In this document: piece by piece, positions 1 through 51,654 of the stretch
Layout: each line of letters begins with the position of its first letter
Position numbering within the stretch: position 1 is the first letter of the stretch
NCBI GenBank assembly: GCA_036479435.1
Contig: JAZGFI010000262.1
Location: 1-51,654, forward strand
Reading direction: 5' to 3'
From: Planctomycetota bacterium
GTDB lineage: Bacteria; Planctomycetota; GCA-002687715; DRQF01
DNA: 51,654 nucleotides
Translations under genes and position numbers: made by a program
The notes under the pieces: model-generated
The model's input: the letters and a program-made list of their open reading frames with translations, nothing else
What the model was told of the DNA's origin: nothing
Databases searched by the model: none

Positions 1-1098
1 GCACAACAAGATTTCAAACAGGGACGACCCAAACAGGCGGGCATGAAGCAAATGGAGTCGGCCCAACAAATGCAGAAGGCGGCCGACGCCCTGAAGAAAG
101 CGGCTGAGAATGAGCAACAGCGTCGTCAGGAGGAAAAAGACCGCCTCCGCGATCTCGCGCAGCAACAAAAGGACATCGAGAAAAAGACGAAAGAACTCGC
201 CGAAAGCCTGAAGGAGCAGAGTCCGAAGGCCGCCGAGGCGCTCCAACAAGCTTCGCGAAGCATGGAGAAAGCCAGTCAATCCATGAACCGCGAAGAACAG
301 GACGAAGAGCAATCAGAGCAGACGGAGCAAGAGCAGGAACAAGCCGAAGAGTATCTGGATCAAGCTCGTGAAGAACTCGAAGACCAAGAGGAAAACTACG
401 AAGACCTCCAGCAAGAAGAACTGCTCTACAATGTTCGCAAAGAGTGCGAGCAGCTCCTTGAAGAGCAAAAATCCATCAACTCGGTAACGACGAGTCTTCA
501 GGCGAAACGCGAAAAACGCGGGTCGTTTTCACGGGCCATGAAAAAGGAACTGCGCGGACTGTCTCTGCGCCAGAGCAAGTCAAAAGACCGCTTAGAAGAG
601 ATCAACACGGCCATCAAAGAAGAGCAGGTCTTGGCGTTCTCTTTCGTCATGGACGAACTCATTCGGGACATGGAGAAGTCTGCTAAGTCGCTATCTAAGC
701 GTAAGACCAATCTCTTCACTTCGGCTTTGCAAGAAGACATCGTTTCCAACCTCGAGTTGCTGCTGCAGACGATCGACGACGAGATGAAAGCCCGTCAGCA
801 ACGAGAGCAAGAGCCCGAGGAAGAGAAACCTGATGAGCAAGCGCCCCAAAAAGAGCCGCTCGTCAACCGCATGGCGGAACTCGTCTTGCTGCGAAACATG
901 CAGGCTCGCGTCAACGAGGTCACCAAAGCCCTCGCCCGCCGCAAGGCCGAGCAAGGCGACGAGGCGAAGTTTTCGCCCGTCGACGAACTCATGATCAAAC
1001 GACTCTTACACCGTCAAAACAAGATCAAGGAAGTCTTCGAAAAGTTGATTGAAGAGGGTCAAGCGCCTCCGGAAGTCGGCACCGAGGAGGAGAACTAA
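1..1098 (+). CDS. Large coiled-coil Q/E-rich protein, 5'-truncated by window edge (DUF4175-like)
   Basis: Frame open from base 1 to TAA at 1096-1098; heptad-like Q/E/K-rich sequence; C-terminal 'AELVLLRNMQARVNE' segment resembles planctomycete DUF4175-type proteins. Confidence 0.6.
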   Translation, partial: AQQDFKQGRPKQAGMKQMESAQQMQKAADALKKAAENEQQRRQEEKDRLRDLAQQQKDIEKKTKELAESLKEQSPKAAEALQQASRSMEKASQSMNREEQDEEQSEQTEQEQEQAEEYLDQAREELEDQEENYEDLQQEELLYNVRKECEQLLEEQKSINSVTTSLQAKREKRGSFSRAMKKELRGLSLRQSKSKDRLEEINTAIKEEQVLAFSFVMDELIRDMEKSAKSLSKRKTNLFTSALQEDIVSNLELLLQTIDDEMKARQQREQEPEEEKPDEQAPQKEPLVNRMAELVLLRNMQARVNEVTKALARRKAEQGDEAKFSPVDELMIKRLLHRQNKIKEVFEKLIEEGQAPPEVGTEEEN

Positions 1099-1100
1099 GG

Positions 1101-1820
1101 ATGAACACCGCAAAACTTTCAAAACTGATAACGATGGCTTTGACCTTTTTGGTCTTCGCCTTGTCGGCCCAGGCTCAAGACGAGGCCGACTTTGATCCCC
1201 GGGCCGCGATCAAGCAGATTAAAAAAGACCTGGACACTATCGTCGAGGACTTGGCTGAGCTCAGCGGATCGAACCTCGATTCTGAAAAGGGCGAACGAGT
1301 CGTTGAGAATATCGATAAACTGCTGCAAGGGATGCAGGTGTCCCAGGATCGTGTCGTCAGCAGCTTTGATGACCTGATCCAAAAAATGAAGTCGAAGAAG
1401 AGCAAGAGTTCGTCTTCATCATCCTCGAAGGGCAAACAACAATCGAATTCGAATGGCTCGAAGTCGAAGGGCAAAAGCCCCAAAAAGGGCTCACGCCGCG
1501 ACCGCAACAAAGAACGCCAGTCGGGAAAAGGCAAACCTGAATCGAAAACAGAGGAGGAGAAGGGCTCAAAACCCGGTGAGGACGGAGAGCCCAAAGACTC
1601 TCAGCAAAGCGACGGAGATCTTCGCAACACCAAGACGGGGCGAAAGTCACCCAAATCTGGCCGCGAGGAAACTCCCGTCCAGATCGACGCGGAAGGTTGG
1701 GGACACCTGCCGGCCGAAGTTCGCCAACTATTGATCGACAAGAACTTCCGGGACTACTTCCCGGACTACGAACGTGAAATCAGCGACTATTTGAAGAGTC
1801 TCAACCGGCGCAAGAAGTAA
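1101..1820 (+). CDS. Secreted hypothetical protein with S/K/G-rich linker and C-terminal 'WGHLP...YLKSL' motif
   Basis: GAGGAG RBS upstream; signal peptide ending AQA; starts 2 nt after previous stop. Confidence 0.75.
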   Translation: MNTAKLSKLITMALTFLVFALSAQAQDEADFDPRAAIKQIKKDLDTIVEDLAELSGSNLDSEKGERVVENIDKLLQGMQVSQDRVVSSFDDLIQKMKSKKSKSSSSSSSKGKQQSNSNGSKSKGKSPKKGSRRDRNKERQSGKGKPESKTEEEKGSKPGEDGEPKDSQQSDGDLRNTKTGRKSPKSGREETPVQIDAEGWGHLPAEVRQLLIDKNFRDYFPDYEREISDYLKSLNRRKK

Positions 1821-1848
1821 GTAAGCTCCAGGGGGGAGCCAAGAAGAC

Positions 1849-3048
1849 ATGCCAAAAGCCCAAAGTCAAGCGATCTCGCCGGCAGTTGGGCTTTTGGTCA
1901 TTTGCCTGCTGCTCTCCTGCGGCAATGAGAACTCGTCTCCGCACACCCCGCCCCCTTCCGCGATCAGCGGCACCAGCAAGATTTCGCCAAAAACGAAGCT
2001 CCAGATTCCGCGTGGCGGCCTAGATCTCGCGGCGGCAGACCGTGAGGCCCATCGCCTCAGCGAACTCTCGCTGCGCTACTTAGCTAAGCAGCAAAACGAG
2101 GACGGTTCTTTCGGAGGCGCCGAATCCCGTCACATCCACATCGGCCTGACCGCGATCGCGACGATGGCCTTCCTCGCCCATGGCGACAGCGAGTTTAGGG
2201 GCGAGTTCCACCAAACCGCCACCTTGGGAGTCAAGTTCTTGATGAAGTGCGTGACGGCTGAGGGCGTCCGCAAAGGATACTTCGAAAGCAACGCGGACAC
2301 GAAGTCCCGCATGCACGGCCAAGGCCTCGCCACGCTCGCTCTCACTCAAGTTGATGGCATGTTCGGAGTCAAGCGCCAGTACGCCAGTAGTGCCGCTGAA
2401 TTGCGAAGGGTCATCAAGAACGCCACCGACGTCATCATTCGCTCCCAAAGCCTCGAAGGAGGTTGGGATTACGAGCCCTTCAATCGTATCGACGACGAAG
2501 GCTCCATCACGGTTTGCATAATCCAAGCCCTCCGCGGGGCTCGCAACGCCGGCTACACCGTGCCACCCGAGACCATTAGGAGCGCGCTTGACTACATCCG
2601 TAAGTCCCAGAAACCGGATGGCTCTGTCCGCTACAGCCTGAACGGCGACCTAAAATCAACTTTTGAGCTCACCGCCGCCGGGGCCGCGACCCTCAGCTAC
2701 GGCGGTCAATACTTTGAAAAGTCCCTCCGCAGAGCGCGTGACTTTCTGTGGAACCAAGGCCTTGAAGGCTTTTTGGCCGCCGAACACAGTTTCCCCTTTT
2801 ACGGTTTGTTCTACGCGGTCCAGGTTTTGCACCTCGACTATGAAGACGTCCGTGGCCGACGCCTTGAGCGTTGTTACCCCATGATCGTCAACTGGTTTTC
2901 AAAGCGTTTCGACGACCGCTCCAACACCTTCGAGGAGACGAGTCGACAAAGCCACGCCGAAGTCGATTACGGCCCGGTCTACCGCGCCGCCTTCGCGGCT
3001 CTTACCTTGCAAATCCGCAACGGCTACCTCCCCATTTTCCAGCGTTAG
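1849..3048 (+). CDS. Prenyltransferase/squalene oxidase repeat (alpha/alpha toroid) protein, probable lipoprotein
   Basis: QW-like repeats YLAKQQNEDGSF, SQSLEGGWDY, YIRKSQKPDGSVRY; lipobox-like LLLSC. Confidence 0.8.
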   Translation: MPKAQSQAISPAVGLLVICLLLSCGNENSSPHTPPPSAISGTSKISPKTKLQIPRGGLDLAAADREAHRLSELSLRYLAKQQNEDGSFGGAESRHIHIGLTAIATMAFLAHGDSEFRGEFHQTATLGVKFLMKCVTAEGVRKGYFESNADTKSRMHGQGLATLALTQVDGMFGVKRQYASSAAELRRVIKNATDVIIRSQSLEGGWDYEPFNRIDDEGSITVCIIQALRGARNAGYTVPPETIRSALDYIRKSQKPDGSVRYSLNGDLKSTFELTAAGAATLSYGGQYFEKSLRRARDFLWNQGLEGFLAAEHSFPFYGLFYAVQVLHLDYEDVRGRRLERCYPMIVNWFSKRFDDRSNTFEETSRQSHAEVDYGPVYRAAFAALTLQIRNGYLPIFQR

Positions 3049-3101
3049 GCGCGATTGCGGAAAAGTGGGTTGATGTTGTACCGAATAGTGACGGCGAATA
3101 G

Positions 3102-5228
3102 TCAGCGGGCGCAGAGCCAGAGGAGCTGGGATAGTTCCATGCCGCAGTAGGTCTTTTCGTCGGCGCGGAGTTTTTCCATCGCCGCGGTGGCGATTTCAGA
3201 AGCTCGTTGTCTCCATTCTGAAGGGCCCCCAAGATCGGCGCCGCGCTCGAGTCCCCAGGCAAAAAAGAGCATCTGCTCGCCATGGCAGGCAGCTTTGGAT
3301 GCCATGACTCGGGTCTCGTCTAAGGGGACGATGAGGCTAGAGGCGAGGATCTTGTCTCGCGGTTTCCACGCACGCTCGAGAGCCTTTGACATGAACTCCA
3401 ACCAGCGGTTGAGCGCGGCGGGATTGCGGTCGGCCACGCCGACCCGATACAGGGCTTCCCCCAAGATGCCCGCGGCTACCCAAGTCGAGATGAGCCACGA
3501 TTTGGGCGGATCACTCGTGCGTTCAAAAACTGGATAGGGAGCGGCGGGCTGAGCGTTTAAGGTCTTCAAGAAGCGTGAGATTAATTCTCGATCCCGAGGC
3601 TCGTCGTCACGCGCCGTCAAAACGGCGAGATTGAGCAGTGACCAGGCGAAAGAACGAAGGTTAAGGGCCGCAGGGTCGCGCTTGCGCAAGATCAGCCGAA
3701 GAGCCTTGGCGAAGGCGGCCGCTCCTTTTGCCAACTCATCATCGCCGCTTTGGTCGGCAAGACCTTGAAGTCCTTCGAGCCAACAGTGCCCCAACTCGAC
3801 TTGCCCCCGATGATCATAGCCGTGCCGAAACGGAAGCCCGCGGTGCTCCCGATCCATGTCGATGCGAACGAGATGGCGAGCGGCGCGAAGAGCCCGCCGC
3901 ATCTCATTGGGATCGCGTTCTGCCTCAGCCCAGCGCGAAAGCCCACAGATCGTGTCGAATTCAAGGTTACCCGCGTGAGATCGACTCCAGGGCCAATCCC
4001 CAAAGCGCATCTCACCGGGCCAGTCAAAGGGATGCAAGACATCCACTTGGGTTCGAAGGCGGCCGCGCAAGTAGCCGCGAAGATCCTGGCGCCAGTCGGA
4101 GCCCCGGTGAATGGCCTTGCTTCGTTGAGGGCGCTTGATCTTGAGAGCCACCGCCTCGCGAAATGAGGCGGGCCGACCACGGGCCGACTTCCCCCATCGC
4201 AGCCGCAACACTCTGGTAGATCTTCTCCCCACCGACCAAGAAAACTGATCGCTGGTGCAGAGCATCTCGACGCTTCGGGAGGAGTTGAAGAGCCAGCGGC
4301 CGCAGTTACTGATGGCAAAATTTGCGGCGCTCAAGTCAAAACGTTGCGACGGACTTGGTCCTTGAAGGCGAAGGACCGCGGCGTCGAACGGCAAGACTTT
4401 GGACCCCGTTTGCAAGCGGCATCCGGAGACAAAGCTGCCGACAAACGCGCTGGGAACAGAAGGTTTGTACTTGATAACGCCTCGCCGAGACCCGCGCAGG
4501 GAACGAAGTGAAAAACCCAGACGGACATCGAGAGACATCTCGAAAGCGGCGAGTGGCGCTTGGACACACTCCAGCTGTTGTCGAATGATGAGCTCTTGGT
4601 GGCGAAAGTCGATCTCGTAACGCCGTGCAAGCAAAAACTCGCCCTGGTCTTTGGCGAACTCAATGGTGCCGCTTTGCTCCATCACCAATAGGTCGGACAG
4701 AGATTCCCTTTGAGTGATATCCGCAACACCTAGGCCTTTGCCGAGCGTCATGCTCGCAATCAGGAGCTTGGCACCGCCAGCCCTTAAGTTGATGAGCAGC
4801 TGCGCGGCATCAGCGGGGATTGTCAACGACAGTCCCTGCCCCGAAATGACCCGCCCGCCGTCTCGGGCCTGACGCATCCGCCACATCAGAGCCCGCTTTG
4901 CCGCAAGTGGTTTTTTGGTGGCTTGGCAAACCAAGCGAAAGGCCGATGAACGACCTTTCAATGGCAAGGCAACGGAGGCCCTGCGGAGAGAGCCGTCGTC
5001 CCAAAAAGCGCGTGGCCAAGGTTCAACGAGTCGCACGGAGCCCTGGTAACGGAAAGACAGCGCGGTCGATTTTGCCACTTGACCACGATCGAAGCTCAGG
5101 CCCAGCCACAGCCGGCGAGCCCCGGCGTGGTCTACTTGCCATTTGCCAAGGGACTGGGCTGTCGCCGAGGCCACCCAAGTGGAGCCGAAAAGCATCAGCG
5201 CAAGCAAGATTCGATTCGACACAGCCAT
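3102..5228 (-). CDS. Secreted Arg-rich protein, weakly PcRGLX/YetA-like (exo-rhamnogalacturonan lyase-like fold)
   Basis: ATG 5228 with GGGAG RBS and signal peptide; N-terminal 'WDDGSLRRA' and C-terminal 'NLEFD...RHLVRID...GHCWLEG' recall that family. Confidence 0.45.
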   Translation of the reverse strand: MAVSNRILLALMLFGSTWVASATAQSLGKWQVDHAGARRLWLGLSFDRGQVAKSTALSFRYQGSVRLVEPWPRAFWDDGSLRRASVALPLKGRSSAFRLVCQATKKPLAAKRALMWRMRQARDGGRVISGQGLSLTIPADAAQLLINLRAGGAKLLIASMTLGKGLGVADITQRESLSDLLVMEQSGTIEFAKDQGEFLLARRYEIDFRHQELIIRQQLECVQAPLAAFEMSLDVRLGFSLRSLRGSRRGVIKYKPSVPSAFVGSFVSGCRLQTGSKVLPFDAAVLRLQGPSPSQRFDLSAANFAISNCGRWLFNSSRSVEMLCTSDQFSWSVGRRSTRVLRLRWGKSARGRPASFREAVALKIKRPQRSKAIHRGSDWRQDLRGYLRGRLRTQVDVLHPFDWPGEMRFGDWPWSRSHAGNLEFDTICGLSRWAEAERDPNEMRRALRAARHLVRIDMDREHRGLPFRHGYDHRGQVELGHCWLEGLQGLADQSGDDELAKGAAAFAKALRLILRKRDPAALNLRSFAWSLLNLAVLTARDDEPRDRELISRFLKTLNAQPAAPYPVFERTSDPPKSWLISTWVAAGILGEALYRVGVADRNPAALNRWLEFMSKALERAWKPRDKILASSLIVPLDETRVMASKAACHGEQMLFFAWGLERGADLGGPSEWRQRASEIATAAMEKLRADEKTYCGMELSQLLWLCAR

Positions 5229-5362
5229 CAACTCCCAGACGACCGCACAAAGGCTGGGTGTCCCGGCAATTTGGAAAGCGTCAAGGTTCACGGGCTCCCC
5301 CGCCTTGCCCTGAGCCTCGGCTTAGGTCAGGCTGCACGAAACAGAGATTGTGAGAGTTGAGA

Positions 5363-5977
5363 ATGCGAGTTGGGTACTTCGGCGGTAGCTTTGACCCCAT
5401 ACATCGGGGCCACGTCGAATTGGCGCGTCATATCCTGCGCGCCGAATCTCTAGACAAACTGGTGTTTTTGCCCGCCCGTCAGGCACCTCACAAAAAAAGT
5501 GGCCCCGGTGCTAGCGGGTCACATCGACTCATGATGCTGGGCTTGGCGCTGAGGGGCGAAACAGGCCTCAGCATCGATGGACGCGAGCTAGACCGCGCGG
5601 GCCCGTCTTATACCTTCGACACGATGCGAATGATCAAGGACGAGTCTCCCGACGACCAGCTCTTTTTCCTGATCGGCCTCGATAGCCTAGGCGATCTCAA
5701 TCAATGGCACCGGATCGACGAACTCGCGAAACTCGTGATTTTCCTGGTCGCGCGTCGCCCTGGCGAGCATCGCGATGACATGGAAGCGGCCGCTCGCGAA
5801 AATTCTGCCATCCGGTATGAGCTCCTCGAGACCCCTGAGATTCAAGCATCTTCCCGGGAGATCAAGCGCCGACTCGCCTCCGGGCAGCCTGTCGATGAAT
5901 ACTTAGCCCCCTCGGTTGAGGCCTATATACGCGAGCATCTGCTCTACGACGTACCGAGTTCGCCAGCTTCGTCTTGA
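5363..5977 (+). CDS. nadD: Nicotinate-nucleotide adenylyltransferase
   Basis: GGSFDPIHRGH, SYTFDT, LIGLDS and SSREI motifs. Confidence 0.95.
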   Translation: MRVGYFGGSFDPIHRGHVELARHILRAESLDKLVFLPARQAPHKKSGPGASGSHRLMMLGLALRGETGLSIDGRELDRAGPSYTFDTMRMIKDESPDDQLFFLIGLDSLGDLNQWHRIDELAKLVIFLVARRPGEHRDDMEAAARENSAIRYELLETPEIQASSREIKRRLASGQPVDEYLAPSVEAYIREHLLYDVPSSPASS

Positions 5978-7311
5978 GCCGAGATGAAAGCGACGACCTC
6001 GCTGAGCGGCATTTCGTTTTGCACGCCAATGCGAATGTCTTTGAGCTGCACGACTCCGCGCTCAAGCTCTTTTGGTCCCTGAATCAGGACGTAGGGAATC
6101 CCACGCTTGTCGGCGTAAGCGATCTGTTTTTTGAAGCGCGCCAGGTCGTAGTAGATCTCTGTGGGAAGGCCGGATTTTCGGAGCGTGGAGACGAGCCCAA
6201 GCTGGTCGGAAAGTGCTAGGTCTTCAAGCCTCAAGACCATGACTTTCGTGGCTGTCAGCTCTGGCTTCAAACGGCCGAGCTTCTCAAGAGCACTCTGAAC
6301 GCGTGACAGCCCGATGGAGACTCCCGTCGCCGGCGTCTCCTTCGCCCCATAGAGACTCAACAAATCGTCATAGCGCCCTCCTCCACCGAGGCTGCCGAAA
6401 TTCTCGAGCGCCGTGATGCGAAACTCGTAGATGGGCCCCGTGTAGTAGTCGAGTCCGCGCGTCAAAACGAGGTCGAAATACAGCAACTCCGCCGGCACAC
6501 CGAGGGCATCGAGGTGTGCGAAGAGTTCCTGCAACTCCAAAAGTCCTTCCGCGCCGGTGGATGTGCCAGCCAACTTCGGCGTCAGGGCTTCGATCAAGGC
6601 GCGGTGTTCAGTCGGTCCGATTTCCTCGCCGAGATCGATGAGGTCGAACAGTTTGCGGCGAGCCTCCGCATCGACCCCAGCCTCGCCGAGGAGCTCTTCA
6701 ACTTTCTCCCGACCGATCTTGTCGATCTTGTCGAGTGCCGTGCACACCGCATTGTCCATGCCGGCGTCGAGGCCGGCCGCTTCCACGAGAGCTCTTAGCA
6801 CTTTGCGATTGTTGATGCGCATGATGAGGCCAGCATCGAGCAGTCCCAACTCGCGGTAGATCTCGTAGCAGACCGCGATGTTTTCTGCGTCCGCAATCAA
6901 AGAGGCGGTGCCAACGGTGTCGACGTCGCACTGGTAGAACTCGCGGAATCGACCTTGGGCCGGTTGGGGCCGATCGCCGCGATAGACGGGCTGAATCTGG
7001 TAGCGCTTGAACGGCAATGTGAGCTCGGGCCGCATCGCGACCAAGCGCGATAGGGGAACTGTCAGGTCAAAACGGAGCCCCAGGGTCTTGCCCCCCTTGT
7101 AGGCCAAGGGATAGATGAGCTTGTCGCCTTCGGCGCCGTACTTGCCCTGAAGGACCTCCATGAACTCCATAACCGGAGTTTCCAGCGGTGCGAAACCGAA
7201 CCGCTCGAAAACCGTGGTCATGACCCTCAGCATCTTCTGCCGGGGGATCATCTCCTCCGGCATCAGATCACGGGTTCCATTGAAGATCCGGGCCTTTATC
7301 CGACCGGACAT
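5944..7311 (-). CDS. hisS: Histidine--tRNA ligase
   Basis: GTRD, LRFDLTVPL, GRFREFYQCD, RGLDYYTG, GGGRYD motifs plus anticodon-binding domain; start could be 7320 or 7326. Confidence 0.97.
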   Translation of the reverse strand: MSGRIKARIFNGTRDLMPEEMIPRQKMLRVMTTVFERFGFAPLETPVMEFMEVLQGKYGAEGDKLIYPLAYKGGKTLGLRFDLTVPLSRLVAMRPELTLPFKRYQIQPVYRGDRPQPAQGRFREFYQCDVDTVGTASLIADAENIAVCYEIYRELGLLDAGLIMRINNRKVLRALVEAAGLDAGMDNAVCTALDKIDKIGREKVEELLGEAGVDAEARRKLFDLIDLGEEIGPTEHRALIEALTPKLAGTSTGAEGLLELQELFAHLDALGVPAELLYFDLVLTRGLDYYTGPIYEFRITALENFGSLGGGGRYDDLLSLYGAKETPATGVSIGLSRVQSALEKLGRLKPELTATKVMVLRLEDLALSDQLGLVSTLRKSGLPTEIYYDLARFKKQIAYADKRGIPYVLIQGPKELERGVVQLKDIRIGVQNEMPLSEVVAFISAQDEAGELGTS

Positions 7312-7420
7312 GACTTTCATCCTCAACGCTAGCGACTGCGGGCCCTAATCGGCCGAATCCCGACCTCGAAAAAAGTCTAGCACTGCCCTAAGTCCTTACA
7401 ACGCCCAAACTTTATTTGGA

Positions 7421-7450
7421 TTGACGACTTTGGGAGCACACTGCTATAGT
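7421..7450 (+). promoter_or_regulatory. Sigma70-type promoter with extended -10
   Basis: TTGACG (7421-7426), 18-nt spacer ending TGc, TATAGT (7445-7450). Confidence 0.65.
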
Positions 7451-7529
7451 TCGGCCTCGGAGAAGGGTGAAGGCGACCGGTCCTATGGCCTGCTCGCCCG
7501 GTCATTTGATGAAGACGGAGAAGCTTTCG

Positions 7530-7856
7530 ATGAAGTTTTGGTCCTTGATTGTCGTTGTGCTCATGCTGGGCACGCTGGGTGGTTGCATCTCTAATACGAC
7601 GACTGCCGACATTACGCCTTCTCCACAAAGCGAAGACGATGGCGTTCACAGCGGCTTTTCCAAACGAGTCGACGCGGTCATCAATCGCATCGACAACAGC
7701 ATCGAAGGCACCGGATACCACTTCTTTGGTGTCAACGCGAAGTACCCGCCCTACGACACCTTGGGCGGCACTCTCCATCGCGACCTCGCCACGATGGAAC
7801 AGACCATCGACTGGCATCTGTTCAACAACGATTGGTCGGATTACGATTACGACTAA
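7530..7856 (+). CDS. Small hypothetical lipoprotein
   Basis: GGAG RBS; MKFWSLIVVVLMLGTLGGC lipobox; own promoter and terminator. Confidence 0.75.
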   Translation: MKFWSLIVVVLMLGTLGGCISNTTTADITPSPQSEDDGVHSGFSKRVDAVINRIDNSIEGTGYHFFGVNAKYPPYDTLGGTLHRDLATMEQTIDWHLFNNDWSDYDYD

Positions 7857-7910
7857 GCGCTGCACTGCAAAAGCGAAACCTGAGCTGACTTAGGTTTGCC
7901 AATCCGAATA

Positions 7911-7942
7911 AGAAGGCCACGTCATTTGACGTGGCTTTTTTT
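7911..7942 (+). terminator. Intrinsic terminator (possibly bidirectional)
   Basis: GCCACGTC-attt-GACGTGGC followed by T7, between convergent genes. Confidence 0.85.
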
Positions 7943-7972
7943 GTTCCGCCTGACCTCCAAGTATTCCGCGCT

Positions 7973-8890
7973 TCACTCTTCCGCCAGCCTTTGCGCGAGC
8001 GCTTCAAGATCATCGCCCTCTGATCTCAAGATCACTTCCGCGTCTTGATATTTCTTCATCCAGGTCAGCTGCCGCCTTGCGAACTGCCAGGTCTTAACCT
8101 TGGTTCGCTCTTTGGCCGCCTCTAGCGAAAGCTCTCCGGACAAATAAGCCATGATCTGGGGGTAGCCCAGCGCCCTTGCCGCCTCGTCGCTAAATCCTCC
8201 TTTGGACTCAATCGCTTTCACCTCCTCGATCCACCCCGCCTCGAACATCTGCTCGACACGCGCCTCGATTCGCGTTCGCAAGACATCGCGCGGCCAGGTC
8301 ACGACCACCACGCGAAATGAGTATCGAGGCTCACAAAACCAGTTGTTCTTTTGCTCACTGGGACCTTTGCCGGTCAGCACCACGATCTCAAGAGCTCGTT
8401 CGATGCGCTGGTAATCATGAGCATCAATCTTCGCGGCCGCCTTCGCGTCTACCTCGCTTAGACGAGCGTGGAGGGCTGCGATCCCGACCTCATCGCGCTC
8501 TTGGCGCAACCGTGTCCGAAACTCAAGATCTCGGGATGGGCCGCTATGAACACCGTAGAGCACGCCGTTCAAATACATCGCCGTGCCGCCGACCACGACG
8601 ACGCGATGACCCCGGCTGTGGATCTCCGCTATCGCGTTCTCGGCGCGGGACACGAACTGGCGCAGGTCCATTCGTTCCAAGGGGTCGAGGAGGTCCAACA
8701 GGTGGTGAGGGACACGACCGCGCAACTCCGCTGAGGGCTTCGCGGTGCCAATGTTCATCCCGCGGTAAACCTTCATGGAATCGAGGGAAATGATCTCGGC
8801 GTTAACCAACTCCGCCCAACGGGTACCGAGGCGGTTCTTTCCCGAACTGGTCGTCCCCGTCAAGACGAGTAGGCGATCAGCCTCGCCCAC
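7973..8890 (-). CDS. miaA: tRNA dimethylallyltransferase
   Basis: GTTSSGK P-loop, DSMKVYRGMNIGTAKP, GGTAMY, FARRQLTW. Confidence 0.96.
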   Translation of the reverse strand: MGEADRLLVLTGTTSSGKNRLGTRWAELVNAEIISLDSMKVYRGMNIGTAKPSAELRGRVPHHLLDLLDPLERMDLRQFVSRAENAIAEIHSRGHRVVVVGGTAMYLNGVLYGVHSGPSRDLEFRTRLRQERDEVGIAALHARLSEVDAKAAAKIDAHDYQRIERALEIVVLTGKGPSEQKNNWFCEPRYSFRVVVVTWPRDVLRTRIEARVEQMFEAGWIEEVKAIESKGGFSDEAARALGYPQIMAYLSGELSLEAAKERTKVKTWQFARRQLTWMKKYQDAEVILRSEGDDLEALAQRLAEE

Positions 8891-8893
8891 TGG

Positions 8894-10207
8894 TCAGCCT
8901 CGATTCGGAATCAAGTAGTGAGCACTAAATCGATCGGGACGGAGAGCCGCCCTCGCAATCTCCATGATGCGAGCGTTGCTGAGGGCCTTCACTCGATCGC
9001 CATAGGCCGCAAAGTCGACTCCCTTCGCGTGGCATTCGATCAGGTTCCAACACAAAGATGACATGGAGTCGTAGCTTCGCACCAGCTCGCCAAAACTCTT
9101 TCGGCGTTGCCGCCTAAGATCTGCCGTCGCCAGGCCTTCATCCAAGCACCTAGTAAGCCCTTTGCAGAGGGCTCGATCGAGGGCTTCGGCATCCGGGCTA
9201 TCGCCTGAGAGCATCACGAAAGCATACTCACGTTCTGAATACGCCGAGTAGCCGAAGCTGTCGTCCAAGGCCCCATTGCGAAAGAGCTCTTGGTAAAGCG
9301 GCGCTGATCTTCCCAGCGCAGCCCCCAAAAAGATGTCGAGCGCAATCTCAAGATCGACGGGATCAACGTTCGGCAACTCGTCCGCAAGGATCTTGATGCC
9401 CAAGTAGAGTTTTTGATTCGTGACCGGCGACAAAACTTTGCGCCGGCGCTTCAATGGCTTGCGTCGCACCTTGGCCGCGAAGTTCTCGGTGGCTACCGGT
9501 GCATCCTTGCCATTGCGGTGAATCACGCGCTCAGCGATCTCGGCCACGGTTTTCGGGTCGATTGGCCCGGCCACCGCCAGATGCATGTTCGGCGGCGTAT
9601 AGAAGGCGTCGTAGCACAGTTGAAGATCGCTGGCTTTGATCTCAGCGATACTCTCCAGACTGCCCGCAATATCAATGGACAAGGGATGCCCCGGATAAAG
9701 ATCTTCCAGGACGCCCATGAAGCCCCGCCAAGACGGGTCGTCGAGATACATCTTGATCTCTTCGCCGATGATGCCCTTCTCTTTTTGGACGAGCTCCTCG
9801 GTGAAATAGGGCCGCGTCACGAAATCCACCAGGAGTTCCAGCCCCACCTCGGGAGGTCCTGTCGTCTCAAAGAGGTAGCCCGTGTGATTGAAACTGGTCA
9901 TCGCATTCGACGAGCACCCGAGCTGCGAAAACTTCTCCATGACGTCGCCGTCTTTTTTCTCGAACATCTTGTGCTCAAGAAAGTGGGCAATGCCGTCTGG
10001 CACCCGCTGCTTGCCCTTCGCGATACTGGTTTTGAAGTGGTTGTTGATCGACCCGTAGTTCACGCCAATTAGGGCGTAGGTCTTTCGAAAGTCCCGTTTC
10101 GGCACCACCATCACTGGCAGCCCGCAATCCAGCACCGTTGATTCGATGTGGTCCCCAAACTTCGATTGGGTTTGAAACGAAGGCATCTTGCCTTTTCTTC
10201 GGCTCAT
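8894..10207 (-). CDS. M16 family zinc peptidase, YmfH-like (active subunit)
   Basis: PDGIAHFLEHKMF (HxxEH), NAMTSF, KEKGIIGEEIKMY. Confidence 0.9.
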   Translation of the reverse strand: MSRRKGKMPSFQTQSKFGDHIESTVLDCGLPVMVVPKRDFRKTYALIGVNYGSINNHFKTSIAKGKQRVPDGIAHFLEHKMFEKKDGDVMEKFSQLGCSSNAMTSFNHTGYLFETTGPPEVGLELLVDFVTRPYFTEELVQKEKGIIGEEIKMYLDDPSWRGFMGVLEDLYPGHPLSIDIAGSLESIAEIKASDLQLCYDAFYTPPNMHLAVAGPIDPKTVAEIAERVIHRNGKDAPVATENFAAKVRRKPLKRRRKVLSPVTNQKLYLGIKILADELPNVDPVDLEIALDIFLGAALGRSAPLYQELFRNGALDDSFGYSAYSEREYAFVMLSGDSPDAEALDRALCKGLTRCLDEGLATADLRRQRRKSFGELVRSYDSMSSLCWNLIECHAKGVDFAAYGDRVKALSNARIMEIARAALRPDRFSAHYLIPNRG

Positions 10208-11484
10208 GCCAGAGGCTCCAATCGAAAGACGGTATCCAGCTTAAACCGCTCGAAGACATTCGCCACGTTCTCAGGCTTCACAGATGCGTAGCGGCGCAAG
10301 ACTTTCGCGGGGTGCGAGTTCTTGCGGCCGCTCAACTGCGCGCCGAGGTGAAAGCCGATCATCGACTCCGCCGAATCCCGGCTACTTTCGAGTGAGTGTT
10401 CGATCGACGCCAACGCGGTCGCGCGGTCTTGATCCTGGAACTTCCCCGCGGCCATCGATTTCAAATGGCGTTTCACCAGAGTCGTCACGCGATCCAGATT
10501 CGCACTGTCCGTGCCGGCGGTCACATAAAGGGTGCCAGTACCGCCTTCGAAAGCGGAGTGGATCGAGTAGGCCAGGCTGTGTTTTTCACGCACGTCTCGA
10601 AACAGCTTCGAAGATGACGAGCCGCCGAAAATCGCATCGCCGAGATGAGCGGGATAAAGGTCTTGGCTGCGCTTGTAGCCTTCGAGCCGAAACCCCATCG
10701 CCAGCCGCGACTGTGAGATTTCTTGTTGTTCTCGAAAAGTCTTCGGCCGATTTCGAATCGCGGGGCCCTTAAACGCCTTGAGGCGGAGGGCGGATCGACC
10801 CTTGAGTTGCAGATGACGCTTCAAGATTGCCTTGACCGCAGAGGCCGATCGAGAACCAACGTAGTAGATGAGAACCGGCTGTTCCTTCGCAAATCGATCC
10901 AAGGCCTCGACAATCGCCGAGAACTTCGCGGTGGCGACATCGTCGCGGCGACCGTAGGCCGGAATGGCCAAGGGATGGCCCGCGAACATTTCCTCCGTCA
11001 GCCGCTGGTCGGCAAACTGTGCCTTATTGTCGACCAAGCCGTCGATGGCTCTGAGCAAGTTCGTCCGCTCAAGCTCAAGGAGGTCGCGTTCGAAGTTTCG
11101 CTGCTTGAACCAAGGCTCGTGCAACATAGCTCCCGCGTGTTCCACCAAGGACTCGAAAGTATTGGGTTTGCCGGGCAAAAAGGCTCCGTCAACGACCATG
11201 CCCCTCATGTCCAAAAGGTGATGGCGAGCGGTCCGCGACACGCGCACCGAAAAACCACCTCCGTAGAGATCCTGAAAGTACTTCGAAACTCGGTCCATGC
11301 CGCGGCGACGGCGATGCCCGTGGCGGAACAGGTATGCGCCCAAAGAGCGCTCCGCCACGTCACCGTCGGATTCGCCGACAAAGGCGATTCGCAGCGACTC
11401 TTTCTTCCACTGCTTGGAACGATGGTGGTGAAGAATCACTCCACTTGCGAGCTCGTGCTGGCTGAAGAGGTCGACCTCTTTCAT
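10204..11484 (-). CDS. M16 family peptidase-like protein, YmfF-like (no HxxEH)
   Basis: IFGGSSSSKLFRDVREKHSLAYS; 4-nt overlap with the partner gene. Confidence 0.85.
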   Translation of the reverse strand: MKEVDLFSQHELASGVILHHHRSKQWKKESLRIAFVGESDGDVAERSLGAYLFRHGHRRRRGMDRVSKYFQDLYGGGFSVRVSRTARHHLLDMRGMVVDGAFLPGKPNTFESLVEHAGAMLHEPWFKQRNFERDLLELERTNLLRAIDGLVDNKAQFADQRLTEEMFAGHPLAIPAYGRRDDVATAKFSAIVEALDRFAKEQPVLIYYVGSRSASAVKAILKRHLQLKGRSALRLKAFKGPAIRNRPKTFREQQEISQSRLAMGFRLEGYKRSQDLYPAHLGDAIFGGSSSSKLFRDVREKHSLAYSIHSAFEGGTGTLYVTAGTDSANLDRVTTLVKRHLKSMAAGKFQDQDRATALASIEHSLESSRDSAESMIGFHLGAQLSGRKNSHPAKVLRRYASVKPENVANVFERFKLDTVFRLEPLA

Positions 11485-11698
11485 TTACTCTCCTCGGTTG
11501 ATCGCTGGAGCATAATCTGTCACACCCAAACCGCAAGCCGGGCCATGAGCTTCCACGCAGGTTAGACCTTCGCCTAAATCAGCGATATCCATTCTTTTCG
11601 GCCCCAACGGCAGGGCTTGAAGACGGCGGGCAGACCCGAGGTTGGCTCCGTCCGTGCAAGGTCCTAAGATGTCGCCGTCAATTCGGAGCGGACTCATC

Positions 11699-12634
11699 AT
11701 GCCCTCAACAGCCCTCTTGCTCGCCCTTTGCTACTTCTGCGTCCCCATCTCGGGCCAAGTCGTCAGCAAGGGAAAACCCAATCCCAGCCAGCCTCGAGTC
11801 CCGAGCTTCAAAGACGGAACGCCTCTCTTCGAAAAGGCCAAGGCCAAGCAATGCAATTCGAAGCTAGCACCAAAGATCACGAGCTTCGAGGGCGACTTCG
11901 ACGTCAGCATGAACGACTACTCAAAACCCGGAACCGTCACCAAGCTCAAGGGCCACATCCGCCAGTATTGGGCAAAACGCCCGCGAAAGATCGGCAAGGA
12001 AACGACCTTCCAGACCGCCTACCGTCGTGAACTGAGCACCGACCTCGCCACCGAGACTCAGGTTCTCTCTGCGGATTGGGACAACACCTGTTGGCGCCAA
12101 AAGGTCCTTGGCAAAAAGACAAAAAAACCGGTCTACATGAACAACAGCAAAGACCGTCAAGATGAGACCAACCTTCTCGCGGAAAAACGCCGCGTCAACG
12201 AACTCTTCGGGCTCTTGTTGCTCAACCAGCTCGACCTTGTTCCCGATAGCATCAAACTCGAGGCCGAAAACCAAGCGATCTCAATCAAAGTCGGGCAAAG
12301 ACCCTTCAATTCCCTAGCCTCCCGACTCTCCTTCAGCGACCGCCGCGGCTACAGCTTTCGACTCTGGATCGACCAAAAAACCCTGCATCCCGTCCGCGCC
12401 CAAGTCCGTTGGCCGAAGCGAAAAAACTGGGAACAATTCGACCTCGCGCAGCACTTCGAAGCCACGCTGCCCGATGGCAAGACGAAGATCTTTGTGCCTT
12501 GCAACATCGTCTACTACCAAAATGGGCGCCCTACCTTAGAAGCGACGACCCAATACCCAAACAAAGCGTTTCGCTTCAACGGTCTCGATGAAAAGCGCTT
12601 GTTGCAGTTGTTCCCCGAAGACGAAGACTTCTAA
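11699..12634 (+). CDS. Secreted hypothetical protein (possibly LolA-like beta fold)
   Basis: Signal-like N-terminus; 'FRLWIDQKTLHPVRA' resembles the LolA-fold 'lwid..t..p' pattern; start uncertain (11642-11699). Confidence 0.55.
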   Translation: MPSTALLLALCYFCVPISGQVVSKGKPNPSQPRVPSFKDGTPLFEKAKAKQCNSKLAPKITSFEGDFDVSMNDYSKPGTVTKLKGHIRQYWAKRPRKIGKETTFQTAYRRELSTDLATETQVLSADWDNTCWRQKVLGKKTKKPVYMNNSKDRQDETNLLAEKRRVNELFGLLLLNQLDLVPDSIKLEAENQAISIKVGQRPFNSLASRLSFSDRRGYSFRLWIDQKTLHPVRAQVRWPKRKNWEQFDLAQHFEATLPDGKTKIFVPCNIVYYQNGRPTLEATTQYPNKAFRFNGLDEKRLLQLFPEDEDF

Positions 12635-12641
12635 CGACCGC

Positions 12642-14486
12642 TCACTCCTTGCGCATGAAACGGCGCTCAAGCTCGCTCATGCTGATCCGCAATCGGGTGG
12701 GACGGCCGTGGGGGCAAGCTGCGGAGTTTTCGCTTTGTTGTTCCCACTCCAACAGGGCTTGAATCTGAACATCGCTCAGGGCATCGCTGAACTTCACGGC
12801 CGCGCGGCAGGCACGATGGGCCAGAATATCTAAGCGCATCTCTCCAAGGGCCTCGCTCGATGCCCGGTCATCGGTCGCGAGGATCGCCTCGATGATTTTT
12901 CGCCCCGAGACTTTCGCGAGGTCTGTCGGGAGGGCCTCAACCGCGATGGCGTGGCCCCCGAAGTCGCTGACTTCAACGCCGATGCCCGCCAGGTCTTTTT
13001 GCATCCCCAGCAGCCGCTGGTGGTCAAGAGCACCCAACTCGACAACGTCCGGCACTAAGAGCCGCTGGACGGAAATTTCACCGCGACTCGCCCGCTCACG
13101 GAGCTGTTCATACAGCATGCGTTCGTGCAGAGCATGTTGATCGACGACGTAAAAACCCGCCTCGTCTTCGACTAACAGGTAAGAGTTGTGGATTTGGAGA
13201 AAAGCCCCTAAGGGTTTTTCGTCCGACGTTTTGTTCTCGGGATTCGGTAAGGCTGAGACCAAGGCTGCGGCTGCGATGTCTTCCACGGGCCCACCGGCGG
13301 CGCTATCGATGCGATCCGAATAAGAGGGATTGACAACTTCTTGGACCAGTTCAGCCCGGTCTCGGGCCGCGGAAGGAAACAGACTGTTCTCCATCGCCAC
13401 GACTCGTTCGCGGGCACTCGGTGCCTGAGCGGGGGGGCTTTCCGCTGTACCTGCCGCCACCTCGCGAACGTTTCTCGCCTCGGCCAACAGGCCCCCCGTC
13501 GGCCTCGCCAAAGCGAGCGCTTGCCGGCAAGCACCCTGAATGACAGAAAACACCGCGGAGCGATTGCGAAACCTCACCTCAGACTTGGTCGGGTGCACGT
13601 TGACATCGACCAGCTTCGGATCGATCGTGAGCTCCAAAAAAAACACGGGATAGCGGCGGTGCATCAAAAAGCCCTCGTAGCCGCGGGCCACGGCATGCGA
13701 AAGACTGCGATCCTTGATGAAGCGATCGTTCAAGAAAAGGAACTGGCGGTTCGAAACTTTCTTCGCAACCTCGGGAAGACCGATGTAGCCACTAAGCCTG
13801 ATCCCGTCGCGCTCGCCCTGCACCGCCAAAAGTTTGCCGTCGAGATCGCGGCCGAAGAGTCGGATCAGGCGGCGTTCCAAGTTCTCCGCCGATTCGATCG
13901 CAATGACTTTGCGACCGTTGTGTCTGAGTTCAACACTGACATCGCTAAGAGGCATCACGACGCGAGTGAGAATCTCATTGATTCGCGCGATTTCTGCGCT
14001 GTCGGACTTCAAAAACTTGCGGCGAGCTGGCGTGCTGTGAAACAAGTCGCGGACTTCGACGACGGTGCCTTCGGGACCGCCCGCTTCGATGACTTCAGAT
14101 ATTTCGCTGCGCTCACATTCAACGCGGTGGCCTAGGGGCTCGCCGCGCCGGCGCGAGGTGATGCGGCAACGGGCGACAGATCCAATACTCGCCAGAGCCT
14201 CGCCGCGAAAACCAAAAGACAAAATTTCAAAGAGGTCTTCGACCGAGTGAATCTTGCTAGTTGCGTGGGGAGCCAAGGCCAAGGGCAACTCTTCCGCGGA
14301 AATTCCGCAGCCGTCGTCCTGAACCCGGATGAGCTTCTTACCGCCCTCTTCGATCTCCACCAGGATGCGCTGCGCGCCCGCATCGAGAGCGTTCTCAACG
14401 AGTTCCTTGACGACGGACGCGGGGCGCTCGATAACCTCGCCGGCAGCAATCTTATTCGCGACATGAACGGGTAGTTTGCGGATCAA
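12642..14486 (-). CDS. mutL: DNA mismatch repair endonuclease MutL
   Basis: IAAGEVIERP, GFRGEALASI; C-terminal DQHALHERMLYE, ACR and CPHGRP endonuclease motifs. Confidence 0.97.
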   Translation of the reverse strand: MIRKLPVHVANKIAAGEVIERPASVVKELVENALDAGAQRILVEIEEGGKKLIRVQDDGCGISAEELPLALAPHATSKIHSVEDLFEILSFGFRGEALASIGSVARCRITSRRRGEPLGHRVECERSEISEVIEAGGPEGTVVEVRDLFHSTPARRKFLKSDSAEIARINEILTRVVMPLSDVSVELRHNGRKVIAIESAENLERRLIRLFGRDLDGKLLAVQGERDGIRLSGYIGLPEVAKKVSNRQFLFLNDRFIKDRSLSHAVARGYEGFLMHRRYPVFFLELTIDPKLVDVNVHPTKSEVRFRNRSAVFSVIQGACRQALALARPTGGLLAEARNVREVAAGTAESPPAQAPSARERVVAMENSLFPSAARDRAELVQEVVNPSYSDRIDSAAGGPVEDIAAAALVSALPNPENKTSDEKPLGAFLQIHNSYLLVEDEAGFYVVDQHALHERMLYEQLRERASRGEISVQRLLVPDVVELGALDHQRLLGMQKDLAGIGVEVSDFGGHAIAVEALPTDLAKVSGRKIIEAILATDDRASSEALGEMRLDILAHRACRAAVKFSDALSDVQIQALLEWEQQSENSAACPHGRPTRLRISMSELERRFMRKE

Positions 14487-15634
14487 GGTCGTCTGCGTCC
14501 GGCAAAGGGGTTATCGGATACGGTGGCCTGCGGTCGTCGGCTGTGCCGCGAAAGGTACTCCAGCAAAAGGTCGCGAGGGCGGCCTCGCGAGGTCTTAAGG
14601 TGAAATTCAGTATCGCTCAATCCCAGGACAGCATCGGCGAGTTCAGGCCCTTTGCGGGATCGAAACTGCGTCTGCATCCGGCCAAACAGCCAGCGCCGAC
14701 CCGAACCTAGCACGATGGCCGCGGCTTCGTCGAAATCCATGCCACTGTGAACAAACTCGGTAATCCGTCCGAGCTCTCGCAGGCGGCGGGCCAATAAAGG
14801 CATCAGTCGAGCGCTGATGTCAATCTCTTTGAAATTCTTGGCCCCGTCTTTTTCACGGAGTCCTCCGCGATACAGGCGGTCGGTGGCGGTCAGGGTGCGG
14901 CGAAAGTCCCGTTCGCCGAAAGCATCAACAACTTCAAAGAGCGTCGCCTCGTCGCCCTCGCCCATGACTTCTTGGACGTCGGGCAAAAACACCTCTGGTC
15001 GTTCGCCGAGGTGCAGGCAGATCTTTTGGATTTCCGAATTGAGACCGCGGAGCCCCGTGGCATCGCGCTGGTGGACGACCATGGCGATCGGCGGCGCAAT
15101 CACTTTGCCCTGACTCTCGAATCGCTCCACGACCCAGCGGGTTAACTCGCTGTCCCATTCCGGTTTGCCGTATCCATAGGTTCGCGATCCCAAAGGCGAA
15201 CAGTCGACGAATACGGCTCCATGAGCCTCAAGGGTTTTCATGAGCGCGTTCTTGCTGAAAGTACGCCCCTTTTTCTTTACTAGCTCAGCACCTTCCAACA
15301 CCAAGACGGAATCTGAAGCACCCGCCTTAGCGAAGCGCGCCAAAACGTCGGATGCCGCAGCCAGAAAAGAAGCGGCATCGGGAATGCGGACAACTTTGTT
15401 GCTGCCGAAAAGCGACGAAGTTCGAAGCTCGTCGAAAACCAAGATCGCTGGATCATCCGCCGCGGCAAACTCATCCGCGCCGACTTCCCAAACCTCGGGA
15501 TCTTCCCCCATACCCGACAACAAAATGTCGAGGGCCTCGGCGCGCAGAAACTCCTCAGTACCGCTCAAAATCAAATACGGTGGCCTCGCCTTCGACTTCG
15601 CCATCTGTTGGCGCCATGCTTTTAGCTTGATCAC
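14483..15634 (-). CDS. holA: DNA polymerase III delta subunit
   Basis: GTG 15634 overlaps upstream stop; YLILSGTEEFL, SLFGSNKVV, SEIQKI, FEVVDA patterns. Confidence 0.75.
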   Translation of the reverse strand: MIKLKAWRQQMAKSKARPPYLILSGTEEFLRAEALDILLSGMGEDPEVWEVGADEFAAADDPAILVFDELRTSSLFGSNKVVRIPDAASFLAAASDVLARFAKAGASDSVLVLEGAELVKKKGRTFSKNALMKTLEAHGAVFVDCSPLGSRTYGYGKPEWDSELTRWVVERFESQGKVIAPPIAMVVHQRDATGLRGLNSEIQKICLHLGERPEVFLPDVQEVMGEGDEATLFEVVDAFGERDFRRTLTATDRLYRGGLREKDGAKNFKEIDISARLMPLLARRLRELGRITEFVHSGMDFDEAAAIVLGSGRRWLFGRMQTQFRSRKGPELADAVLGLSDTEFHLKTSRGRPRDLLLEYLSRHSRRPQATVSDNPFAGRRRP

Positions 15635-16554
15635 TGCCCCTGACTCCGCAGCCAAGTTTGTTCCAAGATCCCGGCGATCATCACTAAGAATGCGATGGAC
15701 ACATTGACGCCGAAAAAGGCCGCTTGAATGCGGTCGAGTTGACCGCGGCGAACGATCCAATGCTCGTAAACCAACAACATGGCCACTAATGCACAGGCCA
15801 CCGTCCACAGTTGGCCCATGCCCGCCACACGTCCCGCCAACCCTAGACAAAGGGGAACGCCAGCGTGAAAGACGCGTGCGATCTGCAAGGAACGACTAAC
15901 TCCCCAGCGCGCGGGAGTTGAGTGCAAACCTTCACTTCGATCGTGCTCAATGTCTTGAAGAGCGTAGATGATGTCAAACCCGGTGGTCCACAACATGACG
16001 GCGAATCCTAGCCACAGGGCCGCCCAGGCGTCGAGTTCCAGAGTTCCTCTTACGGCGACCCAGGCCCCTAAGGGCGAAAGCCCCAAGGCGACTCCCAAGA
16101 TTAGATGCGGAAAGTCGAAGAAGCGCTTGCTGAGCGAATAGCCGAGGAGAACTCCCAAGGTGGGAAAGGACAAATAGAACGCTAGGGGGCTTTCTCCGGG
16201 GACGCGAAGGCCCCAAGCCGCCGCCACAAACAAGGCGCCAGAGGCAACGACAATTGCCGTCAAAAAGCCCGGGCTGACCTCTCCGGTAACCGAAGCGCGT
16301 CTTGCGGTACGCGGATTGGAGGCGTCGAAGCGGCGGTCAACTAGCCGGTTGAAAGCCATCGCCGCAGTTCGCGCCGCCACCATCGCCACGAGGACCAACA
16401 AGCACACGGTCAACGATGGCCAGCCCTGGGCCGCGACGACGGCGCCCGTTACCGCGTAGGGCAAAGCAAAGAGCGTGTGCTCGAAGCGAATCAAGGCGAG
16501 GAATCGCCGCGTTTGGGTAAAGGTGCCGACCCAAGTCGTGCTTAGTTCGTTCAC
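15631..16554 (-). CDS. UbiA-family polyprenyltransferase (MqnP-like)
   Basis: IRFEHTLFALP, AMAFNRLVDRRFDASNPRT, GFDIIYALQD; GTG start overlaps ubiX stop. Confidence 0.92.
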   Translation of the reverse strand: MNELSTTWVGTFTQTRRFLALIRFEHTLFALPYAVTGAVVAAQGWPSLTVCLLVLVAMVAARTAAMAFNRLVDRRFDASNPRTARRASVTGEVSPGFLTAIVVASGALFVAAAWGLRVPGESPLAFYLSFPTLGVLLGYSLSKRFFDFPHLILGVALGLSPLGAWVAVRGTLELDAWAALWLGFAVMLWTTGFDIIYALQDIEHDRSEGLHSTPARWGVSRSLQIARVFHAGVPLCLGLAGRVAGMGQLWTVACALVAMLLVYEHWIVRRGQLDRIQAAFFGVNVSIAFLVMIAGILEQTWLRSQGQ

Positions 16555-17156
16555 GAATCGCCCCCCCAGCGCGGCACAAAATCGTGGGCGATGTCGAGAG
16601 TATCGAGGATCTTGCCACTGATCTGATCTAGAAGGTCTTGCACGGTCTCCGAAGGGCCGTAAAAGCCCGGAGTTGTCGGTAGCAAGATGGCACCAGCCTC
16701 CGCGAGAGACGTCATGTTGCGCAGATGAATGAGTGATAAGGGAGTTTCGCGCCAAGCGAGCACCAAAGGGCGCCTTTCTTTTAGGCAAACATCCGCGGCG
16801 CGTTCGATGAGGTTGCTGGAGATACCAGCGGCAAGCCGGCCCAAAGTCCCCATCGAACAGGGAACGATGACCATGCCGCGCCGAAGTGCCGTGCCGCTGG
16901 CAATGGCGGCCGCAATGTTTTTGTGATCGTGCGTTCGGATGTCGGCGCCTTCGAGCCCGAAATCGGCGAGCTGAGCGCGACCACCTTTGATCCACTCGCC
17001 GGGCCCCCACTCAGTCTTTAGGACCATGGCGGCCGCCTCGGAGAGGAGCAGGTCAACGGGTTGCTCAAGCTGGACCAGTTTCCGCAGCAAATCAACGCCG
17101 TAGTGAACTCCGGAAGCACCGGTTAAAGCAACGACGATACGGCGGGGGGCTGGCAT
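16551..17156 (-). CDS. ubiX: Flavin prenyltransferase UbiX
   Basis: ALTGASG, PCSMGTL, RAADVCLKERRPLV, RETP, PGFY. Confidence 0.95.
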   Translation of the reverse strand: MPAPRRIVVALTGASGVHYGVDLLRKLVQLEQPVDLLLSEAAAMVLKTEWGPGEWIKGGRAQLADFGLEGADIRTHDHKNIAAAIASGTALRRGMVIVPCSMGTLGRLAAGISSNLIERAADVCLKERRPLVLAWRETPLSLIHLRNMTSLAEAGAILLPTTPGFYGPSETVQDLLDQISGKILDTLDIAHDFVPRWGGDS

Positions 17157-17183
17157 GTCGTGAGTATAACGCTTTGGGAGACC

Positions 17184-17226
17184 CAAAAGAGAACCGGGCG
17201 CCGACTCTGATGGAGTCGACGCCCGG
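17184..17226 (-). terminator. Intrinsic terminator of the large lipoprotein gene
   Basis: Minus strand CCGGGCGTCGACTC-catca-GAGTCGGCGCCCGG then TTCTCTTTT. Confidence 0.7.
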
Positions 17227-17258
17227 CGTCTGTGAGACCTAGACCTCGTCGGCGGCGG

Positions 17259-19967
17259 CTACTCGTCGGTCGGCGCGAATAGCTGGGTTCCGGGGGTGAT
17301 CACACTGCCAAGGAAAGCCCCAGTCGTGCGGTCAAAGCAGGCAATACGGGATGCTCCCGGATAGATCACATTGAGGATCCCACGAGAAGATCCATAGGCT
17401 GGATTCGGCGACGGCCTGAGGAAAAAGTCATTGGGACTAATTGACGCATCGTTGGGCGCTCCAAACTCAGCCGGTGCAAACAACTCCTGGGAGTTGATGA
17501 AGGTCCGGAAGGCCGGAGGCCCCTGGAAACCCGGCTGCGGCCCGAGGTTAAATCCGACCATCTCTATCTGCACAACCGAGTTACCATTCGAATTTGCGAC
17601 GTGAAAGCCATTCCCTTTCTGCAAGGCACCAATAGCAGCTCCAAAGCCACCATTAAAACAGCCATAGGAGGGGTTTTGGAATCCCATTTCCGTTTGGAAA
17701 ATTTTCCCGTTGACTCCGTTCGTGTTGGTGACTTGGGGAATGAGCGAATCCGACTCAAACACTGAGACAGTGCCATCAAAAAAGTTCGTGATGTAGGCTT
17801 GATAGGCCCAAGTACAACCCGTGCAAACCCAACGAGGGCTCGTAAACACATCGCGAGGACCGTTACCAACGGCAAGTCGAATGCGCTCGACCAGGCCACC
17901 CACGATGATGCGAGAAACCGTGTTCTCTCCCGTATTCAAGACAAAAACGTCTTCATTGGAACGCTGCACCGACACTGCCCTGGGGTCGAGGCCGACGGTC
18001 ACGATGCCGGTCACCTGATTGAAGTTGGGCGATGCGGGATTCAAATCGACGCGTTGCAAGGTACCTTGATCGCGGTTCGTCACATACAGAATGGTGCCCG
18101 CGGGGTTCGCGCCGAGTCCTCCAGGATTCGGTACGCCCTGCAAGATGCCAAGCTGTTGGTTAGTGTTCGAATTGAACACCTTCACCTGGCCAGCATCAGC
18201 ATCGGCCACGTAGAGGAAGGTTCCCAGCGGCTGAGGAAGCATAATCACTAAATTGTTCAGGAGCCCATTGACGGAGTTTTCGCTAGCGCCAGCTTGCGGG
18301 AAGGGGATCGCGGGGTCGCCACCCGCAGCAATGATCGCCGCGCTAGCATTGCGTCTCGGAGCATCAATCGTAATGACGCCCATGATGACCTGGTTCGCCA
18401 AAAGATAGGTGTAGTTCGGGCCGCCGTTGAGCGTCGCTCCAAACTCGACATCAAGGACCGCGCCGAGAACCGAGAAATCGTCCAAAGGCACTGGCACCGC
18501 AACCGGTGTTCCCAGCTTGGCGTTACCAGGCGCACCGTTAACGGTGTCGCGGCCCGACGAATGCACCCGCAAACGACTGCCGTCGGCGACGGCCGTGTAG
18601 TCGCGGTCCGTCGGGTTGTTGGCAATCGGAGGGCCAACGGCCAAGTTCAAGTTACCCACCGTGATGTCCGCCAGCATCGGGTTGCGGTCGCGATCGGTAA
18701 TACCGATCACGCCGTCCGCCGCGGCCGAAGTATCAAGCGCGTTGGGATTGGCCATGCTCAAAAAGGTGACGGCCAAGGTTGCGATCATGGTCGCCGGAGT
18801 GGTCGCAAGCGAACCCGGCAGGGGCAGGATCGTGGGCAGCGAAAGCTCGACGCCGAGGCGGTTGACGGGCGCCGTCAGACCTCCATTTTCGTACACCAAA
18901 GGATCGATGCCGTAGTTCTGGGTCGCAGGAAAGGTGTCCGACGCCGACAGGGTCCCGGTGAGGATGTCGACAAATCGAATACGAACTTCCGTGGGGTTAA
19001 AGAAGGGGTCCGGCATGTAGACGATGTAGCCGACGCTGGTCACGGGCGCGGCCGTCCCCATCGGTGGCGTGTAGGTCACCACCAAGTTCTCGCCGAGGGC
19101 GTTGGGGCCATTCAGGGTGAAGGGAATCGACATGTAGGGGTCAAGCTGCGTGGTGTTAGCCAGCCCCGTTGCCGTGTTGAAGCCGACGATACTCTGAAAG
19201 TCAACAGCCTCGTCGAAGAAGATCGAAATCTCTTGGTTCGTCGCGACATTCACCTGTCCCGCCAAGGGGCTCGAGACGGTGGTCGCGCCGGCGATGGGAT
19301 CGGTGTCCGTGCCCACGGTGAACGGGAAGCGAATGATCACGTCGTTGGTGCAGGAACCGCCTTGTGAAATCAAGCAGAACTCCGTGCCATCCGCGCCGAT
19401 CAAACCGCCTCCCCCGACGGTAGCGGCCAACACCGTCAAGGTGTAGCTACCGGCCGGAAACGGCGCCGGCTGCGGCGGATCGTTCGGAGCCAGCGAGGGA
19501 TCACGGACGTAGAGGCGTACCGTGCTCGGCGCCTCATTCGGCGACAGGAAAGTGTTCGAGGGATCAAGGGCCCCGGTGGAATCCAAAAAGAGCCCCAAGA
19601 TGTTGCCGGCCGAGTCGACGACGGACACGGCGTTATTAGCCGCGCTACCCGCACCGAGAATCGACGAGGCCAACACACTGCGGTTGAAATCCAACTGAAT
19701 GAAGTTCACGCCACCAACGGACTCAGGCATGCTGACCCCCCGCATCGGCAGGGAGTTAGAAGGCGCCTGGTAGCTAATCGTCATCGCGGTGGCACCCGCG
19801 ACTCCAAGCTCACCGACCGCGGGGAAACCCGTGAGGCTGAGAACTTGTGCTTGAGTGTTGCCGTTTCCGCCGCCACCCCCGCCACCGCCACCACCACAGG
19901 CAGTAAAGGAAAAAGCGGCCGAAAGGATCAGCAGCGTGCAGAACCAACCTCGCTGGGTTCGGAACAT
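17259..19967 (-). CDS. Large lipoprotein with Ig-like segments and YVTN/YncE-type beta-propeller
   Basis: Lipobox FTAC followed by G10; 'SSPLAGQVNVATNQEISIFFDEAVD' (Big_5-like); LYVAD/LYVTN/YITNF blades. Confidence 0.8.
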   Translation of the reverse strand: MFRTQRGWFCTLLILSAAFSFTACGGGGGGGGGGNGNTQAQVLSLTGFPAVGELGVAGATAMTISYQAPSNSLPMRGVSMPESVGGVNFIQLDFNRSVLASSILGAGSAANNAVSVVDSAGNILGLFLDSTGALDPSNTFLSPNEAPSTVRLYVRDPSLAPNDPPQPAPFPAGSYTLTVLAATVGGGGLIGADGTEFCLISQGGSCTNDVIIRFPFTVGTDTDPIAGATTVSSPLAGQVNVATNQEISIFFDEAVDFQSIVGFNTATGLANTTQLDPYMSIPFTLNGPNALGENLVVTYTPPMGTAAPVTSVGYIVYMPDPFFNPTEVRIRFVDILTGTLSASDTFPATQNYGIDPLVYENGGLTAPVNRLGVELSLPTILPLPGSLATTPATMIATLAVTFLSMANPNALDTSAAADGVIGITDRDRNPMLADITVGNLNLAVGPPIANNPTDRDYTAVADGSRLRVHSSGRDTVNGAPGNAKLGTPVAVPVPLDDFSVLGAVLDVEFGATLNGGPNYTYLLANQVIMGVITIDAPRRNASAAIIAAGGDPAIPFPQAGASENSVNGLLNNLVIMLPQPLGTFLYVADADAGQVKVFNSNTNQQLGILQGVPNPGGLGANPAGTILYVTNRDQGTLQRVDLNPASPNFNQVTGIVTVGLDPRAVSVQRSNEDVFVLNTGENTVSRIIVGGLVERIRLAVGNGPRDVFTSPRWVCTGCTWAYQAYITNFFDGTVSVFESDSLIPQVTNTNGVNGKIFQTEMGFQNPSYGCFNGGFGAAIGALQKGNGFHVANSNGNSVVQIEMVGFNLGPQPGFQGPPAFRTFINSQELFAPAEFGAPNDASISPNDFFLRPSPNPAYGSSRGILNVIYPGASRIACFDRTTGAFLGSVITPGTQLFAPTDE

Positions 19968-20109
19968 GAGAGTCTCCCGAGTCATATTTCTCTTCAGAAT
20001 GCGCTGCCAAATACGAACTTCGGCGGCGAGCAATTATTCCTAGGTCACCTTTGGTCCGCAAGTGCCGGACCAAAGAGACATGCAAAGCGTCAAGTCTTTG
20101 GCTGCGAGT

Positions 20110-20139
20110 AGCTTAGATGCCTGGGGGCCCTGGGGTCAA
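20110..20139 (-). promoter_or_regulatory. Sigma70-type promoter for the lipoprotein gene
   Basis: Minus strand TTGACC-18 nt-TAAGCT. Confidence 0.55.
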
Positions 20140-20209
20140 GGCTCTCAGCTGTAAAGCACAACCAACAAAGTGCGAATCTGAACCGCCCTGAGCGATCGGC
20201 TCCGCGTCC

Positions 20210-20947
20210 TCAGCCCACAAGGTGGACCAACAGATCGTAAAAGGCGTGGACGTAGACGGCCATCGCAAGACCTCGCGCGAAGAAGATCGCAGCCAGAATG
20301 AGGCCGGCTAGGCTGCGAAACAAGACCGCCGAGAGCGACCAGGCCTCTCCACCCGGGCCAACGTGGTGGTACGCCGCAAAAAGAAGCGATGAACCGACGA
20401 CGATGGCGACCAAGGGCCCCAAGAGCCTCAAATAGTCCCTAAGTCGTGCGCCAGTACCGAATTCGAAGACTCGCCAAGGGTCCAGGTGGAGCAAGAAGAA
20501 GCTTCCACGGATCATCAACCAGCGAAACACCAACTCCTCGTAGACCCCAGCTCCCAGGTCCAAGAAGTAGCCATCTGCCCCGCCGCGGGCCAAAAACGGT
20601 TGTTGGAGCCAAATCACTAGGGGGGAAAGTAGCCCGGCGTAAAGAGCCGCCTCAACGAAAAACGGGGGCAGATACCTAAAAAGCGGGCGGCGCCGCCGCC
20701 AGAAATGAAGAGCGGCTATCACAAAAGCCCCGAACACCGCGGTATGAAAAGCCAAGATCCCGTTGGGGCCCAAACCGCCCAGGGTCTCTTTTAACCAAGT
20801 ATCGGCCGCATTGCGGCGCAGGCTCCCGCTTAAGACCAGGCCGGCCTCGTAAACCGCGAGGAGGGCCACCACCAATATGACATTGAAAGCCGGATTGCGC
20901 GTCTGCCGGCCGTAGTCTTCCAATGACATCAAAGTCGGCTGCCTCAT
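20210..20947 (-). CDS. CPBP (Abi/CAAX) family intramembrane metalloprotease
   Basis: YEELVFR, FAAYH, HAFYD motifs; multiple hydrophobic segments. Confidence 0.88.
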   Translation of the reverse strand: MRQPTLMSLEDYGRQTRNPAFNVILVVALLAVYEAGLVLSGSLRRNAADTWLKETLGGLGPNGILAFHTAVFGAFVIAALHFWRRRRPLFRYLPPFFVEAALYAGLLSPLVIWLQQPFLARGGADGYFLDLGAGVYEELVFRWLMIRGSFFLLHLDPWRVFEFGTGARLRDYLRLLGPLVAIVVGSSLLFAAYHHVGPGGEAWSLSAVLFRSLAGLILAAIFFARGLAMAVYVHAFYDLLVHLVG

Positions 20948-21059
20948 GGAGGTCAGGTTACGCCCGGCGGCGACAGTCCCCGAAGAGCGTTATCCTTCGG
21001 TGCTCCTGGCGGGCTGTACTAATCGATTCAAGTCGCCTTTTCCCTCTCAGAGCTATCAC

Positions 21060-22094
21060 GTGGACGCCAATCCTCTCGACCCCGAACCACTCTTCGAAGA
21101 GCAGAACTCCGATATCGCATTGCGCCCACGTTCCTTCGCTGAATTTGTCGGCCAAGACCGGGTCAAGTCCAACCTCAAAGTCTATATCCGGGCGGCGCGC
21201 ATGCGCGACGATCCTTTGGACCACCTGCTCTTGTCGGGACTGCCGGGACTCGGCAAGACCACGCTCGCCGAAATCGTCGCGCGCGAAATGGATGCTTCGC
21301 TCAACTGCACTTCAGGTCCAGCGCTAGAAAAACCCGGAGACCTCGCGGGCGTCTTGACGAATCTCGAACGCGGCGACGTTCTGTTTATTGATGAGATCCA
21401 CCGTCTTCCCGCCAGCGTGGAAGAGTTCCTCTACTCGGCGATGGAAGACTTCACCATCGACATCGTTTTGGACCAAGGACCGCGAGGACGCAGCGTCCGC
21501 CTCGACATCCAACGTTTCACCTTGGTCGGGGCGACGACACGCGAGGGGATGCTGTCGCCTCCATTTCGAGATCGCTTTGGCGTCCTCGAACGCCTCGAAC
21601 CCTATCCAATCGCTGAACTCGAGCTGATCCTTGAACGCTCCGCGAAACTCCTCGGCGTCAACCTCGACCCTGACGGTTGCCGAACGTTGGCCGCCCAGGC
21701 CCGCGGAACACCGCGCGTTGCCAATCGCTTCTTACGCCGTATCCGCGACCTTGCCCAAGTCGAGTCTGCGGCGGTTATCGATCAAGAACTGGCCGGCCGG
21801 GGCCTCGCGATGTTGGGCGTCGATAAGGTCGGCCTACTTCGTGTCGACCGCATGGTGTTAGAAACCATCGCTCTCGCCGAAGGGCAGCCCGTTGGGCTGC
21901 GGACGATCGCGGTTTCCGTCGGCGAAGATGATCGCACCATCGAAGACGTCTACGAACCTCATTTGATCCGTTGCGGCTATCTGCTCAAGACGGCGCGGGG
22001 ACGCCAGTTGACCGCGCGAGGCTACGAGGTCCTCGGAGCCAAGCCTGCTTCCGCTCAGTCTCGCCAGCCCGAGTTGTTTGACGGCTTGGAATAG
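21060..22094 (+). CDS. ruvB: Holliday junction branch migration helicase RuvB
   Basis: LRPRSF, GLPGLGKTTLA, FIDEIHR, GATTR, RGTPR, YEPHL; GTG start chosen. Confidence 0.97.
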   Translation: MDANPLDPEPLFEEQNSDIALRPRSFAEFVGQDRVKSNLKVYIRAARMRDDPLDHLLLSGLPGLGKTTLAEIVAREMDASLNCTSGPALEKPGDLAGVLTNLERGDVLFIDEIHRLPASVEEFLYSAMEDFTIDIVLDQGPRGRSVRLDIQRFTLVGATTREGMLSPPFRDRFGVLERLEPYPIAELELILERSAKLLGVNLDPDGCRTLAAQARGTPRVANRFLRRIRDLAQVESAAVIDQELAGRGLAMLGVDKVGLLRVDRMVLETIALAEGQPVGLRTIAVSVGEDDRTIEDVYEPHLIRCGYLLKTARGRQLTARGYEVLGAKPASAQSRQPELFDGLE

Positions 22095-23383
22095 TGTCCA
22101 GCCACTCGAATTCACCAATGGCCGCCATCTCAAAGTCATCCGCGACGGTCAGCCCCCAACTTCGGCGCAAGGCCAATCTAGCGAAACGCGAAGTTAGCGT
22201 GACACAGCTAAGCGCGGTGGCGTTGCTCTTGCTGCTTTTCGTCTTGAGCCTGCTCGGCCGCCGAGACCTTCATGACCCCGCATTGCCCATCCTTCGAGTG
22301 TTCGAGAGCGAGGCCTTCGTGCGTGTGAGGTTGACGCGGCTCAAGGATCGATTGGAAATCTCCTCGACAGCGAAGCTCAGCATCTTGAGTCTCGATGACG
22401 AATCTCAGTCGGCGGAAAAAACGCGGGAAGGGCGAAAGGCCTACACGGTTAGCTTCGACAAAGAGACCCTAAGAGTCGGAACGCATGTTTCTTCTCGAGG
22501 GTTCGAAATCCGAGCTGCGGGTGATGCCATGTTAGAGATCAACGGAATCCACTACCCGGGCTACGTTCGTCTGTTACCCGATGCCGCACGAGGCGGAGTC
22601 GTCATCTTGCACGTTCCCTTGGAAACCTACGTCGCCTACGTCTTACCCCGGGAGATGCCGCTGGCCTATCCGACCGCGGCGCTTGAGGCGCAAGCCGTCG
22701 CGGTTAGAGGCTATGCGGTGGCCACGATGCTCGATCGCCGAAAGGCTCGGTGGGACCTCGTCGACACCGAAGCCTCACAGGTTTTTGGCGGCCACAGCAA
22801 GCTGATCCGTCGCGCCCGCAAGCACGTCGACAAGACAAAAGGTCAGATCATGGCCTTCAATAACGAGGTACTCGCAACTTACTTCAGCAGCACTTGTGGC
22901 GGTCACACCCGCGACAACGCAAGTGCGTTTGGCGCTAGGCCCATCGAGGCTCTGCGCGGAGTTCGCTGCGGCTTTTGCGATTGGTCTCGCGACTCAAGAT
23001 GGCGGAGAAAAATCGACCGCAACGCGCTCAGGAGAAAACTCGGTTTTCGACAGATCACCTCGGTCTCGCTGGTTGAGTCCTCGCGTGGCAAGCGCTTTCC
23101 AAACATCCTCATCGAGGGTACCTCGGATCGCGAAAGAGCAAACTGGAGTGCGAAAGACTTCAGGCGTCATCTCGGCCGGGGACAGATCCGATCGTCCTGG
23201 ATAACCGACGTTGCGCTTGCCAGCACGAAAGTTGAGATTCAGGGCCGCGGTTTTGGGCACGGCGTTGGTCTGTGTCAAAATGGCGCGCGCGGCATGGCCG
23301 AAGCGGGACTTGACGGGTCCGAGATCCTGACGCGCTACTATCCCGGCGCGAGCTTGGCCCGGCTTGCGCCAAAGGATCACTGA
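22094..23383 (+). CDS. SpoIID/LytB domain protein (lytic transglycosylase-like)
   Basis: VLPREM, ALEAQAVAVR, FSSTCGGHT, GFGHGVGLCQNGA, ILTRYYPG; true start may be downstream (e.g. GTG 22199). Confidence 0.9.
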   Translation: MSSHSNSPMAAISKSSATVSPQLRRKANLAKREVSVTQLSAVALLLLLFVLSLLGRRDLHDPALPILRVFESEAFVRVRLTRLKDRLEISSTAKLSILSLDDESQSAEKTREGRKAYTVSFDKETLRVGTHVSSRGFEIRAAGDAMLEINGIHYPGYVRLLPDAARGGVVILHVPLETYVAYVLPREMPLAYPTAALEAQAVAVRGYAVATMLDRRKARWDLVDTEASQVFGGHSKLIRRARKHVDKTKGQIMAFNNEVLATYFSSTCGGHTRDNASAFGARPIEALRGVRCGFCDWSRDSRWRRKIDRNALRRKLGFRQITSVSLVESSRGKRFPNILIEGTSDRERANWSAKDFRRHLGRGQIRSSWITDVALASTKVEIQGRGFGHGVGLCQNGARGMAEAGLDGSEILTRYYPGASLARLAPKDH

Positions 23384-23440
23384 GATGCTGCCCTTTCTCC
23401 CCGCCGCCACGCCCGTGAATTCATCGAACAGGACACCAGT

Positions 23441-24583
23441 ATGACGGCTGAATCCACAGCCTTCTCTTTTGATATCAGTCACCGCGAATCCGGGACTCCC
23501 GCTCGAAGAGGCAAAGTCCGCACCGCTCACGGTAGTTTTCAGACGCCAGCCTTCATGCCGGTCGGAACCCAAGGAGCCGTCAAGGGTCTACAGGTCGATG
23601 AAGTACTGGCCACCGGCGCCGAGATTATTCTCGCCAACACCTATCACTTGCACCTGCGGCCGGGCGAGAAACTGATCGAAAGCCAAGGCGGCCTGCATGA
23701 GTTCATGACTTGGAAGGGACCGATTCTGACCGATAGCGGTGGCTATCAGGTGTTTTCTTTGAGCGATCTAAGAACGATTGACGAAGAAGGCGTGTCTTTT
23801 AAGAGCCATCTCGACGGCGCTCCTTGCAGGCTAAGCCCGCAAATCGCCATGGAGATTCAGATCGCCCTCGGCTCCGATATCATCATGAGTTTCGACGAGT
23901 GCCTCCCCTTTCCTTGCGACTATGACTACGCCGCGGAATCGGTTGATCGAACCACCCGTTGGGAACAGCGAACCTTGGATTTTCATCCGCGCGACGGCCG
24001 CGCCCTTTTTGGAATCGTGCAGGGCGGGGTCTTTCCCGAGCTCCGAGCGCGCTCTGCCAAAGATTTGCTTTGCCTGCCCTTCGACGGCCTTGCCATGGGT
24101 GGTCTGTTCGTCGGCGAGCCGCGGAGTGAAACCATGGACATGCTTCAGCTCGTGGCCGAGCTGATTCCAAAGCACCTACCGCGCTACGTCATGGGGGTTG
24201 GGACGCCGGTGGAAGTTCTAGATTGCATCCTGCGCGGCTGGGATATGTTTGATTGCGTCCTGCCCACCCGAAATGCACGACACGGCTACGCCCTTACTTT
24301 CGCGGGCACCGTCAAGCTCAAGAACCGCCGTTTTCGAGAGGACTCCGGGCCCCTTGAGGCCGACTGTGACTGCATGGCCTGCAGCCGTTACTCGCGTTCT
24401 TATTTGCGCCACTTGTTCATGTCGAAAGAGCAATTGGCCGGCACCCTGTTATCTCATCATAATCTGCGCTTCATGCAGCGCGTGATGGCCGGGGCAAGAG
24501 ATGCGATCGCGCACCATCGATTGCCGTCTTTTAGGGACGAATTTGCCCGCAGCTACGAAGGTGCGGTACCGGACGATTTTTGA
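23441..24583 (+). CDS. tgt: tRNA-guanine transglycosylase
   Basis: TPAFMPVGT, TDSGGYQVFSL, DEC, FGIVQGG, FDCVLPTR, CDCxxC...H zinc site. Confidence 0.97.
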   Translation: MTAESTAFSFDISHRESGTPARRGKVRTAHGSFQTPAFMPVGTQGAVKGLQVDEVLATGAEIILANTYHLHLRPGEKLIESQGGLHEFMTWKGPILTDSGGYQVFSLSDLRTIDEEGVSFKSHLDGAPCRLSPQIAMEIQIALGSDIIMSFDECLPFPCDYDYAAESVDRTTRWEQRTLDFHPRDGRALFGIVQGGVFPELRARSAKDLLCLPFDGLAMGGLFVGEPRSETMDMLQLVAELIPKHLPRYVMGVGTPVEVLDCILRGWDMFDCVLPTRNARHGYALTFAGTVKLKNRRFREDSGPLEADCDCMACSRYSRSYLRHLFMSKEQLAGTLLSHHNLRFMQRVMAGARDAIAHHRLPSFRDEFARSYEGAVPDDF

Positions 24584-26271
24584 TCCCGGCGAGCCATGGC
24601 CAAGACCGCCTCGACGATCATCCAGGTGCCCAAGATGGCAATTCCAATCGCGGAGATGAGGAGCGGCCAAGCAATGGCCTTGCCTTCGACGTCTTGAAAA
24701 GTCCAAGAGTTCGAGAAGTTCTTAAGATTGCTCACCATGGCGATCGCGGTGGTGATGAGCATGAAGGCCATGGGCAAGCCGGTGTACCAGGGGTTTCGGC
24801 CGCGCTGCCGTAACCAAAGCGTGACCGTCAACAAGGTCAGCCCGGCCAAGAGTTGATTCACCGTGCCAAAAATTGCCCACAGAGCCATGCCCGCGGGCTT
24901 CCCATCGATCTGGTAGAAGGCAAAGCCAGCGATCGCAGCCACCGCTACGAGACTCGAGAAATAACGGTTGCCCGTCAGTCGCGACCAACCCAAAGACGCC
25001 CCGACTTCTTCGACGTTGTAGCGCAGCAATCGAGTCGCCGAGTCTAAAGTTGTCAGTGCAAAGGAAACGACAATCACCGCCACCAAGGAAACCGCTAGAC
25101 TCATTGGCACCCCGAGTTCGGCCATGAATCCCGCAGCACCATCGATAAACCGCCCCATCTTGGCTCCCAACCCGGAAGCGGCGTGCCAATCGGCGTAATG
25201 TCGCGACCACGCGGTACGCGCGTCTTCTCCTTTGGATGCAGCGACACCCGCCGTCGTTGCCAAGACCGCCAGTAGCCCTAAGAGTGATTCACCCAACATG
25301 CCGCCATAGCCAACAAACCGCGCGTCACTTTCGCGATTGAGCTGTTTGGCGGTCGTCCCCGACGACACGAGAGCGTGAAAACCGGAGGCGGCACCGCAGG
25401 CAATCGTGATGAAGACAAAGGGATAAAGAGGCGGCGCCCCCGGTGGCTCCGGCTCGAAAGCCGGGGCCGCGAACTCGGGAGCTTTTGCGAAGAACCCGAT
25501 GTAGCAAAGGACCAAGCCGAGGTAGAGCAAAAGCGAATTCAGAAAATCGCGGGGTTGCAGTAAAGACCACACCGGCAAGACCGATGCCGCCAAGGCGTAG
25601 ATCAACAACAACACCATCCAACCCTTGGAATCACTCCACTCGATGGGGAACTCCGATCCCAAGCAAACCAAGGTGAGCTGCAAAGCGAAGCCGACGATTG
25701 TCAGGCGCCCCCAGGGAATCCCTCTTTTGTGGGCCAACCACCCTATCGCCGCGGCCACTAGCATGAGCCCGCCACTGGGAATCACCGCCGTTCCGTAGTT
25801 CCCTGCAAACAAGCGCGCGATGACGAGGGTGAAGACCCCCATCGCCAAGGCAACTCCAAAAAATATCAGCGCCAAAAACAGTCCCTTTGCCCGTGCTCCG
25901 ATGACGCCTTCGCAGACTTTCCCGATGGAACTACCGTTGGCCCGAATGGACAACACGAGGGCCGAAAAATCGTGCACGCAGCCGATGAACACGGCACCCA
26001 GCACGACCCAAATCATGGCCGGAAGCCAGCCCCAAATAACCGCGATGGCTGGGCCCAACATGGGTGACAATCCGGTTATCGATGCGAAATGGTGGCCGAA
26101 CAGCACATAGCGAGATGTAGGGAGATAGTCGACATCATTGCGAAACCGGTGAGCGGGAGTCTCGCGACGGTCATCGAGACGAAACAGGCGGCGTGATAGA
26201 CGCGCGGAGTAAAATCGATAGCCAATGAAGTAGACCAACATGCACGCCAAAGCTGGCCAGATCGCGGACAT
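24553..26271 (-). CDS. cstA: Carbon starvation CstA family transporter
   Basis: FGHHFASI, VHDF, LLQPRD, ITIACGAASGFH, FALTTLD, FGTVNQLLA. Confidence 0.92.
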   Translation of the reverse strand: MSAIWPALACMLVYFIGYRFYSARLSRRLFRLDDRRETPAHRFRNDVDYLPTSRYVLFGHHFASITGLSPMLGPAIAVIWGWLPAMIWVVLGAVFIGCVHDFSALVLSIRANGSSIGKVCEGVIGARAKGLFLALIFFGVALAMGVFTLVIARLFAGNYGTAVIPSGGLMLVAAAIGWLAHKRGIPWGRLTIVGFALQLTLVCLGSEFPIEWSDSKGWMVLLLIYALAASVLPVWSLLQPRDFLNSLLLYLGLVLCYIGFFAKAPEFAAPAFEPEPPGAPPLYPFVFITIACGAASGFHALVSSGTTAKQLNRESDARFVGYGGMLGESLLGLLAVLATTAGVAASKGEDARTAWSRHYADWHAASGLGAKMGRFIDGAAGFMAELGVPMSLAVSLVAVIVVSFALTTLDSATRLLRYNVEEVGASLGWSRLTGNRYFSSLVAVAAIAGFAFYQIDGKPAGMALWAIFGTVNQLLAGLTLLTVTLWLRQRGRNPWYTGLPMAFMLITTAIAMVSNLKNFSNSWTFQDVEGKAIAWPLLISAIGIAILGTWMIVEAVLAMARRDQKSSGTAPS

Positions 26272-26344
26272 CGAAGAGATTCTCCTCGGCCTGAGACGCC
26301 GACCTAAATGAGGCTATTCAGTTCAGCTCGTACCGAATGCGATC

Positions 26345-27463
26345 TTAGCGGCGGCCTTCGTCTTCATCCTCGTTGTCGTCATCCTCGCGCTCAGTGCGCA
26401 AGTCGAGTTCCAAGCCATCCTTCGCTTCCTCTAAGAAGTCAAAGATGAGACCCGGAAACTCCTTCTTCATGATGTCCAAAATCGTGCCTCGTGCGAGTCC
26501 CTTTTCGACGAGGCCAAAAAGGCGCTTCAGCTCCTCAGGTCTAAACTGAGGCCGGTGCAGCCGCTTCAGATCGGGGAATTCAAACTCGCGAACGCTCTCC
26601 ATCATGCCTCGCGCTTTGGCGAAGGTATCGCCCATGCGGCGCAGAGAATCGCGGACCCGGCGAATCTTTCCCAAGGCCGCTGTCGCACGAACGTCCAGTT
26701 TGCTCTTTTGAAGCTGCTCGAGAGCCTGGCTCAAGTCCCGCGCCATCTCCTCGACGCGAGCCGCGTCCGAAAGCATGCGCCCACTAGATTGTTGAAGGTC
26801 GGCCAGCATCTTTGCCCAGCGAGGCTGGGACCCTGGCCCGCGCTGTCCAAGACCCGGCGATAGGGCAGGTTTGGGGGCGCCGCCTTGAAACACGGTGAGC
26901 AAGTCTAGGGGTTTCGCATCGCGCATGACCCGCAGAGGGACACGGCTGCCCGGTTCTAAAGCTCTAAGAGCTTTCAGGAGCGCATCGAAAGTGGGTTCCT
27001 CAAGACGACCAAAACTGAGCATGAAATCGCCGCGAAGAACGCCCGCCCGCCTTGCCACGCTGGCTTTCCGGACACTGGCAATCGCTAGTCCTTCGAAGAC
27101 AACCAGTCCCAATGAACGGGGGCCTGATCCAAACGTAACCTCAAGAGTGCGCGTCTTTTCGCCGCGCCGAACTTGGATGCGCTGCTTGGCATCGGCTTTC
27201 GCGCCCTTGATCATGCGGCGAATAGTGGCGAAACCCCTTAATTCTTCTTTGTTCCAAGAGAGCAGAACGTCGCCGGGCAAAAATTTCGCCTTAGCCCCTA
27301 AAGACCGCATATCAACTTCCGCCACATACAGCCGACCACTGTCAATCGAGATCCCCAATCGTGGACGTTCGGCGGGCACATCGACCTTGGAAGGTTTGGC
27401 CTGGGCGGCGAGAGGCAGCAGCAAACTCAAAAAGATGACACTGGTGAAAGTGAAGGTGCGCAT
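26345..27463 (-). CDS. Secreted tandem-PDZ protein with helical C-terminus
   Basis: Signal peptide; RPRLGI...PGDVLL and LGL...AGVLRGDFML PDZ-like units. Confidence 0.7.
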   Translation of the reverse strand: MRTFTFTSVIFLSLLLPLAAQAKPSKVDVPAERPRLGISIDSGRLYVAEVDMRSLGAKAKFLPGDVLLSWNKEELRGFATIRRMIKGAKADAKQRIQVRRGEKTRTLEVTFGSGPRSLGLVVFEGLAIASVRKASVARRAGVLRGDFMLSFGRLEEPTFDALLKALRALEPGSRVPLRVMRDAKPLDLLTVFQGGAPKPALSPGLGQRGPGSQPRWAKMLADLQQSSGRMLSDAARVEEMARDLSQALEQLQKSKLDVRATAALGKIRRVRDSLRRMGDTFAKARGMMESVREFEFPDLKRLHRPQFRPEELKRLFGLVEKGLARGTILDIMKKEFPGLIFDFLEEAKDGLELDLRTEREDDDNEDEDEGRR

Positions 27464-27652
27464 GGGGCTCTCCGGAAGGAGGGCGGGCATAAAAGGCCAC
27501 GCCCGGCCCCATTGTTACGAGAATGAAGCCAAAACCCTCCCCTTAGCCCACTAAATCACAAATCAAAGCCACTCAGCCCCTCCCCCCACTTCCAGCAAAC
27601 CCTCAACAATAGCGTCAGACCAAAAACGCCACCCAATCGATTTGGCAGGCCC

Positions 27653-27693
27653 AAAAAAAACGACTCCAAGGCCCGGTGGCTCAAGAGTCGTTT
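27653..27693 (-). terminator. Intrinsic terminator
   Basis: Minus strand AAACGACTC...GAGTCGTTTTTTTT. Confidence 0.7.
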
Positions 27694-27780
27694 CGATGTC
27701 CTTGCCGCGATACCCCCTAGGGGGGGTAACTCTGCGAAGCCCTCAGGCTTCATTCGACTAAATATTGTCAGCGGCGCGAG

Positions 27781-29013
27781 CTAGTTGATGATCTCAATAC
27801 GCTCCACGAAGACTTTCGGCCAAGCCGAACCGTTCCGATCGTCAATCATCTCCCACTTCGTGATGGCGATTTCTTTGCTGTGGTACTCGGCCAGATCATA
27901 GCGGTCGGAAACCAAACGATAGCGTCGTTCGCCAGCCTTGGTGAGCATGAATACCGGCTTTCCACTGAGCGACTCGGCGTAGTCTTTGTAGATGCGGCCA
28001 ATGCCGTGTTCCAAAAAACGACCGCTGGGTTTTTTTGCGCTGCGACCAGAAGAGCTAATGCGTGTCCGCGTTTCAGTGCGGATCTCGGTGAGTTCTTTTT
28101 CGTAGCGTTTCTCGCCTGTTGCCAGCTCGGATTCAAGGCGGTTGATGCGTTGCTCAGCCGAACCGAGACTGCGTGCGAAGTTCTCGCGCTCGCGAACGAA
28201 GGCAGCCTGCCGCTCGGCGCTTTGAGCGAGGGATGAGTTGGGTCCGGCTTTTCTCGCTAGCGTTTGGTAGCGACCGCGAAGAGCGGCGAAGGTGGAAGCG
28301 CTAGCACTACTGCGGAGAGTCTTTTCGAGTTCCGCGTCTAGGCTCTGTAGCTCGGTCTCAAACCGTTTGTTCTCTTGTCGTTCATCAAGAGCACGACGGG
28401 ATTGGCGGCCACTCGCGAGTAGCTGCGTTTCGCGACTCAAGCTTCGATCGGCAAAAGTTTGAGCCAACCGTAGTTGGTCCCCACCTTTTGTCAACAAGGC
28501 GCTGGGAACAAACAAGGTCTGCTGACGCGGCGCCAGCACTTTCAGCCATCCACCTGGCTCTTCCGCGAGCACGATCAAGCGTTGATTGGCGCTGAGCTGG
28601 CCAAGGGTCTTTGAGTTCACTTGCGGCGCCGGGCGAAGTTGTAAATCACGCACGATGACGAGGCCTTCGCCGGGACGCTTGATTTGCACGAAAGTCTTGC
28701 CGTCTGCACTTTTTCGGCAGTAGGCAGCGAAGCCGCCGGAAACTCGAATCTCGGCCCAGGAGCCCTTCGTCGCCACGACTTCGACGACGTCGCCCTCGGC
28801 GAGGCGATGGATTTCCGCATCGAAGTCGTTACGCCCGGCACGAGCGGGCGTGCTGGCAGATTTAACCCGCGCGTAGCGTGCACTCGCTTTTTCTTGCGCT
28901 TGGACCCCCGTTGGAATCGCAAAAGCGAAAGTTAACAGAGCTATAACGGCCAAGTTCCAAGCATTGAAACAGGCGGGCCTCGTTCGCCCGGTCTCCACGA
29001 GCCCTTGTCGCAT
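27781..29013 (-). CDS. Secreted protein with tandem bacterial SH3-like domains and coiled coil
   Basis: GGAGGA RBS; 'LAEGDVVEVVATKGSWAEI' and 'LQLRPAP...GGWLKV' SH3b patterns. Confidence 0.75.
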   Translation of the reverse strand: MRQGLVETGRTRPACFNAWNLAVIALLTFAFAIPTGVQAQEKASARYARVKSASTPARAGRNDFDAEIHRLAEGDVVEVVATKGSWAEIRVSGGFAAYCRKSADGKTFVQIKRPGEGLVIVRDLQLRPAPQVNSKTLGQLSANQRLIVLAEEPGGWLKVLAPRQQTLFVPSALLTKGGDQLRLAQTFADRSLSRETQLLASGRQSRRALDERQENKRFETELQSLDAELEKTLRSSASASTFAALRGRYQTLARKAGPNSSLAQSAERQAAFVRERENFARSLGSAEQRINRLESELATGEKRYEKELTEIRTETRTRISSSGRSAKKPSGRFLEHGIGRIYKDYAESLSGKPVFMLTKAGERRYRLVSDRYDLAEYHSKEIAITKWEMIDDRNGSAWPKVFVERIEIIN

Positions 29014-29286
29014 CTCTCGATCCTCCCCGATCGTTGTTTTTTTCGTTTTCAAGGGTTCGGCATCTCAGCCTCATTGAAGAGGGACGAGAGAGCCCGGCCA
29101 AATTCGAAGACCTCGATCGACCTTCCCATTCAGCCCCTTGCTTCGGCATTCTACGGCGCGGTCGGGGACGCCGCGAGTGACGGTGGCAAACCCCGGCCAG
29201 AATTGCTCAAAGAAGTTTGTCAATTCACGCTGCCCTCCGTCGCCGAAACAAGCTAAACTCCTGCCTTGCGCACCCTTGGGGAGGGG

Positions 29287-29679
29287 ATGATGCGATTTGA
29301 CGCGAAACTGACGGGCCTAGTGTCATGCCTTGTTTTTGGAGGCATGCTTGCCTTCACCATGGGCTGGATTGGACCTTTGCACGCAAAGTCTGCCTATCGT
29401 CGTGGGGTCCAACTCATGACCCAGGGCCGAACTGAGGCGGCGGCAAAGGAACTCGACCGGGCCTTGGACCTCGAACCCAATTCACTAAGTATCCGCTTGG
29501 CGCATGCCCGAGTCTCTGAATCGGCCCAAAGGTGGGAAGATGCGCGGCTCGACTACCATTGGGTCCTCGCGAGGTATCCCCAGTCCGAACCCGCAAAAAA
29601 GGGACTAGAGCGCATTCGAGACGTCCTAGCCCTCGCGGCCGCATCGACGGCTAACGATCAATCCACCGCATCTCGCTGA
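29287..29679 (+). CDS. Membrane-anchored TPR protein
   Basis: GGAGG RBS; hydrophobic N-terminus; AYRRG...ALDLEPNS TPR pattern. Confidence 0.75.
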   Translation: MMRFDAKLTGLVSCLVFGGMLAFTMGWIGPLHAKSAYRRGVQLMTQGRTEAAAKELDRALDLEPNSLSIRLAHARVSESAQRWEDARLDYHWVLARYPQSEPAKKGLERIRDVLALAAASTANDQSTASR

Positions 29680-29689
29680 GGCCTGAATC

Positions 29690-30535
29690 CTGGCTATTCT
29701 GCTCGCCCTCGTAAGCTCATTTTTCTGGGCGGGGCTCGACCTCGCACGAAAAAAACTCGCTCGCGACCTCAGCCCTTTAGCAATCGTCGCTTGGCTCACG
29801 ACTTTGCAGGCCTTGATCTTCGCGCCGCTCCTCTACTGGGCCGAGGCGCCCAAGCCTTCCTACTGGCTACCCGCTACCGCCGTCCTCGCAGCGAACCTCG
29901 TGGCAAACTGGCTCTTCGTCAAGGCCCTCGCCTTGGGCCATTTCAGCCGAACCGTGCCCTTGTTGTCGCTGACTCCGGCCTTCGCTGCGTTCTTCGGATT
30001 CTTGTTGCTGGGGGAAAAGATGAGCCCCCTTCAAGGGTTCGGCATCGCACTGGTATCGGCCGGCGCTTTTGTTTTGGGTCGCGATGGCAAAAGAGGGAGA
30101 GCCGACAAAGTCGAGTTTCGCGCTTTTTTGCTCATGCTCGGGGTCGCCTTTCTCTGGGGGCTGAACGCACCCTTTGACAAGCAGGCGGTCAATGCCTCAG
30201 GCCTCATCTTCCACGTCTTCTTCCAAGGCTTCGGCCTATCACTCGCCTTTCTCGGCATCTTGTTCGCGACCAAGCGCATCCATGAAATTGCCAAGGGACG
30301 CTTGTTTTTGGGCTTCTTGTTGCTCGCCACTTTCGCGGGCATCGGGGCCCTTGGCTTTCAGCTCGCCGCCTACCAACGCATGGACGTAGCCTTGGTCGAA
30401 ACCATCAAGCGCGTCACGGGCCTCATCCTCGCGCTCAGCTTGGGAAAACTGTTGTTCGCCGAGGAATTGACGCGCTGGAAAGTCGCCGCCGCGCTGCTAA
30501 TGGCGGCGGGCTTACCGCTCGTCCTGTTTAATTGA
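29690..30535 (+). CDS. EamA/DMT family transporter, probable CTG start
   Basis: Two EamA repeats; frame extends 38 codons upstream of 29804 to CTG 29690, adding the first TM helix AILLALVSSFFWAG. Confidence 0.8.
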   Translation: MAILLALVSSFFWAGLDLARKKLARDLSPLAIVAWLTTLQALIFAPLLYWAEAPKPSYWLPATAVLAANLVANWLFVKALALGHFSRTVPLLSLTPAFAAFFGFLLLGEKMSPLQGFGIALVSAGAFVLGRDGKRGRADKVEFRAFLLMLGVAFLWGLNAPFDKQAVNASGLIFHVFFQGFGLSLAFLGILFATKRIHEIAKGRLFLGFLLLATFAGIGALGFQLAAYQRMDVALVETIKRVTGLILALSLGKLLFAEELTRWKVAAALLMAAGLPLVLFN

Positions 30536-31840
30536 ATTCGCCTGTGCGGCTGCGTCGAGCGCCTCGCGTCCCCAAGCCACAATCCTTGATGCGACCTGGC
30601 GAAAAGGCAGACCTTTTTCTCGGGCCACGCGCGCCGCGTCTTCGTACTCGGCTTCGACCTGAAGAATGCGGCCGCCTCGTGAGCCGACCTTAAGGCGAAG
30701 CTCTCCCCAGGGTGTCGGAATCGGCAAGATCTCACGCGTCAAGACCACCCGATCCACCTGCCGCACTCGAATCCCGAAGGTCGAACTCTCCGAAAACAGG
30801 ACCTCCTCCAAACGGTCTCGATCATCGGGTTTGAGGACCACGGTAATGAGCTGTCCTGGTCGATCCTTCTTCATCTGCACCGGCTGCACCAGCACATCGA
30901 GCGCACCCTCTTCTTCAAGCCGAGACCTCAGAAAGCCCAGCGCTTCTCCGGTCATATCGTCGACTTGTGTTTCCAACACCGTTACGCGATCCACCGCCGC
31001 CAAGCCTGAAATAGTCGCCTCGCGCTCGTAAAGCGTGGTCCTCAAGACGTTGGGCGGATCGCCACGATCCGTACTGCCCGCACCGTAGCCCACGCCCAGC
31101 ACCGAGTACTCGAACCTCGGCGAAAATTCTTCAACCAGCACTTTCAAGATCGCCGCGCCGGTCGGCGTCACAAGTTCACGTTGGACCCCGCTGCGCACGA
31201 GCGGCATGCCCCTTAGGATCTCCGCTGTAGCCGGTACCGGAATGGGAAGATGGCCGTGCGCCATCCGCGTCCGCCCTTCCCCGACCGACACTGAGGATGA
31301 AACGACCTCGTCGATATCCAAAAGCTCAATCGCCAAAGCAGCGCCACAGATGTCCACAATCGAATCGACGGCGCCGACCTCGTGGAAATGCACATCCTCG
31401 GGCGCATGGCCATGGACGCGGCCCTCAGCTTGCGCCAAACAGGCGAAGATCCGCTGCGCGCGATCTTTGGTGGCAGAACTGAACTCACTCTCTTCGATCA
31501 GCGTTCTAATATCGCGATAGCCAAGGCCATGCGCGTGTTCGCCATGGTGGTGGCCACTCTGGCCTTGGCCGTGATCGTGGTGAGCATGGCTTTGGTGATC
31601 TTCACCGAGGCCTTCGATCCGCTCGACGCCATCATCATGGGTCTTGACGATGACGTCAAACTTGAGGGCGCGGAGAGCGCCGCGGTGGACCGTCTTCGTT
31701 TCGAGACGAAACTCCCCGGCTGACAAAGACTCAAGGCCACGACGCAAATCCTCGATCGACAGCCCGAGGTCGATCAAGGACGCCAAGAACATGTCTCCGG
31801 CAATCCCGCTGGCGGGATCAAGAAAAAGGCCTCGGGTCAT
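30512..31840 (-). CDS. larC: Nickel pincer cofactor biosynthesis nickel chelatase LarC
   Basis: GIAGDM, His-rich insert, VHFHEVGAVDSIVD, PVPAT, TPTGAA, GYGAG, MKKDRPG. Confidence 0.93.
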   Translation of the reverse strand: MTRGLFLDPASGIAGDMFLASLIDLGLSIEDLRRGLESLSAGEFRLETKTVHRGALRALKFDVIVKTHDDGVERIEGLGEDHQSHAHHDHGQGQSGHHHGEHAHGLGYRDIRTLIEESEFSSATKDRAQRIFACLAQAEGRVHGHAPEDVHFHEVGAVDSIVDICGAALAIELLDIDEVVSSSVSVGEGRTRMAHGHLPIPVPATAEILRGMPLVRSGVQRELVTPTGAAILKVLVEEFSPRFEYSVLGVGYGAGSTDRGDPPNVLRTTLYEREATISGLAAVDRVTVLETQVDDMTGEALGFLRSRLEEEGALDVLVQPVQMKKDRPGQLITVVLKPDDRDRLEEVLFSESSTFGIRVRQVDRVVLTREILPIPTPWGELRLKVGSRGGRILQVEAEYEDAARVAREKGLPFRQVASRIVAWGREALDAAAQANSIKQDER

Positions 31841-33174
31841 TAGACTCCGCTCAGCATCTTCACCAGCTCAACTTTCTTCGCTTCTAAGGTCGCGACGTCA
31901 TCCGCTTCGAGGTTGAGGCGAAGTTTGGGCTCTGTATTGCTCTTGCGGACATTGAACCACCAGGTGTCGTACTCCACCGTGACGCCGTCCAGATCGTTGA
32001 TCCGGCCATCGGCGTAGCGCTCCCTAATCTTCGCGATCATCCCGTCTTTGTCTTCAACGTCAAAGTTGATCTCGCCGGTGGCCGGGTAGCGGTCGAGAGG
32101 CGCAATGAGTTCGGAGAGCTTTTTGTTCTCGCGCGTCATGATGTCGAGGACGATCAGCATCGCGATTGCCGCGTTGTCTGAAGTAAAGTTCTTCTCGAAA
32201 TAGTAATGGCCTGACAACTCGCCGCCAAAACTGGCCTTGTTGGCGCGCATCGTCGCCTTGATGAAGCTGTGGCCGACACGCTCTTTGATCGGCTTACCGC
32301 CAGCTTTCTTCACTTCTTCCGCCACCACTCGACTCGACCGCAGATCGTAGACGACAGCCGTTTGGGGCTGGCGGCGCAACATCTCTATTGCGATCAGCGC
32401 GGTTAGAACATCGTTCGCCACGACTACGCCGCGCTCATCGACAAAGCGGCAACGATCCGAATCGCCATCGAAGGCTACGCCGACGTCAGCACCCGAGGCC
32501 CGAACCGACTTGATGACATCCTGGAGGTTTTTCTCTTCGAGAGGGTTGGCCTCGTGGTTGGGAAAAGTCCCGTCCAACTCAAAGAACAGGCACTCTGATT
32601 CAATATCGAGAGCCTTTAGAATCGGCGGCATCTCCAGACCCGCCATGCCGTTGCCTGCGTCCAAAACGCACTTCAACTTGATGGGCTCACCAACCCATTC
32701 CGTAACATGGCCGACATAACCTTCGGTGATGCTCCGCTCTTCGAGCGAACCTTGCTCACTGGCGGCCATCGGGGCCGGCTGAGGCTTTTCACAGGCTGTT
32801 TCTAAGACCTTGATGCCGCTTTCATAGCTGATTGGGACGCAGTCTTTGCGGCAAAACTTCATCCCGATGTACTCGCTCGGGTTGTGCGACGCGGTGATCT
32901 GAACCCCGCCGTTAACTCCCAAACTTCCGATTGCATAGTAGGTCATGGGAGTGGAGGCGAGGCCGATGTCAATAACGTCAGCGCCCTGCTCTCGCGCACC
33001 CTCAATGAACGCCGCAGCGATGCTCGGCGCGCAATCGCGCATGTCACGACCGACCACCAAGGGGCCGCCGCCGACTAAGTGTACAAAGGCCGCGCCGATC
33101 TTTTTGGCGAGCGCCTCATCGATCTGATCGCCGTAGATTCCGCGTACATCGTAGGCTTTGAAAACGGACATCAC
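31840..33174 (-). CDS. Phosphomannomutase/phosphoglucomutase
   Basis: FKAYDVRG, TASHNP, FDGDSDR, GELSGH, RKSNTEP. Confidence 0.95.
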   Translation of the reverse strand: MMSVFKAYDVRGIYGDQIDEALAKKIGAAFVHLVGGGPLVVGRDMRDCAPSIAAAFIEGAREQGADVIDIGLASTPMTYYAIGSLGVNGGVQITASHNPSEYIGMKFCRKDCVPISYESGIKVLETACEKPQPAPMAASEQGSLEERSITEGYVGHVTEWVGEPIKLKCVLDAGNGMAGLEMPPILKALDIESECLFFELDGTFPNHEANPLEEKNLQDVIKSVRASGADVGVAFDGDSDRCRFVDERGVVVANDVLTALIAIEMLRRQPQTAVVYDLRSSRVVAEEVKKAGGKPIKERVGHSFIKATMRANKASFGGELSGHYYFEKNFTSDNAAIAMLIVLDIMTRENKKLSELIAPLDRYPATGEINFDVEDKDGMIAKIRERYADGRINDLDGVTVEYDTWWFNVRKSNTEPKLRLNLEADDVATLEAKKVELVKMLSGV

Positions 33175-33186
33175 ATTCTCCTCAGG

Positions 33187-34215
33187 TCAGTTCTTAACTA
33201 GGGTCTCAAGCGCAGAAATAGCGCGCTCAACGTGTTCGTCGTCGATATCTAAGTGGCAGACCAAACGCAGCGAATCTTCATTCAGGGCGAGAGTCAACAC
33301 GCCCATCTTCTCGAATCCGTCTTGCAGCTCTTTGGCGCGGCCCGCTAGGCTGAAGTAGAGCATGTTCGTCTCGGGTGCGACAACCTCGATCCCGGGCAGT
33401 CGGCCAAAGGCTTCGGCCAAGCTCGCGGCGCGACGGTGATCATCGACGAGCCGCGCTCGCATGTCACGCAGAGCGACAAGGCCCGCTGCCGCGAGAATTC
33501 CCGCTTGCCGCATGCCGCCGCCAAATAGTTTGCGAACTCGCCGCGCTTCCTTGACGAAACTTTCGTCGCCAAGCAAAAGCGAACCCACCGGAGCACCCAG
33601 CCCCTTGGATAGGCAGCAAGAGACCGAATCGGCGGTCGCGGCCCACTTGTCGAGCGCAATGCCCGTCGCCGCTTCGGCGTTCACCAGGCGTGCGCCATCC
33701 AAGTGAACTTTCATGCCCTTGGAATCGGCAAATTCCCGACAGGAACGAAGGTACTCGAGCGGCAAGACGGCGCCGCCGGCACCGTTGTGAGTGTTCTCAA
33801 GGCAAAGTAACTTCGTGCGCGGCCAATGTTCATTGTCGCCACGCGTGGCCGCCTCAAGGTCTTTCAGGGCCATCATGCCCCGCCTGCCCGCAATCGTTTT
33901 TATTTGGATACCGGAGAGTTGAGCAAAGCCTGCTTGCTCCCACACAAGACAATGGGCACTCGCCTCAACCAAGGCTTCAGAATCGCGATCGGTGTGCAAG
34001 CGCGCTGCAATCTGGTTGGCCATCGTTCCAGAAGGCACAAACAGCGCGGATTTTTTACCGAAGAGCGACGCTGCAAAGACTTCCAATTCGAGGACCGTAG
34101 GATCGTCGCCAAAGACGTCGTCACCGAGCGGGGCCTTCTGCATGGCTTCATACATCGCCGCGCTGGGGCGCGTGACGGTATCACTGCGAAAATCGGCGAT
34201 CCCTTGAGAAGACAT
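33187..34215 (-). CDS. ltaE: Low-specificity L-threonine aldolase
   Basis: DFRSDTVT, SGTMAN, LENTHN, HLDGAR, SKGLGAPVGS. Confidence 0.93.
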   Translation of the reverse strand: MSSQGIADFRSDTVTRPSAAMYEAMQKAPLGDDVFGDDPTVLELEVFAASLFGKKSALFVPSGTMANQIAARLHTDRDSEALVEASAHCLVWEQAGFAQLSGIQIKTIAGRRGMMALKDLEAATRGDNEHWPRTKLLCLENTHNGAGGAVLPLEYLRSCREFADSKGMKVHLDGARLVNAEAATGIALDKWAATADSVSCCLSKGLGAPVGSLLLGDESFVKEARRVRKLFGGGMRQAGILAAAGLVALRDMRARLVDDHRRAASLAEAFGRLPGIEVVAPETNMLYFSLAGRAKELQDGFEKMGVLTLALNEDSLRLVCHLDIDDEHVERAISALETLVKN

Positions 34216-34399
34216 GGACAAGTTCCTTGGTTTCGGCTAGCAAGAATTCAGGTGCTTCGCCGGCGAGATCTATTCTCATGAGAGCTGAGAATCTGCGCGC
34301 GGCGAACTGTTAGGATCGCGCAACGCGACATTAGCCGTCGGCACGCGGACGATCAACCATCGCCCCTCAGCCACCGAAACTCCGCCTCGGAGCCCTAAA

Positions 34400-34795
34400 T
34401 TGTTTTTAACTGCTTGCCTGACCATCGAAACCGACGACGTCGAGGCGCTTGGGGCCTTTTACATCGAGACCCTCGGCTTCAAACAGCGCTTTAGGAAAGG
34501 CGACTGGCTCGAACTCGAAGTTGCCGGAACCCGTATCGCGCTGCGGGAACGACCGCTTGGGAGAAGTTCAGAAACGACGACCACTCCTCAGGGCGGAAAC
34601 GGCGCGCTTTTGGGTTTGCAATCAGAGTTGCCGTTAAGCGTTCTCGCCAAAAAACTCAAAGAGCGCGGCCTGACTTTAGAGAGCTGCCCCCATGTGGACG
34701 CCGAAGCTGGGGTTGAGCTGCTGTTCTTTCAAGACCCGCAAGGAAATCGCGGCTATTTTTGGCGTCTAAGTGACGGGATCCGCGATGCCTCGTGA
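34400..34795 (+). CDS. VOC/glyoxalase family protein
   Basis: FYIETLGF and FFQDPQGN motifs. Confidence 0.8.
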   Translation: MFLTACLTIETDDVEALGAFYIETLGFKQRFRKGDWLELEVAGTRIALRERPLGRSSETTTTPQGGNGALLGLQSELPLSVLAKKLKERGLTLESCPHVDAEAGVELLFFQDPQGNRGYFWRLSDGIRDAS

Positions 34796-36734
34796 AATCG
34801 TTTTGGGCAATGGCCTCGCCTTGGCGGCGTTCGATAGTTCGATGGCCCTTCGCGAACTTTATTTCCCCTACGTCGGACAAGTCAATCATAGCTTGGGTCG
34901 AGCCTCTCACCTTGGCATCGATTGGGAGGGCTGCGTCCGCTGGTTCGGCGACGACGAAACTTGGCGCATCGACTCGGAGCTGAGCCGAGATGGTCGCGAA
35001 GCGCGGGCCCACCTTAGCCACCCCAAGTTGCCATTTAGTCTCGACATGCAAATCACCTGGGCCGCAGAGAAAAGAGTCTTGCGACGCCGGCTTCGCTTCC
35101 ATTGGAAGCCCGGCAGCAACACCAAACTTCGAGGACGCCTGTTGGTGCACCACGACTTGGCGCTCGGCGAAGGCGACCTCAGCAACGAAGTGCGAGCCTA
35201 CCCGCGCGAAAAGGTGATCGTTCACCGCAAGCGGGAATACCTCGTGCAGATCGAAGGTCTTGACCCGGCAGGTCGAGGTTTTTCGGATTGGACCCTCGGA
35301 CGACGAGACGACTTTGAAGGCCAGGGAGTTCGCGCCGCGGCCGCCAAAACCGAAGGCCAACTCGGCCGCAACCCTTGCGCGGTTGGTGCCGGTGAATCAC
35401 TGATGGCCTGGGAGCTTGTTCCAGAAACTAACGCGCCCCAAACCTTCGACATCTACTTGACCGCGAGCGCGGACGGCACACGGCCTGCCGGAAAAGCAGC
35501 GGCGAGCGCCTTTGAGCCGAGGGAAGACGAAGCGGCGGCTTTTGTTTTTGCGACCCGCGACGACTGCGAACTGCCGCAAGCCTTACTGCAGATCGAATCA
35601 CAGTCGATCGGACAGTTGCTCGCGCACACCGACCGCGGCGGAGCGATGATCGCCGCCGCCGACACTTGGAATCTCGATCTTTCCTTCGAGAGTTATGCCT
35701 ACTGTTGGCCGCGCGACGGCGCCTTTATCGCCCGCGCTTTGGATGAGAGCGGCCATCGTGAAGTCGCCAGTAGTTTCTTTGGCTTCGCCCAGCGCATTGT
35801 CGAGCGCGAAGGCTGCTTTAGACAGCGCTACCATCCGGATGGTCATCTGGGGAGCAGCTGGCACGCCGAGCCCAAAGACGATGAAACGCACCTCCCAATT
35901 CAAAGCGACGAAGCAGCCCTGGTACTTTGGGCTTTTTGCCGACGAGAAAGAGGCCGCTCGGAGTCCGAACAAAGCGAGTTTGCGGAGCGCCTTGAAAGGC
36001 TTGCAACGCCCTTGGCTGAGTTTTTGTGTCGCTACCGTTGCGAAACAACGAAACTCCCCCTGCCCTCCTACGACTTGTGGGAAGAGCGCTTTGGGGTGCA
36101 CACTTTTAGTGTCGCTGCGACCGCCGCGGCCCTGCGTGCAGCTAGTGCACTTCCGGTGGATGCCGCCCACAAAGAACGCTGGGGAAGCGCCGCGGCCGAG
36201 ATTGAGGACAACTTGCCGCGTTATTTGTTCCACCGGGAACTGGGGCGATACGCGCGGCGGGCGGAAGTGACGCCGGAGGGTTATCACCTCGACATGACCG
36301 CTGATAGTTCCTTGGCGGGTCTGTTCCTGTTCAACGCCGTTGCCGCTCAAGACGAAAAAGTTACAGCGACGATGCAGTATTGTGAACGCGTTCTTGAAAT
36401 ACCCGGACCCGTCGGCGGCTGGGCTCGGTATGAGGGCGACCGATACGAGCGACAAGATAGCGATGACGTCGATCTCGCCGGCAACCCTTGGGTATTGACG
36501 AGCCTTTGGATGTGCGAGTGGCGAATCGCGCGCGCCCGAACTCTTGTCGAACTCGACCGAGCCCAAGAGATTCTAAGCTGGGTGGTGAAGCGAGCACGCC
36601 CCAGCGGCGCGCTCGCCGAACAGTTCGATCCAAGAACCGCTGAGCCAAGATCGGTCATGCCATTGTCCTGGAGCCACGCGGCTTTGGTTAGTGCGGTGTG
36701 CCACTACCGGCGGCGCCGAGGCGAACTCGGGTAG
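34785..36734 (+). CDS. Glycoside hydrolase family 15 (glucoamylase-like)
   Basis: YCWPRDG, DLWEE, LAEQFDP, PLSWSHA. Confidence 0.92.
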   Translation: MPREIVLGNGLALAAFDSSMALRELYFPYVGQVNHSLGRASHLGIDWEGCVRWFGDDETWRIDSELSRDGREARAHLSHPKLPFSLDMQITWAAEKRVLRRRLRFHWKPGSNTKLRGRLLVHHDLALGEGDLSNEVRAYPREKVIVHRKREYLVQIEGLDPAGRGFSDWTLGRRDDFEGQGVRAAAAKTEGQLGRNPCAVGAGESLMAWELVPETNAPQTFDIYLTASADGTRPAGKAAASAFEPREDEAAAFVFATRDDCELPQALLQIESQSIGQLLAHTDRGGAMIAAADTWNLDLSFESYAYCWPRDGAFIARALDESGHREVASSFFGFAQRIVEREGCFRQRYHPDGHLGSSWHAEPKDDETHLPIQSDEAALVLWAFCRRERGRSESEQSEFAERLERLATPLAEFLCRYRCETTKLPLPSYDLWEERFGVHTFSVAATAAALRAASALPVDAAHKERWGSAAAEIEDNLPRYLFHRELGRYARRAEVTPEGYHLDMTADSSLAGLFLFNAVAAQDEKVTATMQYCERVLEIPGPVGGWARYEGDRYERQDSDDVDLAGNPWVLTSLWMCEWRIARARTLVELDRAQEILSWVVKRARPSGALAEQFDPRTAEPRSVMPLSWSHAALVSAVCHYRRRRGELG

Positions 36735-36799
36735 AACGCCGAGCTAATGGCTCAACTTAAACTCGACGAGTCAATAGTCCGGCTGGTGGCTGCCGGGGC

Positions 36800-37393
36800 T
36801 TAGAAGAACTTCTTGAAGAGTCCAGTCGCGGCATCACCCAAGTCGAAGTCTCCGTCGCCGTCTTGGTCGAACATGCGACCCAGAAAACTTCCGGCTTGCG
36901 GATCTTTCTTGTCGATGGCCGCGCGCTCTTTCCCGAGCAGGCCAGATAGGCCCGACGCGTCAAAGCCGCCGGCTTTCTTTTGACGGCCGAGGCTGCCGAG
37001 CACGACCGGGCCGAGCATGCTCATCAACTGTCCCATGCCTTGCTGGCTAAGACCCACCGTCTGCCCCAAACCGCCTTCGATTTTCTCGCGCTGTTTTCCG
37101 AAAAGGTGTCCCGCGATGCCGTCGCCGTTGGCAGCCCGACCGCTTGCCTGGCCAGAGAAGTGTGATTGAAGGTTATCGAGAAGGCCGCCGTCGTGATCGC
37201 GGTCTAGGGCTTTTTCGAGACTGCGGGCCCCCTCCGGAGTCCGCGCGTTGCGCTGCATGGCGCCGATCATGGTCGGTAGAGCCGCACCGATAGCGTTGCG
37301 CGTGGTCGCGTCGTCAGCGCCAATGCGTTTCCCGATGGCGCCCATGGCTTGCTCGCCGATTTGGCTTTTGATCAGGTCGATGAGTGAAGACAT
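36800..37393 (-). CDS. DUF937 domain protein
   Basis: ALDRDHDGGLLD, GIAGHLFG, DQDGDG pattern. Confidence 0.85.
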   Translation of the reverse strand: MSSLIDLIKSQIGEQAMGAIGKRIGADDATTRNAIGAALPTMIGAMQRNARTPEGARSLEKALDRDHDGGLLDNLQSHFSGQASGRAANGDGIAGHLFGKQREKIEGGLGQTVGLSQQGMGQLMSMLGPVVLGSLGRQKKAGGFDASGLSGLLGKERAAIDKKDPQAGSFLGRMFDQDGDGDFDLGDAATGLFKKFF

Positions 37394-37625
37394 AACTGTT
37401 TCTCCGTTGGATGTACTGGGCAAGATGATGAAACACGGTCAAGCGGGCCACTATAACATCCAGCCGCGATCGACCGGGCGCTGCCCCAGAGCGCGAGAAT
37501 CGGACGTCACCGGTCAGAACTTGGCTCCGCTTTCGGCGGAGACTGATAGGATGAGTCCCGCAGGGTAAACCCCAGGCCATCTCTGGCGGGTCTTGCCAAT
37601 TGAGTCTAGACCGGGAGTGATTTCG

Positions 37626-38879
37626 ATGCGTCGACGTGTTTTGGGAATGGTCATGGCGGGCGGCCGCGGCACACGTCTTTTTCCGCTTACTCGCGATCGG
37701 GCCAAGCCCGCAGTGCCTTTTGGTGGCCGCTATCGCATCGTCGATTTCGTGCTCTCGAACTTCGTGAACTCGGGCATCTACTCGATCTATGTACTGACGC
37801 AGTTTAAGTCCCAAAGCCTCATGGAGCACATCCACTCGACATGGGGTGGCGCGTCGATGCTGAACGACCACTTCATCATTCCCGTGCCCGCTCAAATGAT
37901 GACCGGTGACTCCTGGTACCAAGGCACGGGCGATGCCATTTTCCAAAACCTCAATCTCATTCGGGATTGCCGGCCGCACATTGTCGCGGTCTTCGGCGGC
38001 GATCACATCTACCGAATGGACATCAGTCAGATGATTTCCTTTCACAACGATGTCGATGCCGATGCCACGATCGCCGGAATCACGGTACCGATCGAAGAGG
38101 CACACCAATTTGGCGTCATGAAGGTCGAGACCGACGGACGGCTCCTTGAATTTCAAGAAAAACCGGAGAACCCCGCTCCCCTGCCGAGCGACCCGACGCG
38201 AGCCTTGGTTTCGATGGGCAACTATGTGTTCTCCGCGCGAGCGTTGACTCACGCCCTTGAGCGCGATGCCGTCGACAAGAGTAGCTCCCATGACTTTGGC
38301 AAAGACATCTTGCCTTGGATGTTAGCGAAGAAGCAAAATCTCTATTGCTACAAGTTCGAAACGAACTCCATTCCCGGTCAATCAGGTGCCAACACCTACT
38401 GGCGCGACGTCGGGACCTTGGACGCCTACTACGAAGCGACGATGGATCTGCGCAACGTCGTCCCCGACTTCGACCTCTACAATGGCCAGTGGCCCATCCG
38501 CACTGCCACCATGGATCTGCCACCGGCGAAATTCGTCCACGACGAAGAAAACCGAGTCGGCCACGCGGTGATGTCCATCGTGAGCGAAGGTTCCATCATC
38601 TCGGGGTCGAAGGTCAGCGGCTCGTTGATCGGAAGAAACGTCAGAGTCAACTCCTTTTGCGAAGTTGAAGATTCCATCTTGATGGACAACGTCGAGTTGG
38701 GCCGCCGCGTCAAGTTGCGCGGGGTCATCATCGACAAGAACGTGAAAGTCCCGGACGGCGAAGTAATAGGTTTCGATCGTGCGCGTGATGCGGAACGCTT
38801 CACCATTTCGGACCAAGGCATCGTCGTCATTCCCAAAAAGCCCCTGTTCGAGGGTCCCGTGGGAACTATTAATCTCTAA
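37626..38879 (+). CDS. glgC: Glucose-1-phosphate adenylyltransferase
   Basis: AGGRGTRL, RAKPAVPFGG, GDHIYRMD, SMGNY, DFGKD, YWRDVGT, beta-helix tail. Confidence 0.97.
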   Translation: MRRRVLGMVMAGGRGTRLFPLTRDRAKPAVPFGGRYRIVDFVLSNFVNSGIYSIYVLTQFKSQSLMEHIHSTWGGASMLNDHFIIPVPAQMMTGDSWYQGTGDAIFQNLNLIRDCRPHIVAVFGGDHIYRMDISQMISFHNDVDADATIAGITVPIEEAHQFGVMKVETDGRLLEFQEKPENPAPLPSDPTRALVSMGNYVFSARALTHALERDAVDKSSSHDFGKDILPWMLAKKQNLYCYKFETNSIPGQSGANTYWRDVGTLDAYYEATMDLRNVVPDFDLYNGQWPIRTATMDLPPAKFVHDEENRVGHAVMSIVSEGSIISGSKVSGSLIGRNVRVNSFCEVEDSILMDNVELGRRVKLRGVIIDKNVKVPDGEVIGFDRARDAERFTISDQGIVVIPKKPLFEGPVGTINL

Positions 38880-39976
38880 ATCACGCCTACTTTCGTCTCT
38901 TCCAGGATAAGGCGAATGACGTCTTTGGGGTCGTTCGTCTCCTTGAATCTGGCGAGCTGGCGTTGAGCAGAATTGCCGTTCACCAGCATATCTTCGATGA
39001 CCTCGACGTAATGCAAGGTGCCGAGTTGGCGCATATCATCTGCCAAAAACGCCAAGAGATCGCGGATAACGTCGACCGTGGGGATCTCTTTTTTCTTCTG
39101 AAAGTCGATCAATTTTCCTTCCAACCCGTAGCGCGCGGCGCGATAGACGTTCTCGTTAATGAGCGCCCTACGGTAGAGGCGGTAGCCGAGGTTCGCTTCG
39201 TACAGCATCAAGAGCTTGTGAACGATAGCTTGCAACAGCGAGACGATAGCTAGGGTCTCTTCGACTTTGGTCGGCGTGTCGCAAATCCGAAACTCGACGG
39301 TCGGAAAAAAGGGGTGCGGGCGGATATCCCAGTAGATCATCTTCGCATTGTCGATGCAGCCCGTCGTCACGAGCAGGTCAACGTAGCGCCGAAACTCGTC
39401 GTCGTTGTTGAAGTAGTCGGGTATCCCGGTGCGTGGAAAGCGCTTGAAAATGTGAGACCGCGTTGACATGTGGCCCGTCGGTTTTCCTTGCCAAAAGGGA
39501 CTCGACCCCGACAGAGCGAGCAAGTGAGGCAAGAAATAACGCGCGGCATTCATGACCTGGATACGAGCCTCGGGGTCGAGGATCTCAACGTGACAGTGCA
39601 TGCCGTAGATCAGATTCGCGCGGGCAATGTCTTGGAGGTTGTAGAGGATCTTGGCGTACCGTTCTCCTCCCGAGATCTTGACATCTTTCCAGTGGGTCGT
39701 GGGATGAGTACCCGCTGCCGCGAGGCCCAAACCATGTTCTTCGGCGAGCTCGATAACGGCGCGCCGGTGACGGGTCAGTTGTTCTTTGGCCTCGGCCACG
39801 TCGGCGCAAGGATCGGTCACGATTTCGACAACGGCCGTGTGAAACTCAGCCTTCATGTTGTCGGTGTGACGCGCGTCGGCAGCGGAGAGAAACTGTTCGG
39901 TGTGGTTCGAGAGTCCAAGGGTTTTGGGGTCGACGAGCATGTACTCCTCTTCGATCCCAATCTTTAGCTGCGACAT
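38876..39976 (-). CDS. YbdK/GCS2 family carboxylate-amine (gamma-glutamyl) ligase
   Basis: GIEEEY, GMHCHV, SSPFWQG, YWDIRPHP, TVEFRICD. Confidence 0.92.
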   Translation of the reverse strand: MSQLKIGIEEEYMLVDPKTLGLSNHTEQFLSAADARHTDNMKAEFHTAVVEIVTDPCADVAEAKEQLTRHRRAVIELAEEHGLGLAAAGTHPTTHWKDVKISGGERYAKILYNLQDIARANLIYGMHCHVEILDPEARIQVMNAARYFLPHLLALSGSSPFWQGKPTGHMSTRSHIFKRFPRTGIPDYFNNDDEFRRYVDLLVTTGCIDNAKMIYWDIRPHPFFPTVEFRICDTPTKVEETLAIVSLLQAIVHKLLMLYEANLGYRLYRRALINENVYRAARYGLEGKLIDFQKKKEIPTVDVIRDLLAFLADDMRQLGTLHYVEVIEDMLVNGNSAQRQLARFKETNDPKDVIRLILEETKVGVI

Positions 39977-41316
39977 CTTTTTTCTCCCACTATGAACAAC
40001 GGCACTTGTCCACCTCCCGAAGTCACATTGCACAAACCTCCCACCCCCAGCCGCGCGAGCGCACCGACCATTTTACCCATGAAGAGATAAGGATCGAGAT
40101 CCACAAAAAGGTCGTCCGGCTCAAGATCGTTGGCCATCGACGGAAAGGGCTCCGTGGACAGGATGATACGTTCTTGGGCGACAAAGTCATTCCCGACCGC
40201 GGCGTCCAAGGCTCGGCTCCAGGCGTCTTCCTCGATCTCCCAACCCAAGGAAATCCCCTTGCCGCCGTAGTCGTCATTGGGTTTCAAGACGAAGTGCTCG
40301 CGGCGCTCACGCAAGAAGGGAATGAGATCGACGCTTTCACCTCGATAGTTGGTCTTTCCCGGCACGAGGTTTCTGGTCCAGGGCACGGCGGAATCAATCA
40401 GGCCGCACAAGCTATCGTCCATCCACGACTCGCGGTTGTCAGCCGTGAGGACGGCAAAGATCGATTTTTTGTGTACCAGCTTCGCCTGAAACGGATTCAC
40501 CACACACACTCGGCCCGCGCGGTAGGCATCGAAAAGCGGCTTGACTTCGTCGAGCTTCTCGATGAACTCATTCATCAGGACTCGCTTGTAGACCACGTCA
40601 ATCTTTTCGCCCTGTGCTTCTAGGCTATGCCCGTCAAACTCGAGTTCACGCGGGTCGACGATGATAGTCCGGTAACCTTGCGCTTCGAAATGGTCGCGGC
40701 AAATCTCGAACTCGATCGCCGTGGGCACATCGCGGTAGTCGACGATGGCAATCGTCGGTTTGTGAGCTCCAGAGAACTCTCCCCAGCATGTCAGCAGAGC
40801 ATCCAACATCGGGGGCAAGGTCGGAATCATGCGCATCGAAAAGGTGCGCTGAAACTCTTCGGCAAGCGGGTGCTTCAAGAAAGACTCGCTCAAGCGGTCA
40901 CCAAACCCCACGCCTGCCGGACACTCGCCGTTGATCTCGACGAACTTCGGTCCTTCGTGAGTCATAAAGGAATCCAAGCGCACGCAGGGCGCGATGTAGG
41001 AATACCCGGGGTCCGGCTGGACCATCTCGCGCTCGACTTCAGTCAAGTTGAGCAGGGCCATGAGCGCGGGATCTTCGAGCATGCGTTCCTTCGCCTGCAC
41101 GATACCGGCCATCGTGGCTTCCGCGACTGCGGCCAATGACGAGACTTCCGCCTCCGTCAGGAACTTGGGGCGCAGGTGATTGCAAAGGGGGCGGCCACCG
41201 AAATGGACCCCCCGCTCGAGCAGTTCTGAACGGAACCCCGGGAGGTGATCAAGGTGGAGGGCTCTTTTTTCGGCCAAAAGGGCGTTCCAAATCTCGGCAG
41301 CTTGCAAGGTCGTCAT
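39964..41316 (-). CDS. Circularly permuted ATP-grasp family ligase
   Basis: RLDSF...KFVEINGECP in N-terminal half; VLKPNDDYGGKGI; NVTSGGG near C-terminus. Confidence 0.85.
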   Translation of the reverse strand: MTTLQAAEIWNALLAEKRALHLDHLPGFRSELLERGVHFGGRPLCNHLRPKFLTEAEVSSLAAVAEATMAGIVQAKERMLEDPALMALLNLTEVEREMVQPDPGYSYIAPCVRLDSFMTHEGPKFVEINGECPAGVGFGDRLSESFLKHPLAEEFQRTFSMRMIPTLPPMLDALLTCWGEFSGAHKPTIAIVDYRDVPTAIEFEICRDHFEAQGYRTIIVDPRELEFDGHSLEAQGEKIDVVYKRVLMNEFIEKLDEVKPLFDAYRAGRVCVVNPFQAKLVHKKSIFAVLTADNRESWMDDSLCGLIDSAVPWTRNLVPGKTNYRGESVDLIPFLRERREHFVLKPNDDYGGKGISLGWEIEEDAWSRALDAAVGNDFVAQERIILSTEPFPSMANDLEPDDLFVDLDPYLFMGKMVGALARLGVGGLCNVTSGGGQVPLFIVGEKRCRS

Positions 41317-41381
41317 CAACTCCTCTGGGGTTCGGCGAACTGCCATTATCCACATTGCGGCAGTCTCGAACAGAGACAGAG

Positions 41382-41410
41382 CTGACAGACTTGAGCTAAG
41401 CGCTTACCAT
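41382..41410 (+). promoter_or_regulatory. Sigma70-type promoter, probably leaderless
   Basis: CTGACA-17 nt-TACCAT, then 6 nt to ATG 41417; no Shine-Dalgarno. Confidence 0.55.
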
Positions 41411-41416
41411 CTGGCT

Positions 41417-42709
41417 ATGTCCTCAGATCCGCACGATGCTCCGAGCTGTGTCGCTATTGTTAGCGCCGAAGTCGCGCCTTGGTTTTCCAGCGGGCGGCTG
41501 GGGGAATCAACTCAAACGCTGCCTAAAAGGCTCGCCAGACACCAAATCCGCTCCTTTACCGTCGCGCCCTTTCTGCAATGCCACGGCGAGTACGCGGCGG
41601 AATTCGAGACTGTCTGCGAAGAAGTCAGCATCAACTTTGCGGGGGAAAGGCAGGTCTTTTCGATTCTGCGGGCGCTAAATCCTGAAGATGATACCCAGGT
41701 TTTTTTCATTCGCGCCCCCGAGTTCCTGGAGGCTGGCGACGATCCCTACGGCCAAGATCGGGGCGATTCGGGATTGGGTAACCTCCGCTGGCTCTTTTTC
41801 GCAGTAGCATTTCGTCCTGCTCTACGAGCCTTGGAGCTAAGCCCCGGATTGCTTTTTCTTCAGGATTGGCCCACGGCCTTGATCGCGGTCTTAGACCGAA
41901 CCGATCACCACTTCGACGACGATGCCCACGCCTGCGCCGTTATTTTTTCCGTGCACGACCCCCGGCAGCAAGGCTGGCACAACCCGACGGATTGGCGAGA
42001 GGCCAAGCTACGTGAGGATCTCCTTGCAGATGACCTGCTGTATGAGGGTGAAGACTTGAATCTTCTAAAGGGCGGATTGTTGTTTTCCGACCTTGTCCTT
42101 TTCGGGCCTGACACATCACTCAAGTCGCTGTTTTCGCCGCAAAGCGAGTACGGTTTGTCGAGCATGTACGAATCCCGATCGGAGCATCTTAGAGCCATAC
42201 CGGGATCATCCGGTACGCCGCAAGACAAGATCGCATTGAAAGACGCCATCGATCTCGCCCTAAGACTCCGCAGTCAGCGGTCACGCGAAGACTTGTTGTT
42301 GCGCCGACTAGATTTGGAGCCGAGCGAAGCGTTCTTGGCACCCCAACGCGGCGTCCCTGAGTACTACCCAATCGACGCCCTTTTCCTGAGAGTCGTCGAC
42401 CCGCGCCGCCTCGCCGTTTTCTGGGAGGTCCAGGGCGAAGCCGGGCGCCAGGTCTTGGATAGCCTCAGCGCCGACGAGGTCTACGGCAGTCGATGGGAGC
42501 TGCGGCTTGAAGCCCTTGAATCCGGCAGTCGCTGGACGGTGACGGTTAGAGGGCTCACCAAGAACTGGTTCGTCGAGGTCGACCCCGGTCGCCAATACCG
42601 CGCCGAGCTTTGGATGAGCTACGGAAGTAGCGACGACGAACGTGCATTGAGAATGGCGACTTCGAACTTGGTGAGTACCCCACCCGACTTGATAGCCCGC
42701 TCGTCATGA
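41417..42709 (+). CDS. Degenerate glycogen synthase N-terminal (GT5) domain fused to DUF4912-like domain
   Basis: SAEVAPW..G.LG, QDWPTALI, FSVHD, NLLKGGL; C-terminal 'LRVVDPRRLAVFWEV...NWFV...GRQYRAEL...SNLVSTPP'. Confidence 0.75.
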   Translation: MSSDPHDAPSCVAIVSAEVAPWFSSGRLGESTQTLPKRLARHQIRSFTVAPFLQCHGEYAAEFETVCEEVSINFAGERQVFSILRALNPEDDTQVFFIRAPEFLEAGDDPYGQDRGDSGLGNLRWLFFAVAFRPALRALELSPGLLFLQDWPTALIAVLDRTDHHFDDDAHACAVIFSVHDPRQQGWHNPTDWREAKLREDLLADDLLYEGEDLNLLKGGLLFSDLVLFGPDTSLKSLFSPQSEYGLSSMYESRSEHLRAIPGSSGTPQDKIALKDAIDLALRLRSQRSREDLLLRRLDLEPSEAFLAPQRGVPEYYPIDALFLRVVDPRRLAVFWEVQGEAGRQVLDSLSADEVYGSRWELRLEALESGSRWTVTVRGLTKNWFVEVDPGRQYRAELWMSYGSSDDERALRMATSNLVSTPPDLIARSS

Positions 42710-44343
42710 ACGAGACATCCAACGGTTACTGCGCCCTCATTCTTCACACACACCTGCCCTACGTACACCACCCCGACTACGAGCACTTTTTGGAGGAAGA
42801 GTGGTTATTCGAAGCCTTGGCCGAGACCTACCTGCCCTTGCTTGCGCGCTTCATCGAGCTACGCGATGCCAGCATTCCTTTTCGGATCTCGATGTCCTTG
42901 ACGCCGCCACTCTTATTCATGTGGAAAACCGCGTCATTGCGGTCGAAGTTTGCAACCTATCTGAAAAACCGCGAATCCTTGGCGCGGCAGGTCGAAAAAG
43001 ACCCCGAGCGGTTCTTTCACTCCGAAGAAAGCGACGCAGACTCTCAGATTCGAAAACGCTGCATCGAGCACTACGTCGAGCGCTACCGCCGTTTGCAAGC
43101 GCTTTGGAAGTCCATCGACGGCGACTTGTTGAGCTCCTTCCGGCAACTCCAAGATGACGGCAATTTAGAAATCCTCGCCAGCGCCGCAACTCATGGATTC
43201 TTGCCGCTGTTCCAACGTAAAGAAGCCATTGCCGCCCAGATCCGCTTGGGTGTCGAACTCACTGAAAAGTGTTTTGGACGGCGGCCACGGGGATTTTGGC
43301 TGCCCGAGTGCGCCTGGCACGAAAAGCTCGGCGCCCCGCTCCGCGCCGCGGGCATTGAGTGGTTGGTGCTAGATCACCATGGCATCGTGGGCGCTGACCC
43401 TCGCCCCAAACACGATCACTACCGCCCCGCCGAAATCGCCGAGGGGCTATTCGCTTTTGGCCGTGACCCGCGATGCTCCGAGCAAGTCTGGTCATCCAAA
43501 GTCGGCTATCCCGGTGACCCCGCCTATCGAGAACTTTATCGCGACATCGGATACGACGCCGACTACCGCGCCATTAGGCCTTACCTGAACCCAGATGGAA
43601 TCCGACGCAATGTCGGCTTGAAGTTTCAGCGAATTACCGCTGATGTCGAACTGCACGAAAAAAAGAACTACGACCCCGAGGCCGCCGAGATTCGTACGCG
43701 AGCCCACGCAGCTAACTTCCTGGATTCTCGCCGCGATCAAATCGCAGATCTTCGTCGAACTCTCGACACCCGTCCGGTGTTGACTGCCCCCTATGACACC
43801 GAACTTTTCGGGCACTGGTGGTACGAGGGACCGTCGTTTTTGGAACAGCTCTTTCGTCAGCATCAACTTCGCGGTGACGCCGCGGGGTTCGAGTTCGCAA
43901 CTCCGTCTGAGATCCTCGACCATCGCGGCCCGCGATCTCGCGTCTTCGCTCATCCCTCGACTTGGGGTCGAAACGGGTATTCTGAAGTCTGGGCCAACGA
44001 GAAGAACGCCTGGATGTGGCCCCACTTGTTTGAAATGCAAAAGCGGATGTGCCAGCGCGCCGAGGAATTCAGCCAGCGAAACCCCACCTGGATGGAAAGG
44101 CGTTTTCTCAATCAAATGGTGCGTGAGCTGCTGCTCGCCGAGTCGAGCGATTGGCCCTTCATCGTCACGATGGAGACTTCTGCTCACTACGCAGAACGCC
44201 GATTTCGCGACCACGTACACCGCTTTTTTGCGCTCGAAGACGCCTTCGATGGCGCTCTGTTCTCGGAAGCCGAACTCCATAGCGTGGAACTCCACGATGC
44301 GGTCTTCCCCGACCTTGACTTCAGGATCTACGCCGGGGCTTGA
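42706..44343 (+). CDS. GH57 1,4-alpha-glucan branching enzyme (DUF1957 C-terminus)
   Basis: HTHLPYV, ETYLPL, FWLPECA, PYDTELFGHWWYEG, ESSDWPF. Confidence 0.93.
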   Translation: MNETSNGYCALILHTHLPYVHHPDYEHFLEEEWLFEALAETYLPLLARFIELRDASIPFRISMSLTPPLLFMWKTASLRSKFATYLKNRESLARQVEKDPERFFHSEESDADSQIRKRCIEHYVERYRRLQALWKSIDGDLLSSFRQLQDDGNLEILASAATHGFLPLFQRKEAIAAQIRLGVELTEKCFGRRPRGFWLPECAWHEKLGAPLRAAGIEWLVLDHHGIVGADPRPKHDHYRPAEIAEGLFAFGRDPRCSEQVWSSKVGYPGDPAYRELYRDIGYDADYRAIRPYLNPDGIRRNVGLKFQRITADVELHEKKNYDPEAAEIRTRAHAANFLDSRRDQIADLRRTLDTRPVLTAPYDTELFGHWWYEGPSFLEQLFRQHQLRGDAAGFEFATPSEILDHRGPRSRVFAHPSTWGRNGYSEVWANEKNAWMWPHLFEMQKRMCQRAEEFSQRNPTWMERRFLNQMVRELLLAESSDWPFIVTMETSAHYAERRFRDHVHRFFALEDAFDGALFSEAELHSVELHDAVFPDLDFRIYAGA

Positions 44344-44433
44344 AGGGCTTCGTGGCCGCTGATAAGCTCCCGCCCTGGGAGTCTTCAGGCTCCCGGAACC
44401 TAGCCTCGCTGGCCAACGGCGAGCCGAAAACAC

Positions 44434-44506
<73 letters not shown>

Positions 44507-44510
44507 CTCC

Positions 44511-44542
44511 AAAAGCCCTGGCCAATTGGTCAGGGCTTTTTT
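44511..44542 (+). terminator. Intrinsic terminator after tRNA
   Basis: AAAAGCCCTGGCC-aatt-GGTCAGGGCTTTTTT. Confidence 0.85.
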
Positions 44543-44644
44543 CTGTGGCCAGCGCCCGGTCTGTGCCCTTTTTTCGCTGCAGCTCCGGTCGGTTGCCGTA
44601 CCATGCTCGGGCCCCAATAACCGACTCAACAGGAATCAAAGACC

Positions 44645-45415
44645 GTGAATTCTGAATCGTCGGCCAAGCGGCTCAAGCAACGCTGGGAAGCGCTCGCTAA
44701 GACCGAGCGCCGCGACTACTACATTGCCTCGCACCCCGGTTGGGATGACCCCAAGATTTGGGCCAGCCGCGCCAGCGCTGATGCGGGATTCGTTCTTCAG
44801 GGATTTAGCGACGATCGCCTACGCGAAGCGAAGGTGTTGGAGATTGGCTGCGGCGTAGGACGCCTAGTTCCGAGCATCGCGAAACGCGTTGGCCGTTACA
44901 CCGGAATCGACATTGCGACTTCTTGTATCGCCGAAGCGCGCAAACGTTGCCAAGAACTCGACAACACCCGCTTTGAAGAGTGCAACGGCGAGGAAATCCC
45001 CGAAGCTGTTCTCGACCAACAGTATGACATCATCTTCGCCGCCGCCGTCTTCATTCATTGCCCGCTCGATGTCATCGAAAAAATGATCGCCGCCGCTTGG
45101 AAGTCTCTCGCCCCGGGCGGCGAGTTTCGCTTTCAACTCCGGGGCGACTTAGCGGACAACAAGGGCATTCAGATTCCACTCGAGGTCTTAGAAGAGATGG
45201 AAAAAGAGGAGCTCAAAGAGGCCCACCGCGGCGTCGAGCAAGCCAAAACCGAAGGTGACGAGCAAGCGCTTGAAGAAGACTACATGGGATTCGCCTTTAG
45301 CTATGACGCCGCGCAAGAGATGGTCGACCGCATCCTCCCCCACGACGTACAACTGCTGCGCATGAGCCACGCCTTCATCTTTGGCTTTGTCAGCAAAAAA
45401 AGCCTGAGCAGCTGA
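44645..45415 (+). CDS. Class I SAM-dependent methyltransferase
   Basis: VLEIGCGVGR, GIDI, YDIIF, LAPGGEF. Confidence 0.9.
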   Translation: MNSESSAKRLKQRWEALAKTERRDYYIASHPGWDDPKIWASRASADAGFVLQGFSDDRLREAKVLEIGCGVGRLVPSIAKRVGRYTGIDIATSCIAEARKRCQELDNTRFEECNGEEIPEAVLDQQYDIIFAAAVFIHCPLDVIEKMIAAAWKSLAPGGEFRFQLRGDLADNKGIQIPLEVLEEMEKEELKEAHRGVEQAKTEGDEQALEEDYMGFAFSYDAAQEMVDRILPHDVQLLRMSHAFIFGFVSKKSLSS

Positions 45416-45607
45416 AGTACCCTGGGCTTTGCTTTGGCTGGGAGGAAAGGGTGGTGACTTTGGTCTGACCCAAACGATCAGGGTTTGCGCTGGGGCTGCT
45501 CAGGCGGACAGTTAGTCGTTATAGTCTCGATCCCCGGCGAATGACCTACGAGACTGAGGCCCTTATTTTGAGGGCCTCTTCGCGGCTCAATCCAAGGACT
45601 CTCAACC

Positions 45608-47595
45608 ATGCTGCTATTTCGACGGACCGTTTGGGCCTTAGTATTCCTCATCTCAATCGCTACTGCCCCCGCCCAGGGTCAAGAAGAAAACAAGGGCGGC
45701 GACCTCCTCAACCGGCGAACCGCCGGGATTGTTGCCGTTGAGGCCCGCGTAGAGGTGGACTTCGGTGAAATGGGCTCGATGATGGGCCTTGGTGACGATG
45801 GGCTCCAAATTGACATCCAGGGTTCCGGCATTGTCCTGCGTGCCGATGGGCTCGTGGTCGTTCCTACTCAAGTTATCGAGATGCAAGTACCAGCCCTCGG
45901 CCCCGGTGGTACCGCCGACGTCGAGCGAACGGGCCTTTGGATCGTGGCGGGAGACGGTGTGCGACACGACGCGAAAGTCGTGGGCGCATCCGAGACTCTG
46001 GGTCTCAGCTACTTAGCGGTGACGGGCAAGGCGACGAAATTCGACACCATTGAGTTCTCAGCCAACGAGAGCATGGCCCTCCCCGGCCAAGCGCTGTACG
46101 GCATCGGCAGACTGCCGAAGCTCTACGGATACGTTCCGCGACTATTGAAGGGCTACTGCAGCGCTGTCATCAAAAAGCCCGTCGCTGGCATTCTCCAAGA
46201 GGGAATCACGGAAACCGGTTTTGCCGTCTTCGACGCCGATGGGAAGTTCTTCGGCATCACGGCGAAGACGCCCACTCCTGACGAGAAAGATCGCGGCGGA
46301 ATAGCGAACGTGCTTCTTGGATCCACAAAGGGCGCGAGCCACATCCTCGTGGTGTCTGGCCAAACAATTCTTGCCGACTTGGCCAAATCCACCGATGGCC
46401 TCACCATCAAGGCTTCCGGGCAAGCGGTCGGCGAAAAACCTGACGAAGGCGCGAAGTCAAAAGCCGAATTCATCGAGTACGCAAAAAGCCGCCTCGGCGC
46501 TGACGACGATTTTCTCGCCAAGTTGTTCAAAGCCGTCGACGTCGACGGTGACGGCTGGGTCTCCACCGAAGAGTTCGAGGGGCGCATGGATGCCATCCAG
46601 AAGCTTCGGCGCCAAGGCGGCGCCAAGGCGGCGACGGCGGCGGCGGCGATGACGGCGAAACACGCCGTCGCCGTCGCGAGCCGACCCCTCCGCGCGACAT
46701 GTCCGACCCTGAGGCCGACTACGACAAGCACGCGCGTCGAGCCGTCGAACGCGATTCGTTTCCGGTTTTCGACAATCCTGAAATGACGGCAGCCAAGGAC
46801 TCGACCCTTGATGATGACGAAGCAATCATCGGCGTCGTTGTGGAAGGCGAAGCCCGCGCCTACCCGGTCGCTGTCATGGGTCACATCGAGCTTGGCAACG
46901 ACACCTGCGGCCAAACCCCCTTCGCGGTCTCGTGGTGACCGCTTTGCCAGACGGCTATCGTGTATAGCCGACGCATCGAAGACCGCGTGCTCAAACTGGG
47001 TCACGAAGGCATGCTTTACCGCAACTCGTTCATCATGTATGACCATCAGACGAATTCGCATTGGGTCCACACCACCGGCGAGTGCGTTAAGGGCAAACTA
47101 AAAGGAAAACAGCTTCGCTTTATCCCCAGCTCAGTGATGACCTGGGGTGCCTGGCGCAAACTCAATCCGATGTCTCTCGTCCTCGAAGGCGAGATGACCA
47201 GAGGTTTCATGGGGACCTTTAGGCTCAACGCCAAAAGCCCCAATCGCTACGGAATCTCTATCGGGCAGGGCGCCACCGCCAAGTTGTTCTCCATCAAGTC
47301 CTTGCTCGTTAACCCCGTCGTTCAAGATCGACTCGGCGATGACGACGTCGTCATCTTTTTCGACAAAGAAAGCCTGCATGCCACCGCCTGGATTCGCGGC
47401 AAGAACGAGTTTCGTCAGGTCGACGGCAAAATCCTCGATCAACGCGGGCGCGAATGGAACGCCATGCTCGGTCAGCCCATCGGTGCTGACAACGCCAGCG
47501 AAAAGATGAGGCCCATTGCGGCGACGGTTTGGCTCATCGAGCGTTGGAGAGGCTTTTACCCCAAAGCATCTTCGCCTTCGCCCAAGGACAAGTGA
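45608..47595 (+). CDS. Predicted secreted selenoprotein: degenerate trypsin-like domain + EF-hand + DUF3179-like domain (UxxC), interrupted by an 11-bp duplication frameshift
   Basis: Signal peptide; EF loop DVDGDGWVSTEE; deleting one CGGCGCCAAGG copy (46607-46628) joins 45608 to the 46699 frame; TGA 46936-46938 reads W-U-P-L-C and the frame continues to TGA 47593-47595 (658 aa, Sec440 if fused; 298 aa, Sec80 from ATG 46699). Confidence 0.8.
46607..46633 (+). repeat. 11-bp tandem duplication CGGCGCCAAGG x2 plus partial third copy
   Basis: Direct reading; lies exactly at the frame switch. Confidence 0.9.
46945..46975 (+). promoter_or_regulatory. Candidate bacterial SECIS element
   Basis: CGGCTAT-CGTGT-ATAGCCG (46952-46970); 20 nt between the TGA and the loop; lower TGC/GCA pairing. 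Confidence 0.8.
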
Positions 47596-47616
47596 GAGCA
47601 AGCTTGGCATCGGCAA

Positions 47617-47659
47617 CATGAGAAGAGCCCCCAGGGATAGCCTGGGGGCTCTTCTCATG
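47617..47659. repeat. Perfect 19-bp inverted repeat (terminator or stabilising hairpin)
   Basis: CATGAGAAGAGCCCCCAGG-gatag-CCTGGGGGCTCTTCTCATG; no long T tract. Confidence 0.8.
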
Positions 47660-47750
47660 CGAACCCGATGAGCCCTGGCGCAGAACTTGACTCTCGGGGT
47701 GTTAGAATCGGGCTCGAATGATCGCCCATCTCTAGCCTTCGGAGAGCATC

Positions 47751-49385
47751 GTGCCGAAACACACGCTCCGCCTCATCTTCTGCTTTGGTGGCCTGATTTG
47801 CCTGCAAGCCTTCGCCAGTGCACAAGGGCTGCCAGACGGCCCCCTATGGGGCAGAGGTCGCGAGCCAGACGGTGCCAACTCGGTTTTTGCGACCTCCGAC
47901 GGCTGCGCGCTTTGTCACAGTGCGACAGATCGCGCCACTGCCATGCGGGACAAAGCGGGCAACGACATTTCGCCCTACCATCTGTGGCAAACGTCGATGA
48001 TGGCCAACGCCTTTAGGGATCCCTATTGGCGAGCCCAGGTCTCCAAAGCCACCCTGGCGCATCCGAAACAGGCGGCGGATATCGAAAAACTTTGCACCAC
48101 CTGCCACGCCCCCATGATGAGCCACACCGCGCGCATCGCCGGATTTGCCTCCTTCTCTATCCACGAGATCGAAGGCATGGCGCTCGCCGAAGATGGCGTT
48201 TCTTGCATGGTTTGCCACATGGCGCAGCCCGACAATTTGGGAAAAGTCGAGAGCTTCAACGGCAAGCTCGACATCCGCCCGGGACGCACGATCTTCGGAC
48301 CTTACCCCGAGCCCTTTGCCATGCCGATGAGGATATTCGCTGCGGCTAGGGTGACTCAGGGCAAGCACATTCAATCCTCGGCGATGTGCGGCAGTTGCCA
48401 CACCTTGGAAACTCACCATGCGGTCGGCGCCGAAGGATTCCAAGAACAGACGCCCTACTTAGAATGGCTCAACAGTGATTTTGCCGACGGCGCCAAAGAC
48501 GCGAAGTCTTGCCAAGAGTGCCACATGACTAACTACGGCACGACGCGCATTGCCCGCGCGCCTCACCGCGGGGATTTCAACATCCCCCCCCGCCCCAACT
48601 ACCGCGGCCACAACTTTTATGGCGGCAACGCCTACATGCTCGACATCTTCGCCGCCAACCGCGAGACCTTGGATGTGAAGGCCTCGTCCGCTGCCCTGAA
48701 CGCCGCCGCCCAAGCGACGCGCGACCAGTTGGCTAGCTCCACCGCCCAGGTCACGTTGTTGAACACCCGGGTAGAAAAGGGACGTCTGAAGTTCGACGTT
48801 CAGATCGAAAACAAGACTGGGCACAAGCTGCCAAGTGGTTACCCCTCAAGGCGCATCTGGCTCTCACTTGAAATCCGCGACGGCAATAAGCGCTTCTTCA
48901 TGTCCGGCGCCTATGACGATCGAGGCCGCCTAGTTGGCGTCAAAGATCCTCTGGCATTAGCGCATGTCGACACCGTCACGAAAGCCGAACAGATTCCGGT
49001 CTGGGAAACCGTCGTGCTGGACGCCAAGGGCAAGACCACCACAGAGTTGGTAGCCATGGCCCGCTACGGCAAGGACAACCGTCTATTGCCCCGAGGCTGG
49101 AAGAAAGACGGCGCCTTCGCCAAACGCACCACGCCGGTAGGAATCGGTACGGACAAGGACTTCCGTGACGGTAGCGATACCGTTCACTACGACCTTGATC
49201 TGAAAAAACACTCCGGCAAGGGGCTCGTCATCACGGCCAAGCTGCATTACCAGACGATCCCACCCGCTTGGGCCCTGGACTTGGTAGACGTTCCGACTAA
49301 AGAGGCCAAGATCTTCAACGACATCTACAAAAAGATGCCCACGAAGACCGAGATCTTGTCGTCGGACACGAAAACGTTGAAATGA
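47751..49385 (+). CDS. Secreted multiheme cytochrome c (5 CxxCH)
   Basis: Signal peptide; CALCH, CTTCH, CMVCH, CGSCH, CQECH; heme-free C-terminal domain with GHKLPSG. Confidence 0.92.
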   Translation: MPKHTLRLIFCFGGLICLQAFASAQGLPDGPLWGRGREPDGANSVFATSDGCALCHSATDRATAMRDKAGNDISPYHLWQTSMMANAFRDPYWRAQVSKATLAHPKQAADIEKLCTTCHAPMMSHTARIAGFASFSIHEIEGMALAEDGVSCMVCHMAQPDNLGKVESFNGKLDIRPGRTIFGPYPEPFAMPMRIFAAARVTQGKHIQSSAMCGSCHTLETHHAVGAEGFQEQTPYLEWLNSDFADGAKDAKSCQECHMTNYGTTRIARAPHRGDFNIPPRPNYRGHNFYGGNAYMLDIFAANRETLDVKASSAALNAAAQATRDQLASSTAQVTLLNTRVEKGRLKFDVQIENKTGHKLPSGYPSRRIWLSLEIRDGNKRFFMSGAYDDRGRLVGVKDPLALAHVDTVTKAEQIPVWETVVLDAKGKTTTELVAMARYGKDNRLLPRGWKKDGAFAKRTTPVGIGTDKDFRDGSDTVHYDLDLKKHSGKGLVITAKLHYQTIPPAWALDLVDVPTKEAKIFNDIYKKMPTKTEILSSDTKTLK

Positions 49386-49429
49386 CAAAGTGTCGCCAGG
49401 GCTGAATGCGCTGGCAACCTGCGACACCC

Positions 49430-49457
49430 AAAAGCCCGGCCAAAAGGCCGGGCTTTT
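49430..49457. terminator. Bidirectional intrinsic terminator
   Basis: AAAAGCCCGGCC-aaaa-GGCCGGGCTTTT between convergent genes. Confidence 0.85.
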
Positions 49458-50631
49458 ACTTTAGGTAGGCGCGAAGGTCCCGCGCGGCCTGTGGCGGCAC
49501 GAAGTAGGCGGCGCTGTTTTTGTCCGACAGTTTGGTCGCGAAGCCGATGCTGAACTTGCCCTCGGGCGGGTTCGGCGTGTAGGAACCGCATCCGAAAAAA
49601 TCGCCCTTTGAGACCAAGTCGAATTGCGTGAGCTGGCCCTTCTTCATCCGATAGAAACCAAGGACTTGGCCTTCGTAGCCACGGTCGCCGTTTTTGGATT
49701 CCAGCTTCACCTGCCCCACAATCTTCCAGCCCTTTGGCTGCTTCAAGACTTTGAGCTTTAGTTCTTTCACTTCCTCGACTCGCCACATCGGAGGCTCGCC
49801 TCTGGTGTTGTCAACGAAGTGAAACCTGACGATCCTGCGCTTCAAGCTCTCCGCCAATTTGCCCTTTCTGAGCAACTTGCGCTCCGACTCTAAGATCCAC
49901 AGTCGGTCTTTGCCTCGCGCCGCACGAATCATCTCACTCCAAGTGTTCTTGTTCTTCGGCCACGAGCCCTTCAAGATTCTCGAATGAACGTCAACCACGG
50001 TGGCACCAGCCGGGATATCGCGCTGGTAGCGAGGGTCACTCTTGGACTGGCTTGGGCCTTTGGGCGCGCGCGTCTTCTGGGTAGAGATTGCCTTCAAGCC
50101 ATTTTTGAGGTGCCGCCTGACGCGGCCAGGGTTGCGGTTGTTCCAACCCTGAAAGAGCTCCCCTGAAACCTCGAAAATGTAAAAACCCTGAGTGGTCCGG
50201 CCGAGATGCGCGCCCTCTCGTTGCAAGACGACTTTTCGATAAAAATCCCCCGCAGCATCTTGGCGGCGCGAGTAGTACCAAGCATCGACGGCTACCGGAA
50301 TGTAGCTGCGGCTTAAGAGCGCAACGATCTTTTTGTCAGCGAAGGTGGACGCACGGTCCACCACTCCGTTGTTTCAGACACAGCCCATCGGATGGCCATC
50401 CATGGACCACATGAACAAAGGCCGGCCCTTCTGCGACGATTTCTTAAGGGCCGCCGAAAGGTCGATCTCCCAAGGGATCGTCTCCCACGTGGCAGGTTTT
50501 CGCTGCGTAAGATCTTTGTGAAGGCGTTTGAACTCGGCTTGGCGAAGTGTCTCTTGCCCCCAAACACCTGCTCCGAGTATTCCCAACGCCAAAGCCGTTA
50601 GGCAATGCAACCGATTCAATCGGCTTCTCAA
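49456..50631 (-). CDS. Predicted secreted thioredoxin-like selenoprotein (CxU motif), 391 aa, Sec86
   Basis: ORFs 50374-50631 and 49456-50364 are in frame across TGA 50376-50374: DGHPMGCV-U-NNGVVDRASTFAD; the flanks 'IPWEIDLSAALKKSSQKGRPLF' and 'TFADKKIVALLSRSYIPVAVD' are two halves of one thioredoxin-like domain. Confidence 0.8.
50341..50366 (-). promoter_or_regulatory. Candidate bacterial SECIS element
   Basis: Minus strand GGTGGAC-CGTGC-GTCCACC (50362-50344), stem starting at +12 after TGA; extendable GAG/TTC pairing with a bulged T. Confidence 0.8.
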
Positions 50632-50722
50632 AAAACCCGCTCCCGCATTACCAATCCAACACTCGCCAATCGCTGGAGGCGACCGCCCTTTCGTTTCGGA
50701 AGAAACCTACTCTCACGCCGAA

Positions 50723-51259
50723 TCATGCATCCGCCTTATACTCTTTCAGATCCGACATGAATTCCCTCAATTTGAGAAGAGCATCCGTGTTGTCAGGATC
50801 TGCAGCCCACATCTTGACTTCGTCCCAATAGTCTTTGTCTCTCCCATTCTCCTCTTTTTGAATTCGGTGTTCGCAGATACTTGTCACAAGGCGGAGCAAG
50901 GAGTCATACGAGGTTGCGAAGCCTTGTTGCTCACGGCGAAGCGCGATGAACTCCGCCCATCGAACCACCATATTGGTAATAGATGAGCCTTCCATGACAG
51001 CAATCATCTCGATGTCGTAGAGGCCATGATCGACTCCAATGCCGATACTGAGGAGTCTAGACAAGAAATTGCGGACGCGTAGTCGTTGCCTCGCGTGTTT
51101 CGAAAGTTCCTCGACTGGACCTCTCGCATAGATCGGAGGCAAGAACTGCATGTTCGGCACACCGTCGGACTGGAAGAACTCGACGGCCTCGGACCTAGCG
51201 GCACAACACTGTTCGCCAACATTATCAAGGGTGTATTTCTTCAGCTCAAGACTCGACAT
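50723..51259 (-). CDS. Hypothetical protein, DUF4760-like
   Basis: GAGGA RBS before ATG 51259; 'IGIGVDHGLYDIEMI...W..FI..RR...SYDSL' pattern; visibly more AT-rich than neighbours. Confidence 0.5.
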   Translation of the reverse strand: MSSLELKKYTLDNVGEQCCAARSEAVEFFQSDGVPNMQFLPPIYARGPVEELSKHARQRLRVRNFLSRLLSIGIGVDHGLYDIEMIAVMEGSSITNMVVRWAEFIALRREQQGFATSYDSLLRLVTSICEHRIQKEENGRDKDYWDEVKMWAADPDNTDALLKLREFMSDLKEYKADA

Positions 51260-51654
51260 GTTTTCCTCGCTGCTCATTCAACCTGAATACCCAAGGCGCA
51301 CTACTCTCGGGTGGCCAGGTTGCGATCATTCGAATTTCCCAAAAGCGGCCCACGCCAACGTCCTCGACATTAAACAGGTGTGAAGCGGTCGTCAATGCTC
51401 AAAACAGGACTCTAGCCTCAAAGCGTCTGCTGCAACGTCGGATTGATGGGAACTCGAGACGACTCCGGGCCGCAACGAGTTCACTCATTGACCGTAGCCT
51501 TCAGCTCAACGTTTGTTGGCGCAACCAAAAAGTGGCCGATGGAACCTGCCGTAGATCTATCCGCACCATGCAGTCACAGCTCCCGATCTTCTTTCGAAAT
51601 GCAATCCCAGGTAATTCCCAAGCGGCGGATAGGCCGAAAGTAGACGGGCAGCTC

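Follow-up and report, generated by a model that had tools for sequence, protein, structure and literature searches.

The locus at positions 45608..50631 of the window, the whole stretch of 51,654 nucleotides from a Planctomycetota bacterium that was analysed, comprises three adjacent genes: gene 1 and a cytochrome gene on the forward strand, and gene 3 on the reverse strand. The question raised by this arrangement is whether two selenoproteins and a multiheme cytochrome act here as one extracytoplasmic redox system, as the original prediction had it, or simply lie side by side. We consider it probable that these are three separate genes, coding for two selenoproteins and a selenium-free cytochrome, which are neighbours by chance and not a dedicated system, since the trio did not turn up together in the relatives searched and one of its genes is frameshifted in this strain.

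The N-termini of all three products are hydrophobic, with best 12-residue Kyte-Doolittle means of 2.42 for gene 1, 2.23 for the cytochrome and 2.17 for gene 3; the prediction of export is based on this N-terminal hydropathy. Strong hairpins lie between all three genes. Gene 1 and the cytochrome are separated by a 19-bp hairpin without a U tract (47617..47659; z -9.5, 0/200 shuffles), the cytochrome and the convergent gene 3 by a 12-bp hairpin that is flanked by runs of A and U and resembles a bidirectional terminator (49430..49457; z -5.0). Both had been described before as signs that the genes do not form one operon, and both were recovered here. A scan for sigma-70 promoters and terminators performed at chance level and missed these two hairpins; in the Rfam search a tRNA was the sole match above the gathering score. 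The repeat at 45440-45490, upstream of gene 1, is not taken to be a promoter, as its copies lie mostly 3′ of genes throughout the genome.

Gene 1 consists of two parts. The 5′ part (45608..46620, forward strand) encodes a signal-peptide-like N-terminus, an HtrA/DegP-like fold and an EF-hand pair. Its Pfam matches, to Trypsin_2 (E 8.4e-5) and to EF-hands, all remain below the cut-off, and a profile built from five homologous 5′ domains matches HtrA/PepD structures with an E-value of 1.8e-7. In the columns of PepD/HtrA1 which we take to be positions of the His-Asp-Ser triad, the catalytic His and Asp are replaced by other residues; this comparison covers the His and Asp columns. XopAW was dismissed as an identity for gene 1 (18.5 bits against a cut-off of 120, with the EF-hand alone matching). 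The 3′ part (46635..47595, forward strand) encodes a charged linker and a DUF3179 domain with a U-x-x-C motif.

Between both parts, 14 extra bases (46621..46634, forward strand), an 11-base duplication plus 3 within a GGC-rich repeat, shift the frame: the open reading frame 45608-46786 is out of register past the insertion and stops at 46786, and the DUF3179 domain is read in a different frame. Outer genes with in-frame TGA codons had been predicted, which holds for gene 3, but the TGA of gene 1 is off the frame of the ATG at 45608. The insertion is polymorphic among sequencing runs. Six runs cover this site: contigs of four (X1, X2, X3 and X7) carry the 14 bases and those of two (X4 and X5) lack them, and their loss at 46621 restores a single frame. 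The contigs of runs X8 and X9 are mere fragments here and were given no weight on synteny. As independent runs carry each allele, an assembly error was rejected as the cause of the frameshift. In the window allele an intact frame from the signal peptide to the selenocysteine (Sec) domain is therefore absent, and of the signal-peptide-like N-termini expected for all three proteins, which are hydrophobic as claimed, the one of gene 1 is missing from the half that bears the Sec codon in this assembly (hydropathy 0.07). The orthologues in three related genomes (G021, G006 and G002) are intact fusions, single frames of 678, 614 and 670 codons.

The DUF3179 domain (PF11376) scores 178 bits against a cut-off of 27 when the TGA is read through. 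In the accessible parts of two sources (PMC13188914, Table 1; PMC9312934), DUF3179 domain-containing protein is catalogued as a selenoprotein family with the motif UxxC/T, which is present here; the predicted Sec codon (46936..46938, forward strand; SW-U-PLC) thus falls on the listed motif. What differs from the listed proteins is the architecture, since the gene 1 orthologues are fused behind an inactive HtrA-like domain with EF-hands (two cases) or an HtrA-like domain alone (one case) and the fusion is frameshifted in the window. Among 14 other homologues read at this site, 12 have TGA, one has Cys and one neither, and the phylum holds both Sec and Cys forms. The codon is followed by a SECIS-like hairpin of 7 bp with the loop CGUGU (46952..46970, forward strand), a loop that also occurs 3′ of the TGA of DsbD. 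In five sequences 94% of the cells are paired with one compensatory change, a value reached by 108/500 shuffles, and the energy is no better than that of shuffles (z 0.17, for a segment cut one base late). The literature, as far as its texts were accessible, yielded neither a function nor a solved structure for DUF3179, and a PDB sequence search with the domain returned nothing usable.

Gene 3 (49456..50631, reverse strand) codes for a predicted exported protein of 391 amino acids with an N-terminal thioredoxin fold, containing a C-x-U motif, and a beta-rich C-terminal domain. Its predicted Sec codon (50374..50376, reverse strand; GHPMGCV-U-NNG) is a TGA in 15/15 homologues read from 11 related genomes, and 80 metagenome loci show 77 TGA and 3 Cys. 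A SECIS-like hairpin of 7 bp with the loop CGUGC follows (50344..50362, reverse strand). Two third-codon positions of this hairpin covary, with 34 C-G pairs, 15 G-C pairs and no mismatch, in 49 distinct sequences that were chosen by a pattern with the inner stem fixed; its energy, too, is no better than that of shuffles (z -1.06). The support for the SECIS-like hairpins, which stay below shuffle significance, therefore comes from conservation and covariation. As originally noted, both genes have a TGA at a redox motif with a matching hairpin; in each case the stem is 7 bp long and the loop reads CGUGY.

The model of gene 3 reached a pLDDT of 94.9 from an alignment of 106 rows, compared with 33.5 for a single-sequence model. 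Residues 22-161 share their fold with the Thioredoxin_7, DsbD-gamma, DsbH and AGR-ERp18 group (PDB 3f9u, 3ira, 7tkv and 2ju5; Z 10.9-13.9), and the match to 3f9u (Z 13.9, rmsd 2.0, 112 aligned residues) includes the C-x-U motif at model residues 59-61. Gene 3 differs from this group in having C-x-U instead of C-x-x-C, an identity of at most 17% and an additional beta-rich domain of 200 residues. The best structural match, 3f9u, is a DsbD-gamma-like domain whose entry is titled 'cytochrome C biogenesis-related'. No Pfam or NCBIfam family was found above the cut-off (none in NCBIfam at E 0.1; in Pfam only PF03190 at E 0.081), and no model matched among the CxU selenoprotein families in the accessible part of the catalogues, for example thioredoxin-like Sec.1 (PF13192). 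A PDB sequence search gave nothing usable. Of the best 120 database matches, 117 span only the part 3′ of the UGA, and this fragment is also present on a contig of 3.99 Mb. Gene 3 is a member of a large family whose database entries are truncated at this codon.

The genes selA, selB and selD and the tRNA-Sec, named beforehand as a check, were all found above their cut-offs in the genome, selB on one contig (C237) and the others together on a second (C117). Genes 1 and 3 are thus very likely selenoprotein genes, Sec insertion being what we infer from codon, motif and machinery.

The middle gene (47751..49385, forward strand) has the five CxxCH motifs that had been noted, at residues 52, 115, 152, 213 and 254, and encodes a predicted exported pentaheme c-type cytochrome. 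Judged by its sequence, it is a distant relative of ExtKL/MccSep without Sec and not a member of NF040886, for which it scores 43.3 bits against a curated cut-off of 250. With MccSep/ExtKL of Geobacter sulfurreducens, a polysulfide reductase, it has in common the export, the five CxxCH motifs and a C-terminal GH-x-x-P-x-G-x-P in a region described as Ig-like (PMC13510729). It differs in carrying Tyr at the position of Sec325, as do 10/12 orthologues (two were not parsed), and of 150 representatives 139 have one of the residues Tyr, Phe, Ile and His at this position, and none has Cys. A count of Tyr in 80/80 genome loci was set aside because the search pattern itself contained Tyr. Apart from CxxCH the mature protein has no Cys, like 10/12 orthologues, and hence no counterpart of the heme-ligating C239.

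Distant similarity was also detected to PDB 5ze8, with a profile match in both the pentaheme and the Ig-like part (E 8.8e-5). This structure, cytochrome c552 of Thermochromatium tepidum, belongs to the PHC group together with sPHC/lPHC of cable bacteria, Gsu2801 (PMC11976967) and PtdA (10.1101/2023.11.21.568154), a group whose function is given as unknown in these papers; going by the profile match, the window cytochrome is a putative member of this pentaheme/Ig-like superfamily and would share its five hemes and C-terminal beta-sandwich. As in PtdA-PtdB, relatives of the cytochrome often stand behind a porin gene. In the family of the window cytochrome, however, porin and monoheme cytochrome form one fused protein, encoded upstream: a gene for cytochrome c plus MetA-type porin is the recurring neighbour (34/80 loci), and no such gene is present here. 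A divergent cbb3-type oxidase cluster adjoins the cytochrome in 5/12 related genomes; the source genome gave no match for this cluster or for a full porin gene. A second pentaheme relative in the source genome (contig C69) has a Sec gene directly upstream, which is kept in one of seven family relatives (G003). Altogether, a Sec neighbour was counted at 2/12 multiheme genes of the source genome, with 0.12-0.27 expected.

Conserved linkage of the three genes, another check named beforehand, is absent in every comparison made. Neither a gene 1 nor a gene 3 homologue occurs in 12 flanks of cytochrome orthologues, seven of them of at least 12 kb. Partner genes were found in 0/80 cytochrome loci (1.18 Mb) and in 0/80 gene 3 loci (0.49 Mb; 17/80 reach 10 kb), with search profiles that recovered 13/13 held-out controls. 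Of the short DUF3179 loci, covering some 1.5 kb around the domain, 0/30 contained a partner gene or any multiheme gene. The co-occurrence proposed for the three families fared no better: across the order's 22 other genomes, close orthologues of the cytochrome (11 genomes) and of gene 3 (four genomes) never share a genome, and cytochrome and gene 1 orthologue are found together in three genomes, always on different contigs. These comparisons cover related genomes, none congeneric and many fragmented. By a rough count, 0.0003-0.0016 triplets of a Sec, a multiheme and a Sec gene are expected per genome, so that chance accounts for the arrangement only together with the extent of the scan or a clustering of genes for exported proteins. 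As the locus shows, redox genes lying side by side in a selenium-rich genome are weak evidence of a joint system.

This rarity within one genome, the adjacency of three genes with predicted exported products and the DsbD-gamma-like fold of gene 3 would suit a recently assembled module in which the flanking selenoproteins keep CxxCH reduced for heme attachment or exchange electrons with the cytochrome. Such a module is improbable in our view, given the missing linkage, the 11 relatives that have the cytochrome with no close gene 3 orthologue found, the frameshift of gene 1 in 4/6 covering runs, and the TlpA-like candidates and DsbD that are encoded elsewhere. Of the Sec-based thiol-redox system originally proposed to mature or exchange electrons with the cytochrome, the recodings and the Sec machinery stand; the linkage fails, the flanking proteins are unlike CcmG, ResA and TlpA, and gene 1 is frameshifted here. 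That the three genes are kept together by shared regulation without interaction, for instance in an envelope or oxidative stress response, fits three predicted envelope redox proteins. It is nevertheless a very doubtful explanation, as the convergent gene 3 needs its own promoter, clustering is not conserved in the loci searched, the repeat upstream of gene 1 is placed unlike a promoter and the sigma-70 scan stayed at chance level.

Selenium could also act in trans, with a Sec-less cytochrome on the MccSep/ExtKL scaffold and a separate exported selenoprotein forming a two-component selenium-heme reductase. The Sec peptide of MccSep (PMC13510729) aligns by eye with GHKLPSG-Y-PSRR of the cytochrome, the NF040886 match points weakly in the same direction, and the C69 relative has a Sec gene at its side as well, a pairing kept in G003. 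Against this stand the Sec site, occupied by Tyr, Phe, Ile or His in most representatives and by Cys in none, the lack of a partner from the flanking families in all 80 loci and the missing C69 pairing in 6/7 relatives; we give very little credence to this reductase, in which a borrowed selenol would serve to reduce polysulfides or disulfides at the heme. Reading the TGA codons as true stops of split or decaying genes, which would agree with the frameshift in gene 1 and with the hairpin energies, is the least credible of all, in view of the TGA at Cys-equivalent sites in 77/80 (gene 3) and 12/14 (DUF3179) homologues, the frames open beyond it, the covarying hairpins and the Sec machinery.

For chance neighbours, a rearrangement in a selenocysteine-rich planctomycete is likely to have brought the three genes together, and the biochemical roles that we infer are separate. 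Expression of gene 3 would require SelB-dependent read-through at the hairpin, and the exported product likely uses its C-x-U site for thiol-disulfide oxidoreductase or isomerase activity. An intact gene 1 allele would give rise to a secreted protein. Its inactive HtrA-like domain likely serves to hold envelope proteins, and the U-x-x-C of DUF3179 probably repairs their thiols; from the allele of this strain an exported selenoprotein is unlikely to be made. For its maturation the cytochrome would depend on the cell's general system of cytochrome c assembly. Its likely role is that of an electron carrier or store in the periplasm, the one proposed for porin-linked relatives.

In the textbook pathway of cytochrome c maturation, thioredoxins of the CcmG/ResA type are fed by DsbD or CcdA. 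This is the role that had been proposed for the flanking genes. However, genes 1 and 3 match no Redoxin/AhpC-TSA model and lie near neither the PF01578 genes of the genome (contigs C154 and C158) nor its DsbD (contig C271). This DsbD, the one found in the source genome, has a U-x-x-C motif, as it does in 20/23 genomes of the order, and eight TlpA-like U-x-x-C genes of the source genome match the Redoxin/AhpC-TSA models. A Sec-based extracytoplasmic thiol system thus seems to exist at the level of the genome, encoded away from the locus, and Sec-type DsbD with TlpA-like proteins is a likelier source of reductant for maturation than the flanking genes. As the DsbD of the order is mostly of the Sec type, the supply of reductant to the envelope may be selenium-dependent in these planctomycetes, probably also where it serves the maturation of cytochrome c; no paper joining selenocysteine, DsbD, cytochrome c maturation and the periplasm was found in the literature. 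Sec candidates were picked by motif and Pfam, as genome scans by hairpin alone are too noisy for counting selenoproteins. An acid phosphatase was dropped from the 18 candidates examined, its TGA likely being a nonsense codon; the others comprise 13 whose TGA falls within a redox domain or an HMA domain, three without a family and one FG-GAP protein.

The selenocysteine machinery on which the original prediction depends was found in the window's own genome (5.47 Mb, 58% GC, 92% complete; the window is its contig C262), with selA (526 bits), selB (323 bits), selD (372 bits) and tRNA-Sec (67 bits) each over the respective cut-off. SelA was detected in all 23 genomes of the order, and selD itself contains an in-frame TGA. 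Domains support at least 17 selenoprotein genes: 13 identified by motif and Pfam together, two DUF3179 genes, selD itself, and gene 3, which is the thioredoxin-fold gene of the locus. The best named relatives of gene 3 and of the pentaheme cytochrome beside it belong to the Planctomycetota.

That prediction described a selenium-heme redox locus, in which two selenoproteins stand either side of a pentaheme cytochrome. The three adjacent genes and both TGA recodings are real. Gene 3 (49456-50631, minus strand) encodes 391 aa with a hydrophobic N-terminus when its TGA at 50376-50374 (minus strand, motif GHPMGCV-U-NNG) is read through. In 11 related genomes, each of the 15 homologues read has TGA at the site; three further weak matches lack the motif and one was not read. 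Among 80 metagenome loci there are 77 TGA and three Cys codons. This excess is not an artefact of the query, because one of the two patterns was biased towards Cys. In the hairpin following the TGA, positions 18 and 30 (counted from its T), both third codon positions, are paired in all 49 distinct sequences (34 C-G, 15 G-C); both were left free by the pattern used for selection, in which the inner stem was fixed. The folding energy by itself is unremarkable. Judged by this conservation, the TGA reads as a real recoding site and not as a stop. Gene 3 matches no Pfam or NCBIfam family over cut-off, and the family is truncated in databases, with 117 of the best 120 matches spanning 75-83% of the query. 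In the structure predicted from a 106-row alignment (pLDDT 94.9), residues 22-161 form a thioredoxin fold (best match 3f9u, Z 13.9, rmsd 2.0), with a predicted beta-rich domain C-terminal to it. One full-length database record of the family (P0016) carries Trp at the Sec site, which is probably due to translation with a code reading TGA as Trp.

The outer gene on the other side, gene 1 (45608-47595, plus strand), has its TGA at 46936-46938 (plus strand) inside a DUF3179 domain (178 bits). Two reviews (PMC13188914, PMC9312934) include DUF3179 as a selenoprotein family with the motif UxxC/T, and 12 of the 14 further homologues read retain the TGA, consistent with a real recoding site. The locus combines a member of a listed selenoprotein family with a member of a family that has no public model. 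The proposal that gene 1 is a single gene with a signal peptide does not apply to the window, where the signal-bearing ORF and DUF3179 lie in different frames. Contigs over gene 1 from four runs (X1, X2, X3 and X7) agree with the window's reading, and in two others (X4 and X5) 14 bases of a GGC-rich repeat (46621-46634, plus strand) are missing and gene 1 forms one continuous frame; in these counts X1 and X2 may be the window's source, and X3, X4 and X5 share one sample label. Intact orthologues are single frames of 678 (G021), 614 (G006) and 670 codons (G002), and a shorter one in G008 is missing the N-terminal domain. From the run alleles and the intact orthologues, the frameshift is therefore a real allele, and gene 1 is broken in the window's strain. 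The insertion could represent slippage-driven on/off variation.

The cytochrome (47751-49385, plus strand, five CxxCH motifs) belongs to a wide family, which at E 1e-30 comprises 554 clusters; five CxxCH motifs are present in 143 of the best 150 representatives. It gives a profile match to PDB 5ze8 (E 8.8e-5). The pentaheme/Ig-like group to which ExtKL and 5ze8 belong is described as taking in MccSep, the PHCs of cable bacteria and PtdA (PMC11976967; PMC13510729, preprint; 10.1101/2023.11.21.568154), and MccSep is reported to require Sec325 and the heme-ligating Cys239 (PMC13510729). We rejected an assignment of the cytochrome as MccSep. The match to ExtKL is weak (43 bits against a cut-off of 250), and when the MccSep Sec peptide is aligned by eye to GHKLPSG-Y-PSRR, a Tyr stands where MccSep has Sec325. 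At the equivalent site the 150 representatives show Tyr (78), Phe (32), Ile (17) or His (12), with 11 unparsed. Cys239 has no counterpart either, as the mature protein has no Cys to spare outside CxxCH. The cytochrome is an ordinary member of its family. Beside family members, a MetA-type porin fused to a monoheme cytochrome recurs in 34 of 80 loci, and both genes likely form a porin-cytochrome pair. The fusion was seen upstream in many phyla (L084-L163, e.g. L134:1458-2699); in the window's genome only a short cytochrome-domain match was obtained for it. A divergent cbb3-type oxidase cluster adjoins the cytochrome in 5 of 12 relatives (L028-L032, two related genera) and has no match in the window's genome.

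Whether the three genes form a functional unit or are adjacent by chance can be judged from their linkage, and here a unit is unsupported. Cytochrome orthologues are present in all eight family members, and none of 12 flanks (five under 10 kb) contains a homologue of gene 1 or gene 3. Among the order's 22 other genomes, close orthologues of the cytochrome (11 genomes) and of gene 3 (four) never occur together. The cytochrome and a gene 1 orthologue are both present in G002, G006 and G008, each time on separate contigs, as are gene 1 and gene 3 orthologues in G021. Profile searches that recovered 13 of 13 held-out controls detected no partner at 80 cytochrome loci (69 of at least 10 kb) or 80 gene 3 loci (17 of at least 10 kb). 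Likewise, no partner or multiheme gene was seen within flanks of about 1.5 kb at 30 DUF3179 loci drawn from a 151-genome phylum sample, one of which has a TlpA-like match. For chance adjacency, 0.08-0.46 Sec-any-Sec triplets are expected per genome, given about 3,500 genes by a rough call with 17-40 Sec genes and 12 multiheme genes among them. Although the Sec-multiheme-Sec pattern was picked after the fact within a very large scan, its expected value is small (0.0003-0.0016 per genome), which counts against chance. A weak argument against chance comes from C69:1165-4740 (minus strand, L317), where a peroxiredoxin-like U-x-x-C gene lies directly upstream of a pentaheme relative on the same strand. 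This relative is a pentaheme-TPR protein with a membrane anchor and distant similarity to the window's cytochrome. Of seven relatives checked, G003 retains the pair and the other six lack it. In G017, a distant cytochrome relative was seen near a distant thioredoxin-like gene 3 match without TGA.

The only DsbD found in the genome (C271:81187-84207, minus strand, L247) has T-U-P-N-C in its gamma domain, and its TGA is followed by a CGUGU loop, as in gene 1. A DsbD match with TGA occurs in 20 of the 23 genomes of the order; the site, read in 20 of 22 relatives, is U-x-x-C in 19 and C-x-x-C in one. Eight TlpA-like genes with U-x-x-C and PF01578 genes on C154 and C158 were also found. In the textbook pathway, the products of these genes would provide the reductant for heme attachment. 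The idea of a Sec-based thiol system serving the cytochrome may therefore hold for the genome, though it fails for the locus. The fold of gene 1's N-terminal domain is HtrA-like, with other residues in place of the catalytic His and Asp, and two orthologues have EF-hands after it. This inactive domain occurs again at C290:30-1910 (minus strand, L249), there in a fusion with a TlpA-like U-x-x-C domain. We infer that gene 1 may join a substrate-holding module to a thiol-repair module, which would favour envelope protein repair over heme attachment.

Further observations concern the surroundings of the locus and other TGA codons. A tRNA-Ala (44434-44507), a SAM methyltransferase gene (44645-45415) and a DUF4760 gene (50723-51277) flank the locus; the orthologues examined have none of them alongside. 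An intergenic repeat of about 45 bases at 45440-45490 has 43 matches in the genome and none in Rfam. Of these matches, 32 share the orientation of the gene upstream and 22 fall between convergent genes. An acid phosphatase gene (C117:46853-47719, minus strand) was rejected as a selenoprotein, its internal TGA resembling a nonsense change. Heavy-metal-associated-type domains at C146:3357, C109:1396, C96:7092 and C124:11313 have TGA in place of the motif's first Cys (Pfam HMA confirmed for the former two). Other TGA-beside-Cys candidates (C220:1002, C295:7575, C97:31014, C294:2479) include one FG-GAP repeat protein and two without a Pfam family. A thioredoxin-like gene at C274:4000-5113 (minus strand, L257; motif VPG-U-KTC) contains another in-frame TGA, at 4501, where the sequence is MsrA-like by eye, and likely encodes a double selenoprotein.

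Follow-up and report, generated by a model that had tools for sequence, protein, structure and literature searches.

Selenoprotein N (SELENON/SEPN1) is described as a protein with a membrane anchor, an EF-hand, an SCUG motif and an arginine four residues after the selenocysteine (Sec) (PMC12839072). The C-x-U motif as such is not new and occurs in four catalogued families, namely the thioredoxin-like Sec.1 (PF13192), UshA-like (NF041198), rhodanese form 3 (NF041203) and ferredoxin-thioredoxin reductase (NF041072) proteins; a fifth, the Trx7/PDZ family (NF041199), has a Thioredoxin_7-type fold with Sec (Table 1 of PMC13188914). The same source gives a model of the bacterial SECIS element (bSECIS) with a stem of 4-16 bp, a loop of 3-9 nt with G in one of the first two loop positions, a distance of 16-37 nt from the UGA and an MFE of ≤ -7.5 (PMC13188914).

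The window analysed here is the whole 51,654-nucleotide stretch of contig JAZGFI010000262.1 from a Planctomycetota bacterium (assembly GCA_036479435.1). On its minus strand, two gene calls almost certainly represent a single exported redox protein with selenocysteine at an internal 'stop'. A preliminary description of the DNA had joined an 85-amino-acid upstream ORF (50374-50631) to a 302-amino-acid downstream ORF (49456-50364); the two do lie in the same frame, and its coordinates for the whole gene, 49456..50631, are correct (50631-49456 on the minus strand; 391 codons with a TTG start and a TAA stop). The TTG start is suggested by the spacing of a Shine-Dalgarno-like GGGAG site (50644-50640, minus strand) 8 nt upstream. 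Read through in the window, the 391-codon frame has one in-frame TGA, at codon 86 (50376-50374, minus strand), in the context GGC TGT GTC TGA AAC AAC GGA GTG, i.e. GHPMGCV-U-NNG followed by VVDR. Residues 1-25 (50557..50631, minus strand) form a probable Sec-type signal peptide when read by eye, with a basic n-region, hydrophobic residues 10-23 and cleavage probably after VWG; the 13-residue windows of highest hydrophobicity begin at residues 8-13 and the peak spans residues 8-25. The 391-residue precursor would be exported to the periplasm. A search for a sigma-70 promoter found none. At its 3' end a terminator-like hairpin (49430..49457; -25 kcal/mol, z -4.2), missed by a terminator scan which requires five T, separates the gene from a convergent one on the plus strand (47751-49385) for an exported multiheme c-type cytochrome, which resembles ExtKL weakly (43 bits versus a cut-off of 250).

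A six-frame search of 401 Planctomycetota genomes for the family gave matches in 133. Among the matches listed, nearly all contained one TGA, two contained two and four contained none, and a count by eye found neither TAA nor TAG. The listed better-scoring matches and two others, 112 loci with the window's own gene included, gave 116 thioredoxin-domain matches, whose aligned site was TGA in 109, TGT in one and GAC in two; the rest were three mis-anchored halves of split matches and one match cut at a contig end, and TAA or TAG was seen in none of the 116. In a hand-picked set of 25 full-length database homologues covering the Sec site, 11 had Cys and 14 had neither Cys nor Sec; Trp was absent from this column. 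The preliminary description had looked to a conserved TGA, a Cys in its place and similarity in a constant frame on both sides as support, and to Trp as a refutation; the codon counts and Cys forms bear it out, and the C-terminal domain follows in frame downstream of the TGA in family members. The consensus across TGA members is G-C-[TV]-U-N-N-G, with Arg at Sec+7 in 109/109 and Cys at Sec-2 in 98/109 (11 members lack Cys84). This arginine, Arg93, is also invariant in the alignment with the database homologues, which points to a constraint on the protein and not on the RNA alone.

The genome encodes selA, selB and selD above the family cut-offs together with selC (tRNA-Sec), and its selD itself carries an in-frame TGA. 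At E ≤ 1e-15 the family was present in 111 of 288 selA-positive genomes versus one of 113 selA-negative genomes, a contrast that is descriptive only because the sampled genomes are kin and the counts not independent; the single selA-negative carrier is 67% complete. Those relatives that carry a taxon name are Planctomycetota. The comparative data support the Sec reading, the position of the residue, the fold and the SECIS, and we are close to certain that the TGA at residue 86 (50374..50376, minus strand) is read as selenocysteine. This adds a common selenoprotein family of Planctomycetota, found in over a third of the selA-positive genomes sampled and held in databases mostly as truncated hypothetical proteins.

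The SECIS-like hairpin noted in the preliminary description is present; what speaks for it is that homologues covary in the stem. The predicted core (50344..50362, minus strand) has a 7-bp stem and the loop CGUGC with G at loop position 2; it starts 18 nt past the UGA and folds at -10.9 kcal/mol (-14.8 for the 44 nt after the UGA), falling within all four limits of the bSECIS model given in PMC13188914. Taken alone, the query hairpin does no better than chance (single-sequence folding in four windows, z -0.2 to -1.75). Among 31 distinct close homologues, double-sided stem changes were seen in 22 cells against a shuffled mean of 9 (0/500 shuffles as high), and sliding the pairing lowered the paired fraction from 81% to 24-35%. 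Pair 18:30, both bases of which are third codon positions, keeps Watson-Crick pairing in 32 of 33 subfamily sequences (GC 20, CG 7, UA 5; 0/10000 shuffles as high), although the relatedness of the sequences inflates these shuffle tests. CGT encodes the loop Arg in 28 of the 33, and most of the remaining 73 sequences form a hairpin whose register is shifted and whose loop begins with G. A loose hairpin filter does not separate members, passing 92/109 TGA versus 4/6 non-TGA matches.

Another gene in the window, a DUF3179 gene on the plus strand (46699-47595), is split by an in-frame TGA at 46936-46938 (SW-U-PLC) and has after this UGA a hairpin with the loop CGUGU, similar to the CGUGC of the query; DUF3179 proteins with a UxxC motif are a catalogued selenoprotein family (PMC13188914).

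These observations bear on two readings in which the TGA does not encode Sec. It could be a real stop, either ending a short exported peptide ahead of a separately started 302-amino-acid protein or arising as a fixed nonsense mutation; the downstream part is annotated as a protein of ~300 amino acids in most database matches, and 4 codons past the TGA there is a GTG start. A plain stop would drift to TAA or TAG and vary in spacing, which 0/109 do, and stopping here would cut the thioredoxin fold at its active site. Intact Cys forms exist, family presence tracks selA and the hairpin covaries at third codon positions, all of which make a true stop highly improbable. An altered genetic code in which TGA means Trp, Gly or Cys is scarcely credible: TGA terminates ordinary genes in the window, for example the DUF3179 gene, the genome has tRNA-Trp(CCA) as well as tRNA-Sec(UCA), no homologue has Trp at the column, and we found no support for such a code. 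Even combined, a true stop and other recoding are very improbable.

Selenocysteine at residue 86 would place the selenol in the active site of a thioredoxin-fold domain (residues 45-187; 50071..50499, minus strand) of the DsbD-gamma/AGR/DUF255/DsbH class. An AlphaFold2 model of the Cys-read form, the check proposed in the preliminary description, gave the thioredoxin fold within one two-domain unit (pLDDT 89, pTM 0.87). The likeness to DUF255 proposed there is real and weak: Pfam gave E 0.081 over residues 51-116, and DUF255/Thioredoxin_7 (PF03190, PF13899) scored 13.3 bits versus a gathering cut-off of 27, with no CxxC, each of the two models matching 1/26 family members at E ≤ 0.01. The query family shares its thioredoxin-fold class with Thioredoxin_7, DUF255 (Thioredox_DsbH), DsbD-gamma, AGR-ERp18 and DsbH proteins; unlike these it has no CxxC, a Sec nucleophile and an additional beta domain, and it stays below the Pfam cut-offs. 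When aligned by profile to 3ira (E 0.064), U86 falls at the position of the first CxxC Cys and Gly89 at that of the second, and in the model Sec86 lies directly ahead of helix 87-94. From the alignment and the helix start at 87, the site would have Sec as its only nucleophile, accompanied in most members by a loop Cys, and is not a short CxxU. The C-x-U motif and its selenocysteine stand as the preliminary description gave them, but the motif is not a shortened CxxU, Sec falling on the first Cys of CxxC. Gly89 takes the place of the second CxxC Cys, and Cys84 (50380..50382, minus strand), in the loop ahead of Sec, is a candidate resolving partner.

Downstream lies a beta-rich domain (residues 205-391; 49459..50019, minus strand) with a conserved R-x-x-R-x-H-L-x-D-N-x-R-G loop. 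The C-terminal domain without assignment that the preliminary description had put at ~230 amino acids is thus present, its size being about 187 residues. It has no conserved Cys and gave no Pfam or PDB match. An Atlas structure search with this domain alone returned unnamed bacterial clusters at TM 0.83-0.89 and a calycin-like match at 0.46; none of the rows listed was SelN.

No Pfam or NCBIfam cut-off was reached by the query or the scanned homologues. The nearest NCBIfam selenoprotein model is VPGUxxT (NF041383/NF041382), in its type 2 form, with a best score of 27 bits versus a cut-off of 275 and weak matches in 4/20 proteins over the first 65-70 profile positions; that family has a different motif, and the similarity is limited to the active-site region. 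The catalogued CxU families have the motif in common with the query, and NF041199 a Sec-containing fold of the Thioredoxin_7 type; their models match neither the query nor the homologues scanned. Like the preliminary description, we recognised no named family for this protein, either in the 2026 table of 119 families in PMC13188914, as far as available to us, or in NCBIfam/Pfam; the string 'Planctomyc' is absent from the text of PMC13188914. We found no planctomycete mention in the available portions of PMC12013277, PMC13326102 and 10.1101/2022.07.06.499078. Table S9 of PMC4807772 includes among its planctomycete candidates a gene labelled 'hypothetical' and two labelled 'thiol-disulfide isomerase-like thioredoxin'. 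In the literature, as far as the sources were available, no description of the family or of a permuted SELENON relative was found, the families of Haft and Tolstoy (2025) being compared through a review table and NCBIfam. The family is real and apparently uncatalogued; it would be a further form of the thioredoxin-fold selenoproteins, probably with swapped domains relative to selenoprotein N.

The query family looks like a distant relative of selenoprotein N, a protein linked to muscle disease in humans; this relationship was not seen in the preliminary description. Queried with a natural Cys homologue, an Atlas feature search ranked 'Selenoprotein N' at the top (0.91, 196/256), a lead only because shuffled proteins reach 0.9 in 4-10/100. 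Scanning metagenomes with a short degenerate motif gave 60 loci; these include ten distinct full-length animal-type frames with a hydrophobic anchor, an EF-hand and SCUG, and also intronless bacterial-type SelN-like genes. We call these frames 'SelN-type' because they fit SELENON as described in PMC12839072; the label is set by description and no tool named them. With hhalign, the thioredoxin profile of the family matched SelN-type profiles at 96.4% (bacterial) and 94.8% (all), with E from 1e-9 to 5e-8, and an animal-only SelN-type thioredoxin profile at 35.7% (E 4e-4). Fold searches gave the same top PDB neighbours for the query-family and SelN-type models. Homologue searches with SelN-type queries returned two unnamed proteins each and no named SELENON.

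Common to the query family and SELENON are Sec at the equal place in the same thioredoxin subclass, Gly at +3, Arg at +7, a presumably extracytoplasmic location and, probably, a second beta-rich domain. The order of the domains differs, with thioredoxin before beta in the query family (the beta domain lies downstream in 115/115 matches with the motif) and beta before thioredoxin in SELENON and its bacterial relatives. The motif is C-x-U in the query family versus S-C-U-G in SELENON, and the query family has no EF-hand, no membrane anchor and, where SelN-type proteins have the F-P-V proline, T-T-Q-G; Pfam found no EF-hand in the query, and EF-hand_6 matched 9/16 SelN-type rows. In a quick, unrooted tree of 125 columns, from which no direction of transfer is claimed, a long branch with full support separates the family from both the SelN-type proteins and a CU sister family; by this branch it is not a SELENON orthologue.

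Genes in SELENON order, with an S/A-C-U-G type motif, were present in 11/401 Planctomycetota genomes (L162-L172) and on metagenome contigs L118, L131, L142 and L158; the frame of L166 is apparently lost ahead of the thioredoxin domain. These same-order bacterial relatives would be even closer models of SELENON. The animal-type SelN-like frames L143, L155 and L124 have a strong hairpin directly after the UGA (-22 to -29 kcal/mol), resembling the described SRE of SELENON. A bacterial SELENON orthologue has reportedly been found in Poribacteria.

Comparison of the beta domains gave mixed results. By eye, the order of elements is alike in both models (strand, helix, strand and two helices, followed by five or six strands and a last helix). 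Eleven more genes were added to the bacterial SelN-type beta profile. A profile of 19 distant members aligned with SelN beta over 173 columns (E 0.003), above 300/300 block shuffles, and one of all 115 members over 197 columns (E 0.0086), with 6/198 shuffles as high; across all beta-versus-beta pairings, E ranged from 0.003 to 0.3, the best being picked from many, with HH probabilities of ≤10%. The bacterial SelN profile matched member L214 in two colinear pieces at 19.5 bits (E 2.8e-6 among 115), the best reversed control reaching 7.3 bits. Not significant were the query-anchored beta profile with secondary structure (32/120 shuffles as high), shallower beta profiles (matched by 1/60 and at least 3/60 shuffles) and the animal-only SelN beta profile (E 0.06-0.3). 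With hmmsearch the family beta profile had no match in SelN-type proteins or the CU sister family, and the SelN beta profile run over the 401 genomes found 11 SelN-order loci and no query-family members, G000 included. The fold searches of both whole models filled with thioredoxin matches and hence barely tested the beta domains. On the profile matches we consider it likely that the beta domain has common ancestry with the SelN middle domain, the domain order being swapped (circularly permuted). The Sec-thioredoxin and beta pair would then, with similar likelihood, be an ancient bacterial envelope unit and the source of the animal SELENON core. If so, a small soluble unit with natural Cys forms would make the substrate and chemistry of selenoprotein N easier to approach, and kinases and FecR proteins would also have taken over the same unit as their outer sensor.

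Turning to function, the fold and the conservation pattern incline us towards a periplasmic, selenol-based and substrate-specific oxidoreductase or reductase. SelB, bound to the in-frame SECIS, would bring Sec-tRNA to the UGA to give the 391-residue precursor, which would pass to the periplasm. The nucleophile would be Sec86, at the N-terminal end of the active-site helix, with the invariant Arg93 nearby presumably supporting the selenolate. Sec86 may attack a specific substrate at an oxidised sulfur group, be it a disulfide, a sulfenic acid or a peroxide, to form a selenenyl-sulfide, which loop Cys84 could resolve in most members before a periplasmic donor brings about re-reduction. The substrate or partner site may be provided by the beta-rich domain and its conserved DNxRG loop. 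The lack of a second CxxC Cys, and T-T-Q-G versus the F-P-V of SelN-type proteins, argue for a dedicated envelope oxidoreductase and not a general disulfide isomerase. We infer export, the catalytic cycle, the roles of Cys84 and Arg93 and the substrate from the fold and conservation.

The same selenoprotein might instead be a sensor or binder, its Cys-x-Sec binding a soft metal or metalloid or being reversibly oxidised while the beta domain signals to a partner, with no turnover. The two-domain unit stands behind FecR in 4/10 and behind Ser/Thr kinase domains in 4/10 of the database proteins scanned, and at L063 it follows a kinase and Kelch repeats with its Sec intact; the FecR and kinase fusions among the database proteins, together with the 14/25 homologues without Cys or Sec, indicate that the fold also serves non-catalytic roles. 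PMC12839072 assigns SELENON the roles of a calcium sensor and a redox regulator, and CU/CC motifs are argued to mark heavy-metal binding (10.1101/2022.07.06.499078). Most genomic members, however, are stand-alone exported proteins, there is no recurring metal-resistance neighbourhood, Sec occupies the canonical nucleophile position and the FecR fusions lack both Cys and Sec. We regard such a role for the window's protein as possible and rather doubtful, and prefer the oxidoreductase.

Scanning 96 of 144 flanking ORFs revealed no common pathway, and the repeated flanking families (VWA, GSDH, PNP and DUF1501) are apparently confined to a few loci each. Several loci have unusual arrangements. The gene at L063 (2211-6896, minus strand) encodes a Ser/Thr kinase, Kelch repeats and the two-domain unit with Sec, and an adjoining paralogue has Asp at the Sec site; at L060 (2525-4372, minus strand) a PA14 domain is N-terminal to a Sec-containing member. 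L029, L064 and L069 have tandem family paralogues, the L064 pair being one member with Sec and one without Cys and Sec. The gene at L070 (G116:C190) carries an additional in-frame TGA, located in the opening strand of its beta domain, and is either a protein with a second Sec or a broken gene. The CU sister family is represented by L071 (3030-4184; G000:C46), a sister selenoprotein with the motif GRFDEEFC-U-ANG, in which C and U are adjacent, and a different C-terminal part. It gave no NCBIfam match, and its matches occurred in 65/401 genomes, mostly with one TGA and with up to 12 per genome.
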